From positions 54,622,001 to 54,686,000 of the forward strand of contig OZ241828.1 of the NCBI GenBank assembly GCA_965202585.1: DNA of 64,000 nucleotides, read 5' to 3'. This stretch comes from Thalia democratica (taxonomy: Eukaryota). The notes beneath the pieces are model-generated. The model ran no database searches. It was not told the origin of the DNA and saw only the letters and a program-made list of their open reading frames with translations. Below are positions 1 to 64,000 of this stretch, piece after piece (the stretch's first letter is position 1; every line of letters begins with the position of its first letter). The translations under genes and the position numbers were made by a program.

Positions 1-1567
1 TAAAAAAAATTGAAGAGTTAATTTTTTTAAGAAACTGATTTAAAGCAGCATTATAAGATCCTTGTAGCAAATTTATACTACTAAAAACCTATTTTTACCT
101 TAGTCAGATTTTTTAACAAAAAGAAACAGAATTTTTTTACTCAAACCTCGAAGAAAATCAACACATAAATTATATTTGCTTAAAAATGGGTAGTATTACT
201 TCCTTTAAAAATTTTTGCTTTATATCCTCGGAATATTTTTTTATGTTCTTTTTTTTCAAATTCTTTTAAATTAATTAAATTCTAATTAAGTTAATTTTTT
301 TAAATCAATTTTTTGAAACTAATTTAAGTAAAAAAAGTTTTTATATTTTTTAACTTTTTATTGGTTATTACTAAACTAAATTAAAATTACTACAGAGACT
401 AGTTTAGTTATAAAAGTTTTTTGTTTTATATAATCTTTCGTTTTGTAAAATATTTGTGCAATCTTTTGTAGAAAAATTAAAATCACTTATAATTTATAAC
501 GAATAATGATAAAAATTAATGTAGATGTTTCACAAATATGATTAAATATTAGGACTTGGTAATATGTACCAATACGGTTCTTAAAATATTCTCTTAGATA
601 TGCATATGATCTTAGTTTTAATTTACACTAAAGTTTGGGGATTGATTTATATAAGAGTTCTATAGAAAGTTATTCTACAACTTTAAATCATTAGTTGATA
701 TTTTTTGTCAATTAGAAAAAATATAATTCTTGAAACAAACAAACTGATCAAAAAATGTTTAGCAGCAGAATTGGCTACATCAAGAAAAAAGAAAAACTGA
801 TTTTTTGAATGATATAGAAAAATATTACTTTACTATTGTGTTCACTAAACTTTTTACTGTGCAATAGTTTTCTTTGTAATTTTTTTAAGCATTAGTTTTG
901 AAATATTAATTATTTTCTATTAGTTTTTTTAAAGTGCTTACAAAATAAATTTAATCTAAATAGTTTGTTTTATTAAAATAAATCAAAGGTCACATTGATT
1001 ATGCTTAAATTAGTTGCATTTTAATTTAGTGGTGTGAAAAATCTTTAACTGAAATACATTTTGCTTCTTTTGTTAAGAATTTTTATTACTTTTTAAATTA
1101 ATATTCTTAGTAAATTTATTCTACTGGGGATGTTGAAGATGCTAACTTAAGATGCATATTTTTTTTATATAAATGTAATTTTTTTTACATACTTAATTTT
1201 CAAAAATGAATATAGCGATTTTAAATAGCTTATTATAATCATTTAGTTAGATGATGTTTTCTTTTAAAAACATTTTGTTTTAATACTTTAATTTTTTGTG
1301 ATAAATATTTTATCGGAATTATTGTTTAAATATATTTGTTTAAAACTCAATTATCTCATTTGATTTTTTTTGTTTATTTACTAGTTCACATATTGTTTTT
1401 AAGTATAGAACCTTAACTAAAGTTTGTACTCCAAAACTAAAGCTTATCTATCAGAAAGCTATTAATTTTTACAATTTAGTTAAAATAATTTTCTTATTAT
1501 TAGTAGTATTATTTATATCTTTGTAAAATAAGTTAGTAACCTTAGGTTACCAAGCTTTACAAAAAGT

Positions 1568-1892
1568 AAGTGATTAAAAAAGCCGAATTTTAGTTTTCAG
1601 CTCAAAAAGTTCTTCAAACATCAAAATACACCCTGTGCAAAATTTTAGATGGTTTGAAGATACCTTCATGCAACCTAATTTTAATTTTCTGTAAACGACT
1701 CCAATGCAAGTTAGCCTTCAGATATTTTTTTGGATGTTTGCATTAGGTTTGTTTTCAGAAAATCAAGATTAGCCAGCATGAAAGTCCTTTTTAAACCATT
1801 TAAAATTTGGCCCGGTAGTTTTTATTTTATTTGCCACATGTAAAATATTTTTGAGCTGAAAACTCAAAGGTCGCCGTTTTTTAAGCACCCTA
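1568..1892. mobile_element. Non-autonomous TIR element (MITE), probably Tc1/mariner-like
   Basis: Imperfect ~40-bp inverted ends (gtgattaaaaaagccgaattttagttttcagctcaaaaa / tttttgagctgaaaactcaaaggtcgccgttttttaagcaccc); right end is followed by TA; no ORF. Confidence 0.55.
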
Positions 1893-2630
1893 ATGTCGAA
1901 CCTTGAACACATACATTTTCAGTAGTAAAAAGTTCTCGGAATTTTAAAACATCATTTTAAAATACAGGTTTAATAAACAGTTAAATATATGCATATTTAG
2001 AACATTAATGTTGCTCATAAAATACGATGATATTGGTATAGAAACATATGGTTAGTTGTGTTAAGTAGTATTTTGTTTAAAAACTGTTAATAAAACTTAT
2101 TACTGGTTGTATTTAAGAGCAATGTAAATAATGTGTGAAGTTTATAAACCTTCGATTTTTATGTAGATTTTAGAATTAAACAGTCTTGAAACTGGTATAG
2201 TTCTTTTAAAATTACATGAAGTTTATTTAGTTGAACTTCCTTAAACAACTTTTTTGACTTTGCCGTGAACTTAAACATAGAATATCTGTCATAAAATAAT
2301 ACTTTTCATCTTTTTCCCTACTGTTTAGAGTTAGTAAATTAATTTTCAAAATACTATAGCAAGTATTAGAAACAAAATGAATAGTTCAACAGAAATTGAT
2401 AGCTTGTAAGCAGGATTAGTAAAAATTTATAAGATTTGATTTTCAGTTACATACAAGTTTGGCAATATTCTGATGTTTTCTTACAGACCTAATACTGGAA
2501 TAACCTATGCTTTTTTACCCAAGTGTTCAGATTTCAGTACATAAGAAAATACTTGTAGAAGTTAACATATTTGTTGATTTTTTATGATTAAAAACAGTTG
2601 GGCTTTTTCAAATGTATTATTTTAGAATCA

Positions 2631-2683
2631 AATTGTCTATTGAACGACAAAAAATCGAATTGTCTATTGAACGACAAAAAATC
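2631..2683. repeat. 27-bp tandem duplication
   Basis: aattgtctattgaacgacaaaaaatc occurs at 2631 and 2658. Confidence 0.85.
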
Positions 2684-2684
2684 A

Positions 2685-2850
2685 AGCGTTCAAAAATTTT
2701 GGCCCAAAGAAAAAACCTTTCGGTTATCCAGTCGTACACCACGGATACAGTTTAATGTCTTGTCCAGGACAAACATGAAAAGAAATAACTCACTAAAACT
2801 ATTTCAACGCGTTTTAACTAAAAACCCTAGTACCGTTTTTTCTTAATAAA
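2685..2850 (+). repeat. Dispersed repeat without obvious TIRs (family also near 17800, 39515, 50810)
   Basis: Shares aagcg(c/t)tc-aaaa-tttgg with the 17.8 and 39.5 kb copies and gtc(g)tacaccacggatac...ttgtc(c/t)aggacaa with the 50.8 kb copy. Confidence 0.5.
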
Positions 2851-3143
2851 CTTCTGTAACATTTTTTTTACGTTTTGTTTCCCTACTGATTTTAATTAAA
2901 AAAATATTTATAAATTACTTATTTCTTAAATTTGAAAAGTGAAATTATTTTGTGTAGCACTCAACAGAATCAAGTTGCTAAAGCTGTTTTTAGAATACTT
3001 GTCTATACAACAGCTTTTTCATTTTGTATACAAAAAACTTTTTTAAATAAAAATGAATGCGTATTAGAATAGAAAAGCAATGAACCGTTTTTCCACTCAT
3101 CTCATAACTGTATACACATTGCAGAAATAAAATAATTAAAACA

Positions 3144-3728
3144 ATGAACATACTGAGCAAAGTGAGGCTGGTGCGAGCCGACATAACGACGTTGAAAGTG
3201 GACTGCATCGTCAACGCGGCCAACGAAACGCTGCTCGGCCTGGGCAGGAACAAGCGCCGCTACAAGGGAATAGCCGAAGCGACCAGGCTGGCGGCCGGAG
3301 ACGAAATCGTGGACGAGTGCGAGCGGCTGAGCAACACGGGAGGGTGCAGGACCGGGCAGGCCGTCATCACCGGAGGCTACAAGCTGCCGGCGAAGCGCGT
3401 GATACACGCCGTCGGGCCGCGCAAGAAGACGACGGGAATCAACTTCAAGCTGCTGGCGAGCGCGTACAGGAGCAGCTTGGAAGTGATGAGGGAGAACGGG
3501 ATGAGGAGCGTCGCGTTCTGCTGCATCTCGACGGGCCTCTTCGGCCACCCCAACGAGAGGTCGGCGGAGGTGGCGTTCGAAACCGTGTGCAAGTGGTTGG
3601 AGCGGAACTGGGACGACGTGGACGAAGTCGTGTTTTGCACCTGGCTCGACAAGGACCACGCCATTTACAAGAACCTGATCGCTCAAAAAATCAAGCTTCA
3701 GCTGCAAAGTAGTGATGACTTGTTTTAG
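3144..3728 (+). CDS. Macrodomain protein, MacroD/YmdB class (ADP-ribose binder or hydrolase-like), 194 aa, intronless CDS
   Basis: Motifs ADIT, CIVNAAN, G.AVITGGYKLPAKRVIHAVGP, VAFCCISTGLFGHP and a eukaryotic MacroD-like C-terminus (KWLERNWDDVDEVVFCTWLDKDHAIYK); ATG to TAG; very high GC3; possible 5'-UTR acceptor ttgcag about 20 nt upstream. Confidence 0.95.
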   Translation: MNILSKVRLVRADITTLKVDCIVNAANETLLGLGRNKRRYKGIAEATRLAAGDEIVDECERLSNTGGCRTGQAVITGGYKLPAKRVIHAVGPRKKTTGINFKLLASAYRSSLEVMRENGMRSVAFCCISTGLFGHPNERSAEVAFETVCKWLERNWDDVDEVVFCTWLDKDHAIYKNLIAQKIKLQLQSSDDLF

Positions 3729-6105
3729 TGGCAGTTGTGTATATTTGAACATTAGGTAATAAATTATTAGTCAAAAAAGTTCGACTAATGTTTATTTTTT
3801 TATAACACCTATTTCTAAAAAACTAGTAATGTTTTAATGTACTTAAAAGTAAATGTGTTAGCTAGTCAACTATTAAAACTAATCAATATACGGATTTAAC
3901 TAGTAAAGTCAATAAAACTAGAGAAACTACTCCATTTTAAATTCAACAAATTAACGCGATTTTTATTAATACTTTATATTAAAAAACACTTGAAATTAGC
4001 TAGCTATTAAATAACTTAAAAGAAATAACATGTGCAAAAAAAAATCTACAAAAAACCATAAATACTTATAAACCTGAAACAGTGAAACAGCCTATACTTT
4101 TATGTAGTTTTGTTAATTTATAGTTTGACTTTATTGAAATTTCAAAACAGTCTTACACTTTATGCTCTAATGTGTGTTTAAATATATCTTCAAATCGATT
4201 AAGTTGAAAGAAAACCAGTTTCTAGGTTCAGCTGTTTTAGTATTTAAAAATAAGCAAGAAAATATTTTGATATTTATGATTAGTTTAAAGCTAATTAGTT
4301 TTACTTAATTTACAATCATAGTTAAATTTATTGCTTCGACAATAACTTAGCTAAAAATACAATTTAAAGAAGTGTAATTTATTCTGTATAACCGTATTTT
4401 GTCTGAAAATAAAATTACAAATTTAAACAAAACTAGCATTATATTGTTATTAAATTTACAAATTTATACTTGAAAAATTGAAAACAAAAAACTGATTTTT
4501 TCTTTAAATTTTACAAAAAACTAATTAAACAACAACTTATGCTTTGATCATCCTCAAACTTCAAGGATACTTGTTTAAAATGCAGCGATTCTTTTTTTAA
4601 GTTTAATAGTTACTTAAACTTAAAAACATTTAATAAAAAATAGAAAAATTTACACCAATTCAACAAAAATTGAAATAAACCAAATATTTTACACCCTACA
4701 GGAAACTAAAAATATGCAACCTTAAAAAAACTACCAAAATTTGTTGTGGATGGAAAGTTTTTTTTCTAACCATTAAGTTTTAAATAAAACTTTTTTATAA
4801 AATATATATATTCAATTAACACATTGCTAACATTATGAAGAAAACATTATATTGAATTGCCTTATAATCATTTTATTTTGTAATATATAATAGTTTTTTT
4901 TTAAATGGTACATTCAAATTAATTTTTTGAAAAGGTTGTGTACAAAAAATCTTATTGTTATTTTTATTTCTATGCAGAAATAAATTTCTGACACTTAATC
5001 CTAATAAGTTTAAATTTAGGATTCAGTGTCATAAACTTATTTTAGCATAGAAAAAATAAAAATTTCATAAAAAATTAATTTGAATGTACTCAAAAAAAAC
5101 TATTATGTATTACAAAATAAAATGATTATAAGGCAACTCCATACCTGTATTGGAACATTTTATGCTGTAATCAATTTAGAAAAACTGCTTTTTTTTATAT
5201 ACTTGTTAAAGAGTTGTAAATTTAAAAAATTATAATATGTTTTTTAGTTGCCTTAAGCTGACTTAGGACTAACTATTTTAATAAATTAGTATTGCTCAGT
5301 TATGAAATTAAAATATTATTTATTAGATTAGTTAGTCCTAAGTCTAACTTTTTTAAAACTTTTGCATTGTAAAAATACAACGAAGTTTATTAAACTCGAA
5401 TTTTTTTAAAACACTTATTAGTATTTTTACTTTAGTTATCCAAAAATACTTCAAAACTAGTTCAGCTTATATAAGTTAAAAACAATTGATAGATTAAGAA
5501 ATTTATATGAAAATAACTTTAAGTAAACGTAGAAACTTAATTTTAAACTTATTTCGGGTTAGAATAAAAAATTAATACTGTTTTAAAAATTTACTATTAG
5601 TCAAATGCTTAAACATGAATGTATAAAACCAAAAATTTTAAACTGTCTAATTTAAATAAAATGCTTTTAATTTTTAACTACTATGAAATTTTTTTTTTTA
5701 GTTATTAAGAGTTTAAACTTAAAATTTGAAACCTATTTTAATAGGTTTCTTACTAGACTTGTTCATATGTGATGACTAGTAAAAGAATAGACAGCTATGA
5801 AGTTCTTTAAATAAAATTTCCATCATTACTAAAGCCTTATGTAGTTTAAAGTACAGAAACAGGTCTCGGGAGTTATTAAACTAAACTTAAATCAGAATTA
5901 AAAAAAAGAAAGAAATTTTTCTAATATTAAATTTTATATAAACACTACAGGTACTAATGTAACTATTTGAGCGGACTGTTTGATATGTTTGATTAAGCGG
6001 TTAGTTTACATACAATAAGCTTATCACAAAATATCCAAATAAAGCTCTTCAAATACTTTTACCATAGGGTTTAGTTTTATGCTTATATTTTTGCAAGATA
6101 CTTAT

Positions 6106-6480
6106 ACTTTGGCACGAAGGGTCATTTTTGAACAAAGACTTTTTGCACGGCTTGAAAGTCTTTATATTTTGTTTAACTATATATATATATATATACAAGT
6201 ATTTAACATTTGATTTCTATTTTATGTTTGCTATCACTGTTTAACCTTACTTCTACCTTTGGTCAGTAACTTTTTTTTTTGTTGTTATATATTTTTTCAA
6301 AATAATTTTCTTTTTTTTTACTATCACTGTTACTCCTAACCTTTACCCTTGTTTGGTAATTTTTTTAGCATCATTATAATTTTTTACTTTCGTTCAAAAT
6401 AGTCACTTGTGCAAAGTTTACCCTTCGTGAAAAAGTGACACTTTGTAAAAATATCTTTGTGCAAAACTGACCTGTCTTCT
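6106..6480 (-). mobile_element. TGCACG-array foldback MITE with telomere-like core
   Basis: Degenerate tgcacg / gtgcaaaa subterminal arrays in inverted orientation; internal reverse complement of GGGTAAGGGTTAGGGGTAACAGT; boundaries approximate. Confidence 0.65.
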
Positions 6481-7866
6481 ACTGATATAGTTAGTGAATA
6501 CCATGATGTTTAATTCGGTTTGTTAACAAAAAATAGTGTATAACATTCTCAAATGTTTATTATACTGTACTAGTATTTATTATCTAAACATTATAAAAAC
6601 TTTTAATTTTATTACGCTTTTTCAATCACATACATACGTTAGTTATCAAGTTTTGAAAGTGATGTTTATCTACGTAAACGTTTTAATAATAAAGCAATAA
6701 TCAATGAGATGTACTGTGAATTATTAAAAGTAGTTTATTTTATAGATTAGATTGGTGAACAGTTTATGTAATTTAAAAATTAAATTGGTGAAATAATTTA
6801 TGTAACTTAAATTACTAAAATATCTTAATATAACTAATAAAACTTTGTTATTTCGTTTGGATTTAAACAAATTTTTACCACATAAAAGAAAAATAAATTG
6901 AATTATTAAAAATAGTCTATTTCATAAATTAAAATTTAAAAGTTTACAAATTATTTATATTTTTAATAAAATTCTGTATCAACATTCAACATCAATAACA
7001 GTCATTAGTAAGTAAGTATAATGTTTACTTTAAAAATTCGTGAAGTTGAAATAGTAAACAAAAAATTTAAAGTTTATAGTAGTTTTTAAACACAACTAAC
7101 AAGTAATTAAGATAATTAAACTACTTGTTAAGCTAGAAAGTGTAATTCTACTTTAAAAGTAGTTAAATTATAAAAACAAAGACTTTCAGTTAATAAAGTT
7201 AAAACACTTGATGTATAAAAGTTATTTTTTTAACTTAATCGTAAATAAAGTTAAACTGATTTTTCTTCAAAAGAAAAATTAAAACTCTTAGTAACTTAAA
7301 TCAAAAATAAGCTCTTGTTCTTATTTTGTCTATTAATTGTAAAATTAGAAGCACTTCTACACTTAAATCAAAAAACTCTAGCTATATTATGTTTTAGAAA
7401 ATTGCAAATGAAAAACACCATTTTAACTTTGATATACTGAAAACAGCAAATTTTAATCAATTTTATTAATTTTAGTTGCTATATATACTCAACTAAAAAG
7501 TGTAAGAAATTTTATTTAAGGCATAAATACTTTAGTATATATTTAAAAACGTTATCCTAGTCTAAGCCATAAAAAAAATTAAGTTAAAGTTTAAAACCTA
7601 TTAACGATCCATAAGCAAAAGTGCTTTTCCTTTAATACAGTTTTAATTCATTTTAGTTATTGAACATAAATATTAATCTTTCAAAAATTATTTTTTTTAG
7701 TTTACCTTTGGTAGATGGTAAAACTTCCCTTAATTCAAAAATAAATTCATAAATTTAGTTTTAGATAAAATACTATATAAGTTTACTTTTAGATAGTTCT
7801 GAATACTTTATAACTTAGATAATCATAATACAATTATAGTTTTAGTTTACTGGTTACGTTTATATC

Positions 7867-8625
7867 ATGAATACCATCAAAATAAAACTTCATATTTTTC
7901 GCCAAAGCTTTTCAACATTAGACACTTTTCTTAAGGAGTCTACACATCTGGAGTTTGATGCAATTGAGATTGCACCAGGAATACAGCTGTCTCTAAAAGA
8001 ATTTTTACAGACTTATGCTCAAGAAGCTCTACATTATTCTGGGCTTGTTTCATGTCTACCTCAATTGATAGACTTCGATAACCGTTGGAAGGTGTTGAGC
8101 ACAAACTGGAATGCACCAGTGTCTGGTTTCGTCCAGCTAAATAGCGGACAATTTTCTCGAGATGACACAATAGTCATGTTCCTCAATATTTTTAATGTTG
8201 CTCCTAGTCCCCAAGACTTTTTACCGGAATTTCAAGTTGTGTTTTATTTAAAATTTCACCTAATCAATCCAATTGACCACAGAGTTCGTGTACCAATTCA
8301 TACAATATATTTATCAGATCAACAACTGCAAGAATCTCTAAATGATGTTGTGAAATATTGCATTCTAGCAAAAGTACATATATCCAGAGAAAAGATTAAT
8401 ACACGTACTAAATGTACATACCATATTTTTGCAATAAAACGCGATGGTGCATCACCAGTTTTACCAGAGGAAAGCGAGCTAAATATTCCTGAATTTATTC
8501 AAGGTCGGAGGACGGATTTACCAGATCCTAATAAACTCATAGTACTAGTTCACGCTTTTTTCATACAGAAGGTAAATCCAGTATCCAGTGGACAATTCAC
8601 CCGAATGACAAAAGGACAAATGTAG
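7867..8625 (+). CDS. Orphan protein, 252 aa (paralogue of 20940-21704); possible tandem beta-grasp domains
   Basis: Long ATG-initiated ORF in AT-rich DNA with raised GC; collinear protein similarity to the 254-aa minus-strand ORF (LH.SG.VSC.PQLIDF; IKRDGASPV; LPDPNKLIVL.HAF). Confidence 0.85.
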   Translation: MNTIKIKLHIFRQSFSTLDTFLKESTHLEFDAIEIAPGIQLSLKEFLQTYAQEALHYSGLVSCLPQLIDFDNRWKVLSTNWNAPVSGFVQLNSGQFSRDDTIVMFLNIFNVAPSPQDFLPEFQVVFYLKFHLINPIDHRVRVPIHTIYLSDQQLQESLNDVVKYCILAKVHISREKINTRTKCTYHIFAIKRDGASPVLPEESELNIPEFIQGRRTDLPDPNKLIVLVHAFFIQKVNPVSSGQFTRMTKGQM

Positions 8626-11600
8626 TTCAAGAAAATATTGGCCTTGAATCCCAGCTGATTACACCTACAGTTTGCTGCCAAGTTTCATTATAATGTTGAC
8701 TTTGAATAACACATGTACTTGCTTTTATATTATGCTTTATAATATTACAATTGAAACACACCTCAGTTTTTTATACGCTTTTCGTTTTACAAAAATAATA
8801 AATAGAAAAATATGTTGTACTTTTACACTCTTAAACATTACAATACGCATCCATGCGTAATACGATATACATACTTATAGTATATATATAACTCCTGAAA
8901 TTAAAACATCACTTTAATTGGTCGGAAGTTTTTATCCTAAAACGTTCTTTTTTTTAAGGTTTAAAATTTAAGTGTTATTTTTTATTCAATACACACCAGC
9001 TTTAATAACCAAAATACAATTTAAATAAACTTATTTTAAATTTTAAAACATTGTATCATACACTTGAAACTTTTTTATCGTGGTTTTAAAAACTTGTCCC
9101 AACTTAAAAAAGTAAAATAAATAATTTAAAGACAACTACAAAAATGAAACTACTTAAACTTTAAGTATTAAGTTGGTTTGAAAACGACAGTTAATTGTTG
9201 AGAAATCAAATCGTATTGAGTAAAACTATATGATTGTATAAAAAAGAAATGTTAAATCCATTATTTAAGTACACTTCATACTTACATAAACTAAAGATTA
9301 ATCTTTTTTATTTTCTATGCATCGGGCTTAATCAGATTAAAAAATATAAAATACAAAACAGTAAAGAAAAATTAAACTAAAACCTAAAATTGAAACAATA
9401 TAAAAATGAATACATATAATAAACAAGCGAAACACATGTCTAAGGTTCGAAACTTATTATCTAGTACAATAACCTCTCGCTTATTTACGCACATTATGTC
9501 CACAGAAAAAATGCGTAAAGATACGAGATATCGTAAAGATAGGAGAGGTACCAATATACTCACTATAACGGCTGTTTTTTAAATTTGCTTCTAATTAAAA
9601 GCAGATTGAGGACTTTCCCACTTTTAAGAATTTGTTTACTTTATTTATAAACATGAAAACAAAAAATAAAACTATACATACATTGAAACATTCTAATCTT
9701 GTTTGCTACAAAAATTTGAAAAAATCTTTACTTTGTACCAAAGTAGCTTTAAATTATATTGAAATAATAAAAATAAAATATTTTAAGTATATTTTTCTTA
9801 AACAAAATATTTTCTTGTTAAAATAATCAAATGTTTGTTTCGTTACTAAACTTATTGCCAACGTACTTGTTTTACAAATATAAACTAGTTTTCTGTTTTT
9901 TCTTTGAATTTTCGTCCAAATAATTTTTAAAATAATAAAAAAAAAAGTTTTTGTTGTAAAAAAATAAAACAAAAAAGGCTATTTTATCAATATTAGTTAA
10001 GTTATTAGTGCGTTCTTGTTTAATGTTTATCACTTTAATAGTTTAAAATTAGCACACTTTTATTGATTTTTACAATAACTTTAATAATAAACTCATGTTT
10101 TACTTTTTGTATTAAAGAAAAAATGTCCTAGAAATAACTCGCTCTTATATTAATATTTTAAAAAATTTTGTCGCAAAGTTTAGTAATCTTAAATTACGTA
10201 CGGAAAAGTATTTTTTTTTCACCGCAAGAAAAATTATTTCTAGATTTTAATTTTATAGCCAACAAAACTGTGTATTTCAGACAACTTTACAGTAGTAAAT
10301 AAAAAAATACTTATAAACTTTTTGTAGTAATAAACAGTTACGCACAATTTCGCGTGGGTTCTATTGATAATCTAGCAATTAATTTGCTAATAAAATCCAA
10401 AAACTTAAATATCAAGCTAATGTTTACTAAAACAAAAAACTCTTATGGTTAATAGTTTTTGCTTAAATTTTATATTCATAAATTCTTAAAAATTATCTAT
10501 TTTTTAAACTAAATGCAGAAACTCAGTTATACTTCTAATCAAAAGTCAATATTCATCTATGAGAATTACTTTGACTTATATAATTGTGTATAAACAAAAA
10601 ACCTTTTAAAGTTCGTTAAAAAAGAAATATACCTTTTTGTACTTAACTTTTAGTGTCAAACTAGTTACACATAAACATTGTTTTATTATTTGATACCATT
10701 TGTGTTATTCTAATACTTATTTTAAACACTTTAAACGTCTATTATTATGGTTTCTTGATTAGTTTGATGAAATTACACATTAAATTAAATGTTTGAGTAT
10801 ACCTCAACAATTATTAATTTTTTTGAGTATCAAAAACGTTAAACGCAACTTGTTTAAAGGTTTAGTATGAAAACTAGACATCTTACATTGTTTATATAAA
10901 GAATGTACTCGTCAAGGTTTGAAACGTAGGTTTCAAACTTATAAAAACTAATATTTAACAAGGTTGTTTGAAATTTATAAAAGTAATATTATTCCAAAAA
11001 TAAATAAAAAATAACATAAAGTTATAAATTAAAGTTTCAGTTTTACTTTCTAAACTTGAAAATAATTTATTAAAAAAAATTGTATTTGTATTAACTAAAT
11101 TTGTTGAAAAAAAAACACAATTTATTTTAGTTATTAGTATGTCTTTAACTATACTAATAAAAAGAAGAGCATTCAAATAGATAAACCGCTTATTGGATTT
11201 TTTTTTACAAAATTTTTTCACCCGCAAATATGCAACCAAACTAGTGGTTTACACGTTTGATTACAAACATGATACTTGAGTCTGCAGAGAAGAAACGTGT
11301 ATTAATTTTGAACATCATACGAGTAAAAACCACCAGGTACTTTTTTAACCTCATTTATTTGATGAATTAAATTTGAAGAAGTTTTTAGGAACAAGTGCGT
11401 ACTAATGAATAAAAATTTTCTCCACGTAAATGCCTTCCGGTTAAAAAAAGTTCCTATAAAACAAACAGCGACTGCGCAAATTTATTAACACTAGTAAATA
11501 GAAGTAACATATTTCGAAACTCTATAATTATATTTTTAGTTTTTTGCTTTAGAGAAAGCTTTATATTTTTAACTATAAGTGTCTTTACAAAATTACAGTT

Positions 11601-12527
11601 ATTCGGTTCATTTTTTTTTATTGATTTAATAAAAAAAAAATTAAAACAATTTAATTCCTTAAGTTTTCAATACTAAGATGTTTTTAAATTGTCGTTTTTG
11701 AAAGGTGCTATTATAAGTTAAAACTAGTCGTGAGAAAATTATGTTTTCTTTTTAAATTGAAAGTAATTTTTCAATAAGGAAAATTGACTTTTTGTTAACA
11801 AAATATAACATTTTACTATAATATACTATAGTTGATATCAAAAAATAAGTATTAAATAGTGTTAGTTAGAGAAGTTTATACTTTCTCAAAAAGTAAACAT
11901 AAAAGTTACATAAAGTTTATTGTACAACATCTTAACACTTTATTTAAAGTTAAATAATGATAAATTTTTAAAGTTTACTAAAAGTTAAGCTAAAAATTTA
12001 GTTAAGTTGATATAAGTTTTTACAAAAATTTTTATCGTTTTTATTTTCAAGCAATTACATTTCATTAACTATGATTTTGCGAAATATTGAAAAAATATAA
12101 TGTCAGATTATTTATAAATAGTTTTGTAATAAATAGGAATGTTTTAGCTTTTTCGATTATACAAGATAGCCTACAGTGTTTTTATATATAATAAAAATAA
12201 CTTTAAAAATTAATCATATGTTTATAAAACAATTTCATTAAAACAAATACTATTCTACCCGAATACTGTTTTTAACACTTAGCAAAACCTGCTTTAATTT
12301 TTGCTTAAAACTTTAAATATTTTAAACAAATTATAAATCAAGATACCTATTACTAGCAAAAGTTGAGCTATATTGTTTAATATATCTTTTGAATTGGTTT
12401 GTTTGGTTTAGGTTAATTAAAACTTTTGGTTCGTAAATGCTATAACAAAATACACTAACTATCATAATTATAACTTTCTATAATTTGAAACAATTTATTA
12501 GGTTTTCAGACCTTTCTAAAAGTGATA

Positions 12528-14388
12528 ATGAATGTCTACTTACTACTATTCAGTATAGTACTGCTTTTTAAAGGTAATTTTGTAGTATAAGTTTTAAAAC
12601 TTAAAAGTCAATAAAAGTTTATCAAATTTATAATTAATTTAGACTTATACACAGTGTTAAGTTTAAAATTATTTGTAGGCTATGTTCTTCATGAGGCTTA
12701 TTTATATTTAGAAATAGTTTTAAAAAAGTTATAAGAATTTAAAGTCTAAGAAAACTGGTGTTTTGTTTTTTAAGTATAATGATACACTTCATTCTTTTTT
12801 AAACAAATATCAACTAAAAACTTGTTTATTATTTTCTGTTGAACTTAAAAAACTAAGCAAAAAAATGGAAAACCTGGAAAAACTCGAGTGATAGAAACTC
12901 TGTATAAACTACAAAAATGTTATAAAAATTTCTTAATAAAATAGATACGCTGATTTAGCACCATACATTTTGGCAAGAAATAGTGTTACAACTTTTTTTA
13001 GGTAGAAATCGGGGTCGGCAGATTTTTATGCGTAAATGGACAATTAATTAGACTAATTTTGCCTTATAAAAAATATTTAACATCCAAGTTAAAATAAAAT
13101 ACTTGTGGTATTACTACTATATTTATTCACAATTGAAAAAGGTAAAATGCATATATTAATTATAAAACTGTTTTAATTTAAGTTATTTTTTACAAGTAGC
13201 GATCAAAGTATTTATTTACTTACCAATTTCTAAACTCATTTAGAATAAAAGCTTTCTTTCAATTAGATATTTCTTTTTAATATTTTTAATTTTCTTGTAT
13301 TTTATATTTTTAAGGTATCTAAAAATAATGTTTTTGGTTTAACTATGGTTTAAACGTCAGTGTATTGAGTTTTTATTTTTGTTTACTTAAATTTTTAACT
13401 TTTACTTGTAAACAAAAAAAAATAAGTTTGAGAATTGTATCATAACTATAAAAGCAAAAACCGTGATTTATACAATAATGTTTTTATAGTTTTCCAGTCT
13501 AGTTGCAGATATAAACGTTCAAAAATTTTCGCCGTTAGAAGTCTAAATTCACTACTTATTTATGTCTTATTGCTAAAACAATACAATGTAAGTTTATTCA
13601 ACAATTTTTCACTAAACTTACAATCACCTGAAGAGAGGTCATCAGTGACATTGTAAGCTTAGTGACAAACTGCTAAACAAACCTATATTAATTTGGCTCT
13701 CAAACTTTTACAAAGTACATTGAGCAGTTTAACTTTTTATAAAACAAACTTTATAAATGTTACAGCGTCGGAATGCCAAAATCTAGCGGGCGGCTGGAGT
13801 GAATTGAAATTCGCAACTAAGGAAGTTCAAGAAGTCGCTGACGAGGTAAAACAACAATTATTTTGTTTCCTGATTGAGTTAAGGTTTTATTTTAACAACA
13901 GTTTTACTGAAATTATAAAGTTGCAACAAGTTTCCAATCAGTTAAAAATTTAATTTGTAAAGTTAGTAAGTGAATTCATATACAACTTATACATCTTAGG
14001 TCAAATACATAGTTAAAAGAAGGTACAAGGGTTCCATGTTAATATACGAAGCAGTCCAATACAAATATCAAATTGTTGCTGGAGTCAATTACATGATAGT
14101 GGTTATTATTTTATAAAAAATATCTAATTTAATTACTTTTATAAAATTTAAGACTTTTTTAGTAAAACTATGTTTGTAAAGAAATTTTAAACTTAACATA
14201 AAATTAGTTATAGCCTAATTAACACAAAACTTTGTGTTTGAAAATATTTCATTTTATTGCAGATAAAGATAAGTGTTGGCTACTATATTAGAATAAAAGT
14301 TTTCAAACCACTAATGGGCGGAAAAGCGGTATTCAGAGGTTTTCTTGGACCACTTTCACGACTCTCAACATATAAAGGTGTTCAATAA
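12528..14388 (+). CDS. Secreted stefin-like cystatin (cysteine protease inhibitor), 117 aa; exons 12528-12573, 13766-13845, 14000-14101, 14263-14388
   Basis: Phase-consistent splice join gives MNVYLLLFSIVLLFKASECQNLAGGWSELKFATKEVQEVADE-VKYIVKRRYKGSMLIYEAVQYKYQIVAGVNYMIV-IKISVGYYIRIKVFKPLMGGKAVFRGFLGPLSRLSTYKGVQ*; signal peptide, N-terminal GG, QIVAG (QxVxG) motif, and intron positions matching stefin genes. Confidence 0.88.
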
Positions 14389-14833
14389 TATAACATTAAG
14401 TTATTAAATATATTGTTTATTATTTAACATTATGCTTAAATTATGCTAATATGTAACTAACTAATAAAGCTTGATTTAATAGTTAAGAAAACATTACATT
14501 ATATACCGCAAAAAAAAAACAAAAAGTAAAGTAACGAAGACTTAAAAGATAAATTTGATAAAACACTTAAAAACAATACAACTTTAAACGTGAGTAGTTA
14601 GTTAACATTCAATTTTTAAGATTTAAGCATTTTATTGACTATAGTGTTTCTACCATTCTTTTGTTTTAGTTATTTTATAATTTTTATCTAATTTTTTAAG
14701 TTTCAAATACAAGTTTAGTTGCTTTTTTTTAAATTATACTTCGTTGGATTTTATTTATTTATACGCCTTCCTTAGTAGATTTAAAATGTTTTGTAGTTCA
14801 ACAAAAGTATTAAATTACGTACTTCGACCAAAA

Positions 14834-16499
14834 ATGATAATTGTCAAATATTTAATTACCTTATACATAATAAACGTATAAGGTAAGAAAAACTATTATA
14901 TGTAGAATAGTAGCAATTATGCACTAATAAAATACCTAAAATAATTTCTTATCATCTAGTAAAATTATTATTAAATTAAACAAAACTTAGTTTGATGTTA
15001 ATTAACAAAAAGGTATGAGACTATTTTTAAAGAAGAACTTTTTAGGTATTGTTTTATATTTAAAAATTAAAAAAAAATCAAGAATTTTTTTAATAATTAT
15101 TGTTAAAATAAATTCAAGTTTTTTTAAGAAAAAGAAAACAAGTCTAACATAGATGGATAAGATATCTTGTACAAAAATGACGACAAAAGTTTAGATGTAA
15201 CAAATATATTAAAAAATTTTTTTTTGTTAATGAACACAGTTTTTAGCAAAACATATATTACTAATAAAATAAAAAAATTTGTTAGTAGCCTGACAAGGGG
15301 GTCGGTAGCTTTTTATAAATAATAGGAGTAATTTACAAGACAAAGGTTATCTCGTGACAGAAAAAATGTTGTGTTCATTAACCAAGTTATAATCAAATAT
15401 TTGTGATAAAACTACAAAACATTATTTACAACTAAAATATAAATTTGAAGTACACTTAGGTTATTAAAATGATTTAATTTCAGTTCTGTTGTACAAGTAG
15501 TTTTTTTTAACTTAAAATTTATTAACTCTTTCAGACTAAGAACTTTCTAAATTTAAGCTGTAAAGTTTAACTATTAAAACAGCACCTACGAGAACTCGAG
15601 CTACGACAACTGTGCCACCAAATATTTTTACAAGCAAACAAGAAAAAATGAATGACGAAATTCAAAAAATTGCTGAAGAGGTAAAAATAGGTTCTTGTTT
15701 AGTTTTTAAAACTACAAAATTATACTTTAACTTAACTAATTTTCAAAACATTAGTTGTCACTAACTTAGTAGCCAAAAAAAAACGAAACAAGTTAGACTA
15801 TCAAAAGAAGCATTTAAAAGTTCTCGACTTATTAAAACTAACAACGTTTTTTATGCTGTTCACACCACAAAAAACATTTTTAGTTTTAACAAATGAAGTT
15901 TTCATCAAATAGTTGTTGTTATTGTATTTAACAAAATTTTACTTATCTTTTAAATTCTCATAAACTTTTTTTAATTGCGAGAAATTTAATAGATTTTTTA
16001 TGATTAGTACTCTTTTTTAAGTAACTTCAAGGAAATTCAAATATATTAACAAATAAACATGTTTTACAAATTTCAATTTTTCCTCATTAGGTCAAATACT
16101 CAGTAATACAAAGGTTCCTTGAAATCAGAATAATAATCAAGGAATACGAAGTAGTTGCTTTCGATTTTAAACTAGTTGCTGGAGATGGAATTGCTTTTGC
16201 AATAAAGGTTGATATTGTTAATAATTTTAAATAAGTATATTTGTTTAGTTTGAAATTTTTTTAAGAAATACAATTGATTAAAGAATTTTAAACGTTTTCA
16301 GAAAACAAGTTATAAGTAAAATTAAATCAATTATAAAATATACTATTTTTCGATACAGATAAAGATAAATCAATACGAAGACAGTGATATTACTATTTTC
16401 GTTTTCAAGCCACTATCGGGCGAAAAAGCCGAACTGAAAGGAGTAGTCACACCTTTAGAACCGATTGAAGTACCCACACCTTATAAACGTATACTTTAA
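14834..16499 (+). CDS. Second, divergent stefin-like cystatin (possibly pseudogene or non-inhibitory); exons 14834-14882 (in-frame TAA), 15583-15680, 16091-16207, 16359-16499
   Basis: Same exon phases as the upstream copy; exon 3 starts VKY and has KLVAG in place of QIVAG; exon 4 starts IKI and shares VFKPL.G.KA; putative signal exon MIIVKYLITLYIINV*G|gtaaga carries a stop at 14879-14881. Confidence 0.72.
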
Positions 16500-17639
16500 A
16501 ATGGAAAAAAAATATATTTTGAGTTAAACATAAACGTTTAATAATTTTTTCATATTTTTAATACCAAATTACAACTAACTTCATTCTTATTTGTTTTAAT
16601 TTTATTTTAGTAAATAAACGGCTGTTTGTTTGATTTGACTGAAACTTTGACGTAACAATATTTTCTTTAAATGTTTGTGTTTAAAAATCTTACAGAAACT
16701 TTCAAGACTAATTTTCCAACTTACTGTTAATAAACAGAGCAAACTAATCAACTAAAATTTTACAGGAGTTTATATATATTAATAATTAATTCAGTTAAAA
16801 TTAAACTAATTAGTATTTTGTGCTATTAAAAGTTTGATTTACTTTTTATTTCTATATTCTGAAAACTAATTTAAATTTAGTCTTTTTAGAATTTTGTTTA
16901 AATTTAAAGTATTCGTTGTTACAAGACCATTGTTGCAAAGTCTTATAAACTTTCGCATAGAACATTAACAAATTAAACTAATATTTTAACTTAATATTTT
17001 GAATTACAAACAGGTAAATGTTATATTTATATATAATTCAATAGGTTATAGATTCTAAAAATTAGTATCTACGAACTTTGTTCGAATAAGAACCAAGTGT
17101 TGTTAATAATTGTTGATAAAATCAAGAAGTAAATTCAAAAAATAAATTTAATTTTTACAAAATGCTTCAGAAATTGATGGTAGTTAATTCTATTACTGTT
17201 TATCCAGCTTTAACAGATATAAATTTTAGTTAGTAATTTTTTTTTCGAGAAATTAAAAATATTTTTAATGAAATTTTATAATTTGATACGTATTTGATGC
17301 AAGTTTACAAAATACTCATAATAAGTGACACAGATCCAACAGAAAATACAATTTCAAAACAAACTAGATAGTCTAATGTTATCTTTAATTTGTGATTATT
17401 TGCTCTTTTCAGTTTTATGAATCAAACAATAAAACAACTTTTTGAAAATATAGAACAGTGATTTTTTAGCTGTACACCCATGCACTGCACATTACACACA
17501 ATTGTGTACGATGTTTTTGGATTGCACAAAACTTATGAAGGGGTGCAAAACAATTAAGTTTGAAACTTAAACTAGACATTCTGGAATTTATGTACTATTT
17601 CTTTTAGGTGTGTTGTTTTAATTTCTGAGTAGAAAAAAA

Positions 17640-17705
17640 CACTTTTTACACAGCGTTTTTCGGTAATAAAGTGCGTACCCAACGGGCAGCTCGTACCTAA
17701 GAAAC
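17640..17705 (-). mobile_element. Fragment of the Tc1/pogo-like MITE seen at 48848-49874
   Basis: Reverse complement matches taggtacg..ctgcc.g..gggtacgcac...aaaacgctgtgt motifs. Confidence 0.45.
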
Positions 17706-17799
17706 GGGTACTTAAGCGAGAGGTTGTTGTACTTGTTTTTTTTCTAGCTGTATTCATTTATTAATATAAATGTAATAATAAATACATTTTTTTATGAAC

Positions 17800-17940
17800 A
17801 AAAAAAAAAGCGCTCAAAAAGTTTGGTCTAAGGACCTGATATACGATGGAAATTTTCGGCTATCTAGTAAACATATGAACAAATTAAATTTTTATTTTGT
17901 ACGAAACAATACTAAGCATAAGGCTTGCTAAGTTTTAACT
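17800..17940 (+). repeat. Dispersed repeat copy (family of 2685-2850)
   Basis: aaaaaaaagcgctcaaaaagtttggtctaaggacctg matches 39517-39550. Confidence 0.6.
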
Positions 17941-18302
17941 TAAAAGTTTTTCAACTAACAGTTTAAATGTTAGATATTACATACAGTTTTAGGTTTTGTT
18001 GTCTAACAATTATACGCTATTACACACAGTAATTAATATTACTTTCATGATTCAAATTATAACTAAATTCCACATTTAAGCACACGAACATTATTCCAAA
18101 AATATTTTTTACAAGTATCTTTATCTATTCAGATCTTTATCGCTTAAAAAAAACCAATAACCACAAATATTCACAAAGAATAATTTTTTTTTTGAATTTA
18201 AAACGTGCAAAAATTTCAAAAAGGTTACTGTCCAATTGTTTGATTTATTATTTTTTTATCGCCAAATAGGCTGCCAGTTCCACTTTAATCAGTTTGTTTC
18301 GT

Positions 18303-18708
18303 TCACCCGCTTTCGCCCTTTGCTCTGATCCTTTTAATGACTTGCAGTTCTTGTTCGGCATCTGATAAAAGAAAACAAATCAAAAGTTTTATCTGTACTT
18401 TTACAACTCAAGTTTTAAACGTTGGCAAGCTTTACAGTGAAGTGTTCAATTTTTAGATCGTTGAAAAAAACGTTTTGTTAGAACACAGCTTGTATAAACT
18501 ATCAAACTGTCTAATAAAAATAATATCATTGTTACGTAATATAAGAGACACCAACCCTTTTCAAAATTTTCCTTATCTTTATTTTATTTGTAATCCCCGA
18601 TTCCGACACTTGCAACACATTAAAAATACCAACCAATGATAATTGACCATTTGGAAACTCACTTGGCTTTATTTCAATTTGCAGTCCATCTTCTTTAAGT
18701 GTTTTATT
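18303..18708 (-). other. Candidate last two exons of an unidentified gene (18708-18663, 18361-18303)
   Basis: Good acceptor (ttttcttttatcag), gtgagt donor, phase-consistent join NKTLKEDGLQIEIKP-N-AEQELQVIKRIRAKGESG*, locally raised GC; no start exon or family found. Confidence 0.3.
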
Positions 18709-20939
18709 CTTTGTATAAAAATATAAATTTTAATATTTTTTTTGAAATTGTTTGTTTTTGTATGAAATTTTTTTGTTTATTATATTTGTTATTTTTTAGA
18801 TTCAAAGTGATGAATGTCCTGAACAATGTGTTTAGTTGTCTATGTAAATAAAATACTTTTAATAATTTTAACAAAACTAAACTATTTTTTGATATCAACT
18901 AAGTCTCCTTCATCTTTAACAAGTTTCAAATTTTAAAAATACATTTCGCAAAAAAGCCTAAAGTCAAATTTAAAAATGCACAAAATATGAACTAAGTTTT
19001 ATCACATTGAAAAACTTTTTTTTCTCAAACCATATCTGCGATGCTTTACTTTTTTAACTATCAGAACCAAAATTTACTTTAAAACAAATGGAAATCATTA
19101 CATTGATATAGTGTTAATGTGAAATGTTTTTATCGTCTTTGATTTTGGTAGAGTCTTATTTTTTTTATTTTTGAAGTTGAAATTTATTAAGTTAATAGAA
19201 AAGTTTTCTTTTCTGATTTACTTATATCTTAATAACAACTAATACTCTATAAAAAACTCATTTACAAAACTTGACTAATTAATAAAAAATTATTGCATAA
19301 AACAGGCACTAATCTAAATTTTTAAGCGGATTATTTTATGTTTAAACAAACGGTTAGAGTAAATAAAATAAATTCAATGAAAATTTAACTGTATTAAGAT
19401 GTTAAAGTCTAGCATATTTCTTGTTTTATCAACACCTCACATCATGTTAGTTCTATTTCGCAGTAATTTAGAGCCAACTTGTTTAGTCTTACTCGAAATT
19501 ACACACTCATTTCAATACTATAAAAGTTGTTTTAGTATTTTGTTCTAAAACTGAGATATATCTTTTTGTAACAACGTTCGAATAATTACTTAGGCTCAAT
19601 AACAACTTTAAAGCAACTATTTAGAGAAAAACGTAATTTAAAATTACAGAAAATTTTCAAATTGTTAACTATACGATATAAAAATTAAAGATTTTCAAGA
19701 CCGTACTTTAAAATAGTCGGTCTTTTTGTTAACAATTTCAATTTCATGACTTTATAAAGTTTAGTTGAAAAGCTTATGGTATTTTCAATCATGATACATT
19801 CAATCATAAGTTAAAAAAAGTAAAATAACTCGTGAACTGTTATCCAATTTTCTTTTACTCTATAAAAATTTGCTTTGGTCTAACGATATTACCAATTTAT
19901 TTTTCATGATATTAAGAGACTTAGTTTCTAAAAATACACAAAATCGATCATAATTTTATTATATTAAGTTGATTAGTTTTTCAAATTTAAAAATACATCT
20001 TATTGGTTTTACTTCACTAAAAAATATTTAATTAAAAACAGAATTCTCAAAGCTTAATATTTATCGTATGTATGATATTTAAAAAGCAGTACAAAACCAA
20101 AAACTATATTTAATTTATAAATAATAAATTCATGTACAGTTTGTTAAAAATATACTGTAGTTTTTTTCAATAACAAGTCAAACTTAACTCCGATGCATAC
20201 AATACATAAGTGATGTTACACAGAAAATTTAGATTAGTTAATTTGCTTCGTCTTTTTCTTTTAAAAATACTAACTATATTATAAACTAGTTATTAACAGT
20301 TTATTAATAAATTACGGCACTTAAAACTTAGTTTAACTATTTTTTGATATTCTAATCATATTTATACATGATCTAACTACAATCGCTGTGTTACAGAAGT
20401 TATACCTATATAAAATTGACTTGAAAATTACTAATTCAGTTTTTAATCTACTTAGAGTAGTATGCTTTTAAATTATTTAAATTTTATAAAAGTTTTATAT
20501 GCTTTCAATGTTTAAATTTCAGCATTTTCTTAAGAAACGTGTCGACGGTATAACATACTTTTCATGAGAAAGTTATTTCTATAATTAGTATATCAATTGT
20601 ATTAGACTATCAAGAAATATGTCATTTGCGATGTGAATATTTTAGGCAGTTTTTATTAAATCTTATAAATTAATTATTAATACGTAAATAAATCAATGTT
20701 GTTATTATAACAAATAGTATTTAGTTTTTGTTTTTATTGCTTTTTCCAGCAAATAATTTATAAAAAACTAAACTTTATCTACAAAAAAATAGTAATGAAA
20801 AAAAAAAAAAATACATAAGTACATGCGTTGCTGTTACTATAGTGAAACTTGGCAGCCATTGATACAGCAGTAGGTGTAGTTAGCTGGGCTTCATGCAAAT
20901 TCAACAGACAAGACCAATAGCTTTCCTCGAATTATATTC

Positions 20940-21704
20940 TTAAGCCCTGTCAGTGATACTGATCTGTTTGGGCTCGATACACTTTCTAGATGAAAAAGCG
21001 TGGATTAGAACTATGAGTTTATTAGGATCTGGTAATTCCGTCTTACGATCTTCAATAAACTGAGGAGTGTTAAGGTTGTATTCCTCAGAGTAAACAGGTG
21101 ATGCTCCGTCGCGTTTTATTGTGAAAAAATAGAATGTAGGAGTTACACTTGTATCAAGCTGTTCTTTGGATTCAGCTGCTGCTAATTTAATGAATTCGGT
21201 TACAGCATCAACTATAGGTACTTGAAATTGTTGATTTAATAACGAACATTTTAATTTTGTTACAGCAAGCTTGTTGTCGTTTGAGTTGAACAAGTGTAGT
21301 TTTACGCAAAATTCCACACGAAAATCTAGTATAGTGTTTTGGGGACTAGGGTCAACAGTAAAAATGTCAAGGAGCATGACTAATCTGTTATCCCGTATAC
21401 AATGTTCTCTATTTCGCTGGGCAAAGCTACATACTGATTCATTCCAGTCACCTCTGCCAAGTTGCAAAACCGAAAGGTGTTTGAAGTCTATCAATTGAGG
21501 TATACAAGAAACAGGCCCAGATATATGTAGGTTTTCTTGAGCACATTTCTGTAAAAAGAATTGAATAGAATGTTGTGTTTCTGATGCATTGAAAACTAAC
21601 ATTGATTCAAGATTTGTTTGATTGTTTATAAGACTTTGAACAAAAGTTTGACCAGCAGAAAAGTTCTGGCGAAAAACATGAAGTTCTATTCCAATGACAC
21701 TCAT
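20940..21704 (-). CDS. Orphan protein, 254 aa (paralogue of 7867-8625)
   Basis: ATG-initiated intronless ORF; full-length collinear similarity to the 252-aa ORF, about 40% identity by eye. Confidence 0.85.
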   Translation of the reverse strand: MSVIGIELHVFRQNFSAGQTFVQSLINNQTNLESMLVFNASETQHSIQFFLQKCAQENLHISGPVSCIPQLIDFKHLSVLQLGRGDWNESVCSFAQRNREHCIRDNRLVMLLDIFTVDPSPQNTILDFRVEFCVKLHLFNSNDNKLAVTKLKCSLLNQQFQVPIVDAVTEFIKLAAAESKEQLDTSVTPTFYFFTIKRDGASPVYSEEYNLNTPQFIEDRKTELPDPNKLIVLIHAFSSRKCIEPKQISITDRA

Positions 21705-22652
21705 GGTATAAAACTAATCAAAAACCTAAAGTTTTAACAATGCTATAATTTGCTAACTTGTAAAACCTAGAATTATGACTGTATCTAAAAATAAACTTAA
21801 TAAAGAAGTAGCTGAAGTATAGCTAAATAGAAAAGTATAAGTAAAAACAAGTTTATTTTTAGTGTGTTAAATCTAAAAAGGAGCTTTTTACAATAAGAAT
21901 ATTAAAAGTTTTCTATAGTGATTAATTTTAAAGGCTTAGTCTTAAATAGAACTCTAATGCAATTCTGGACTTATAGCACTTAAGTTTAAAGAAATAAATT
22001 TATATTTGTTAACGAGATAAGTTTACCAAGTGCAGCTAATAAAAGTGATTAAAGTTTGCTGTTTGCAATATATCAAGTTTAAAATGGTGTTTTCAATTGT
22101 AAGGTTTTCTTAAACATACTTTAGCTCGTGTAGTTTGAATAACGTATATAAGTGTTTATATTTTACAATCATAAACAAATTTAAAATTATTTTATTTTTA
22201 TTTTACAAAAATGTTGCTTTTAATAGTTGTTTTGATGGAAAGTTAGTTGAATTCTACTCAGTAAACATGCTATTAAAATTATACATCAAGTTTTCTAAAT
22301 ACAATTATTTTAAATTTTACTACTAATTTAAAATCTAATAAAGTTCTCAAAAAGTGTATGTTTGTTTTTGAATTTTAAAAACATTATTTTAGCTAAGTAA
22401 CGTTCAACTATCTAGTTTAACAAATGATTTTAATTATTCAATTTCTTACTCGCAAACCTAAAAACTAGTTTTACTATAGACTTAAAAATTTCTTATTAAA
22501 TATTTTAACTTCATGATTTTTTAAAGTAGACTTGATACTTTAACTAAATTACTCATAGTTGTTTACTATATATGTTATTATTTATTTTAATGATTATACA
22601 GAATGTTTTTAGAAAATCAGAACAGTACATAAAATTTTAAAGATCGAATTTT

Positions 22653-23251
22653 GTTAAAATGCAAGAAAAGCAGTTTTGTCAAATTGCACGAAGAAAAAAG
22701 TGCACGAGGTTACTAAATTGCACGAGGGGACTAAATTGCACGACGGAACTAACTTTGACTAAGACGATTTTGCACCAAGGGTCAATAGCACGAAAGCAAA
22801 ATATATAGAAAAAAAATTAAAACAAAAAAAAAAACAGAAAAATAAACTGAAAAATAGTTTAATAAAAACAAAAAGTTACTGACCGATGGTAAGGGTTAGG
22901 GGTAACAAAGATAGTAAAAATAATAACAAAAATAACTAATAAAAGTTATAGTAAAAAATAAAAGAAAAAAAAATTAAAAAAAAAACGACTGAGGGTAAGG
23001 GTTAGGGGAAACAGTAATAGAAAAAAAAAATTAGAAAAACAAAATATTAAAAAACTATGAAAAAAAACTAGCCGTGCAAAATTGTCTGCTCGTGCAAAAT
23101 TATCTTCGTGCAAAGGTGACCCTTAGTGCAAAAGTATCTTGGTAGAATTTTATTCCCTTGTGCAAAAGTATATTCGTGAAATTTTGTGCACTCGTGCAAT
23201 TTTGTCCCCTCGTGTAATTTTGTACTCCTGTGCAATTTAGACAGCTACCCC
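22653..23251 (+). mobile_element. TGCACG-array foldback MITE with telomere-like core
   Basis: aaattgcacga arrays at left, cgtgcaaaa arrays at right, two internal gggtaagggttagggg units. Confidence 0.8.
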
Positions 23252-23514
23252 TTATTTAGAAATTTTAGTTTGATTTAAAGAAAAAATACGGACTATAACA
23301 AGATAAATTACCTTCAAGGGGTAAGTTTGCCAAAGGTTAAGAATTGCTGTTTTAAAATATTTTAATTAAGTAAAACTGTCAACATACCAATTAAAAAATT
23401 GTCAATTTCCTTTAGATTAAAGCAAATATTTTAACGCACAGAAGGGATATTGAATCTTTAAAAGTTTACGATATATTAATTATTTTTAATAAAATTCTGT
23501 ATCACCATCTAAAA

Positions 23515-23669
23515 CAGGGGTCGGCAAACTGCGGCCCGCAGGCCAACTGTGGCCCTCGAAGTGTAAATCTGCGACCCGCGAGCATGTTTTTTATTTAAAT
23601 GGAATGTGGCCCGCGAAAAAAAAACTGCGACCGGTGAGCATGTAAATGTGGCCCGCTAAACAAAACTAT
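23515..23669 (+). mobile_element. Truncated left end of hAT MITE (copy made by the tandem duplication)
   Basis: caggggtcggcaaactgcggcccgcaggcc preceded by atctaaaa as at 24927; no right end. Confidence 0.8.
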
Positions 23670-23960
23670 GGGTGCACAATATTAGCAAAACTATTATTTT
23701 AGCTAAGTAACGTTCAACTATCTAGTTTAACAAATGATTTTAATTTTTAATTTCTAACTCGCAATGCTTAAAAACTAGTTTTACTATAAACTTAAAAATT
23801 TCTTGATAACTATTTCAATTTCATGACTTTTTAAAGTAGACATATCTTTAACTGAGTTACTGATATTTGTTTAATATATATGTTATTATTTATTTTAATG
23901 ATCCTACAGAATGTTTTTAGAAAATCATAATAGTTCATAAATTTTTAAAGATCGAATTTT

Positions 23961-24650
23961 GTTAAATTGCACGAAAAGCAATTTTGTCAAATTGCACGAA
24001 GAAAAAAATGCACGAGGTTACTAAATTGCATGGACTAAATTGCACGGGAACAAAATTGCACGAGTGCACAAAATTGCACGAAGCCAAATTTGCACGAGGG
24101 CACAAAATTTCACGACGAAACTGACTTGCACGAAGACGATTTTGCACCAAGGGTCAATTTTGCACGAGTTAAATTTTTGCACGAGAGAAAAAATATATAA
24201 AAAAAAAATTAAAACAAAAAATGAAACAGAAAAATAAACTAAAAAATAACTTAATAAAAAAAAAAGTTACTGATCGAGGGTAAGGGTTAGGGGTAACGAA
24301 GATAGTAGAAATAAAAACGAAAAACAACTAATAAAAATTAAACTAAAACATAAAGGAAAAAAAAAAAAACGACCGAGGGTAAGGGTTAGGGGTAACAGTA
24401 ATAATAAAAATATATAAAAATAAAATAGAAAATTTTTTTTATAAAGTTTATGAAAAAGTTAAAAAAAAAATTAGCCGTGCAAAATTGTCTGCTCGTGCAA
24501 AATTATCTTCGTGTAAAGGTGACCCTTAGTGAAAAAGTATCTTTGTGCAATTTTATACCCTCGTGCAAAAGTATCTTCGTGAAATTTTGTGCACTCGTGC
24601 AATTTTGTCCCCTCGTGTAATTTTGTATTTTCGTGCAATTTATACAGCTA
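23961..24650 (+). mobile_element. TGCACG-array foldback MITE with telomere-like core
   Basis: Duplicate of 22653-23251 with a longer left array. Confidence 0.8.
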
Positions 24651-24926
24651 ATTTATGAATTAGTTTGATTTAGAGAAAAATTATGGACTATAACAAGATA
24701 AATTACCTTCAAGGGGTAAGTTTGCCAAAGGTTAAGAATTGTTGATTTAAAATATTTTAATTAAGTAAAACTGTCAACATTCCAATTAAAAAATTGTAAA
24801 TTTCCTTTAGATTAAAGCAAATATTTTAACGCACAGAATGGATATTGAATCTTTAAAAGGTTACGATATATTAATTTTTTTAAATAAAATTCATGTAAAT
24901 AAAAATAAATGTATCACCATCTAAAA

Positions 24927-25527
24927 CAGGGGTCGGCAAACTGCGGCCCGCAGGCCAACTGTGGCCCTCGAAGTGTAAATCTGCGTCCCGTGAGCATTTA
25001 AATGGAATGTGGCCCGCGAAAAAAAAGCTGCGACCTGCGAGCATGTAAATGTGGCCCTCGAACATGTAAATTTGGCCCGCTAAACAAAACTATGGGTGCA
25101 CGACAATTCAAATTCCGACATTTCAAGTTCTTTTTAAAAAATTGAAAAGGCCACAACTAAAAAAGTAATGCACATTTGTCAAATATAAAAAATACATATG
25201 TAGGTCCTATTAATATCTACGAGCCATTTTTTTCTTTCTGCAAAACATTAAATATTTTTTCAGTTATGGCTTTAATAAAGCAAAAAACATAGTTGTTTTT
25301 AGTAACTTTAAAATAGCTTTAAAAATACTTAAGATTTTTGAAAAAAAGAAAAAGTGGATTGAAGATTTTAATAAGATCTACATATACGTTTTTTTTTTTT
25401 AATTTATATCAAGTTTTGAGAAATAGTCTTTTAAATTTTTATTTAAAAATTTGAATTGTCGGAATTTGAGTTGTCCGAATTTAAATTGTCATGTAGCCCG
25501 CGAGAACCAATTGCCTGCCGACCCCTG
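24927..25527. mobile_element. hAT (Charlie/Buster-like) MITE
   Basis: TIRs CAGGGGTCGGCA / TGCCGACCCCTG; exact 8-bp TSD ATCTAAAA (24919-24926, 25528-25535). Confidence 0.92.
25094..25499. mobile_element. Mutator-like MITE nested in the hAT MITE
   Basis: Ends gggtgcacgacaattcaaattccgac / gtccgaatttaaattgtcatgtagccc; same family as 35126-35549; TSD not intact here. Confidence 0.75.
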
Positions 25528-27174
25528 ATCTAAAACAACTATAAATATTAAGTAAAAGCATCATATATGTACTTTAAAATTCATGAAATTGAAATAAATA
25601 ATAAAGACTTTAAGTTTTTTATTAAAACTATGTTTTATACATAGCTTTAAAAAATTAAGTAAATAAAGTTATTTGTCAAACTAGATAGTTAAACGTTACT
25701 TAGCTACAAATAATATTTTAACAATTTAAAAAAAACAAACACATTTTAAGAACCTTTTTTATTTTTTTATCCAGTTTAAGTACTAAAACAAAACTACAAA
25801 ACATAATGTTAATAAAATATTTTTACTTCAAAAATGTTTATGTTTTAGATGCACAGGTTTAAAATAGCAGCATATAAATTTAATTTTGCTAAAATTTAAT
25901 TCTGTTTAAATTCTGGTTTAATTCTGCTAAAATAGCAGCATATAAAAACTAACAATTTTTTTTTTAATAATCGTTAAAACTTAAAAAATATGTAGTTTAT
26001 AAAATAAATACTATAGTATGCTAAATTTTGATTAAATTACGGGTGTCTTACTGCATAAAAATTGTTTATTTCACTTATACTAAATACAATCTTATTTTAT
26101 TTAACTTTGACTTTGTAAAACTTGCTAACCGATTTTAAAAGAAATTCGTAATATGATTAAATTTCCCCTAATAATTATTGAAAGATATCTATCGTCCGTA
26201 CTTATAATTAGAATTTAACTTTCTCAAAAACTGTTTGTTTTATTTTTTATAAAATAATAAACATTAAGTCCCTGGATAAAATCAAAATTAAGTTCATTCA
26301 ATAAAGTTTAAGTATGGAATATTTAATGATTTTTTCTTACTTTCAAGTTCTTTTATATAAAGTAGCTTATGTAAAACAGGCTTGTGTAAAAATTCAGTTG
26401 AGTAGTTTTCCTAATCTCTGTTAGTTTTTTTTTTAAGTGTTATTTTTCTTTAATATGTTTGAAATTTTTTATTAAAAAAATTTTTTTTTTACTATTACTT
26501 TAAGTTTACAAAAAGTAAAGTATGACGCAATTTGACATTTACACCATAACATAAACAGCGGTGTATCAGGGTCAACAGCTTTTTATAAGCAAGGGTCTAA
26601 CTTTACTTATCAAAATGCTTAGAGGCCGAACTATACATTAAATAGTCGTCCGCGGACCGCTTTTATTAATATTAGTTCTTATAATCAACTAAAAATACCA
26701 AAAGTTTGATTAAATCTTTGTTAATTACGAATTTGAAATAACTTTTTATTACATTAAGAGCCTAATCGTAAGTTTTTGTCACGAAAACCTTTTAATTATT
26801 TTCCCTGAAAAGTATTTTAACTGAAAACTATACCATAGTTTTCAGTTTCCTTTATTATTTTGCAACTATCAGAAGCTCCCGGGAAAGAATGCAATCTTAG
26901 TTTTGATTTGATAAATAGTTTTCAGTTAGGCTCAGTTATAATTTCATATTGATAAAAATTTCAGCGCTTCATTTAGTCTTGTTTTAAATGGTATAGTACT
27001 CACCTACAAACTAAATTTAAGATCTTTTTTCATTAAAAATTTAGAATTTGGTATTAAAAACTATTTTTTTTTGATAACACGATAAACCTCTGAAAACTTA
27101 AAAAAAAAGAAAAAAAAAAAGACTCTATGGGATCCAAACGACAAGCTACTCAAAACTGACATACTTTCAATGGG

Positions 27175-27560
27175 TAAGTGTCAGTAATGCACGAAGGTAC
27201 CCTTTTGCACGTCGTCTTTTTTGCACGAAAGGTCACAATTGCACGGAGGGTCAGTTTTGCACAAGTAACGTTTTGCACGAAGCGGAAAGTAAGCGAAAAA
27301 AGCTAACCGACCGAGGGTAAAGATTAGGGGTAACAGTAAAATTTAAAAAAAAAAGAAAATTACTGACCAAAGATAAGGGTTATTGGTAACAGTAAAAGTA
27401 AAAAACTAGCAAAAAATAAAAAAAAGTTTGACCAGTGCGAAATTTCTTCATGAGAAAGAGACATTTCGTGCATAAGTGACTTCGTGCAAAAGTGACTTTT
27501 CGTGTAAAAGTGACCATTTGTGCGAAATAAATTTGTCTCGACTTTCAAAAGCACCCAGTT
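27175..27560 (+). mobile_element. TGCACG-array foldback MITE
   Basis: tgcacg arrays, gagggtaaagattaggggtaacagt core; paralogous to 43105-43395. Confidence 0.7.
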
Positions 27561-28207
27561 CTAAATAAGATTCAATCGCACTGTTCTTTAATTTCAGTAG
27601 CTAATTAAACTTAAAAATAATTGTTTACGTTTCAGTCATTGATTATTAACCTGACATGTCAAATAACGAGAATATTACAAACCTTAAAAAAACTTTGTGT
27701 ATCTTTTTTGTTGTTTTTATTTCTTCTAAATTTTATTTAAAAGTGTTATGAACTGTTTGAAAATTAATATATTTATTAACGCTTGATTCAAAGTAGAAGT
27801 TTTTTATAGTGTTTTTCTTTTTAAGTAAAAAAAATATAAAGTGTATGTCTTAAAATAAGAATACTTAGTAATGTCTAAATTCATTACAATTCAAATCATA
27901 AATATAAACATAAGTATTATTTGAAAATAGATACACTTTATTTTTTTTAATTAATCTATTTGAGCTTACTGTATTTTGCTTATAACTGATATAACTGGTT
28001 ATCTAACTTAAAGCAGTTTTCTTTGGTTTTTCAGTAAAAAATTAACATTCAATGAGTAAACTTGTTGTAATACAACTTATTAACATTTCATTCTGTTAGC
28101 TGCTCACAGGTTTTATATATAAAATAGTCCTTTTTATATGAGACCTAAATTTTTACAAAATTTTAGTTTGTTATGATTAACTTTTTTTCATGTTTTACTT
28201 TAAGGTA

Positions 28208-29064
28208 ATGATGTTTTCATACAATATGATTTTGGTCTCCGCTATGTTTCTTCTGCTGTTGCGCTCATCCACAGTAATGTCGGCAACTCCGACCCGTGAA
28301 GGTCCTCAAAAGAAGAAAATTACGACGAATGTGACGTCATAAGAAAGTTGGTTGGGAACGCTTCCGGAGTTAAGCAGTCGTTCGAAAACTACGACAAGAT
28401 CCAAAGTCTTTTTTCTGCTGATGGCCTCGAAATTAAAGCTGAATATCGACTTACATCCGACCAGGTTGATGAAAAGATAATCATTCCGAAGAAAGTTACT
28501 GAAGATCCCAAGTTCATATTTCTTGTCTACAGCCTTTTCGATGATATTATAGATTACAAATTGTCCTGTATAGGTGAATCTTGTTACACGTGTGAAGAAA
28601 GGTTTAAAATGTTAAAATGTCCAATTAAATTTGAAGATAAGTACTACGAGAAAATCGGCCCTTTTGATACACTTATTATGACAGCGTTGGAGAAGCTAAT
28701 TGACAAAGCTATAGTTACCAGTTTCCAAAGAGACGACTGTATACTCAGAGAATATTAAAGTTTTCCACTTAAACCTTGGTGTAAAGAGAAAATCAGCGCA
28801 TACGACTACTTTTCCACCTCTAGGATGTATTACAATCAGTTCTCAAACGTGACTATTGAAATGAAGTTTGACCTTTGCGAAAAGTCTGATTCTTCAAAGT
28901 GGTGCAAGTTTAGATTGGCTATTCTTTCTGATACGACAAAAGCTCCATATTCGATCACTAGATGGCGCAAACCTGCCATTCACACTTTGGTAGATCCGGT
29001 CAACGGCATGAAGATTGATTTTCTGAAAGATCCGAACGGCAAAAAGAAGCATGATGAATTTTGA
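28208..29064 (+). pseudogene. Orphan ER-luminal-type gene (signal peptide + C-terminal HDEF), copy A, disrupted
   Basis: Reconstructs to ~285 aa against copy B; -1 frameshift in the A run at 28308-28311 and TAA at 28756-28758 (TAT in copy B); joins track ORFs 28348-28758 and 28825-29064, which share a frame. Confidence 0.8.
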
Positions 29065-30892
29065 GCTTTTTTTTTACTGTGCTCCATTGTTTTTGTTTTG
29101 GTTGTTAAATGGTTTAGTTTCTAAACTGTGTTGTGTTGAGGATTTTGCTGAGTTTTTTTCTACTGCGTTTAAAATATTAAGTTTGTGTTGTAACGAAAGC
29201 AGCTCGATTAATAAATAATTTGTAAGTTAAAGTTGCAAGGTTAGTGGCAAATTTGCTATACTTAAATAATATTTAAGACTGAGTAACCTAGTATGCTTAA
29301 TATTTAAATTAAGTTATTGGTTATTTATGATCTTCACACTGACCTAGTAAGCTTACAAAAAATTGAACATTGTTATAGTCTAATAAAACTTTGCTAAAGC
29401 AAATCTTGAGGAATTCAAAGTTGCAGTATTGTATGTACGTTTATTAGAATGCTAGTTTAAGTGTTTTGTATTCAGATCCAACCTCTAACAGTTCAGATGC
29501 AATACTATGCATTAGTTTGAATTGTGTCGTAGCTAAAAATTGAGGTAATTCAAGTATTTTACTTACTATTTTATTGTTTTTATGTCAAATTCATGTTTAT
29601 AACTTACAAAACAAAAATTAAAAAAAAAGAGTTGTAGACTTAAAATATAGTTTTGTTAGAAACTAGGATAAATGAATATATTAACCGAATAATTATCTAA
29701 GTAACTTTTAAAAGCAGCAAAATATTTATGTCATACGTTGACTTCATAATACAAACAATGAACTTCTATTTAAAAAAATGTAACTAAATAATTTAAGTTT
29801 TAGTACATACTATTACAAGATAAAACCCAGTTATTATAGCCGAACATTACTTTTATATGACGTTAATTCAAGACGGATAATTTTTTATTCAGTACTCAGA
29901 ACTTTTTAATTTTGGCAATCTGGCAACTCTTCTTTCGCCTAATTTTTTAATACTTAAATAATGACTAGAATGGATTATAAAACATAAGATTCAATACAGT
30001 TGTTAAATACATAAATTGATACTTATTACACACATTACTAACAATTTCTTTACTAACTCAAACAAACATGATTAGAAAACGTAAAAATCCGCTTTGCAAA
30101 AAATATTTTCCTAATGTGAAACTGATCCATTGAAATACTTACTTAATTATTTTTATTCCGATTGTTAAACCGCTAGACTTACTAAAGCTTTGTTTATAAC
30201 GACTCTGTTTTATACAGATTTATATTTGAAAGTAACATTTTGGCTCTTAAGTCCAGATTGTAGTAGTTAGAAGGTCAGTAATGTTAATACTGCTTATCTA
30301 TTAGTCATCTTATCTATAAAATGAGGCATCAATTTCAGGAAGTATAAAATAATTTACATTTGATATGATTTATGAGATATATATTATATACCTATATTGA
30401 TAAATACTTAGTTAGTTTTGTATATTTTTCAAAATTTTTTGCAACAAGTTTAAATTTGATAAATTTGAATTAGATAGCTTTCTTAACTATTTGTTTATAC
30501 TTCACAGCTTTTAGTTTTAAATTTTAGGCTTAAGTTGTAGATATTTTTTTAAACTTTAATAAAATAGTATTGTACTGTACTGTAAAATAGTATTGTACTT
30601 TCATTAATTGCCATACTTTTTTGTTGACTTTGTTGTTTTTTTTTCTTTTTACTAACTTATTATAGCAGAAAGGGTCTTTTTTAAGTTTTCAACTTAGACA
30701 AAATGTTACAAAAGTTTAAATCTAATTTTGAATATTGTTTTTATATAAATATTAGGTTTTTTTAAGACTGTTATCTTTTAGTGAAGATATATTTTCAAGT
30801 TTTTACCTAACAGTTATTACCATTTTCATTGTACTAAAAGTTATTACTTTGATTTTTGCTTTTAAAATAAAATGTATAAAAATTATTTAAAA

Positions 30893-31290
30893 CAGGGTTC
30901 CCATTTTACCTAAAAAAAAACCTTGAGTTTGACAATTTGGGCAAAATAAAACCTGGAAAAACCTTGAATTTCAGAAATTTTGAAAAAAAGCCTGGAATTT
31001 TGAACAAGAAACATGGATAAACCTGGAATTTTAACAAATTTAAATTGTTCATTAGTAAAATTTCGGTTTGACAAAAAAAAATTATTGCATTGATAAAAAT
31101 TTTTGTCATCATCAAAATATTTTTTATTAAAAAAATAAAGTTTAAAGTAGCTTTACAGTATATTTTAAAACACAGTTTTCTTAGTTTAAAGTAAATTTAA
31201 CTAAAAAAACCCAATAACGTGTACTTTTAAAAACCTGTAAGAAATTTGGAAAACCTGGAAATTTTTTTTTTTTAATGAGTGGCAACCCTG
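30893..31290. mobile_element. TIR MITE (CAGGGTT...AACCCTG ends), superfamily uncertain
   Basis: cagggttccca / tggcaaccctg termini, internal aaacctggaa repeats, flanked by ttaaaa on both sides; absent from duplicate B. Confidence 0.7.
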
Positions 31291-31565
31291 TTAAAAGTAA
31301 AAAAAATCAATTTTAATAGAAAGTGAAACATGATATCTAGATTAATTTTTACAAAAACTAAATTCAATTTAAAACTAATCAATTTTTCTTAGCATTTAAA
31401 TTTTTTAGTGTCTCGAAAAATAGTAAATAAATATAAAAACATATTTAAAATAGTACTTTTCCAATAAATTATTTAAAAGCCCTTTAAGTGAGCTCTGTAG
31501 AAGGTGTTCAAGTTTGAATAATAACCTTACTTTATATAAACATATTTAAATATATATATAATATA

Positions 31566-32256
31566 GGAACGGGTCTAAATTGCACAAAGCCAAATTCGCG
31601 CAAAGCCAAAATTGCACGAGCGCACAAAATAGCACGAGAAAACAAAATTGCACGAAGACGATCCTGCACCCAGGGTCAATTTTGCACGAGTTACATATTT
31701 GCACGTGAGTAAAAGATAAAAATAAAAATTAAACAAAAAAAACAAACTAAAAATTAATCTAAAAAAAAGTTACTGACCGGGGGTAAGGGTTAGGGGTAAC
31801 AGTGATAATAAAAAAAAAAACTAATAGAAAAAAATAAATAAATTATTTTATAGAAAAAAAGAGCTACCGACTGAGGGTAAGGCTTAGGGGTAACAGTGAT
31901 AGTAAAAAAATAAATAAATAAAATAAAAAATTAAAAAAATTAAAACAAAAAAATTTAATAAATTGATTTTTAACAAAAAAAAAACTTACCGAACGAGGGT
32001 AAGGGTTAGGGGTAACAGTGATAGTAAAAAAGTTAAAAAAAATATTCCGTGCAAAGTTGTCTCCGTGCAAAATCGTCTGCTAGTGTTAAAGTGTATTCGC
32101 GCAAAAGTAACCCTTCGTGCAAAAGTGTTCTCGTTCAATTCTATCTTCGTGCAACTTTATCCCCTTTTGCAAAAGTATCTTCGTGCAACTTTGCAAATTC
32201 GTGCAGTTTTGTCCCCTCGTGCAACTTTGTACGCTTGTATAATTTAGACAGCTACA
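31566..32256 (+). mobile_element. TGCACG-array foldback MITE with three telomere-like cores
   Basis: gtctaaattgcac / aatttagacagc ends; three gggtaagg(g/c)ttaggggtaacagtgata units. Confidence 0.8.
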
Positions 32257-32641
32257 CATATAGTATATAGGCTTAGAAAAGGTTAAATTAAAAAAAAAAA
32301 TTAAATTAATCGTGTTTGTGGCTTAATTTTACTTTGTTTTAATACTTAGTCAGTTTAAATTTTGCTAAAAAAAAATTTTAATACTGGATGCATATATTTT
32401 CTTGTTTAGTGTTATGTTCTTGTCTATATAACCTTTTCTAAACTTTCCAAAATGCATATATTAACAAGTTCAGAGTCTTTTTCAAACTCAGCTTACTATA
32501 CAATAGTTTTTATTATTACTACGTCATAATTGATATAAAAAAATTTAAGTTCTAAATTTCTGTTTAACATTGTAAATAAACTTAGGCTTACTGATGAATA
32601 TACGAGATTTTTTAACTCGTATACGAAACGGTCGTCTAAAC

Positions 32642-32994
32642 CATTGGTCGTCAAGCTAATCAAATTCTGTGTAGACCAAAATGAAAAAAAAATCGGTGCA
32701 CCTCAAGATCTAATTTTAATAAGTGCCGCTAGTGGTGTCACTACGTAAACACTTTTACTAATGCATCTCCGCAATCACTTCAAAATTCCCAGTACAGTAC
32801 TCTTAAAATGTTTTGTTTAATACTAACATGTCGCTTAAACTAGATAAATGTTATAATAAAAACTAAACTTTTTTTTGTAGTCTAAAAATTTTGTGCACCC
32901 CTAAATGAGTTTTGTGTACCCTAAAAGTTTCGTGCAGTCCAAAATAAATTTCGTGCACAATAGTGTGCACCAGTGTACACATTGACGACCACTG
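32642..32994. mobile_element. hAT MITE
   Basis: TIRs cattggtcgtcaa / ttgacgaccactg; exact 8-bp TSD GTCTAAAC. Confidence 0.9.
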
Positions 32995-33389
32995 GTCTAA
33001 ACTATTGTTTTTATATAATTAGATAAAAATTTAGCTCCAATTTAATTTGTCTAGCACTATCGACCAGAACTTTTTATAAAATTTTTAATATATATTCACA
33101 GTTGGCTTTTGCGTGCTTTTACGTTTTAAAATTTATATATTTTATTTTAAAGATTTCTCTAAAACTAGGTGTTGTAAATTCTGAGTAACTACTTGATTTT
33201 TTTAATAACATTTAGTTCCAGTAACAATTTCGAAACTTTTTCTCAACTTAAATTATAAATTACAATTAAAAAGTTAGACGTCCAATTAGTTTTTTGTTTT
33301 TTTTCAAATGTTATAGCTCAATTTTTTGTATTTTTGCTTTTTAATGGAATTTAGTTTAGCGCTTTTATATTTATATTTATTTTTTATAC

Positions 33390-33535
33390 TCTCGTGCAAA
33401 AATGACACTAATGCTTAAGCGACCCACCGTGAATAAGTGTCTTCGTACGAAATGTCCCATAGCGTAAATGGTCACTTCGGGCATAGATTACCATTTTCGA
33501 AAATATGAACTCGTACATATTAGACCCATTCCAAC
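33390..33535 (-). mobile_element. Remnant end of TGCACG MITE, paralogous to the end of 48045-48552
   Basis: ctctcgtgcaaaaa...gtcttcgtacgaaa...catattagacccattcc aligns with 48420-48552. Confidence 0.55.
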
Positions 33536-33723
33536 ATTGAATAGTTAAATTTATAATTAAAGACATTCTATAAAGACAAAAAAAGCTTATAAAAGAATTA
33601 ACTTAAGCTGTTTATACTAGCATTTATTATTCTATTAAAACAAATGAAAAAATATTGTTAAATTTTAACAGATTTTAACCTCATATTAAAACAATGACAA
33701 AAATTTATTTTTTGTTTTTGCTT

Positions 33724-34865
33724 ATGGTGTATACAGTATATGGAACTGTTGTTGAATCCTCATCTACAAGTTAGTTTTTTATTAATGATATTTACCAAAA
33801 AAAATTCTAGCTTTAATTTACTGATTAAGTACAACTACATTAATCTGCTATCTAGGTACGCACTTGCTAGGTACAAACTGCCGGTATGGTACGCATTTCT
33901 TAGCTAAAAACGCTGTGTACAAAATGCAATTTTCATTTTGATTTTTAAATAAAAAATAGAATTTCAATGTAGTAATAAAAAAACATTATATTTAAAAAAA
34001 AAGGTTGTGCTGTATCGGATTAAAGTAATTAACAATTATGTTAACAAAACAATATAATTGATGTTCAAGTTTTTCAAACGTTTTGATAAGTAAGTAATTT
34101 CAAATTTTTATACGATTTATATACAATAAAAGTTACTCTTATTCAGATTTGGAAAATATTAACAAAGATAGTTGGAAGTACAATCTTCAACTGATGAAAG
34201 AAACTTCTGATGAGTTTAAGTTCGTAAAAGAATTTTATTACACAACTACGACAAGACACTACGGCAAGACTTTAAAACTTTTTCAAATATACAAAGTCAT
34301 CGAGCAAAACAAAAAGGCAACAGACAATGTAAAAAGCAGCAACTTAATGTTGTTTCATGGTACTAGTAAAAAAGGTGTAGCTGGTATTTTAGAAACTGGT
34401 TACATAAACTCTGTTATGGGTGATTTCGGAAGAGGCGTGTACCTAACCGAAAGTTCTGACTTGGCGTCTATATATTCCGGCGGAAGAAGATCTGAAGAAA
34501 GTAATATACACTCCATGTTTGTCAATGAAATTCTCGAGTCACAAAAATTGCAAACAGTTTTTCACGAAAACTTAAGTTTTATATATGGCGGTAGTTCCAT
34601 GTATAGATTGGAATTTATAAGGCTCGTAGATAAATCACATGACGTTGAATTTACAAAATACGTAAACAAATTAAACTTGGAAATCAGTGAAGAGCAGTAC
34701 ACGAAAGATCGTTTAGAAAAAGCTGAAGAAGAGTACAGAAGAGATCTTTTGGGAAGAAGATACAGAAATATGGCGATTGATCGGAAAAGTATAACAGATC
34801 ACTTTGTCGCAGATTGTCAAGTAACCATACCAAGGTACTTGATAAGTTACGAGCAGACTTGGTAA
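33724..34865 (+). CDS. Single-domain PARP-family (ARTD) ADP-ribosyltransferase, 254 aa; exons 33724-33769 and 34147-34865
   Basis: LFHGT (His), GDFGRGVYLTESSDLASIYS (Tyr), terminal IPRYLISY strand. First exon MVYTVYGTVVESSST+A|gttagt is conserved with its ATG and donor in duplicate B and is phase-compatible with acceptor cttattcag|AT. Confidence 0.9.
33836..33935 (+). mobile_element. Left-end remnant of Tc1/pogo-like MITE in the PARP intron
   Basis: Aligns with 48848-48925 in duplicate B; remainder missing. Confidence 0.55.
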
Positions 34866-35125
34866 AAAGCAGTGTTATGTTTACTGAACCGTTTAATATA
34901 ATTAAACAACAAAAAAGTTTATACGCTTCAGTTCTCAGTTGACATGACAACTACTATTAGAACTTTATGAACTCTGATTTCGAGCATAACTTATATTTTC
35001 CTAGGGTACACTTGTTCTTTATAGACAAAGTTTAAGAACATCATAGTTATTGTCTTTTATTTTGAAATAAAATTTCGTAACGCTTTACACTTTGTTTTTG
35101 ACATAATTCTTAAACTAAACCTTTT

Positions 35126-35549
35126 GGGTGCACGACTATTCAAATTCGGACAATTCAAATTCCGACAATTCAAATTCTTAATAAAAGATTAAAACGACTA
35201 AAAATAAAAAAGTAATGTGTATTTGACTTAAATAAAAAATGCATATGTAAATCATATTAATATCTACAGGCCATTTTTTTCTTTTTGCAAAACATTAAAT
35301 ATTTTTTGAGATATGGCTTATATAAAGTAAAAAACATAGTTATTTTTAGTAAATTTAAAATATCTTGAAAAGTATTTTAGATTTTGAAAAAAAGAAAAAA
35401 AATGGCTTTAGATATTATTAAGATCTACATATGTATTTTTTATTTTTTTCAAATTTATATTACTTATTGAGATATAGTGCTTTTAATATTTTTTTAAGAA
35501 TTTGAATTGTCGGAATTTGAGTTGTCCGAATTTGAATAGTCATGTAACC
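35126..35549. mobile_element. Mutator-like (MULE) MITE
   Basis: TIRs gggtgcacgactattcaaattcggac / gtccgaatttgaatagtcatgtaacc; exact 9-bp TSD AAACCTTTT; empty site in duplicate B near 51885. Confidence 0.88.
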
Positions 35550-35586
35550 AAACCTTTTAGAATATTATCATTACTACGGTCTACAA

Positions 35587-35922
35587 CAGGGTTTCCCAAA
35601 CTTTTTTGCAAATGGCCCCCTTTAAAGAAATTAAAAAAACCATGGCTTCTTCAACAAGATTACTCGTAAACTACCTTTTTTTTTTTGCTTTTCATCTACA
35701 ACTCGAGAATATCTAGTGTAAGTTTTTAAACTACCATAAAAAACCCCCAAGACCTTTTTTTTTTGCTCTTCATCTGCAACTCGAGAATATCTAATGTAAG
35801 TTTTAAATTACCCTGTGGCTCCTTTACTGCTCATGGACCCCTCTTACCCCTTTGCTGCTCGTGGCCCCCTGAGTATCTGTCATGGCCTCAAGGGGCCCAC
35901 TTGGCCCCTTTTGGAAACCCTG
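35587..35922. mobile_element. hAT MITE
   Basis: TIRs cagggtttcccaaa / tttggaaaccctg; exact 8-bp TSD GTCTACAA; absent from duplicate B. Confidence 0.9.
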
Positions 35923-36932
35923 GTCTACAACGTTGTTAGATTTTTGAACTTTTTTAACTTTCAAAGTTTTTATACAATTAATTTTTATAAACTTAAAGGA
36001 CTGTTAGAAAAAAAAAACTTAATATAAATCATTGAGCAATGTCAGTGTTAGTTTACAATGTTAAGTTCTTTTAAACATTAATTATTTTTTTGTTAAATAA
36101 CCAAAATTTAACTAGTGATGTACCGGACCAACAATTTCGGGTCCAGCCGGACCCGGATCCGGACTTTTTATTCAAATTAGAATCCGGCCGGAACCGGATC
36201 CGGATTTTTTTTCAAATTAAGATCCGGCCGGAACCGGACTCGAATATTTTTTTCAAATTAAAATCCGTTCGGATCCGGAGCCGGATTCTTAATACTCTAA
36301 GTTATTTGTAATGTAAGTAGTATAAAAACTACTATGTACGATAATGCAATTTTATATAACTAACTACTAACTAAGTATAATTGTGTGAAGTTTATTTTTT
36401 ATGTGTTATATCTAACTATATACATTTTGAATTCTGAAAAATTGTAGTTTAAAACAATTTTAGACTAAAAAATATTAATGTGCTTCTATAATAATTAAAT
36501 AATAAGAATGTTTATGATATGTTGCTAAGGTCTAGATAAGATTAACAGATAAAAATAGTAGCTGGTATGTTTGCTAATTTTCTGAACAATATTTAAATTT
36601 AAATTTTATTAAAATTGAAAGAACAAAAGAAAAACTTGAAATTGAAAGAACAGTAAAAAAACTTAAAATTCAAAGAACAATAAAAAACACTAAAATATGT
36701 TTTTTGCTAAACTTATAAACTTTCCATGATTTTTGGCAACCAGAATATCACCTAATATTAGCTAATAACAGGGTTGCTACTCTTTGATTCAAAAAAAACT
36801 AACTTGAGCGATTATAAACTTTCCTGAGTCAGAATGAGGTTTTGGAAAACCAAAAAAATAATTACTTTAAGCTAATAATCAGTAGAACAGCTAGCCACAA
36901 GGTTGAACATTTTAAGTAATGTTTACAATTAA

Positions 36933-37598
36933 GGCTATAGGGGAGTTAAACACTTTTTTCACAAGTCGATCTTATTTAATAAAATACTATCTTAGCTACC
37001 AGATGTTTTTTATAGCTTTACAAAATTCAAAGTAGTTTTTGAGATATAAGCGGTCAAAGCCGGAGAGTTCCATAGGGACCTAATGGAAGGCGCAAGCTAA
37101 AAACGCGGAAATATCTATTTCACTAAAAATCTATTTCCTCCTAGGTTTTTTAAGCTAGGTACCTCAAATTTTCAAAAAATATTCCTTACACAGTTTAAAA
37201 GCTTTTGAGTGTTGTAATTTCAAATAATTGAAATTTACAAATGTAAGGTCTAAAGTTCGAAAAAAAACACTTTTCTTTGAAAAAAGGAGACTTTTTCTCA
37301 AAATAAAAAAATTTCCTACACTCAAATGATTTAAAATTTAGTAATGAGTAAACTTTGAAATCTTGAATAAGATTGCTTAAAAACTGTAAGAGGAGATAGA
37401 TTTTTAATGAAATGGTTTTTTTTTGCCTTTTTAGTTCGCACCTTCTATAAGGAAGCTATTGAGCTGGCCGGCTTTGACCCCTTGTATCTCGAAAACTACT
37501 TTGAATTTTGTTAAGCTGTAAAAAGTATCTGGTAGCTAACATTAAAATCTATCAAATAAAATCAACTTGTAAAAATCAAGGTGGACCCCCCTATAGCC
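36933..37598. mobile_element. Long-TIR MITE nested in the hAT element, Kolobok-like
   Basis: GGCTATAGGGG / CCCCTATAGCC termini with about 150-200 bp of imperfect inverted repeat; flanked by TTAA and TTAC. Confidence 0.75.
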
Positions 37599-37703
37599 TT
37601 ACCAATCTAAAATCAATTAAAATCAAGTTCTTGAACAAAACTAACTAGAAAATCACAAAATATTGAAATTTGGATCATCTCAAACTCATTCGAAATCTAA
37701 AAG

Positions 37704-37865
37704 AAAACTAGCCTGAGTTTTTCAAAAAATCTTAAAACTAGCCTGAGTTTTTATATAAAACTAAACTAGCCTGAGGCAGCCTTAGATTTTCAAAAATATT
37801 CAAACTAGCAGGATTGCCACCAAAAAATATTCAAACTAGCTAGAGTGAGTGCAAACTAGCCTGAG
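37704..37865. repeat. Irregular minisatellite (aaactagcctgag core, about 6 units)
   Basis: Repeated aaactagc(ctgag) at roughly 20-38 bp spacing. Confidence 0.7.
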
Positions 37866-39509
37866 TCTAAAATTACTTTAATCCAATAATCAGTAGAACA
37901 GCTAGCCATAAGGTTGACAATTTGGTAGTAAAGTTTTTAATTTTACATCATAGGTAAAGAGTTGCATTTCTGAAATGTTTGTTTCATAGTTTAAATGTAA
38001 ACAAATGTAAATTAGTCACAGTTACAAAATGAGCCAATCACGGTAGGTGTTTAATTTTTGAACGAAAATGACTCGTTTTAATTTACACAGGGCTTGTATT
38101 TGAAAAAATACTTTTTTGTATGCTCTTTTTTACTAACTAGATCCGAATCAGTCGGATCTCTGTTAGGATCCAGCTGGACCCGGATCAAAACTTTTTTTTT
38201 CAAGTTAGGATCCGGACGGAGCCGGATCCGGACGTTTTTTTTCAAACTAGAATCCGGTCGGAGCCGGATCCGGACTTTTTTTTCAAATTAGAATCCGGCC
38301 GGAACAAGATCCGGATTTTTTTTCATATCAAGATCCGGCTGGATCCGGATATCAGAAAAAAATGGCAATATCCGGCCGGACCCGGATAGTGAGTCCAGTA
38401 CATCACTAAACTTAACACACAATTTCTATCTTAGAATATATTATTATGTTTTCATAAGTTAGTATATAACAATTCCATCTTAAAATTGTATATTATTAGA
38501 TATTACCGAAAATTTTTTGTATTATTTTTTACTTTATTGATAATTTTGTTTAGCAAATTCCTTATTTACAGATTTCTTAAACATTAGCTTAAATATGTTT
38601 GTTAAATGCTAATTTTAATAAAATTAGTTTCTACTTGGAATTAGTTTTATTATTTCTGAAAAACAAAATTTATTACAATAAGAAAGTATTGTTATTATAT
38701 GGTATATATGATATCACGATTCACGACTACTAAGCCACATACAAAAAATGGTTTGTACACCTTAAAGTTTAACTATTTGTATAAAATTACAAACAGCTTG
38801 TGCAACTCAAAAAAAAGCTATACATGGCAGTTCGGTATTTTATTACAATGATTTACTAACTGCTTAAAGTTATATGGAAAAAAATGACATAAAAGTAACT
38901 TTAATTAGTACATTTAGTACTAGATGGCAAACCTATGGGATATTACAAAACACTATTGCTTTACTAACAAAAGAAAGAAGAAAATCATGATTTATTTTAA
39001 ACTCCTAATAACTAATCACATGAAAACTTATATTTTCATTTTACCTAAGTAAAAATAAAAAAACAGCCTTAGTCTTTCAAAAAGCTTTAAACTAGTATGG
39101 GGCTCATACTATGAACTTGCCTGATTTTAACAAAGTTTAAAACAAGTCTGAGAATGTCAAAGTGTACAGCAACACTGAAAACTATGATTTCTATTATACA
39201 CTAAACTATTAAAAAAATGTAAGTTAACATAAATCATTTTTACATAATAGTAGAGAAAGAAAATTAATAAATCTTAATAATTGTACTAGTTTTAATTTAA
39301 CTGTAGAAATAAGTACCTATTTTTTTGGCTTAATCATATTTTTCTACAGGTTTATTTTGTTAAAGCTCGTTTTTCCTGTGTGGTAACCATGACATATTTA
39401 AAAAAAATATAAAAAATACTTTGTGCCAATTTTAACAATTAGAAAAAATGTAAACACACAAACAGGCCATCAATACTCCGTTATTATATATATATATATT
39501 GTTTATTGA

Positions 39510-39650
39510 ACAATAAAAAAAAAGCGCTCAGAAACTTTGGTCTAAGGACCTGGTGCACAAAGGAACCTTTCGGTTCTCGAATACATACAAATTTTACCTA
39601 AACTCTTAGTACTTGAGCAAGAAACCCCTCAAATAGCTTTGCTAAGAGTT
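39510..39650 (+). repeat. Dispersed repeat copy (family of 2685-2850)
   Basis: aaaaaaagcgctcagaaactttggtctaaggacctggtgcacaaagg; matches the 17.8 kb and 50.8 kb copies. Confidence 0.6.
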
Positions 39651-41224
39651 TAGGTAAAACTTGTATGGGTTATAATATATTCTAAAAACAATAGTTAATT
39701 ATAATTAAATTATGAAACTTAACTATACAAGTCTGTTAAAAATAAAAATTATAAAAAAAAAAAAGTTTGCATAAAAGTCTGTAAACCTAAAAATCGAAAA
39801 TCGTGTAAATTGAAACTTTTCTGAAATATTTATTAAGGCTTCTGGTGAAAAAAAAATTGAAAAAAGAAATAATTACAAGTTTAAATTTAGTTTAATAAGT
39901 ACGTTAAAAAGAAAATTAATTTTTTTTTAAATTTTATATGTTCACCACTTATATGTTCTTGTTTTTAGTAAAAATACAAAGCAAAAAATTGTTAAGTACA
40001 GCGTTGTTGTATAAAATAAAGTTTAAATGCAAAATTTTTGGTTTAAATTGCTAAAAGTTATAGACAAAGGAAAACTAGTCTTAGTAACTAAAACCTAGCT
40101 TAAACCAGCCTGGGTTTATTAAAATACTTCAAAAAAGTTTTCAGGCTTAAATGCAGTTGCCATAAAAGCTAGCGTGCGTTTTTAAACTTATATTTATTCT
40201 ATTAATATAAATACTATTCTAATCCATAGCACCTTTAGGACTTAAATTTTTATTTGTAATTAAAACTAAAACTGTAAATTGAAAAAGACCCACACCATAA
40301 GTTTTATTTGCCACTCTTCAAAGCAATAAAGTCAGCCTGGTGATCAAAAACCTTGTCGGAGATTTTAGAATTGAACTTAAACTTTTTTCAAAAAATCAAG
40401 AAATGCCACGATAAAACTTTGTTTAAGTCGTCTTTAATTGGGCACAAGTGTGATGATTGCAACATGTAAAAAAAAATCCAACTTAAAACTCCAAGGTCGC
40501 GTGTTTTGGGTCCCTACAGTTTGCATCTGAATAATTTTTAGAAAATCGAATTCCGACGAGATAAAAGTTTCTTCAAATCATCTAAAGTTTAACACAGAAT
40601 GTTTTTGTGGTTTATACTAATAAAAAAATAGGTAAAAACTCATAAGTCACACCGTATTTACAAGCGCCTTATTGTACATAAAAACTAATTTCAAGTGTAA
40701 AAAATTATAACGACTCACAACCGAAAAACTAACAATTTTACTTTATGTCTTTTTATCATGATGTTTTTAATGTTTCTGAGTACACATAAATATACTACAT
40801 TTTGGAAATATTTATAATAAAAACTTAGGTATAAGTTACATGCTAAACATAACACCTAAGTTTAAAAAAAATAAAGTTTTAGTTCGTTACTGTGCATTAC
40901 TTTTGTTCAAAATAAAAAACATTCGCATTTAGTTAATTTATTTAGCATGTTTTTCATAAATAATTTCTGAATCCAAGTAATTTTAAAACTTATTTCTATT
41001 TCACCAGTTGCTGTTGAAAAAAGGCAGTTACTATTTTAACTAAAAAAAAAAACGCTGCAAGAGGGTCAATCTGTATTTGAAAAATTTTAAGCTTAAGCAG
41101 TAAAATATTTTGATTGGTTTCAAACGTTTTCCAGTGTCGTAAAAGAAAAAAATATTTAATTACATCATTTAACAACAAAAAATCAATTAATTTCTTTTTG
41201 TTCAACGGGACAAATTGACATGAA

Positions 41225-41332
41225 GACGGACCGCAAACTTCTCTTTTGCGGGCCGCATTTTATTCAAAATAAAAACATGCTCCGTGGCTGCAGATTTACT
41301 ATTTGAGGACCGCAGCTGCCTATGCCAAACCT
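41225..41332 (-). mobile_element. Decayed hAT MITE fragment
   Basis: gcgggccgcatt...tttgaggaccgcag...tgccaaacc is the reverse complement of motifs in 52655-53001 and 24927-25527. Confidence 0.45.
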
Positions 41333-43104
41333 TGTGTTAATAGATAACTTCTGCTTATAAACTGATTTTGTTGCGCACTTTCGTAATTTACTCAAGTTAC
41401 ATTATTACTTTAGTAAGATTAATAAAACTAATCGGTAAGTAATATAAAATTGTAAAAAAATGTTTTTCGAACGTGTGCAATATATTTCATTATAGTTCAA
41501 ACTTAGAATCTAATAAAATAAAAATAAAATGATTGTTAAAATAAAATTAAAAATAAACATATAACAACACTAAAAAACTTATAATGTATTTTTTTCATAA
41601 GCTAATTTATCAAAGTACACGGTCTGTAACATTAATTTTTAAAAAGAAGCTGTATTTTTATATAACATTTGAATAGTTCTACACATTCATGATTAAGTGT
41701 AAATTAGGTTGTTAGAGTTAAAGTATTACTACTCAAATTCGATTTTTTCAAAATAATCCTTTTCAATGCATTTCAGTTTTATAACCATAATATTAACATA
41801 AAGTTTTCACTATAAAATGTTTAATGTATCAGATTATTTTTTTAATTCTGCTAAAGCAGCAGCAAACAAAAAATAACAAGTATTTTTTTAAGAGTCACGT
41901 AAACTTAAAACTTTGTATTTAATAAAATAAACACTTAAGTATGCTAAACTTTGATTAAATTACGGGTGTCTCACTACATTAAAAATTGCTTGTTTCATTA
42001 AGACTGAATATAATCTTTATTTTTTTAACATTGACTTTGTAAACTTGCTAACTGGTTTGCAAAGAAATTTATAATTTGATATAATTTTCCCTAGTAATTT
42101 TCTGAAAGATATTTATCGTCTGTGTTTATAATTAGAATTTAACTTTCTCAAAAACTGTTTATAACATTTATAATAAAGTAGTTAACATTAAGTTGGTGCA
42201 TAAAATCAATTTAAATTAAGTTTATTCAATGTAGTTTAGGTAAAAGATTTTTAAAGTCTTTTCTTACTTTTAAGACCTTTATATAAAAAAGGAGCTTATG
42301 AAAAATAAGTTTGTTTAAAAATTTAGTTTATAGTTTTTCTATTCTTAAAATTTTAAAATGTTGTTTATCTTTAGTAGGTTATTATTTTCTTTATTTTAAA
42401 TATATATTTTTTTTACTACTACTTTAAGTTTACAAAAAGTAAACTATAACGTTTTAAAAAATTAAAGTATGATGTAACTTGACATAAACATTATACCATA
42501 AATAACAATATACAAGAGTCAACAGCTTTTTACATTCAATGGTCTAATTTTACGTATCTAAATGCTTACGGGCCGAACTATACAGTAAGTAGTCGTCCGC
42601 GGGCCGCTTTTATAAATATTAGTTCTTAGAATAAATAGAAAAACCCAACTTTAAACAACTAATTATTACATTAAGAGCCTAATCGTAAGTGTTTGTCACA
42701 AAAACTTTTTAATCTTACCTTTGAAAGTTATTTTTAATGTAAATTATTTCGCAGTTTTCAATTTCCTTTATCATACTGCAACTGTTAGAAGCTTCTGGGA
42801 CAGACTCCAATCTTAGTTTTGATCTTTAAAACAAATAATTAAACTTAGATGTAATTTAATATTGATAAAAATTTCAGCACTTTATTTATTCTTATTTAGA
42901 ATGGTATCACCAACAAACAAAATTTAAGCTCTTTTTTTTTCATTAAACTTTTTGAACTTAACTTGATACTAGAAGTCATTTTTTTAAAAAATACTACGAC
43001 AAACCTCTTAAAACTTTAAAAAAATATAGAAAAAAATACTAGCTAGAAAAAAGCTCTATTGGACCCAAACGACAAGCTACTCAAAATAGACATACTTTCA
43101 TTGT

Positions 43105-43395
43105 GTAGATATAAGAAATGCACGAAGGTACACTTTTGCACGGAGGGTCAGTTTTGCACAAGTAACGTTTTGCACGAAGCAGTAAGTAAGCAGAAAAAGG
43201 CTTACCGACCAAGGGTAAAGATTAGGGGAAACTGCAAAAGTAAAAAATCAAAAAGAAAAAGAAATTTAATGACCAAGTGTAAGGGTTATTGGTAATAGTA
43301 GTAAAAAACTAGCATAAAAAAAGAATAAAAACTTTAACCCGTGCAAAAGTGACTCTTCGTGTAAAAGTGACCATTTGTGCAAAATCAACCAGTTC
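43105..43395 (+). mobile_element. TGCACG-array foldback MITE
   Basis: Paralogue of 27175-27560. Confidence 0.65.
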
Positions 43396-45384
43396 TAAAT
43401 GAGTTTCAATCGCACTGTTTTTTACATTTAGTAGCTAATCAAATTTAAAAAAAAATGTTTACGTTTTAGTCATTGGTTATTAACCTGACATGTTAAATAT
43501 CGAGAATATTACAAGCCTTAAAAACATTTTTATTTTTTATTTTTTATTGTTTTTAAATCTTTTAAAAATTAAACAAAAGTTTTTAATACTGTTCGATACC
43601 TTTATATTATTTTAACGCTTTATTTGAAGTAGGAGCCTTTACTAGTATGTTGTTTTTAAGTTGCGAAAGTATAAAGTGTATGTCTTAAAAAAGTGAACCA
43701 GCAAAGAGATAAGTTAAGCACAATTTTTGTTATTAATTGAGCACTATTAATATTTACAAATGTAGTTTTGTTATAAAATAGTAAAAAAAAATTGCTTTAA
43801 GAGGCTATTATAGAAATAAGTTTTCAAAACGACAATGAAACTAAATTTATTACTAACGACTGTTTATAGTTGAAGCAAGTAAAAAAATTGATATATTACT
43901 TAAGATTAATTCAATACCTAACTGACATTCGAGCTTACTACAATCACTAAAAATATTTTTTTAATATGAAATAAAAACATTTGACGAACTTAAATTAATA
44001 TGATAATTCAGTATAAATATGATTTTATTTTGTCTATTTTAAAGTGTTGTGATTGTTTGAATATTTCAAAATACATATAACATAAAATAATTTTTTAAAC
44101 GCCGTTTTATGAGTCAAATATACAGGTTTAAATTCATGAGATTGTTTTATTTTTGGAAGACTAGCCTCAGTATAGTTTAAAAATCATAGTATAAATATTT
44201 TTTTAGTATTGTATTAAACATAGTGTCGAATATCATGAAAATGTTTGTTTTTAGAATTAATTTTTATTAGTAATAAAATGTTTAACGAATGTTCTGTGTT
44301 TTGGTTAATTTTAGCTACAGCAGTATTAGTAACGAATTAATAAATAAAATTTTCTGATATTTTACTTGACTTAAAATTTCAAATAGTAAAAAAATGTCCA
44401 ACATTTTTTGTCCAACATTGCACAATAAACAATGTAATAATAAATGTATACTTAAGAAATAAAAAATAAAAGTATTATTCCATTTTAGTTGAGTTTGTTA
44501 AACTAAGTTAATGTAAAAACAAAGAAACAAATATTTTAGAAAACCTTAATAAAAAACCTGCTACAAAAGAGCTAAAAAAAAATTAAAAAAAAATTTGTAG
44601 AACACTGACCTTAGCTTGAAACTTTAATTTTTCAAATATTTTCTTTTCTATATTATAGTATTTAAGCAAACAAAGTTTTAAACTTTTAAATGTAGTTTTG
44701 AAACATTTTTTTGTTATTAAATAAGGTTTCAAACCTTTATTGCATTTAGTTTTTTTACACAGACCAAGTAAAAAAGTTGTTTTTTAAACAGTAAAGAGTC
44801 CATTTTGTACAAGTTAGTTGTTCTCGTCAAGGTTTTGCTGTTTTTCAAACTTTCTAGTGAGCTGATTAAAAGTTTCTGATTGAAAATTAAAATTTTTATA
44901 TAACTTGTTTTACTATAGTTACTTGAATTATATAAATACTTCTGTTAGAAAGTGTGTAATTCTGTTAAAAAAACAAATTTGTCAATAAGAATGCTTAAAC
45001 TTTTTTATTTAGGATGTATAATAATGTTTGAATTCACTAAAATTGTATTCATTGTTTATAATCATTAATTTTATTTGAAAAGAGAAATACTTGATATTTT
45101 TTGGTAAAAGTATTTAAGCTTAGTGTAGTTTGCTATAACTAATATAATTGTGTATCTTAATTAAAAAAGTTGTCTTATTAGTTTTAGTAATTTTTTTTAA
45201 ATTTTTTAGTTTTTAAAATTTTTCAATGAGTAAACTTATTTTTATACAACTTATTAGCATTTTATTCTGTTCACTGCTTACAGGTGTTAAATATGAAGTA
45301 GTCTCCTTTAAATAAGACTAAAGTTTTTTAAAACTTTTTAGTTTGTTCTTAATGAACACTTTTTTCAGGTTTTACTTTAGGGTA

Positions 45385-46245
45385 ATGATGTTTTCATACA
45401 ATGTGATTTTGGTCTCCGCCATGTTTCTTCTGATGTTGCGCTTATCCACAGTAATGTCGGCAAATCCGCTGCGTGAAGGTCCTCAAAAAGAAGAAAATTA
45501 CGACGGATGTGAAGTCGTTAGAAAGCTGGTTGAGAACGCTTACGGAGTTAAACAGTCGTTTAAGAACTACGACAAGATCCACAGTCTTTTTTTTTGCTGA
45601 TGGCCTCGAGATTAAAGCTGAATTTCGATTAACATCCGACCAAGTTGATGAAAAGATTACCATTCCGAAGAAAGTTACTGAAGATCCCAAGTTCATATTT
45701 CTTGTTGACAGCCTTTTTGATGACATTATAGATTACAAATTGTCCTGTATAGGTGAATTGTGTTACACGTGTGAAGAAAGACTCCAAATGTTTGAATTAT
45801 GTCCATTTGAGTTAACAGCAGAACACTACGCTATAATTGGCTCCGTAGAGTTGTTTGATTTGTCAGCGTTAGAAAAGCTAGTTCACAGAGCTACAGTTAC
45901 CAGTTTCTATGGAGACGATTGTATGTTTGCAGAATATTATGATTTACCACTTAAACCTTGGTGTAGGAGAAAATCAGCATATTCGACTACTTTTCCATCT
46001 CTAGGATGTATTACAACCAGTTCTCAAACGTGACTATTGAAATGAAGTTTGAACTCTGCGAAAAGTCTGATTCCTCAAAGTGCTACCAGTTCGGATTGGC
46101 TATTTCTTCTGATACTTCAAAAGCTCCACATTATATCACTAGATGGCGCAAACCTGCCATTCTCACTTTGATAGATCCGTTCAACGGCATGAAGATTGAT
46201 TTTCTGAAAGATGTGAACGGCAAAAAGAAGCATGATGAATTTTAA
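45385..46245 (+). pseudogene. Orphan ER-luminal-type gene (signal peptide + HDEF), copy B, disrupted
   Basis: +1 frameshift in the T run at 45587-45595 (stop at 45598-45600) and a compensating -1 near 45964; reconstructs to ~286 aa ending KKKHDEF. Confidence 0.8.
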
Positions 46246-48044
46246 GCTTTTTTCGTGCTCCATTGTTTTTGTTTTGACTGAGAAATTTTTTAGTTTCTAA
46301 ACTGTGTTGTGTTGAAGTTTTTCTGAGTTTGCTTTCTACTGCGTTAAAAATAATAAACTTGTGTTGTAATAAAAGCAGTTCGATTTATAAATATTTTGTA
46401 AGTTAGTTACAAGACTGGTGGCTAATTAAGTGTACTTAAAAAATATTTAAGAATGAAAAATCTAAATATAGTAAATAAATAAGCTAAATATATAAACTTA
46501 ATTACTAGTTTTTAATGATATTTAACAGTTAAATAGTCTATTAAAACTTTGCTAAAATAAAAAGATATTCGAGATTTCCGTATTGTTATCTTGTTTATGA
46601 GATTGTTAATTTAAATGTCTAGTATTTCAGATCTAACTTCTGCTAGTTGCAATATTATGCATTAATATGAACTGTGTGGTAGCTACAAAATGAATTAATT
46701 GAAGTATCTTATTATTTTATAGATTTTGTCACGTCTTAGGTTTATGACTTGTATACAGTTAAAATAGAAAAGAAAAGAGTTAAGGTACACTAAAAATAAA
46801 GTCTCGTAAGCAATTAGGATAAATGAATATATTAAACAAATAATTCATAAGATAGTCTTTAAAAGCAGCAAAATATTTATGTCATACATTGACTTCATCA
46901 AACAAAAAATGCACTTCTATTCTTAAAAACTGTAAACATTTTAAAAATATTATTTCAAAATAAAACTTTGTTTGTATAGCTGAACATTACTTTTATATGA
47001 CGTTAATTCAAAACCGATAGTTTTTTTTATTTAGTATTCAGAACTAATTAATATTGGCATTCTAGCAAGCTTTCGTTCGCCTTATTAATTGATAACCCGA
47101 GATTCAAAACAGTTTTTGAACAATGAAAAATTATATTTGTTTATACAAGTTGATAGTACTTTTCACTAACTTAAAACACTATTAGAAAACAAAAATGTTT
47201 GCTTTGCAAAAAATATTTTTCACTTTTCGAAATGTTGTGTTCATGTTGTAATGAAACTGCTTCCTTTAAATGTTTGCTTTTTTTTTGTTACCGATTGTTA
47301 AACCGCTAGACTTACTAAAGCTTTATATATATAACGATTCTGTTTTAAACAGACTTTTGTTTGAAAGTAACATTTTGGCTCACAAGTCCAATTTGTAGTA
47401 GTTAGAAGGTCATCACTGTTAATACTGTTAATAATGTCATCTTACTTTTAAATACTAATTTATGAATAAGGCATTCATTTTAGGCTGAATAAAACAATAT
47501 ACAATTGATTCATAAGATACTCACATTGATAAACACTTAGTAAGTTTTGTTTCTTTTTCACAACTTTTTGTAACTAGTTTAATTATGATAGATTTGTATA
47601 TTATTTGTCTATACTTTAAAGCTTCAGGTTTAAAAATTTAAGACTTAAGTTATAGATATTTATTTAATACTTTAAGTTAATAATTTCATACCACGTTGCC
47701 ATATTAATTGCCATATTTTATATATTTTTCGTTGATTTTTTTTGTCGTTTTTAAATTCTTACAGCAGAAAGGGCTAAAAAAAACTTAAACAAAATAGTTT
47801 AAACAAATTAAATCTAAGTTTGAGTAAAGTGATCTTATAAACAATTGATTTTTTTTAATACTTTTATTTATTAGTTTAAAATATTTTTAAAGTTTTTATC
47901 TCGTTATTTTTACCAGTTTTATTGTACTAAAAAATAATTTGAATAGTGTTTTATATTAATTTATAAGACATCAATTATAGGTAATAAAGAAATTGATATT
48001 TTACAATAATAACAACTTTAATGACTTTTTAAGTATACACAAAC

Positions 48045-48552
48045 TGGGTAGGTGACAATTGTATACGAAGAGAGACTCAAAGACACTTTTGCACGAAGAC
48101 ACATTTGCAAGGATTGAATTTTTTTACATGTTTTATTTCTTTTTAATCTTATATTTTTATTATTTTATTTTTACTATTACTGTTACACTTAATCCTTATT
48201 CTCGTACGGTAACTTTATTTCTCTCTTTTTGTTTTTTTATTATTTCATTTTCTTATTTAAGATCAATTAGTTTTTCTTATTTCTTTTAACTACCACTGGT
48301 AACCCTAACCCTTACTCTCTTTAGGTAACTTATATTTATTCTTTTTTTAATTTACATTATTATGTTATATTTTTTTCTTGGTTTTTCTCAGTAATTTTCT
48401 TTTATTTATTTTTGTGTTTTACTCTCATGAAAAATTATCATTGGTACAAAAGTGACCTCTCGTGCAAAAATTTCTTCGTACAAAACGGTCCCTTTGTGTA
48501 TATTTTACCCTTCGTGAAAATATGTCTTCGTGCATATTTAACCTGTTCCCCC
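48045..48552 (-). mobile_element. TGCACG-array foldback MITE with telomere-like cores
   Basis: tgcacgaag / cgtgcaaaa arrays; internal taaccctaacccttac. Confidence 0.7.
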
Positions 48553-48847
48553 ATAAACTAGTTACGTTTCTATTTAAAGATATCGTTATACAGACAAATA
48601 AAAAAGAAGTCTATTTAAGCTGTGATTACTAGCATTTATTGTTGTATTAAAATAAATGAAAAGTTATTAGTAAACTTTTAACAGACTTTAACCTTATATT
48701 TAACCAATGACAAAATTTTTTTTTTGTTTTTCCTAATGGTGTTTACAGTATATGGAGCTGTTACTGAATCCTCATCAACAAGTTAGTTTTTTTTATAATG
48801 TTTATTAAAAGAATTTCTAGTTATAACTTACTAATAACGAACAAGTA

Positions 48848-49874
48848 CAGTAACCTGCTAGCTAGGTGCGAACTGCCGGTATGGTACGCATTTTTAGCAA
48901 AAAAATGCTGTGTTCAAAATTCAATTTTTAGCTGGTTGTAATTTAAAAAAACCTTACACTATATTTAAAACAAGTGTTTACTTAAGAAAAATAAGCTATG
49001 AATTTACGAACTGTATATCAAACTCCATATTCAAAACAATTATGTTACAGTTTATTTAAAGAAAATAAAAACAGTGCACTTTAAATTTGAATACCCTATG
49101 ATTATGACATAAGAATAAAAATGTTTGAAAGGTCATAAAGTATTTAGATGAACAAAATAATGAGCAGTGAATTTAACGTTTACACACCCAATGATTGTAT
49201 TATAAATAAGAAAAGCGTATAAAAAAGCCATATTAACAAATTTATAAAAGGTTAAACGTTTCAGTTGACACTTGCATACCAAATAATTGAAACACAAGCG
49301 TAAAAATAGCAAAAAAAGAAGTTTTACTGAAAATAAAGAATATTGTTACAGAGATTTATTTAGAAATAGATGCCTTTTAAAACATTTCTGTTAGTGTAGC
49401 AAACATTTTTTGTTGCTTTTTTATAAAATTTAAAACCCTAAACTGGTGTTTTTGAGTAATCACAAACAAATAAAAGCATGATTAATATTTTCATATATAT
49501 TCGTTTACTTGTTATTAGTTATTTCATGATTATGTGTACTATTTAAATCTAAAAGCTACAAGGAAATGCAAGAGAAAATTAAAAAAATATTTTGGATTAA
49601 ATATAAACTGCAGACATAAATAAATACTTATATATAAACACATAGATTATATAAATCCTAAAGACTTGTAATGTTCTTTTAAATTCTTTTAAATATGTTT
49701 TGTTTTAATGATAAAAGTTTTTTTTTTTTCATTTGTTAATTTAAATGGCTTTTAACATGTTTGTATTAGGCTTAATGTAGCTAATGAAATGCAAAATTTC
49801 CTAGGTACGCACTACCGGTTGGGTACGCACTTTTGTGCTGTGTTCAAAGCTCGTACCTAGTTGGCAGTTTACTG
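48848..49874. mobile_element. Tc1/pogo-like non-autonomous element in the pseudogene intron
   Basis: TA-CAGTAACCTGC ... GCAGTTTACTG-TA termini with inverted taggtacg subterminal motifs. Confidence 0.7.
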
Positions 49875-50809
49875 TACTTATAACTTAATGAAAATTATTT
49901 TATTCTTCATAAATTCGTTTGGCGTTAAAAGAAGTTCTATGCTTAACTAAAAATTTATTAAACTTTATAACTTATAAACCAGTGCATATCAAAATTGGCA
50001 AATTTAAACAATATTGCGATAACAAATTGTTAACTTCAAGTAGAAATGATAATTTATAATGAAACTCCAAACCATCTATTTAATTTATCTTAATTTAGAT
50101 ATAAAACATAGTTTTAGAATTTTTAATTAATCAAAACATATTTATACTGTATTTTTAAGTGAACAACCAAAAAGCAAATTTTACGATCTATGTACTTTGT
50201 AATTTAATGTGCAAAATGTTTATAACTTTGTGATTTACTGTACACAGAATTCTAAAAGTTTGACACTAGTTCTTATTTATTTATATTCCTAAACGTTTTG
50301 AAGGTTTTAGCGCGTATGTTTTTTTGCGTAAAAATTCAGAAAAGATTAAGGTACTAGTTTATTTTAATCAAATTGGTAGAAGATTTTCTTGGGAGTATTT
50401 CTACTTTGTGAGTTATAGATGCATCAAACAGGATTTGTACTGGGCCAATTTTTAAATAGTTTTGCGCATTAAGCATAGCTGTATGTTTTCAGCTAGATTG
50501 TAGTAAATGTATACATGTAGTTAATTTAACAAGATAAAAACACTTACGCTTACAAATGTTGTCAAAGCAGTTGGTACATAGAAAGACTTTTAGGTAATTG
50601 CTTTGTTTTTCGTTTTAATGAAACTGTTTGTGATCAATCAAATAGATTTAAACATGGGTTTTAAAACTTATTTTTATTATTGCCTACTTGGTAAAAGTTT
50701 CAAAATAATTGCCCCCCTTATAGTTATTTCTCTCTAATAACCCTGGTTTAAAGTAAGCGATTTAATTATAGTTTATTTAACGATAAAAAAGACTCTTAAA
50801 TTACTTGGT

Positions 50810-50970
50810 ACTAGGACCTGGTGCACAAAGAATCTTTCGTTATTGGGTCGCACACCACGGATACCTTGTAGCGTATTGTCTAGGACAAGACAATATATCA
50901 AAATTCTAAACATAATATTTGCCTACTTTGTAAAAAACCTAGAAAATGTTCTTTTAATTTTATTCCACTT
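50810..50970 (+). repeat. Dispersed repeat copy (family of 2685-2850)
   Basis: aggacctggtgcacaaag...gtcgcacaccacggatac...ttgtctaggacaa. Confidence 0.55.
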
Positions 50971-52654
50971 TAACGACTGTTAAAATTACCACCAGAGTTA
51001 AAGTTATAAATTGAATAACAGTTCCCTTCACTGTATATCTACATTTATTTATACTGAAGACTTTTATTAGAAAATAGTTATAACCCTGTGTTATCGTTCA
51101 GAATATTAAAATAACCAGAACAATTTTTTAACAGTTATGTTATCAAAGTAATATGATTTTCATTCAAGTTTTTGAAACGCTTTGATAATTAATTTTAAAT
51201 TTTTATACGATTTAAACACCATAAAACTTAACTCTTATTCAGATTTGGAAAATATTAACAAAGATTGTTGGATGTACAATCTCCAACAGCTAGAAAAAAA
51301 TTCAGATGAGTTTAAGTTGGTAAAAGAGTTTTTTCACACAACTTCGACAAAAAACTCTGGCTACTGCATGACTTTAAAAAAATTTCAAATACACAAGGTC
51401 ATCTAGCAAAACAAAAAGGCAACAGACAATGTAAAAAGCAGCAACTTAATGTTGTTTCATGGTACTGGTAAAAAAGGTGTAGCTGGTATTTTAGAAACTG
51501 GTTACAGAAACTCTGTTAAGGGTGATTTTGGAAGAGGTGTATACCTAACCGAAAGTTCTGATTTGGCGTCTATATATTCCGGCGGAAGAGACACTGAAAA
51601 AATGTACTTCATGTTTGTCATTGAAATTCTCGAGTCACAAATAGATACTTCAAAAGAAGATACAGAAATACTGCAGTGGATCGAAAAAGTATAACATATC
51701 ACTTTTTTGCAGTTTGTCAAGTAATCATACCAAGGTATTTGATAGTTTTCGGGGTTAACGAACATCTGCCCATGGTAGACTTATTCTCTATAGACAAAGT
51801 CTGAGAACAACATAGATATTGTTGTTTAAAATAAAATAAAGTTTCGTAAATCCTAGATACAATTATTTCTGACATAGATTTTTAAATAAACATTTGAGAA
51901 TATTATCATTGCTATGATCGAAAACGTTAATATATTCTACTAAAAAAATAATAATTTCTTTAGTTTGTATACTACAACTTTCAAAAAAATAAAACTAAAC
52001 ATTAATTATTTCAATAGTGTCAGTGTTAGTTCACAAGGTTTAATATTTTAAAACTTTATCATAATATTTGTAAAACCACCAAACTTACAATTTCTTTGCT
52101 TAAATTTAAAACTATAATTTCGTAAGTTAGCATATAAAATTTCCATTTAAATTGAGTATAATTAGTGTTGATAATTAATTGAATTTTATAATTGAATATT
52201 TTATAATTTTCTTTTTCAAAATTCGTTTTCTACAGATTTCGAAAATGATAGTTAAATATTATAAATTTGTAAATTAAATGCCAGTTAAAATTAGTTTTAC
52301 TATTTCTGAAAATTTAAAAAAGGAACGTTTGGTTCTGATATGGTCTGTATGATACCACAAACACTGATTCACATAATTAAAATTTTATAATGAATTATAT
52401 AATTAAGTTTAAACTTAAATCTTCGTACAAAACTATAAACACTAAAAATATAAGCAAGCTGTACTGTTTTCTTCTAACAATTGACTAAAATAATAGTTTT
52501 ACAAAATAATAATCAATATAAAGTAGTCAGTTTATAAGCAAAAAATTAATAAAAATATAATAAATATCATCATTTGTCATTAAACAAACTTAATAACAAT
52601 ATGTAGATTAAATCAACAAAGTTTCTTTTTTGGATCTTTAGTAAAGTATTACAA

Positions 52655-53001
52655 CAGTCGTCGGCAAACTGCGACCCGCGGGCTAAATGCGGTCCTCAAA
52701 GTCAAAATCTGCGGCCCACGAACTTCTTTTCAGCCAAAATATAGATTTTAAAACAATAAAAGTTTAAGATTTTGTAATAAAAACTTACAGTTAGGCTCTT
52801 TATTTAATAAATACTCTATATTGGTGCTTTAAAATTGCTTAATATATCATACTTTTGATCGAAAATAATGTTTATCTACTGATTAATAGAATTTTGTTTA
52901 AATAAATACGACTCTCAAAGGTTTTTTTTATAAATAAAGCGGCCTGCGAGCATTTCTTTTTAAGAAAATTGGCCAGAAAATAACATAAGGCTGCTGACCC
53001 T
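52655..53001. mobile_element. hAT (Charlie/Buster-like) MITE
   Basis: cagtcgtcggcaaactgcgacccgcggg ... gctgaccct; exact 8-bp TSD TATTACAA. Confidence 0.82.
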
Positions 53002-54825
53002 TATTACAACAAAACACTTCAGCCAAATTCTTACACAACAAGTGTAATTCGGTTATTAGACTGATCAGCTACTATGCTTACGTGGTCTTGCTTACATTGG
53101 TGTTTTTATTTTACTTTTAAGCTGTTTTTTAATTTAATATATTTATTGACTAAATTACGATTTGAAATATTTTTTATAGTAATTTATGAAAAAATTGTCA
53201 TTTCTAATAATTTTATCGATTGCTTAAAAAGCTAACATACTTTTGAGTATTCACACTGATCTTCTTCAAAATACACACCTGCTGGATACCTTTTAACGTT
53301 TTGTTGTCTATTAACTTTAAACTGGTTTAAATCAGACAACTATTGTTCGTAGCATTGATATTTTTTATAAAAATGTATTGAATTATTGAAGTGAAAATAC
53401 GTTTACTAATAAAGTAATAAAGATTTAATGAGATTTATTCAATGTTAGCTAACTCTGTCATTTAAAATAAATAGATTTACTAATTTTTTTGAAATATACG
53501 TTGTTCATACTTGAAAAAGTTTGTAAAAGATAACAAGACGACTTTAATGTATTTAAAGTTTTAAATTTTAGTTGTTAGAATTTTAACTGTCGAATTTAAT
53601 AGTACAACTATCAAGTTTTATTCGTCGTGCACTTTTAATAACTAGTTTTACACTGCTATATTTCTGTTCTAAAAGATATTTAGTTTTGTTAGTAAATATT
53701 TAGAATTTGCATTTGAACACTGCGTATTTAAAAATATAAAGTTATTTAGTTAAAAACAAATAAAAACCCATGTAAATACACATATAAAATAGATGTATTA
53801 TCATTGCAAATTTTTCGTTTTTATTTTTTCTTATTTTACTTGTTCAAATATTAAACAACATAATTTGATAATTTTTATTATTGAAAGTTTATTGATAAAT
53901 AAAAAAAATAGAAGATGAAAACTATTTGGTATTTGTTTTTGAGATTAGATCAATCATTATTTTTACACTAAAGAAACTTTTGAACAAACTATTTGATCGC
54001 TTTTTTTTATCATTCAATTAACAATATATATACAAAAAACAGTAGTAAAAAAATTTTAATTTAAATCATCTAAAAAATAATTAAATCGTATTTTATTAGT
54101 TTGTTTCAAAGATAAAAAAGTTTTGTTTTTGACTCCTTACAAGAATTATAACAAGAGGGGACAAGTATAGGAAAAAGGTAAAAAAAACAGAAAGTAAATT
54201 TATTCTCTTATGAGTAAAAACTTATAGAAAAGCGGTAGTTAATGAATAAGTTGTAGTTTTATTTCACAAAACGTTTTAAAGTTTTAAGTCTCCAGAATTT
54301 TGTTGTTAGCATTTGTTGTAAATAGTCAACAAGTAAAAGAACAAATCTAATCAAATTCAATCGATGATAAGATGTCTTTTTCAGTAAATATGAGTAAAAT
54401 ATAACTAGTTTTTAACTAGTAAAAATGGTAATCATAGTGTTAATCTAGCTGTATGCATAATAGTTTTATTCTTTTAGCTTTCAACTGTTCCAGCTAATAT
54501 ATATACTACAATTTAGAATTTTTTTGCGTTTATAAATAGTTTGATTTATATAAAGTGTTTGAGCTTAGTTATATTAACGAGTAAGAAAAATAAAAAAGAA
54601 TGTAAAATTAGAACTTTTTAGATATTTCTATATTTTTTAGGCGTAAGTTTTTGTACTTAACAAGTAAAACATAGTTTAAAAGTTTTAATGTGAACTACTT
54701 TCAATTTTTAAGTGAAAAAGTTAAAACCTGTATTTATGATAAACAACAAGAAACTATATCAATGCCAAAACTAATTCTAAATACTCGTAGCTTCTAATGT
54801 GAAAATACCAAAAAGATAATTTTAG

Positions 54826-54903
54826 ATTCAAACAGATTACGATCCGGATTACGCAATGAGATCAATTGTCACGGCCGGTTTTAAACGAATGCGAGATCAA
54901 TAA
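54826..54903 (+). other. Candidate terminal coding exon of an unidentified small gene
   Basis: Acceptor aattttag, GC-rich 78 nt reading IQTDYDPDYAMRSIVTAGFKRMRDQ*; possible upstream 33-nt exon near 54146-54178 ending in a gtaaaa donor. Confidence 0.3.
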
Positions 54904-56842
54904 AGACTGTGAAGTACTCAACAGTGCATATGAAATATTAGCTAACTTTTTGACGGATTTTGTTAAACATTTATTTCGTTAAAAGAAGTTTTTTGAAAGT
55001 TGCTTAAAGCTTGCTAAAATTTTTGTATTATCATGGTGCAAAAATTATCTGGTCATAAAACTTAATTATTATAAAATTATTAAAATTATTCAATTTAACA
55101 GTATTTGTTTTTTTTTTTTCATTTGTAATAAATATAATAATATGGAAGTACACATCGGTTTTTTTCAAAAGCTATTATGAATTTTACAAACTTGAACTTT
55201 GTAAAAACTTAATATTCAAAATACATTTTTTTAAACTAAAATTACTTTTGGCTCGAAAGAATTCAAACTAACAAAGACAACTAAGACTATGGAGTGAAAT
55301 GTATTAAAAACGATCCTTAACTTTAATTGATAAAAAAAACTATACTTTAAGATAAACTCAGTTTAAAAAACTACACTTTGAATTGTAAAACTGTGTAAAA
55401 AAATATACTTTAGATTATACTTGTACAATCCAAGTATCAAAAAAACGCCTTTTGAAAGACTAGATTAAGGAGTTAAAAATTGTTCTAAAGACGCTTCCAA
55501 ATATTAGAATCAAAATTGGTAAACATTTTATATAAAGTTGTTATAAAAGTTGGTAGTTTATAAAGGCCAGGTAGCGTTGAAACAGTTTAAAAAATAAAAT
55601 ATGAAAAAAAAATTATTTTAACAAAAACATAGTTATTGCATTTAGTGAAGCTAAATATAATTTACTTCAATTGTGAAACTTTACATAAATCTAAATAAAT
55701 AATTCAGTTATTAAAAAACGTTGTTTATCTTTAAAAACATTGTTGGATGCTGTTTTAAATGTATGGTGAAACCAGGTGTGTTGTTTTTTTGTTTCGAAAT
55801 CTAAAAGAAAAAAAACGTAATAAAATAATATTTAATAAAAGTATGTATTCTTAAAATTAAACTAATTTAAACATGATAAACAAATTAACTAAGGCTTTTA
55901 AACTTATTGTTGGAAGTTGACTCATTCATTAAAAATAAAGTTTTAGTTTTTCAACTTGTTATACCAAACTAATTAATCAAAAAAAATTATCTGAACAAGT
56001 AATAAAGAAAAAAGTAATAAAGATATTTACAATTGCTTAGTTTTAAACTATATGAAACTTTTTTAAGTTTTAAGTAAAGCTAAGTGAACTAAATTACTTT
56101 TTTAAACAGACCCTATCAATTATCAATAAAAATTAATTCTGGTAATTTGTAGTTTCAACAAATTCGTTTTCATAAACACGCTAAAAAATAAGAAAATAAT
56201 AAATTGTTATAGTAACACTTAATGTAAATAGTTATGTCGACAGTGCTTTCTAATCTAAAAAATTAAAGTTTATCAAATGTTCAAGTTTATATTTCATTAA
56301 CTAATATTTTAACTCTAAATAAATCTGTTTTTGAAATATAGTTTTATACTTGATTTATAACAGTTTTTCATGATGTTTGGTTTGAAAATGCTGTTGATTA
56401 TTTACTATAAAAACTAGTACTACTTAATAGTTTTTGAAGTTTAAAAAACATATAGAACAAAAAAAAGTGTTGCACTTTTTTAAGATTTGTTACCGAGATT
56501 AGCGTTTGATTTTGATTTAAGTTTAAGAAGTTGACTAATTTTTTAGTTACTAAGTAAAGCAGTGACTAGTCTACAGAATCTATAGTCACATTTTAAACAT
56601 GCTGTAAAACTTTAATTATAATTTAACATCTTAAGTTTTTCTTGTTTATTTAATTTCAATATCAAACTTATGTTAATAAAACAAGAAGTACCGAGACAAC
56701 ACCTCCTAAAACAAGTTTTATCTTTGTTCAACTAAAAAACATTATCTCTTGTTTTCTTATATAATTTTAATGTGATAATTGATAATTACTATCCTTGATC
56801 GAAGTTTATACAAAAAAATATAGTTTTACAAGTATTTTGCTT

Positions 56843-57365
56843 TGTGCCGTTGGGCATATATTTTTATACTTTTTTAGAAACAATTTATTTCAAACTAAAA
56901 ATAACTGTTTTAAAAAAGCATCCTTTTAATATTTTTCCAAAACAATTTTCATTATTCTCAAAACAAATTTTTCCAAAACAATTTTCATTGTTCTCAAAAC
57001 AAGCGTTTTCCAAAACAATTTTTATAACTCTCAAAATAATATTGTTTACTTAAAGGAGTTATATTTGTTTTAGTGCTTATTAAACGGAATTTTACTTGCA
57101 TTTACTCGCAGTATCGGTTGGTGTTTGGTTTAGTTCGTAATGTTGTATTATAAAATATTTAAATTTAAGTTTGAAATGCTTCGTTTTCCTTAGATTAAGA
57201 TACTTCTTGTTACTTGTGTTCGATTGTAGTTTTGGTTAGTGTGTCGTGTGATTATTTTATATTGTAAATAAACTTTTGTTTACTTTTAAGTATCTTAGAT
57301 GTATTTATCTTATCTACCCACATCTTTCCCCATTTAATTACCCCTAACATCCTAGATTGGTTACA
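56843..57365 (+). repeat. 5' LTR (523 bp)
   Basis: Starts tgtgcc, ends ggttaca; three internal ~35-bp ccaaaacaattttcattattctcaaaac units. Confidence 0.88.
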
Positions 57366-57733
57366 TTGGAAGACTATGAGTGGCCTGAGCTTTAGGAATC
57401 TTCTTATTAGGAAACGTAGTGAAAAAAATATGAAAAAATATTCAGTTCAGAACTTTGGAACCAAAAAGTCAAACATGTTTTAATTTGTAAAATTCGAGTA
57501 TATGATTGAATAAAGAAGTTTGTGTGAACAACATTTTTTTGAGAACAAGTCTACAATTAAGTTACAAGTGTGTAGTAGTGGTCTTTTAAATTTTTATTAA
57601 AAAAATATGTTTGTTTGTTGGGGTTTTATTTTTGCTAAAATTTAAGAAGTGCTTAATTTTGATATTTACGGTTATTTCTACTTGTACTTATGCTTTTTTA
57701 GTGCTAAAGTTCACAAAACATGTTGCGGTAAAC

Positions 57734-57945
57734 GTAAGTCGCCATGAAGCGCAGTATTTTGATCTTAAAGTGCACGATCTTTCTAGTCTAAGTGCACAAT
57801 GTTTTATTCAAGTATTGCAATTAATGTAAGTCGTCAGGGGGCACAGTATTTCGATTTTAAAGTTCACATTCTTTATAGTAAACAATGTTTTATTGAAGAT
57901 ATTGCAATTAACATAAGTCGTCAGGGAACGCAGTGTTAAGTTCGA
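57734..57945. repeat. ~90-bp tandem repeat (about 2.3 copies) inside the LTR element
   Basis: Units beginning (g/a)taagtcg at 57734, 57826 and 57913. Confidence 0.75.
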
Positions 57946-59004
57946 GTTTGCAACTTTTATGTCGCCAAGAAGATCTCAGATATTATTTTTTATAGCATAG
58001 GAATGTAAATTGAAAACCGCATAAGCATTTATTATAGCTGCAGAATAACCATTTTCGATAAAGTCTGAGTATTTGTTGATGAAACAAACAGTTTAATTTA
58101 TTTACTACTACTACTACTACTTGATTGTTGTGATTTGCTAATTGATTGTTCTAATACATAGAATGTATTTATTTTACTAAGAATTTTTCTGAAACTTAAA
58201 GTTAGCTTCGATCTTTTCTAATTCGTAAAATAGAACATTTTCCAAATTCTATTACTAGGTCAAGTTCATAGTTCGGATTTTTTTTTTCTTTTAAGTGAAT
58301 TATAAAATTAACTTCCCTCATGCCGTGTTGCTTGTTAAAAAATTGCTGCGTTTTTATCTTGTAAAGTTCACGAATATAATTTTTTGTTGCTTAAGTATTA
58401 CCAACACCACTTTCTGCTTAAAAACATAGTTTATTTTTTTTAAACGTGTTTCGGACAACAGAATAGATGAAGACTTTGTTTATGACGTCACAATAAAGAA
58501 ACTCCAATAATGTCAACGTTTTCAACGTCAATCAAGTAGTTCGTTTGCTTATTCTAGTAAACCAGCTCGAAGAGAAGCCATAAAAGGTAGCTTAACAACA
58601 AGTCGTACAACAACAATTTAGAAAACAAGAAGCAGAAAACAAGAAGCAGGAAACGAGAAACCCGAAAAGAATTATAAAGAACAATTCATTGACTCATACA
58701 TTAACTTTTGTTTTATGTATTAACTTATGTGTTAAATAACTTTTATAGTTTAAAATATAAGTTAAAGATTTTTTTGATCTTAAAAATTTAGTTGTATATG
58801 ACTTTCTTTGAAACTAACAAACTTTATAGCAATATTAAAAAATTGAAGGCTTAGTAAAAAATTTTCTAATTATTATAAAAGCCTTAGTATAAATACTAAA
58901 AAACAATTTAAAAGAGTAAAGTGTACCGCTAGTAAATTAGGTTATTAAAAAACTTATAAAAAAGGTGACAAAGTTAATTAAATTTTTAAGAAAGAAAAGG
59001 AAAA

Positions 59005-59532
59005 TGTGCCTAATGGGCATATATTTTTATACTTTTTTAAAAATAATTTGTTTCAAACTAAAAGTTAACTGTTTTAAAAAAACATCATTTTAATATTTTT
59101 TTTCTAAAAAATTTTCATTATTCTCAAAACAAACTTTTCCAAAACTATTTTCATTGTTCTCAAAACAAGCTTTTTCCAAAACAGTTTTTTTAACTCTCAA
59201 AACAATATTGTTTACTTAAAGGAGTTACATTTGTTTCAGTGCTTATAAAACGGATTTTTACTTGCATTTACTCGCAGTATCGGTTGGTGTTTGGTTTAGT
59301 TCGTAATGGTGTATTATAAAATGCTTAAATTTAAGTTTGAAATGATTCGTTTTCTTTAGTTTAAGTTACTTCTTGTTCCTTGTGTTCAATTGTAGTTTTA
59401 GTTAGTGTGTCGTGTGAGTATTTTATATTTGTAAATAAACTTTTGTTTACTTTTAAGTATCTTAGATGTATTTATCTTATCTACCCACATCTATCCCCAT
59501 TTAATTACTCCTAACAACCTAGATTGGTTACA
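59005..59532 (+). repeat. 3' LTR (528 bp)
   Basis: Collinear with 56843-57365, about 85-90% identical by eye. Confidence 0.88.
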
Positions 59533-60334
59533 GCTTTATAAAATCTCTCGAGCTTATTAAGGCAGACTAAATTTTACTCGAGCTTAGAAGCTTTTTATAG
59601 TTGGTTAATAGTAACAGTCTTATTTTTCTATAATTTACTCAGTTATATCACATAGGGAAAGTTAACACTATGTTCTTATATGTGTAAAAACTTAGTTAAG
59701 CAATCTTCTAAAAAATTTATTTTGTTACAAATTGATTTGAGAATTCTTTTAGTATCTTAAGTTAAAATTACGATACTTATAATAGGTTATGTCACTATTA
59801 CTTCAATTCGTATGAAAATAGTTAAACTGTTTTATTATTTATAAACTAAAAGTTACAAAAGTACATCAAATTCTGTTTTATCGATAATTAGTCGTTAAGC
59901 TTTAAGTGCAAATATATATTAGAGGTTAACATTTTAAGCTCTCGCTTTTATTCACAAATTTAATGTCACTTAAAGTCAGGGGTCACCAGCCTTATATAAG
60001 TCACGGGCTAAATTTACTAAAAAAATGGACCAGATACTTTGGAAAAAAAAGAGTTATTGTGAGCTTTGCTTTCAAAAAAAAGTATTGCTCTAAAAAGTAA
60101 AAAAAAAGTCTGTAAAAACTTAAGTCTGATTAGTAATTAAATAGCAGTACTAATTTCTCGATTGATAATAAAAAAGAAGAACATTTATAATATTCATTAG
60201 GCTTTAGTTACAAAGTATTAAACATTTTAACTTTCTTTCTACTTAACTTAGCTTAAATCTGTATACTAAAATTACTAATATTTATTGTCAACTTTAATTT
60301 ATAGCTGTCAACTTTAATTTAATGTCTTTACTTT

Positions 60335-60665
60335 GGGTAGCTTTCAAATTTTCACGAGCGTACAAAATTGCACGAGTGCACAAAATTGCACGAATGTAGT
60401 TTTGCACGAAGACACTTTTTCACGAGGGGATAAAGTTAATAAGGAGGGCGTAATTGCACGAGTTAAATTTTATTTATTTTTTTATTTTTTTTTATATTTT
60501 TTTATTTACTATAACTGTTACCCCTAACCCTTACCCTCGGTCAGTATTTTTTTTTAATTATCTTTGAGTTTATTTTTTCTATATTTTTTTACTTTCGTGC
60601 AAAAATGTAATGCGTGCAAATTTGGCTCCATGCAATTTAGTAACCTCGTGCAATTTAGTCCCCCT
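60335..60665 (-). mobile_element. TGCACG-array foldback MITE with telomere-like core
   Basis: aaaattgcacgag arrays, ctgttacccctaacccttaccctcggtcag core, cgtgcaattt right arrays. Confidence 0.78.
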
Positions 60666-61736
60666 TTATTTTACTTAGTTAGAGGTATGAGTTGTGGTCA
60701 ATAACTTTATCTAAGTAATATAAACTTACTTATAATGTTGTAAACAAAACATTGTTCTTTTAGTATACTTGCAATACTATAAAAAACTATACAAAACTTG
60801 CAAAACTATACAAGTAACTTCTAATGCAGTTTTAACTTTTTACAAAAAATATTAGCAGATATTCTTGAGAAAGATAAAAGGAAAAAATAACAAAAATGTC
60901 AATTACCTAAATATTTCGTTCAAAAAAAAAGAAAAGAACTAAGTTTAAATGTTTTTCTATGATAGCCTTCAACTGTCCATATGACGTGGGAATAAAACGT
61001 AGTAAAACTGTTTTTATAAACATATTTAATTTAAGTATTTAAATTTATACTGTAAAAAGCATGGTTTTGATTTATTAAGAAAAAGATAATATTGTATTTT
61101 TAAATTTATTGGAATAAATTATAAGATGTTGAAAAAATTAGAAGTTATACTTCAAATATACCGTGTCTTTAAAGTTACAGTAACTAAAGTCTAACTAAAA
61201 TATCAAACTTTATTTTTTAGTTTGTTTAAAACAATATAACATAATAAAAAAGTCAGTTTAATTTTTATTCAAGAAAATCCAAATCAAATTAATTTATTAA
61301 ACATTATTAAAAACAAACAATAAATCAGTAAAACTTATAAAATATATTTTTGACTGAAATTGACTTTAGCAAGTATTGTCATATACGCTTAAAATGGTAA
61401 CAAAATGTAGTTTATTTATTTAAAAAGACAACTTTTAAAACTTAAGTATTTAAGAACCAAAAAGTTTGCTTATGTTGTTTGTTTGTACACTAGCACTTTA
61501 AGTTCTGTGAAGTCGAGAAAAGTTTTCAAGTCACTAAAGATTGACCAATAAAATAAACGATTACAAAAATACCTAAAAGAATATTTTTTTTAAAATAAAG
61601 TTTACTTAATTAACATATATATACACCATTTCGTCTCATAAACGATTGATTTAAAACTTAAAATTAATACTTTAAATATACGATTTAAAAAGAGAAAAAC
61701 AAACATTTTCGTCTGGTACATTATCTTTATGATAAC

Positions 61737-63562
61737 TTACCGTCTGAACAAACCAAAAGCCGAATCTATTACAGTGCCAACTAAAGCAAAAAGACCTGGT
61801 ATGACCGGTCTTGCATTTTGCTGCTGTAATGCCAACTCGTTCATTCTTTCTATATACCGCTTTTGCTCCTCTGCGTGTGATCGTTCCATTCTTTCCATTT
61901 GAGCATCATGGATCTTTTGCCGTTGTTCCCGGTCCTTCTCAATCTTGTTTAACTTGCCCATTAAACTTTGGTTTTGTTTTACACTAAAGTCCTCAAGTTG
62001 TTTTATGTTAAGTGCAAAGTTTTCCTGTTGCTCTTTGTGTTGCTTTTTTAACACTGCCATTTGCTCCTTGCTTGCTTTGTCTTTCTTTTTTTTCAATTCA
62101 GCCATTTCTTTTTCGTACTTTTCATCCTGCAGTTTTTTTCTACTTTGAACTTTTCTGATGGCATCCTGGTTTTTTTCTTCCAAAATTACCTTTTCTTCCT
62201 TAATCTTTTTAATCATTTGGTTTTGTTTTTGGTTCTCCTGACTATATGTTTCTTTAAACTTTTTTATTTCTTCAGTGTGCTCTTTTTGCTTTTTTATAAT
62301 GATCTTCTCAATGTTTGACTTCTTCTTTTCAATAACGTTTGTTTCGTTCTTTAAGCTAACTTTAGCTTTAATATCTAATATTACCTCTTCTATATTACCT
62401 TCTAGTTTTGCTTTATATTTATCTTTTGTGTTGTGATCAATTGTTTTTAAGTTTAAAAACTTCGTGACAACAGTCTTTTTAAGGTTTTGAAACGATTCAG
62501 TTAGTTTGTCGGGGTTACCAAAGTCGAGTAATTTAGCAAGATTGAAAAACTCGTTTAAATACTGATCGTAGAATTTGCTGTAGAATGACTCTGACATAGC
62601 TTGAACCAGTGTGTACTCAACAGGTGTGTCTGTATTCTTAAAGTGCTCTGTAAAGGTTTCGAATATTTTCGGTATGTCGGCGCATTTTATCGAAACTCCG
62701 TTTAATTTTTTTTCGTTTTCATAAGACTGCTGTATAACAGTTTTTACAAAAATGCCCATCTCTTGGACAAACAATTCTTCGACCGACCCCAATGTCCCAT
62801 CCTCGTCTAACTCTTCTCCCGGGTCGGGCATCAAAAAGCATTGGACTTCTTCGAAAGAGTTTTTCAGTAGTTTTTTGTGGTAACTCATCACGTCCTTATC
62901 CAGCCAATCTTCATTTAAATAGTCAATGCCGGCTTTGAACCCGTAATCATATTCATCAATGTGGCGCCAATCGCGTACAAGAAATATCAAGGATTGAAAC
63001 GGTTTACAGTCGCTGTTGTCCAAAAAGAAACTTGCATACGTTGAAAACAGTTCAAGATGCTCAAATTTGTCTTTACTTAATTCTCTGGTAACGTTGTAAA
63101 TTTGTACGCTGCTTATAAGAGTACTTAGAGAAAACAAAATTTTATTTTCCTTTTCAGTAGACTCGTTATCAAAAGTACCTTGTGTGTCGATTAGTAGAAA
63201 AGCTTTTTCAGTTTCTTTTAATTTAACTTTGAATATTTTGCTGTATGCTAGCATCCCTTTAGTTTCACGAACAATACCTGATTTGTATTTGAAACCAGAA
63301 AAGTCTTCTGGAATGCCACTAATTTCATCAAGAGGTGTGCCATTTTCCATTTTAGACAATCGGTCGATAAACCAATTCAAAAGAAATGACTTACCGGAAC
63401 GATAAGGTCCCGCGACAACTAAAACAACTACTTCAAGATTATCTACATTGTTAAACTGAACAATGCTTTCAAAATTTTCTTTGTGGTAAATTATACTTTC
63501 ATCATCTTGCGAATATGAAACTATTTGAACTGCTTTAGGATTATTGTCGAGGATTGAAATTC
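61737..63562 (-). CDS. Atlastin/GBP-family large GTPase with long C-terminal coiled coil, 5'-partial (~608 aa in one exon)
   Basis: The frame extends 60 codons upstream of the track ORF to acceptor ccttag|GA and contains P-loop GPYRSGKSFL, RETKG, LLIDTQG (G3) and FLVRDW (atlastin-type RD motif); E/K/Q-rich coiled coil; no start exon found in the window. Confidence 0.92.
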
Positions 63563-64000
63563 CTAAAGGTTTTCTTAAAATTTAGTTTTTAGATAATTAA
63601 CAAATTAAATAAAAAAGAGAACGTCATTAAAAGTTTTTTTTTTTTTAAATTAAAGAGTACGTTAGAATTTTAATTCTAAAAAATTAACTAAATTACAATG
63701 ATTGCTTGATTTAAAAGCTGTTTATCTCGATACAGTCTAGTTGAACTGTTTTAAAAATTAAAATATAACACTGTACGCTAAGGTATTTTTCAATAATGAA
63801 TTAATTTCAAATAAATAATTCTTTTCAAGTACCTGTAAAAGTAAGAATTATAATTGCAATAAAAGCTAATAAAAAGTAAACATATGTTTTAAATCAGTCT
63901 AGGATATAATATTACAAAAAAAACTAAACTTGGCTGTAAGTTTAATAAAATTAAAAGGCTTTAAATCTTGCAAATTAAGTGAGTATTTAAATTTCTTTTA

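Follow-up and report, generated by a model that had tools for sequence, protein, structure and literature searches.

A sharply bounded GC-rich macrodomain gene, probably a native intron-free MacroD copy, in an AT-rich marine planktonic animal

The window, the whole 64-kb stretch of DNA analyzed, carries a sharply bounded GC-rich macrodomain gene, referred to below as the macro gene. It is probably a native, intron-free copy of the animal's own MacroD and not a recent import. Good confidence is likewise placed in its being an expressed, native gene of a marine planktonic animal with an AT-rich genome, and a native origin as such is very probable. Codon-level selection as the cause of the bias in third codon positions is an evenly balanced proposition.

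Composition, junctions and family of the macro gene

The reading frame (Table 1) matches the Pfam family Macro (PF01661, E = 1e-33) over profile positions 1-118 of 118. Its GC content is 0.595 (GC1 0.52, GC2 0.42, GC3 0.85). The flanking 500 nt have a GC content of 0.278 upstream and 0.236 downstream, the surrounding DNA 0.22-0.28, and the window minus the island 0.258. A scan of the 64 kb in windows of 585 nt gave a highest GC content outside the island of 0.39 (mean 0.259, sd 0.045). This places the island about 7.5 sd from the mean, and the window holds no second one of its kind. The GC3 of 0.85 stands against a median of 0.31 in DNA of 0.25 GC, and the remaining long open frames of the window have values of 0.27-0.50. 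In blocks of 10 codons, GC3 ranges from 0.7 to 1.0 over codons 1-180, followed by 0.4 and 0.6 over the final 14 codons. The sharp island described in the initial annotation, including its fading within the last 12 or so codons, was confirmed by these values. An antisense ORF (3102-3752, 216 aa) and an ORF in the +2 frame (3317-3712) are taken for by-products of the stop-poor GC-rich sequence and not for genes. Two PARP-like ORFs are located in the same window, 30-48 kb from the macro gene.

Table 1. Features of the macro gene and its immediate surroundings (positions within the window)
Feature	Position	Strand	Remark
Candidate 3' splice (or trans-splice) acceptor TTGCAG	3119..3124	+	19 nt before ATG
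Predicted 5' UTR segment, AT-rich	3125..3143	+	19 nt, ~10% GC; X5 contig starts at 3136
Macro ORF, single coding exon	3144..3728	+	585 nt, 194 aa; MacroD-type macrodomain protein; GC3-rich island
Variant loop 1 codons (GLGRNKRRYKGIAEATRL)	3237..3290	+	Alignment to human MACROD2, family alignment A1
C-terminal tail, AT-rich, weakly constrained	3685..3728	+	GC3 drop to 0.4-0.6
A6/A7 run	3685-3690	+	Frame shifts there in other individuals or species
AATAAA, candidate polyadenylation signal	3758..3763	+	30 nt past stop codon; putative

The island is not an assembly product. Contig X1 from another sequencing run spans 2955-3684 with zero differences to the assembly, contig X3 spans 2847-3795, and a metagenome orthologue (L001) and a further locus (L004) have the same flanks. 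A chimeric assembly is ruled out because these independent contigs from other runs and from a metagenome cross the junctions. One additional A in the run at the start of the tail gives X3 and L001 a shorter, different C-terminus. RNA evidence consists of two contigs, which stop within the coding sequence: a metatranscriptome contig over 3344-3681 and a contig over 3136-3624 from run X5, for which no library type is recorded and which covered only coding sequence and repeats.

A search of the animal's own genome (802 Mb) yielded 11 MacroD-type matches, in nine of which the open frame is unbroken. This count is a lower bound, i.e. at least nine intact copies, which are distributed over contigs C2, C4, C5, C6 (five copies), C9 and C397. 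Two decayed MacroD fragments occur besides the single-frame copies. GC3 varies from 0.36 to 0.85 across the family, and the flanks always have a GC content of 0.22-0.29. Orthologues with 93%, 81% and 69% amino acid identity were identified on Tara metagenome and metatranscriptome contigs, again with AT-rich flanks. Between the macro gene and an orthologue, the flanks diverge by about 27% and by many indels, the coding sequence by 7%. Values of dN/dS against orthologues and paralogues are 0.06-0.35; the macro gene is under purifying selection.

The compositional contrast by itself would fit a gene recently transferred from a virus or a GC-rich eukaryote, as proposed in the initial annotation, or else contamination or a chimeric assembly. 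Such an event has a negligible probability; it is already refuted by the spanning contigs together with the diverged orthologues. Other runs and a metagenome yielded independent contigs with the same junctions, and a second copy or haplotype, 98% identical, sits in flanks that are 4-7% different. Orthologues and paralogues diverge by up to 33% in protein and keep a common architecture. No viral relatives of the macro protein were present in the viral collection searched. The size of the family and a codon style found in native genes likewise oppose an import. Most of what the initial annotation had named as speaking against its own proposal was found: the macro gene has orthologues in related plankton genomes, and native genes with the same GC3 exist, the latter as a minority only (2/59 frames in 264 kb).

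A host-like acceptor, ttgcag, had been noted at about 3122. Both L004 and the orthologue from the metagenome, L001, retain the hexamer despite the divergence of about 27% elsewhere in the flank. A pyrimidine-rich motif ending in AG precedes the ATG by 1-33 nt in 9/11 family loci read, with none in L011 and in transcript L002. Transcripts of two paralogues part from the genomic sequence at precisely the equivalent AG: L002 agrees with the genomic loci L005 and L036 only 3' of this position, and L039 begins at the equivalent AG of L007. By analogy with these transcripts, TTGCAG may well be used as acceptor in the macro gene itself.

The protein, its catalytic loop and its relatives

The AlphaFold model of the macro protein has a pLDDT of 89. 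In the PDB it is matched best by MACROD2 and MACROD1 (TM 0.80-0.83), with human MACROD2 leading at a TM of 0.83. Sequence identities in the fold search were 46-47% to human MACROD2 and 38-39% to YmdB. Human MACROD2 and MACROD1 (PDB 4IQY, 6Y4Y, 2X47, 6LH4), mono-ADP-ribosyl and O-acetyl-ADP-ribose hydrolases, are the closest known proteins in sequence and fold. They have in common with the macro protein the NAAN motif (N24-A-A-N27, aligned), the STG-x-[YF]-G loop 2 (I-S-T-G-L-F-G-H-P, residues 128-136), the stretch LPAK-VIH-VGP and the C-terminal VD-x-x-FC-x-[FW]L. Unlike them, the macro protein is a stand-alone protein of 194 aa, lacks an N-terminal extension and is encoded by an intron-free coding sequence.

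A further difference concerns the catalytic loop. In MacroD proteins, loop 2 with the consensus S-T-G-[IVL]-[YF]-G binds the diphosphate and the Asn of NAAN contacts the distal ribose. Asp and His of loop 1, G-G-G-G-V-D-G-x-I-H, have been implicated in hydrolysis by mutants of MacroD1 and MacroD2. The macro protein has this canonical loop (GGG-GVDGCIH) replaced by G-L-G-RNKRRYK-G-I-A-E-A-T-R, with seven additional, basic residues and exchanges of Asp for Ala and of His for Arg. The motif [KR]GIAEA[IT]RL[AV]AG is conserved in 6/6 sequences of the variant clade to which the macro protein belongs. The model has a pLDDT of 55 at loop 1, and a 3-residue insertion precedes the GGC motif. As judged from the sequence, the macro protein probably binds ADP-ribose or acts as a hydrolase whose chemistry is altered. 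The new loop, a Gly-rich stretch followed by Glu, may resemble PARG signatures; Pfam gave no match to a PARG domain in the macro protein, and no relationship to PARG is claimed.

The initial annotation placed the C-terminal motifs closer to eukaryotic MacroD than to bacterial YmdB. Bit scores against solved structures agree with this assignment (human MACROD2 148, MACROD1 145, E. coli YmdB 102), as do profile scores (eukaryotic MacroD 210 bits, bacterial 190 bits) and the predicted fold. For all six proteins of the variant clade, eukaryotic or own-lineage profiles exceed the bacterial profile by 12-30 bits. An exhaustive search had among its top named matches a scorpion protein, chytrid MacroD proteins and, with 154 bits and 54% identity, the MACROD2 of Ciona intestinalis. 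Ciona MACROD2 (XP_002129874.1), like other animal and fungal MacroD proteins, falls on the macro gene's side of the tree. It comprises 539 aa with a canonical catalytic loop and does not group specifically with the macro clade in the trees.

The bacterial YmdB-type O-acetyl-ADP-ribose deacetylases (E. coli YmdB, PDB 5CB3/1SPV; NF001664) are similar in length, stand-alone and of the same fold. The macro protein is about 50% identical to betaproteobacterial proteins, and its NCBIfam scores for the YmdB type are 158-163 bits, all under the curated cut-offs. Unlike the macro protein, YmdB has the canonical loop GGGGVDGAIH. The macro gene differs from YmdB genes also in its eukaryotic architecture: it has AT-rich UTRs and an acceptor, and the transcript of one paralogue is polyadenylated.

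In maximum-likelihood trees, the variant clade lies with the eukaryotes at the split from bacteria (support 87/86) and adjoins the own-lineage canonical clade (88/95, then 58/29). AU tests of a grouping of the variant clade with bacteria, on about 187 alignment columns, gave p = 0.11 and p = 0.33. The bacterial grouping is not rejected because the macro domain is too short and too conserved, and phylogeny by itself is weak evidence on the relationships of these sequences. The long-branch protein P0008 joined the variant clade in the first of the trees, probably by long-branch attraction. It has an extended, Cys- and His-bearing loop resembling that of sirtuin-linked macrodomains and was dropped because the variant clade is without these Cys and His residues.

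According to a further proposal, a YmdB-type gene from a bacterium or the gene of another eukaryote entered an ancestor of this planktonic animal long ago, gained an acceptor and founded the variant clade, the GC content being a relic of the donor. Grouping with bacteria survives the AU tests, and the macro protein is no closer in identity to the animal's own canonical paralogues (47-54%) than to bacterial proteins. Bacterial proteins with 47-51% identity were also the best matches outside the clade in the first protein search, limited to lengths of 0.55-1.75x. Their rank was an artefact of this filter, which hid the longer eukaryotic MacroD proteins, and was corrected by the exhaustive search. 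Eukaryotic profiles and structures outscore bacterial ones, the maximum-likelihood topology joins the macro gene with the own-lineage clade, and both the gene architecture and an N-terminal motif, M-x-[ILV]-L-x-K, are common to variant and canonical paralogues. The codon table closely resembles that of a native nuclear-receptor exon (see below). The variant clade spans GC3 values of 0.52-0.89, the canonical one 0.36-0.72; the orthologue L034 is nested within the variant clade, yet has a GC3 of 0.52. GC3 has been gained and lost in place, in contrast to a value frozen from a donor. Such an ancient acquisition is regarded as improbable.

Codon style and origin

The codon style of the macro gene occurs in other native genes. 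A random genome sample contained, in L021, the exon for a nuclear-receptor ligand-binding domain (PF00104, E = 1.8e-21) with a GC content of 0.62, next to an intron of 0.27 and a 3' UTR of 0.32. The GC jump begins exactly at the splice acceptor and stops at the stop codon. The codon tables of this exon and of the macro gene are closely alike. The nuclear-receptor gene is metazoan-specific. In a Kelch gene, GC3 climbs toward the 3' end. The GC3-rich class is small, as the two frames mentioned above are drawn from 59 long open frames in the 264 kb of genome on which the GC3 distribution is based; several open frames of 470-600 codons in the sample have a GC3 of 0.23-0.38. For thaliaceans, ENC-GC3 plots reach high GC3 in a published comparison of tunicate genomes (PMC13746493). 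GC3-rich classes of other eukaryotes are similar in that a subset of genes has G- or C-ending codons, whichever base, confined to coding sequence. In comparison, the contrast observed here is extreme, limited to coding sequence, and variable between paralogues and orthologues.

Nearly all codons of the macro gene end in G or C, with G and C about equally frequent at four-fold sites; NCG codons are freely used, and usage is shifted from Lys toward Arg. Across the family, GC1, GC2, the share of Gly, Ala, Arg and Pro and the ratio Arg/(Arg+Lys) rise with GC3; the correlation of amino acid make-up with GC3 (rho 0.89) is not phylogenetically independent. The CpG observed/expected ratio is 1.1-1.2 in GC-rich copies versus 0.25-0.34 in AT-rich ones. 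The paralogue transcript L002 has a coding GC3 of 0.75-0.80, and the GC content is 0.295 in its 5' UTR and 0.27 in its 3' UTR; its UTRs are AT-rich, and the enrichment is therefore limited to the coding sequence. Paralogues of equal length and structure can have low GC3, and the cause of the bias is therefore gene-specific. Exon length as the only cause of high GC3 is rejected, as paralogues with exons of equal length cover a GC3 of 0.36-0.85 and the open frames of 470-600 codons mentioned above have low values.

For a native gene, a recombination hotspot with GC-biased gene conversion or a locally skewed mutation pattern, in place of selection on codons, would explain several of these properties. 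G and C endings are about equal, GC1, GC2 and amino acid composition climb together with GC3, CpG is undepleted in the GC-rich copies, and GC3 changes fast between close relatives. However, the jump in composition lies no more than about 10-20 nt from the stop codon at one end and from the ATG or acceptor at the other, and UTRs, intron and intergenic DNA of the macro gene, L002 and the nuclear-receptor exon have a GC content of 0.1-0.32. A conversion tract would ignore the limits of a reading frame. Gene conversion or a local mutational bias is therefore considered unlikely. Selection via translation, by codon optimality, mRNA stability or yield, is suggested instead because the jump coincides with the stop codon and with the ATG or acceptor while the UTRs are AT-rich. 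Protein production is reportedly enhanced by GC3 codons even in AT-rich plants, according to the title of a preprint (10.1101/2025.11.25.690434). Equal G and C endings and the shift in amino acids, on the other hand, look more like compositional drive than like classical tRNA-matched selection.

A more far-reaching proposal is somewhat doubtful. It states that an active, gene-specific process, confined to coding sequence, drives chosen genes to nearly pure G and C endings and from Lys to Arg and toggles quickly between paralogues and orthologues. This would amount to an extreme, bimodal selection for codon optimality in an animal, acting on a neofunctionalised MacroD subfamily with a rebuilt loop (basic insertion, new Glu).

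Under a native origin, the founding event would most likely have been an old processed copy of an animal MACROD gene or a wholesale loss of introns. The family would then have spread through DNA duplication, every copy retaining an acceptor just 5' of the ATG. The GC-richness would represent a codon style of coding sequence common to a minority of native genes and not a donor signature, and this style may be maintained for long and yet be lost, as in the orthologue with a GC3 of 0.52. The coding sequence is intron-free, whereas animal MACROD genes, according to the initial annotation, normally have many introns: the MacroD gene of Trichoplax has at least five coding exons over 3.7 kb, and the macro gene and all its paralogues consist of a single open frame.

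The retrocopy offered there as the second option would fit as an old founding event of the family. A search of the animal's own genome for an intron-bearing parental MACROD gene, in which short exons could escape, had no result, and the macro gene has neither a poly(A) remnant nor a target-site duplication, with no bracketing direct repeat. A retrocopy can be proposed only by inference because these three are missing; absence of the poly(A) and duplication marks is expected if the founding event was old.

The findings bear on three fields. A sharp GC island in a very AT-rich genome is no sign of transfer, and transfer scans based on composition would produce false positives here. For molecular evolution, the question arises of what sustains a coding GC3 of 0.8-0.9 beside UTRs and introns of about 0.25 GC, and why GC3 differs between paralogues of identical structure. 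For ADP-ribosylation, the family represents a lineage-specific expansion of MacroD, in which one subclade has a replaced catalytic loop under purifying selection.

The GC-rich macrodomain gene and its surroundings

The macrodomain gene forms a sharp GC-rich island, as described in the initial annotation. Its GC content is 0.595 (GC1 0.52, GC2 0.42, GC3 0.85), compared with 0.258 in the remainder of the window and 0.278 and 0.236 in its two 500-nt flanks. Every other 585-nt stretch of the 64-kb window has a GC content of at most 0.39, and no second island appears in its 1-kb GC profile. GC3 in ten-codon blocks is 0.7–1.0 from the first block through codon 180 and falls to 0.4–0.6 in the final 14 codons, the C-terminal drop also noticed earlier. 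The 19 nt separating TTGCAG (3119–3124) from the ATG are ~10% GC, and other long open frames of the window have a GC3 of 0.27–0.50.

A chimeric assembly had been considered as a source of the island. Contigs of sequencing run X1, the probable source run, span 2955–3684 with zero differences from the window. A 950-nt contig of run X3 (a second organism or sample) corresponds to 2847–3795; it extends across both junctions and differs by 11 substitutions and an additional A. L001, a Tara Oceans metagenome contig, encodes a protein of 93% identity, flanked on both sides by AT-rich sequence, and likewise carries cacattgcag before the ATG. A 98%-identical copy on the unplaced contig C397 of the own assembly (L004), with flanks 4–7% different, is a haplotig or arose by very recent duplication. 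These contigs and the L004 copy rule out an assembly artefact or contaminant.

The window contains further features (see table). A ~65-nt element upstream of the gene occurs at enormous copy number, with a summed contig depth of ~385,000 to 540,000 in bin 2706–2839 versus ~80 for single-copy DNA (X1, X3). It is present in RNA-run contigs too and probably represents a repeat resembling a SINE or MITE. A directly duplicated motif lies just upstream of it. Two related PARP-like ORFs are located 30–48 kb downstream of the macrodomain gene; the three may form a local ADP-ribosylation neighbourhood, or their proximity may be coincidence. The guanylate-binding-protein ORF has a long Lys/Glu-rich tail. 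A protein-kinase search of the genome (G000) yielded >100 complete kinase domains, each in one open frame and densely clustered (C8, 12–18 Mb and 53.5–53.8 Mb; C6, 13.4–13.7 Mb and 67.5–68.0 Mb), which points to large expansions of kinase genes with intron-free domains.

Features of the window and of two random genome pieces (L020, L021)
Feature	Location	Strand	Remarks
Directly duplicated motif, ~27 nt	window 2631-2690		
High-copy element, ~65 nt	window 2707-2773		
Macrodomain gene	window 3144-3728	+	585 nt, 194 aa; Macro PF01661, E = 1e-33, entire profile covered
Paralogous ORF pair	window 7867-8625; 20940-21704	+; -	no Pfam match
Paralogous ORF pair	window 28348-28758; 45473-46033	+; +	no Pfam match
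PARP catalytic-domain ORFs	window 34149-34865; 51407-51691	+; +	PF00644, E = 3.4e-11 for the first
Guanylate-binding-protein N-terminal GTPase ORF	window 61737-63380	-	547 aa; PF02263, E = 1.6e-30
Nuclear hormone receptor terminal exon, ligand-binding domain	L021 344-1077 (G000:C4 near 40.0 Mb)	-	PF00104, E = 1.8e-21
BACK-Kelch gene	L020 5129-6484 (G000:C4 near 35.0 Mb)	-	

Protein and relatives

A search restricted to proteins of 0.55–1.75 times the query length returned a few metagenomic orthologues (69–93%), followed by bacterial proteins at ~50% identity. In an exhaustive search admitting all lengths, the top-scoring named relatives were Ciona intestinalis MACROD2 (54% identity, 154 bits), a scorpion protein and chytrid MacroD1 proteins. 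The resemblance to MacroD rather than to YmdB, originally read from C-terminal motifs, holds among solved structures: human MACROD2 and MACROD1 score 148 and 145 bits, E. coli YmdB 102 bits. The human proteins are also closest to the AlphaFold model (pLDDT 89), with 46–47% identity and TM 0.80–0.83, compared with 38–39% identity for YmdB.

Alignment to MACROD2 revealed the NAAN motif and the STG-L-F-G loop to be retained. Loop 1, GGG-GVDGCIH in MACROD2, is rebuilt into GLG-RNKRRYK-GIAEATR, with 7 extra basic residues, Ala in place of Asp and Arg in place of His. Sequences with this rebuilt loop constitute a variant clade, of which six of six conserve [KR]GIAEA[IT]RL[AV]AG; model confidence is lowest in this loop (pLDDT 55). 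Since loop 1 is rebuilt with NAAN and STG-L-F-G kept, the protein is classified as a non-standard MacroD, with a MacroD-like fold and ligand site and a catalytic loop departing from the standard member. Its most likely role is to bind ADP-ribose, or else to act as a hydrolase whose chemistry has changed. The C-terminal tail is AT-rich and under no constraint; in X3 and L001, the A run at 3685–3690 differs in length (A6/A7), which gives another tail.

Profiles built from eukaryotic MacroD, the own-lineage canonical clade and bacterial proteins scored the window protein at 210, 202 and 190 bits, respectively, and the eukaryotic profile exceeded the bacterial one in 6/6 variant-clade proteins. 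A search with the canonical paralogue L007 yielded proteins of Trichoplax and Ciona savignyi, hymenopteran MACROD2-like proteins and vertebrate MACROD1/2, at 59–63% identity. In a 66-row maximum likelihood tree, the variant clade is monophyletic (support 100/98) and, together with one long-branch unknown protein, sister to a canonical plankton clade (88/95) that includes own-genome paralogues; bacteria are placed elsewhere. A 77-row tree with eukaryotes added and the long branch removed gave the same topology, with a weak sister relation (58/29) and a eukaryotic-side placement at 87/86. AU tests forcing the variant clade together with bacteria did not reject this grouping (p = 0.11 and p = 0.33), and phylogeny alone is therefore not decisive. 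The trees fit a native origin and mildly favour it. The recent transfer proposed in the initial annotation is not supported.

Gene family and intron-free state

A search across the whole 802 Mb assembly yielded 11 matches, nine with an uninterrupted open frame, on contigs C2, C4, C5, C6 (five copies), C9 and C397. All copies have flanks of 0.22–0.29 GC, and the GC3 values of the nine intact ones are 0.85, 0.85, 0.76, 0.72, 0.51, 0.49, 0.46, 0.37 and 0.36. Six copies (L006–L011) keep the canonical loop GG[GA]GVDG[CR]IHRAAG; the rebuilt loop is common to the window gene, L004 and L005. A pyrimidine-rich stretch with a terminal AG precedes the start codon by 1–33 nt in nine of the 11 family loci that were read, which comprise genome copies and metagenome contigs, and is absent in L011 and the transcript L002. 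In the GC3-rich paralogue L005, the position of the ATG start of L002 and of the related metagenome locus L036 is occupied by ATT (1501–1503; G000:C2:24976980), with no in-frame ATG upstream; this copy may be a null allele or use a different start. L036, which encodes P0002, is L005-type in its 5′ half and upstream flank and window-type in its 3′ half and downstream flank; either the paralogues underwent gene conversion or recombination, or the metagenome contig is chimerically assembled.

L002, a metatranscriptome transcript of a GC3-rich paralogue, aligns to L005 and L036 with the match beginning directly behind tttaacag, and its first 75 nt were not found within 1.5 kb upstream. Splicing, in cis or in trans, therefore uses this acceptor. 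The L007-type transcript L039 has its 5′ end at the AG of tttctag and a 530-nt AT-rich 3′ UTR, with a poly(A) tail following AATAAA. RNA of the window gene is represented by a marine metatranscriptome contig covering 3344–3681. A contig covering 3136–3624 stems from run X5, whose library type is not on record and whose contigs are restricted to coding sequence and repeats. The dN/dS of 0.06–0.35 against orthologues and paralogues indicates purifying selection on the window gene.

Trichoplax MacroD has at least five coding exons, whereas the window gene has no coding intron; the intron-free state is therefore derived, which fits an old processed copy. A parental MacroD gene was not found in the 802 Mb assembly, and a search at the macrodomain gene revealed neither a poly(A) remnant nor a target-site duplication. 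Of the two origins first offered, the GC3-biased retrocopy is the closer reading, amended in that the copy is old and one of a family and its composition is host style.

Codon style and its maintenance

Twenty 10-kb pieces drawn at random from three chromosomes, together with the window (264 kb), contain 59 long open frames with a median GC3 of 0.31. GC3 exceeds 0.8 at just two places, the macrodomain gene and a nuclear hormone receptor exon. Nuclear hormone receptors are a metazoan-specific family. In the exon (GC 0.62, GC3 ~0.82), the GC enrichment extends exactly from the end of the acceptor ttctgcag to the stop codon, the adjoining upstream intron having a GC content of 0.27 and the 3′ UTR of 0.32. 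The codon tables of both match closely: G:C:A:T at four-fold sites is 32:23:5:1 in the macrodomain gene and 22:22:0:3 in the exon, CTG dominates for Leu, Ser is encoded by AGC and TCG and Arg by AGG, CGC and CGG, and NCG codons are used freely. In the BACK-Kelch gene, which is native, GC3 climbs from ~0.3 to 0.6–0.8 toward the 3′ end over the last 120 codons, within one open frame. In a published tunicate genome comparison (PMC13746493), thaliacean genomes of 743–903 Mb are reported to have ENC-GC3 plots that reach high GC3. The composition of the macrodomain gene is a host codon style of a minority of native genes and no donor signature.

Compared with L001, the window differs in ~27% of aligned columns plus 77 gap positions in the 5′ flank and ~21% plus 40 gap positions in the 3′ flank, versus 7% in the coding sequence (13% at third codon positions). 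The window gene and L005 share 67% amino-acid identity and a GC3 of 0.76–0.85, with an apparent dS of only 0.71. The bias can decay, since L034, from another metagenome, encodes an 81%-identical protein nested within the high-GC3 clade, yet has a GC3 of 0.52. Among 12 family members, which are not phylogenetically independent, GC3 correlates at rho 0.89 both with the G/A/R/P to F/Y/M/I/N/K residue ratio and with Arg/(Arg+Lys), and at rho 0.88 with GC1+2, and CpG observed/expected climbs from 0.25 to 1.2; the compositional trend is present within each of the variant and canonical clades. At loci L003–L011, CpG observed/expected is 0.25–0.34 in AT3-rich versus 1.1–1.2 in GC3-rich paralogues, which may reflect that these otherwise similar genes are methylated differently in the germline.

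In L002, only the translated part is GC-enriched; its 95-nt 5′ UTR and 377-nt 3′ UTR have GC contents of 0.295 and 0.27. The GC3 bias is confined to coding sequence, and it is old, maintained and reversible. The AT-rich UTRs of L002 and the GC step at the acceptor and stop codon of the nuclear-receptor exon argue against both regional mutation bias and biased gene conversion. The same observations point to selection through translation, which would maintain GC3 by way of codon optimality, mRNA stability or protein yield.
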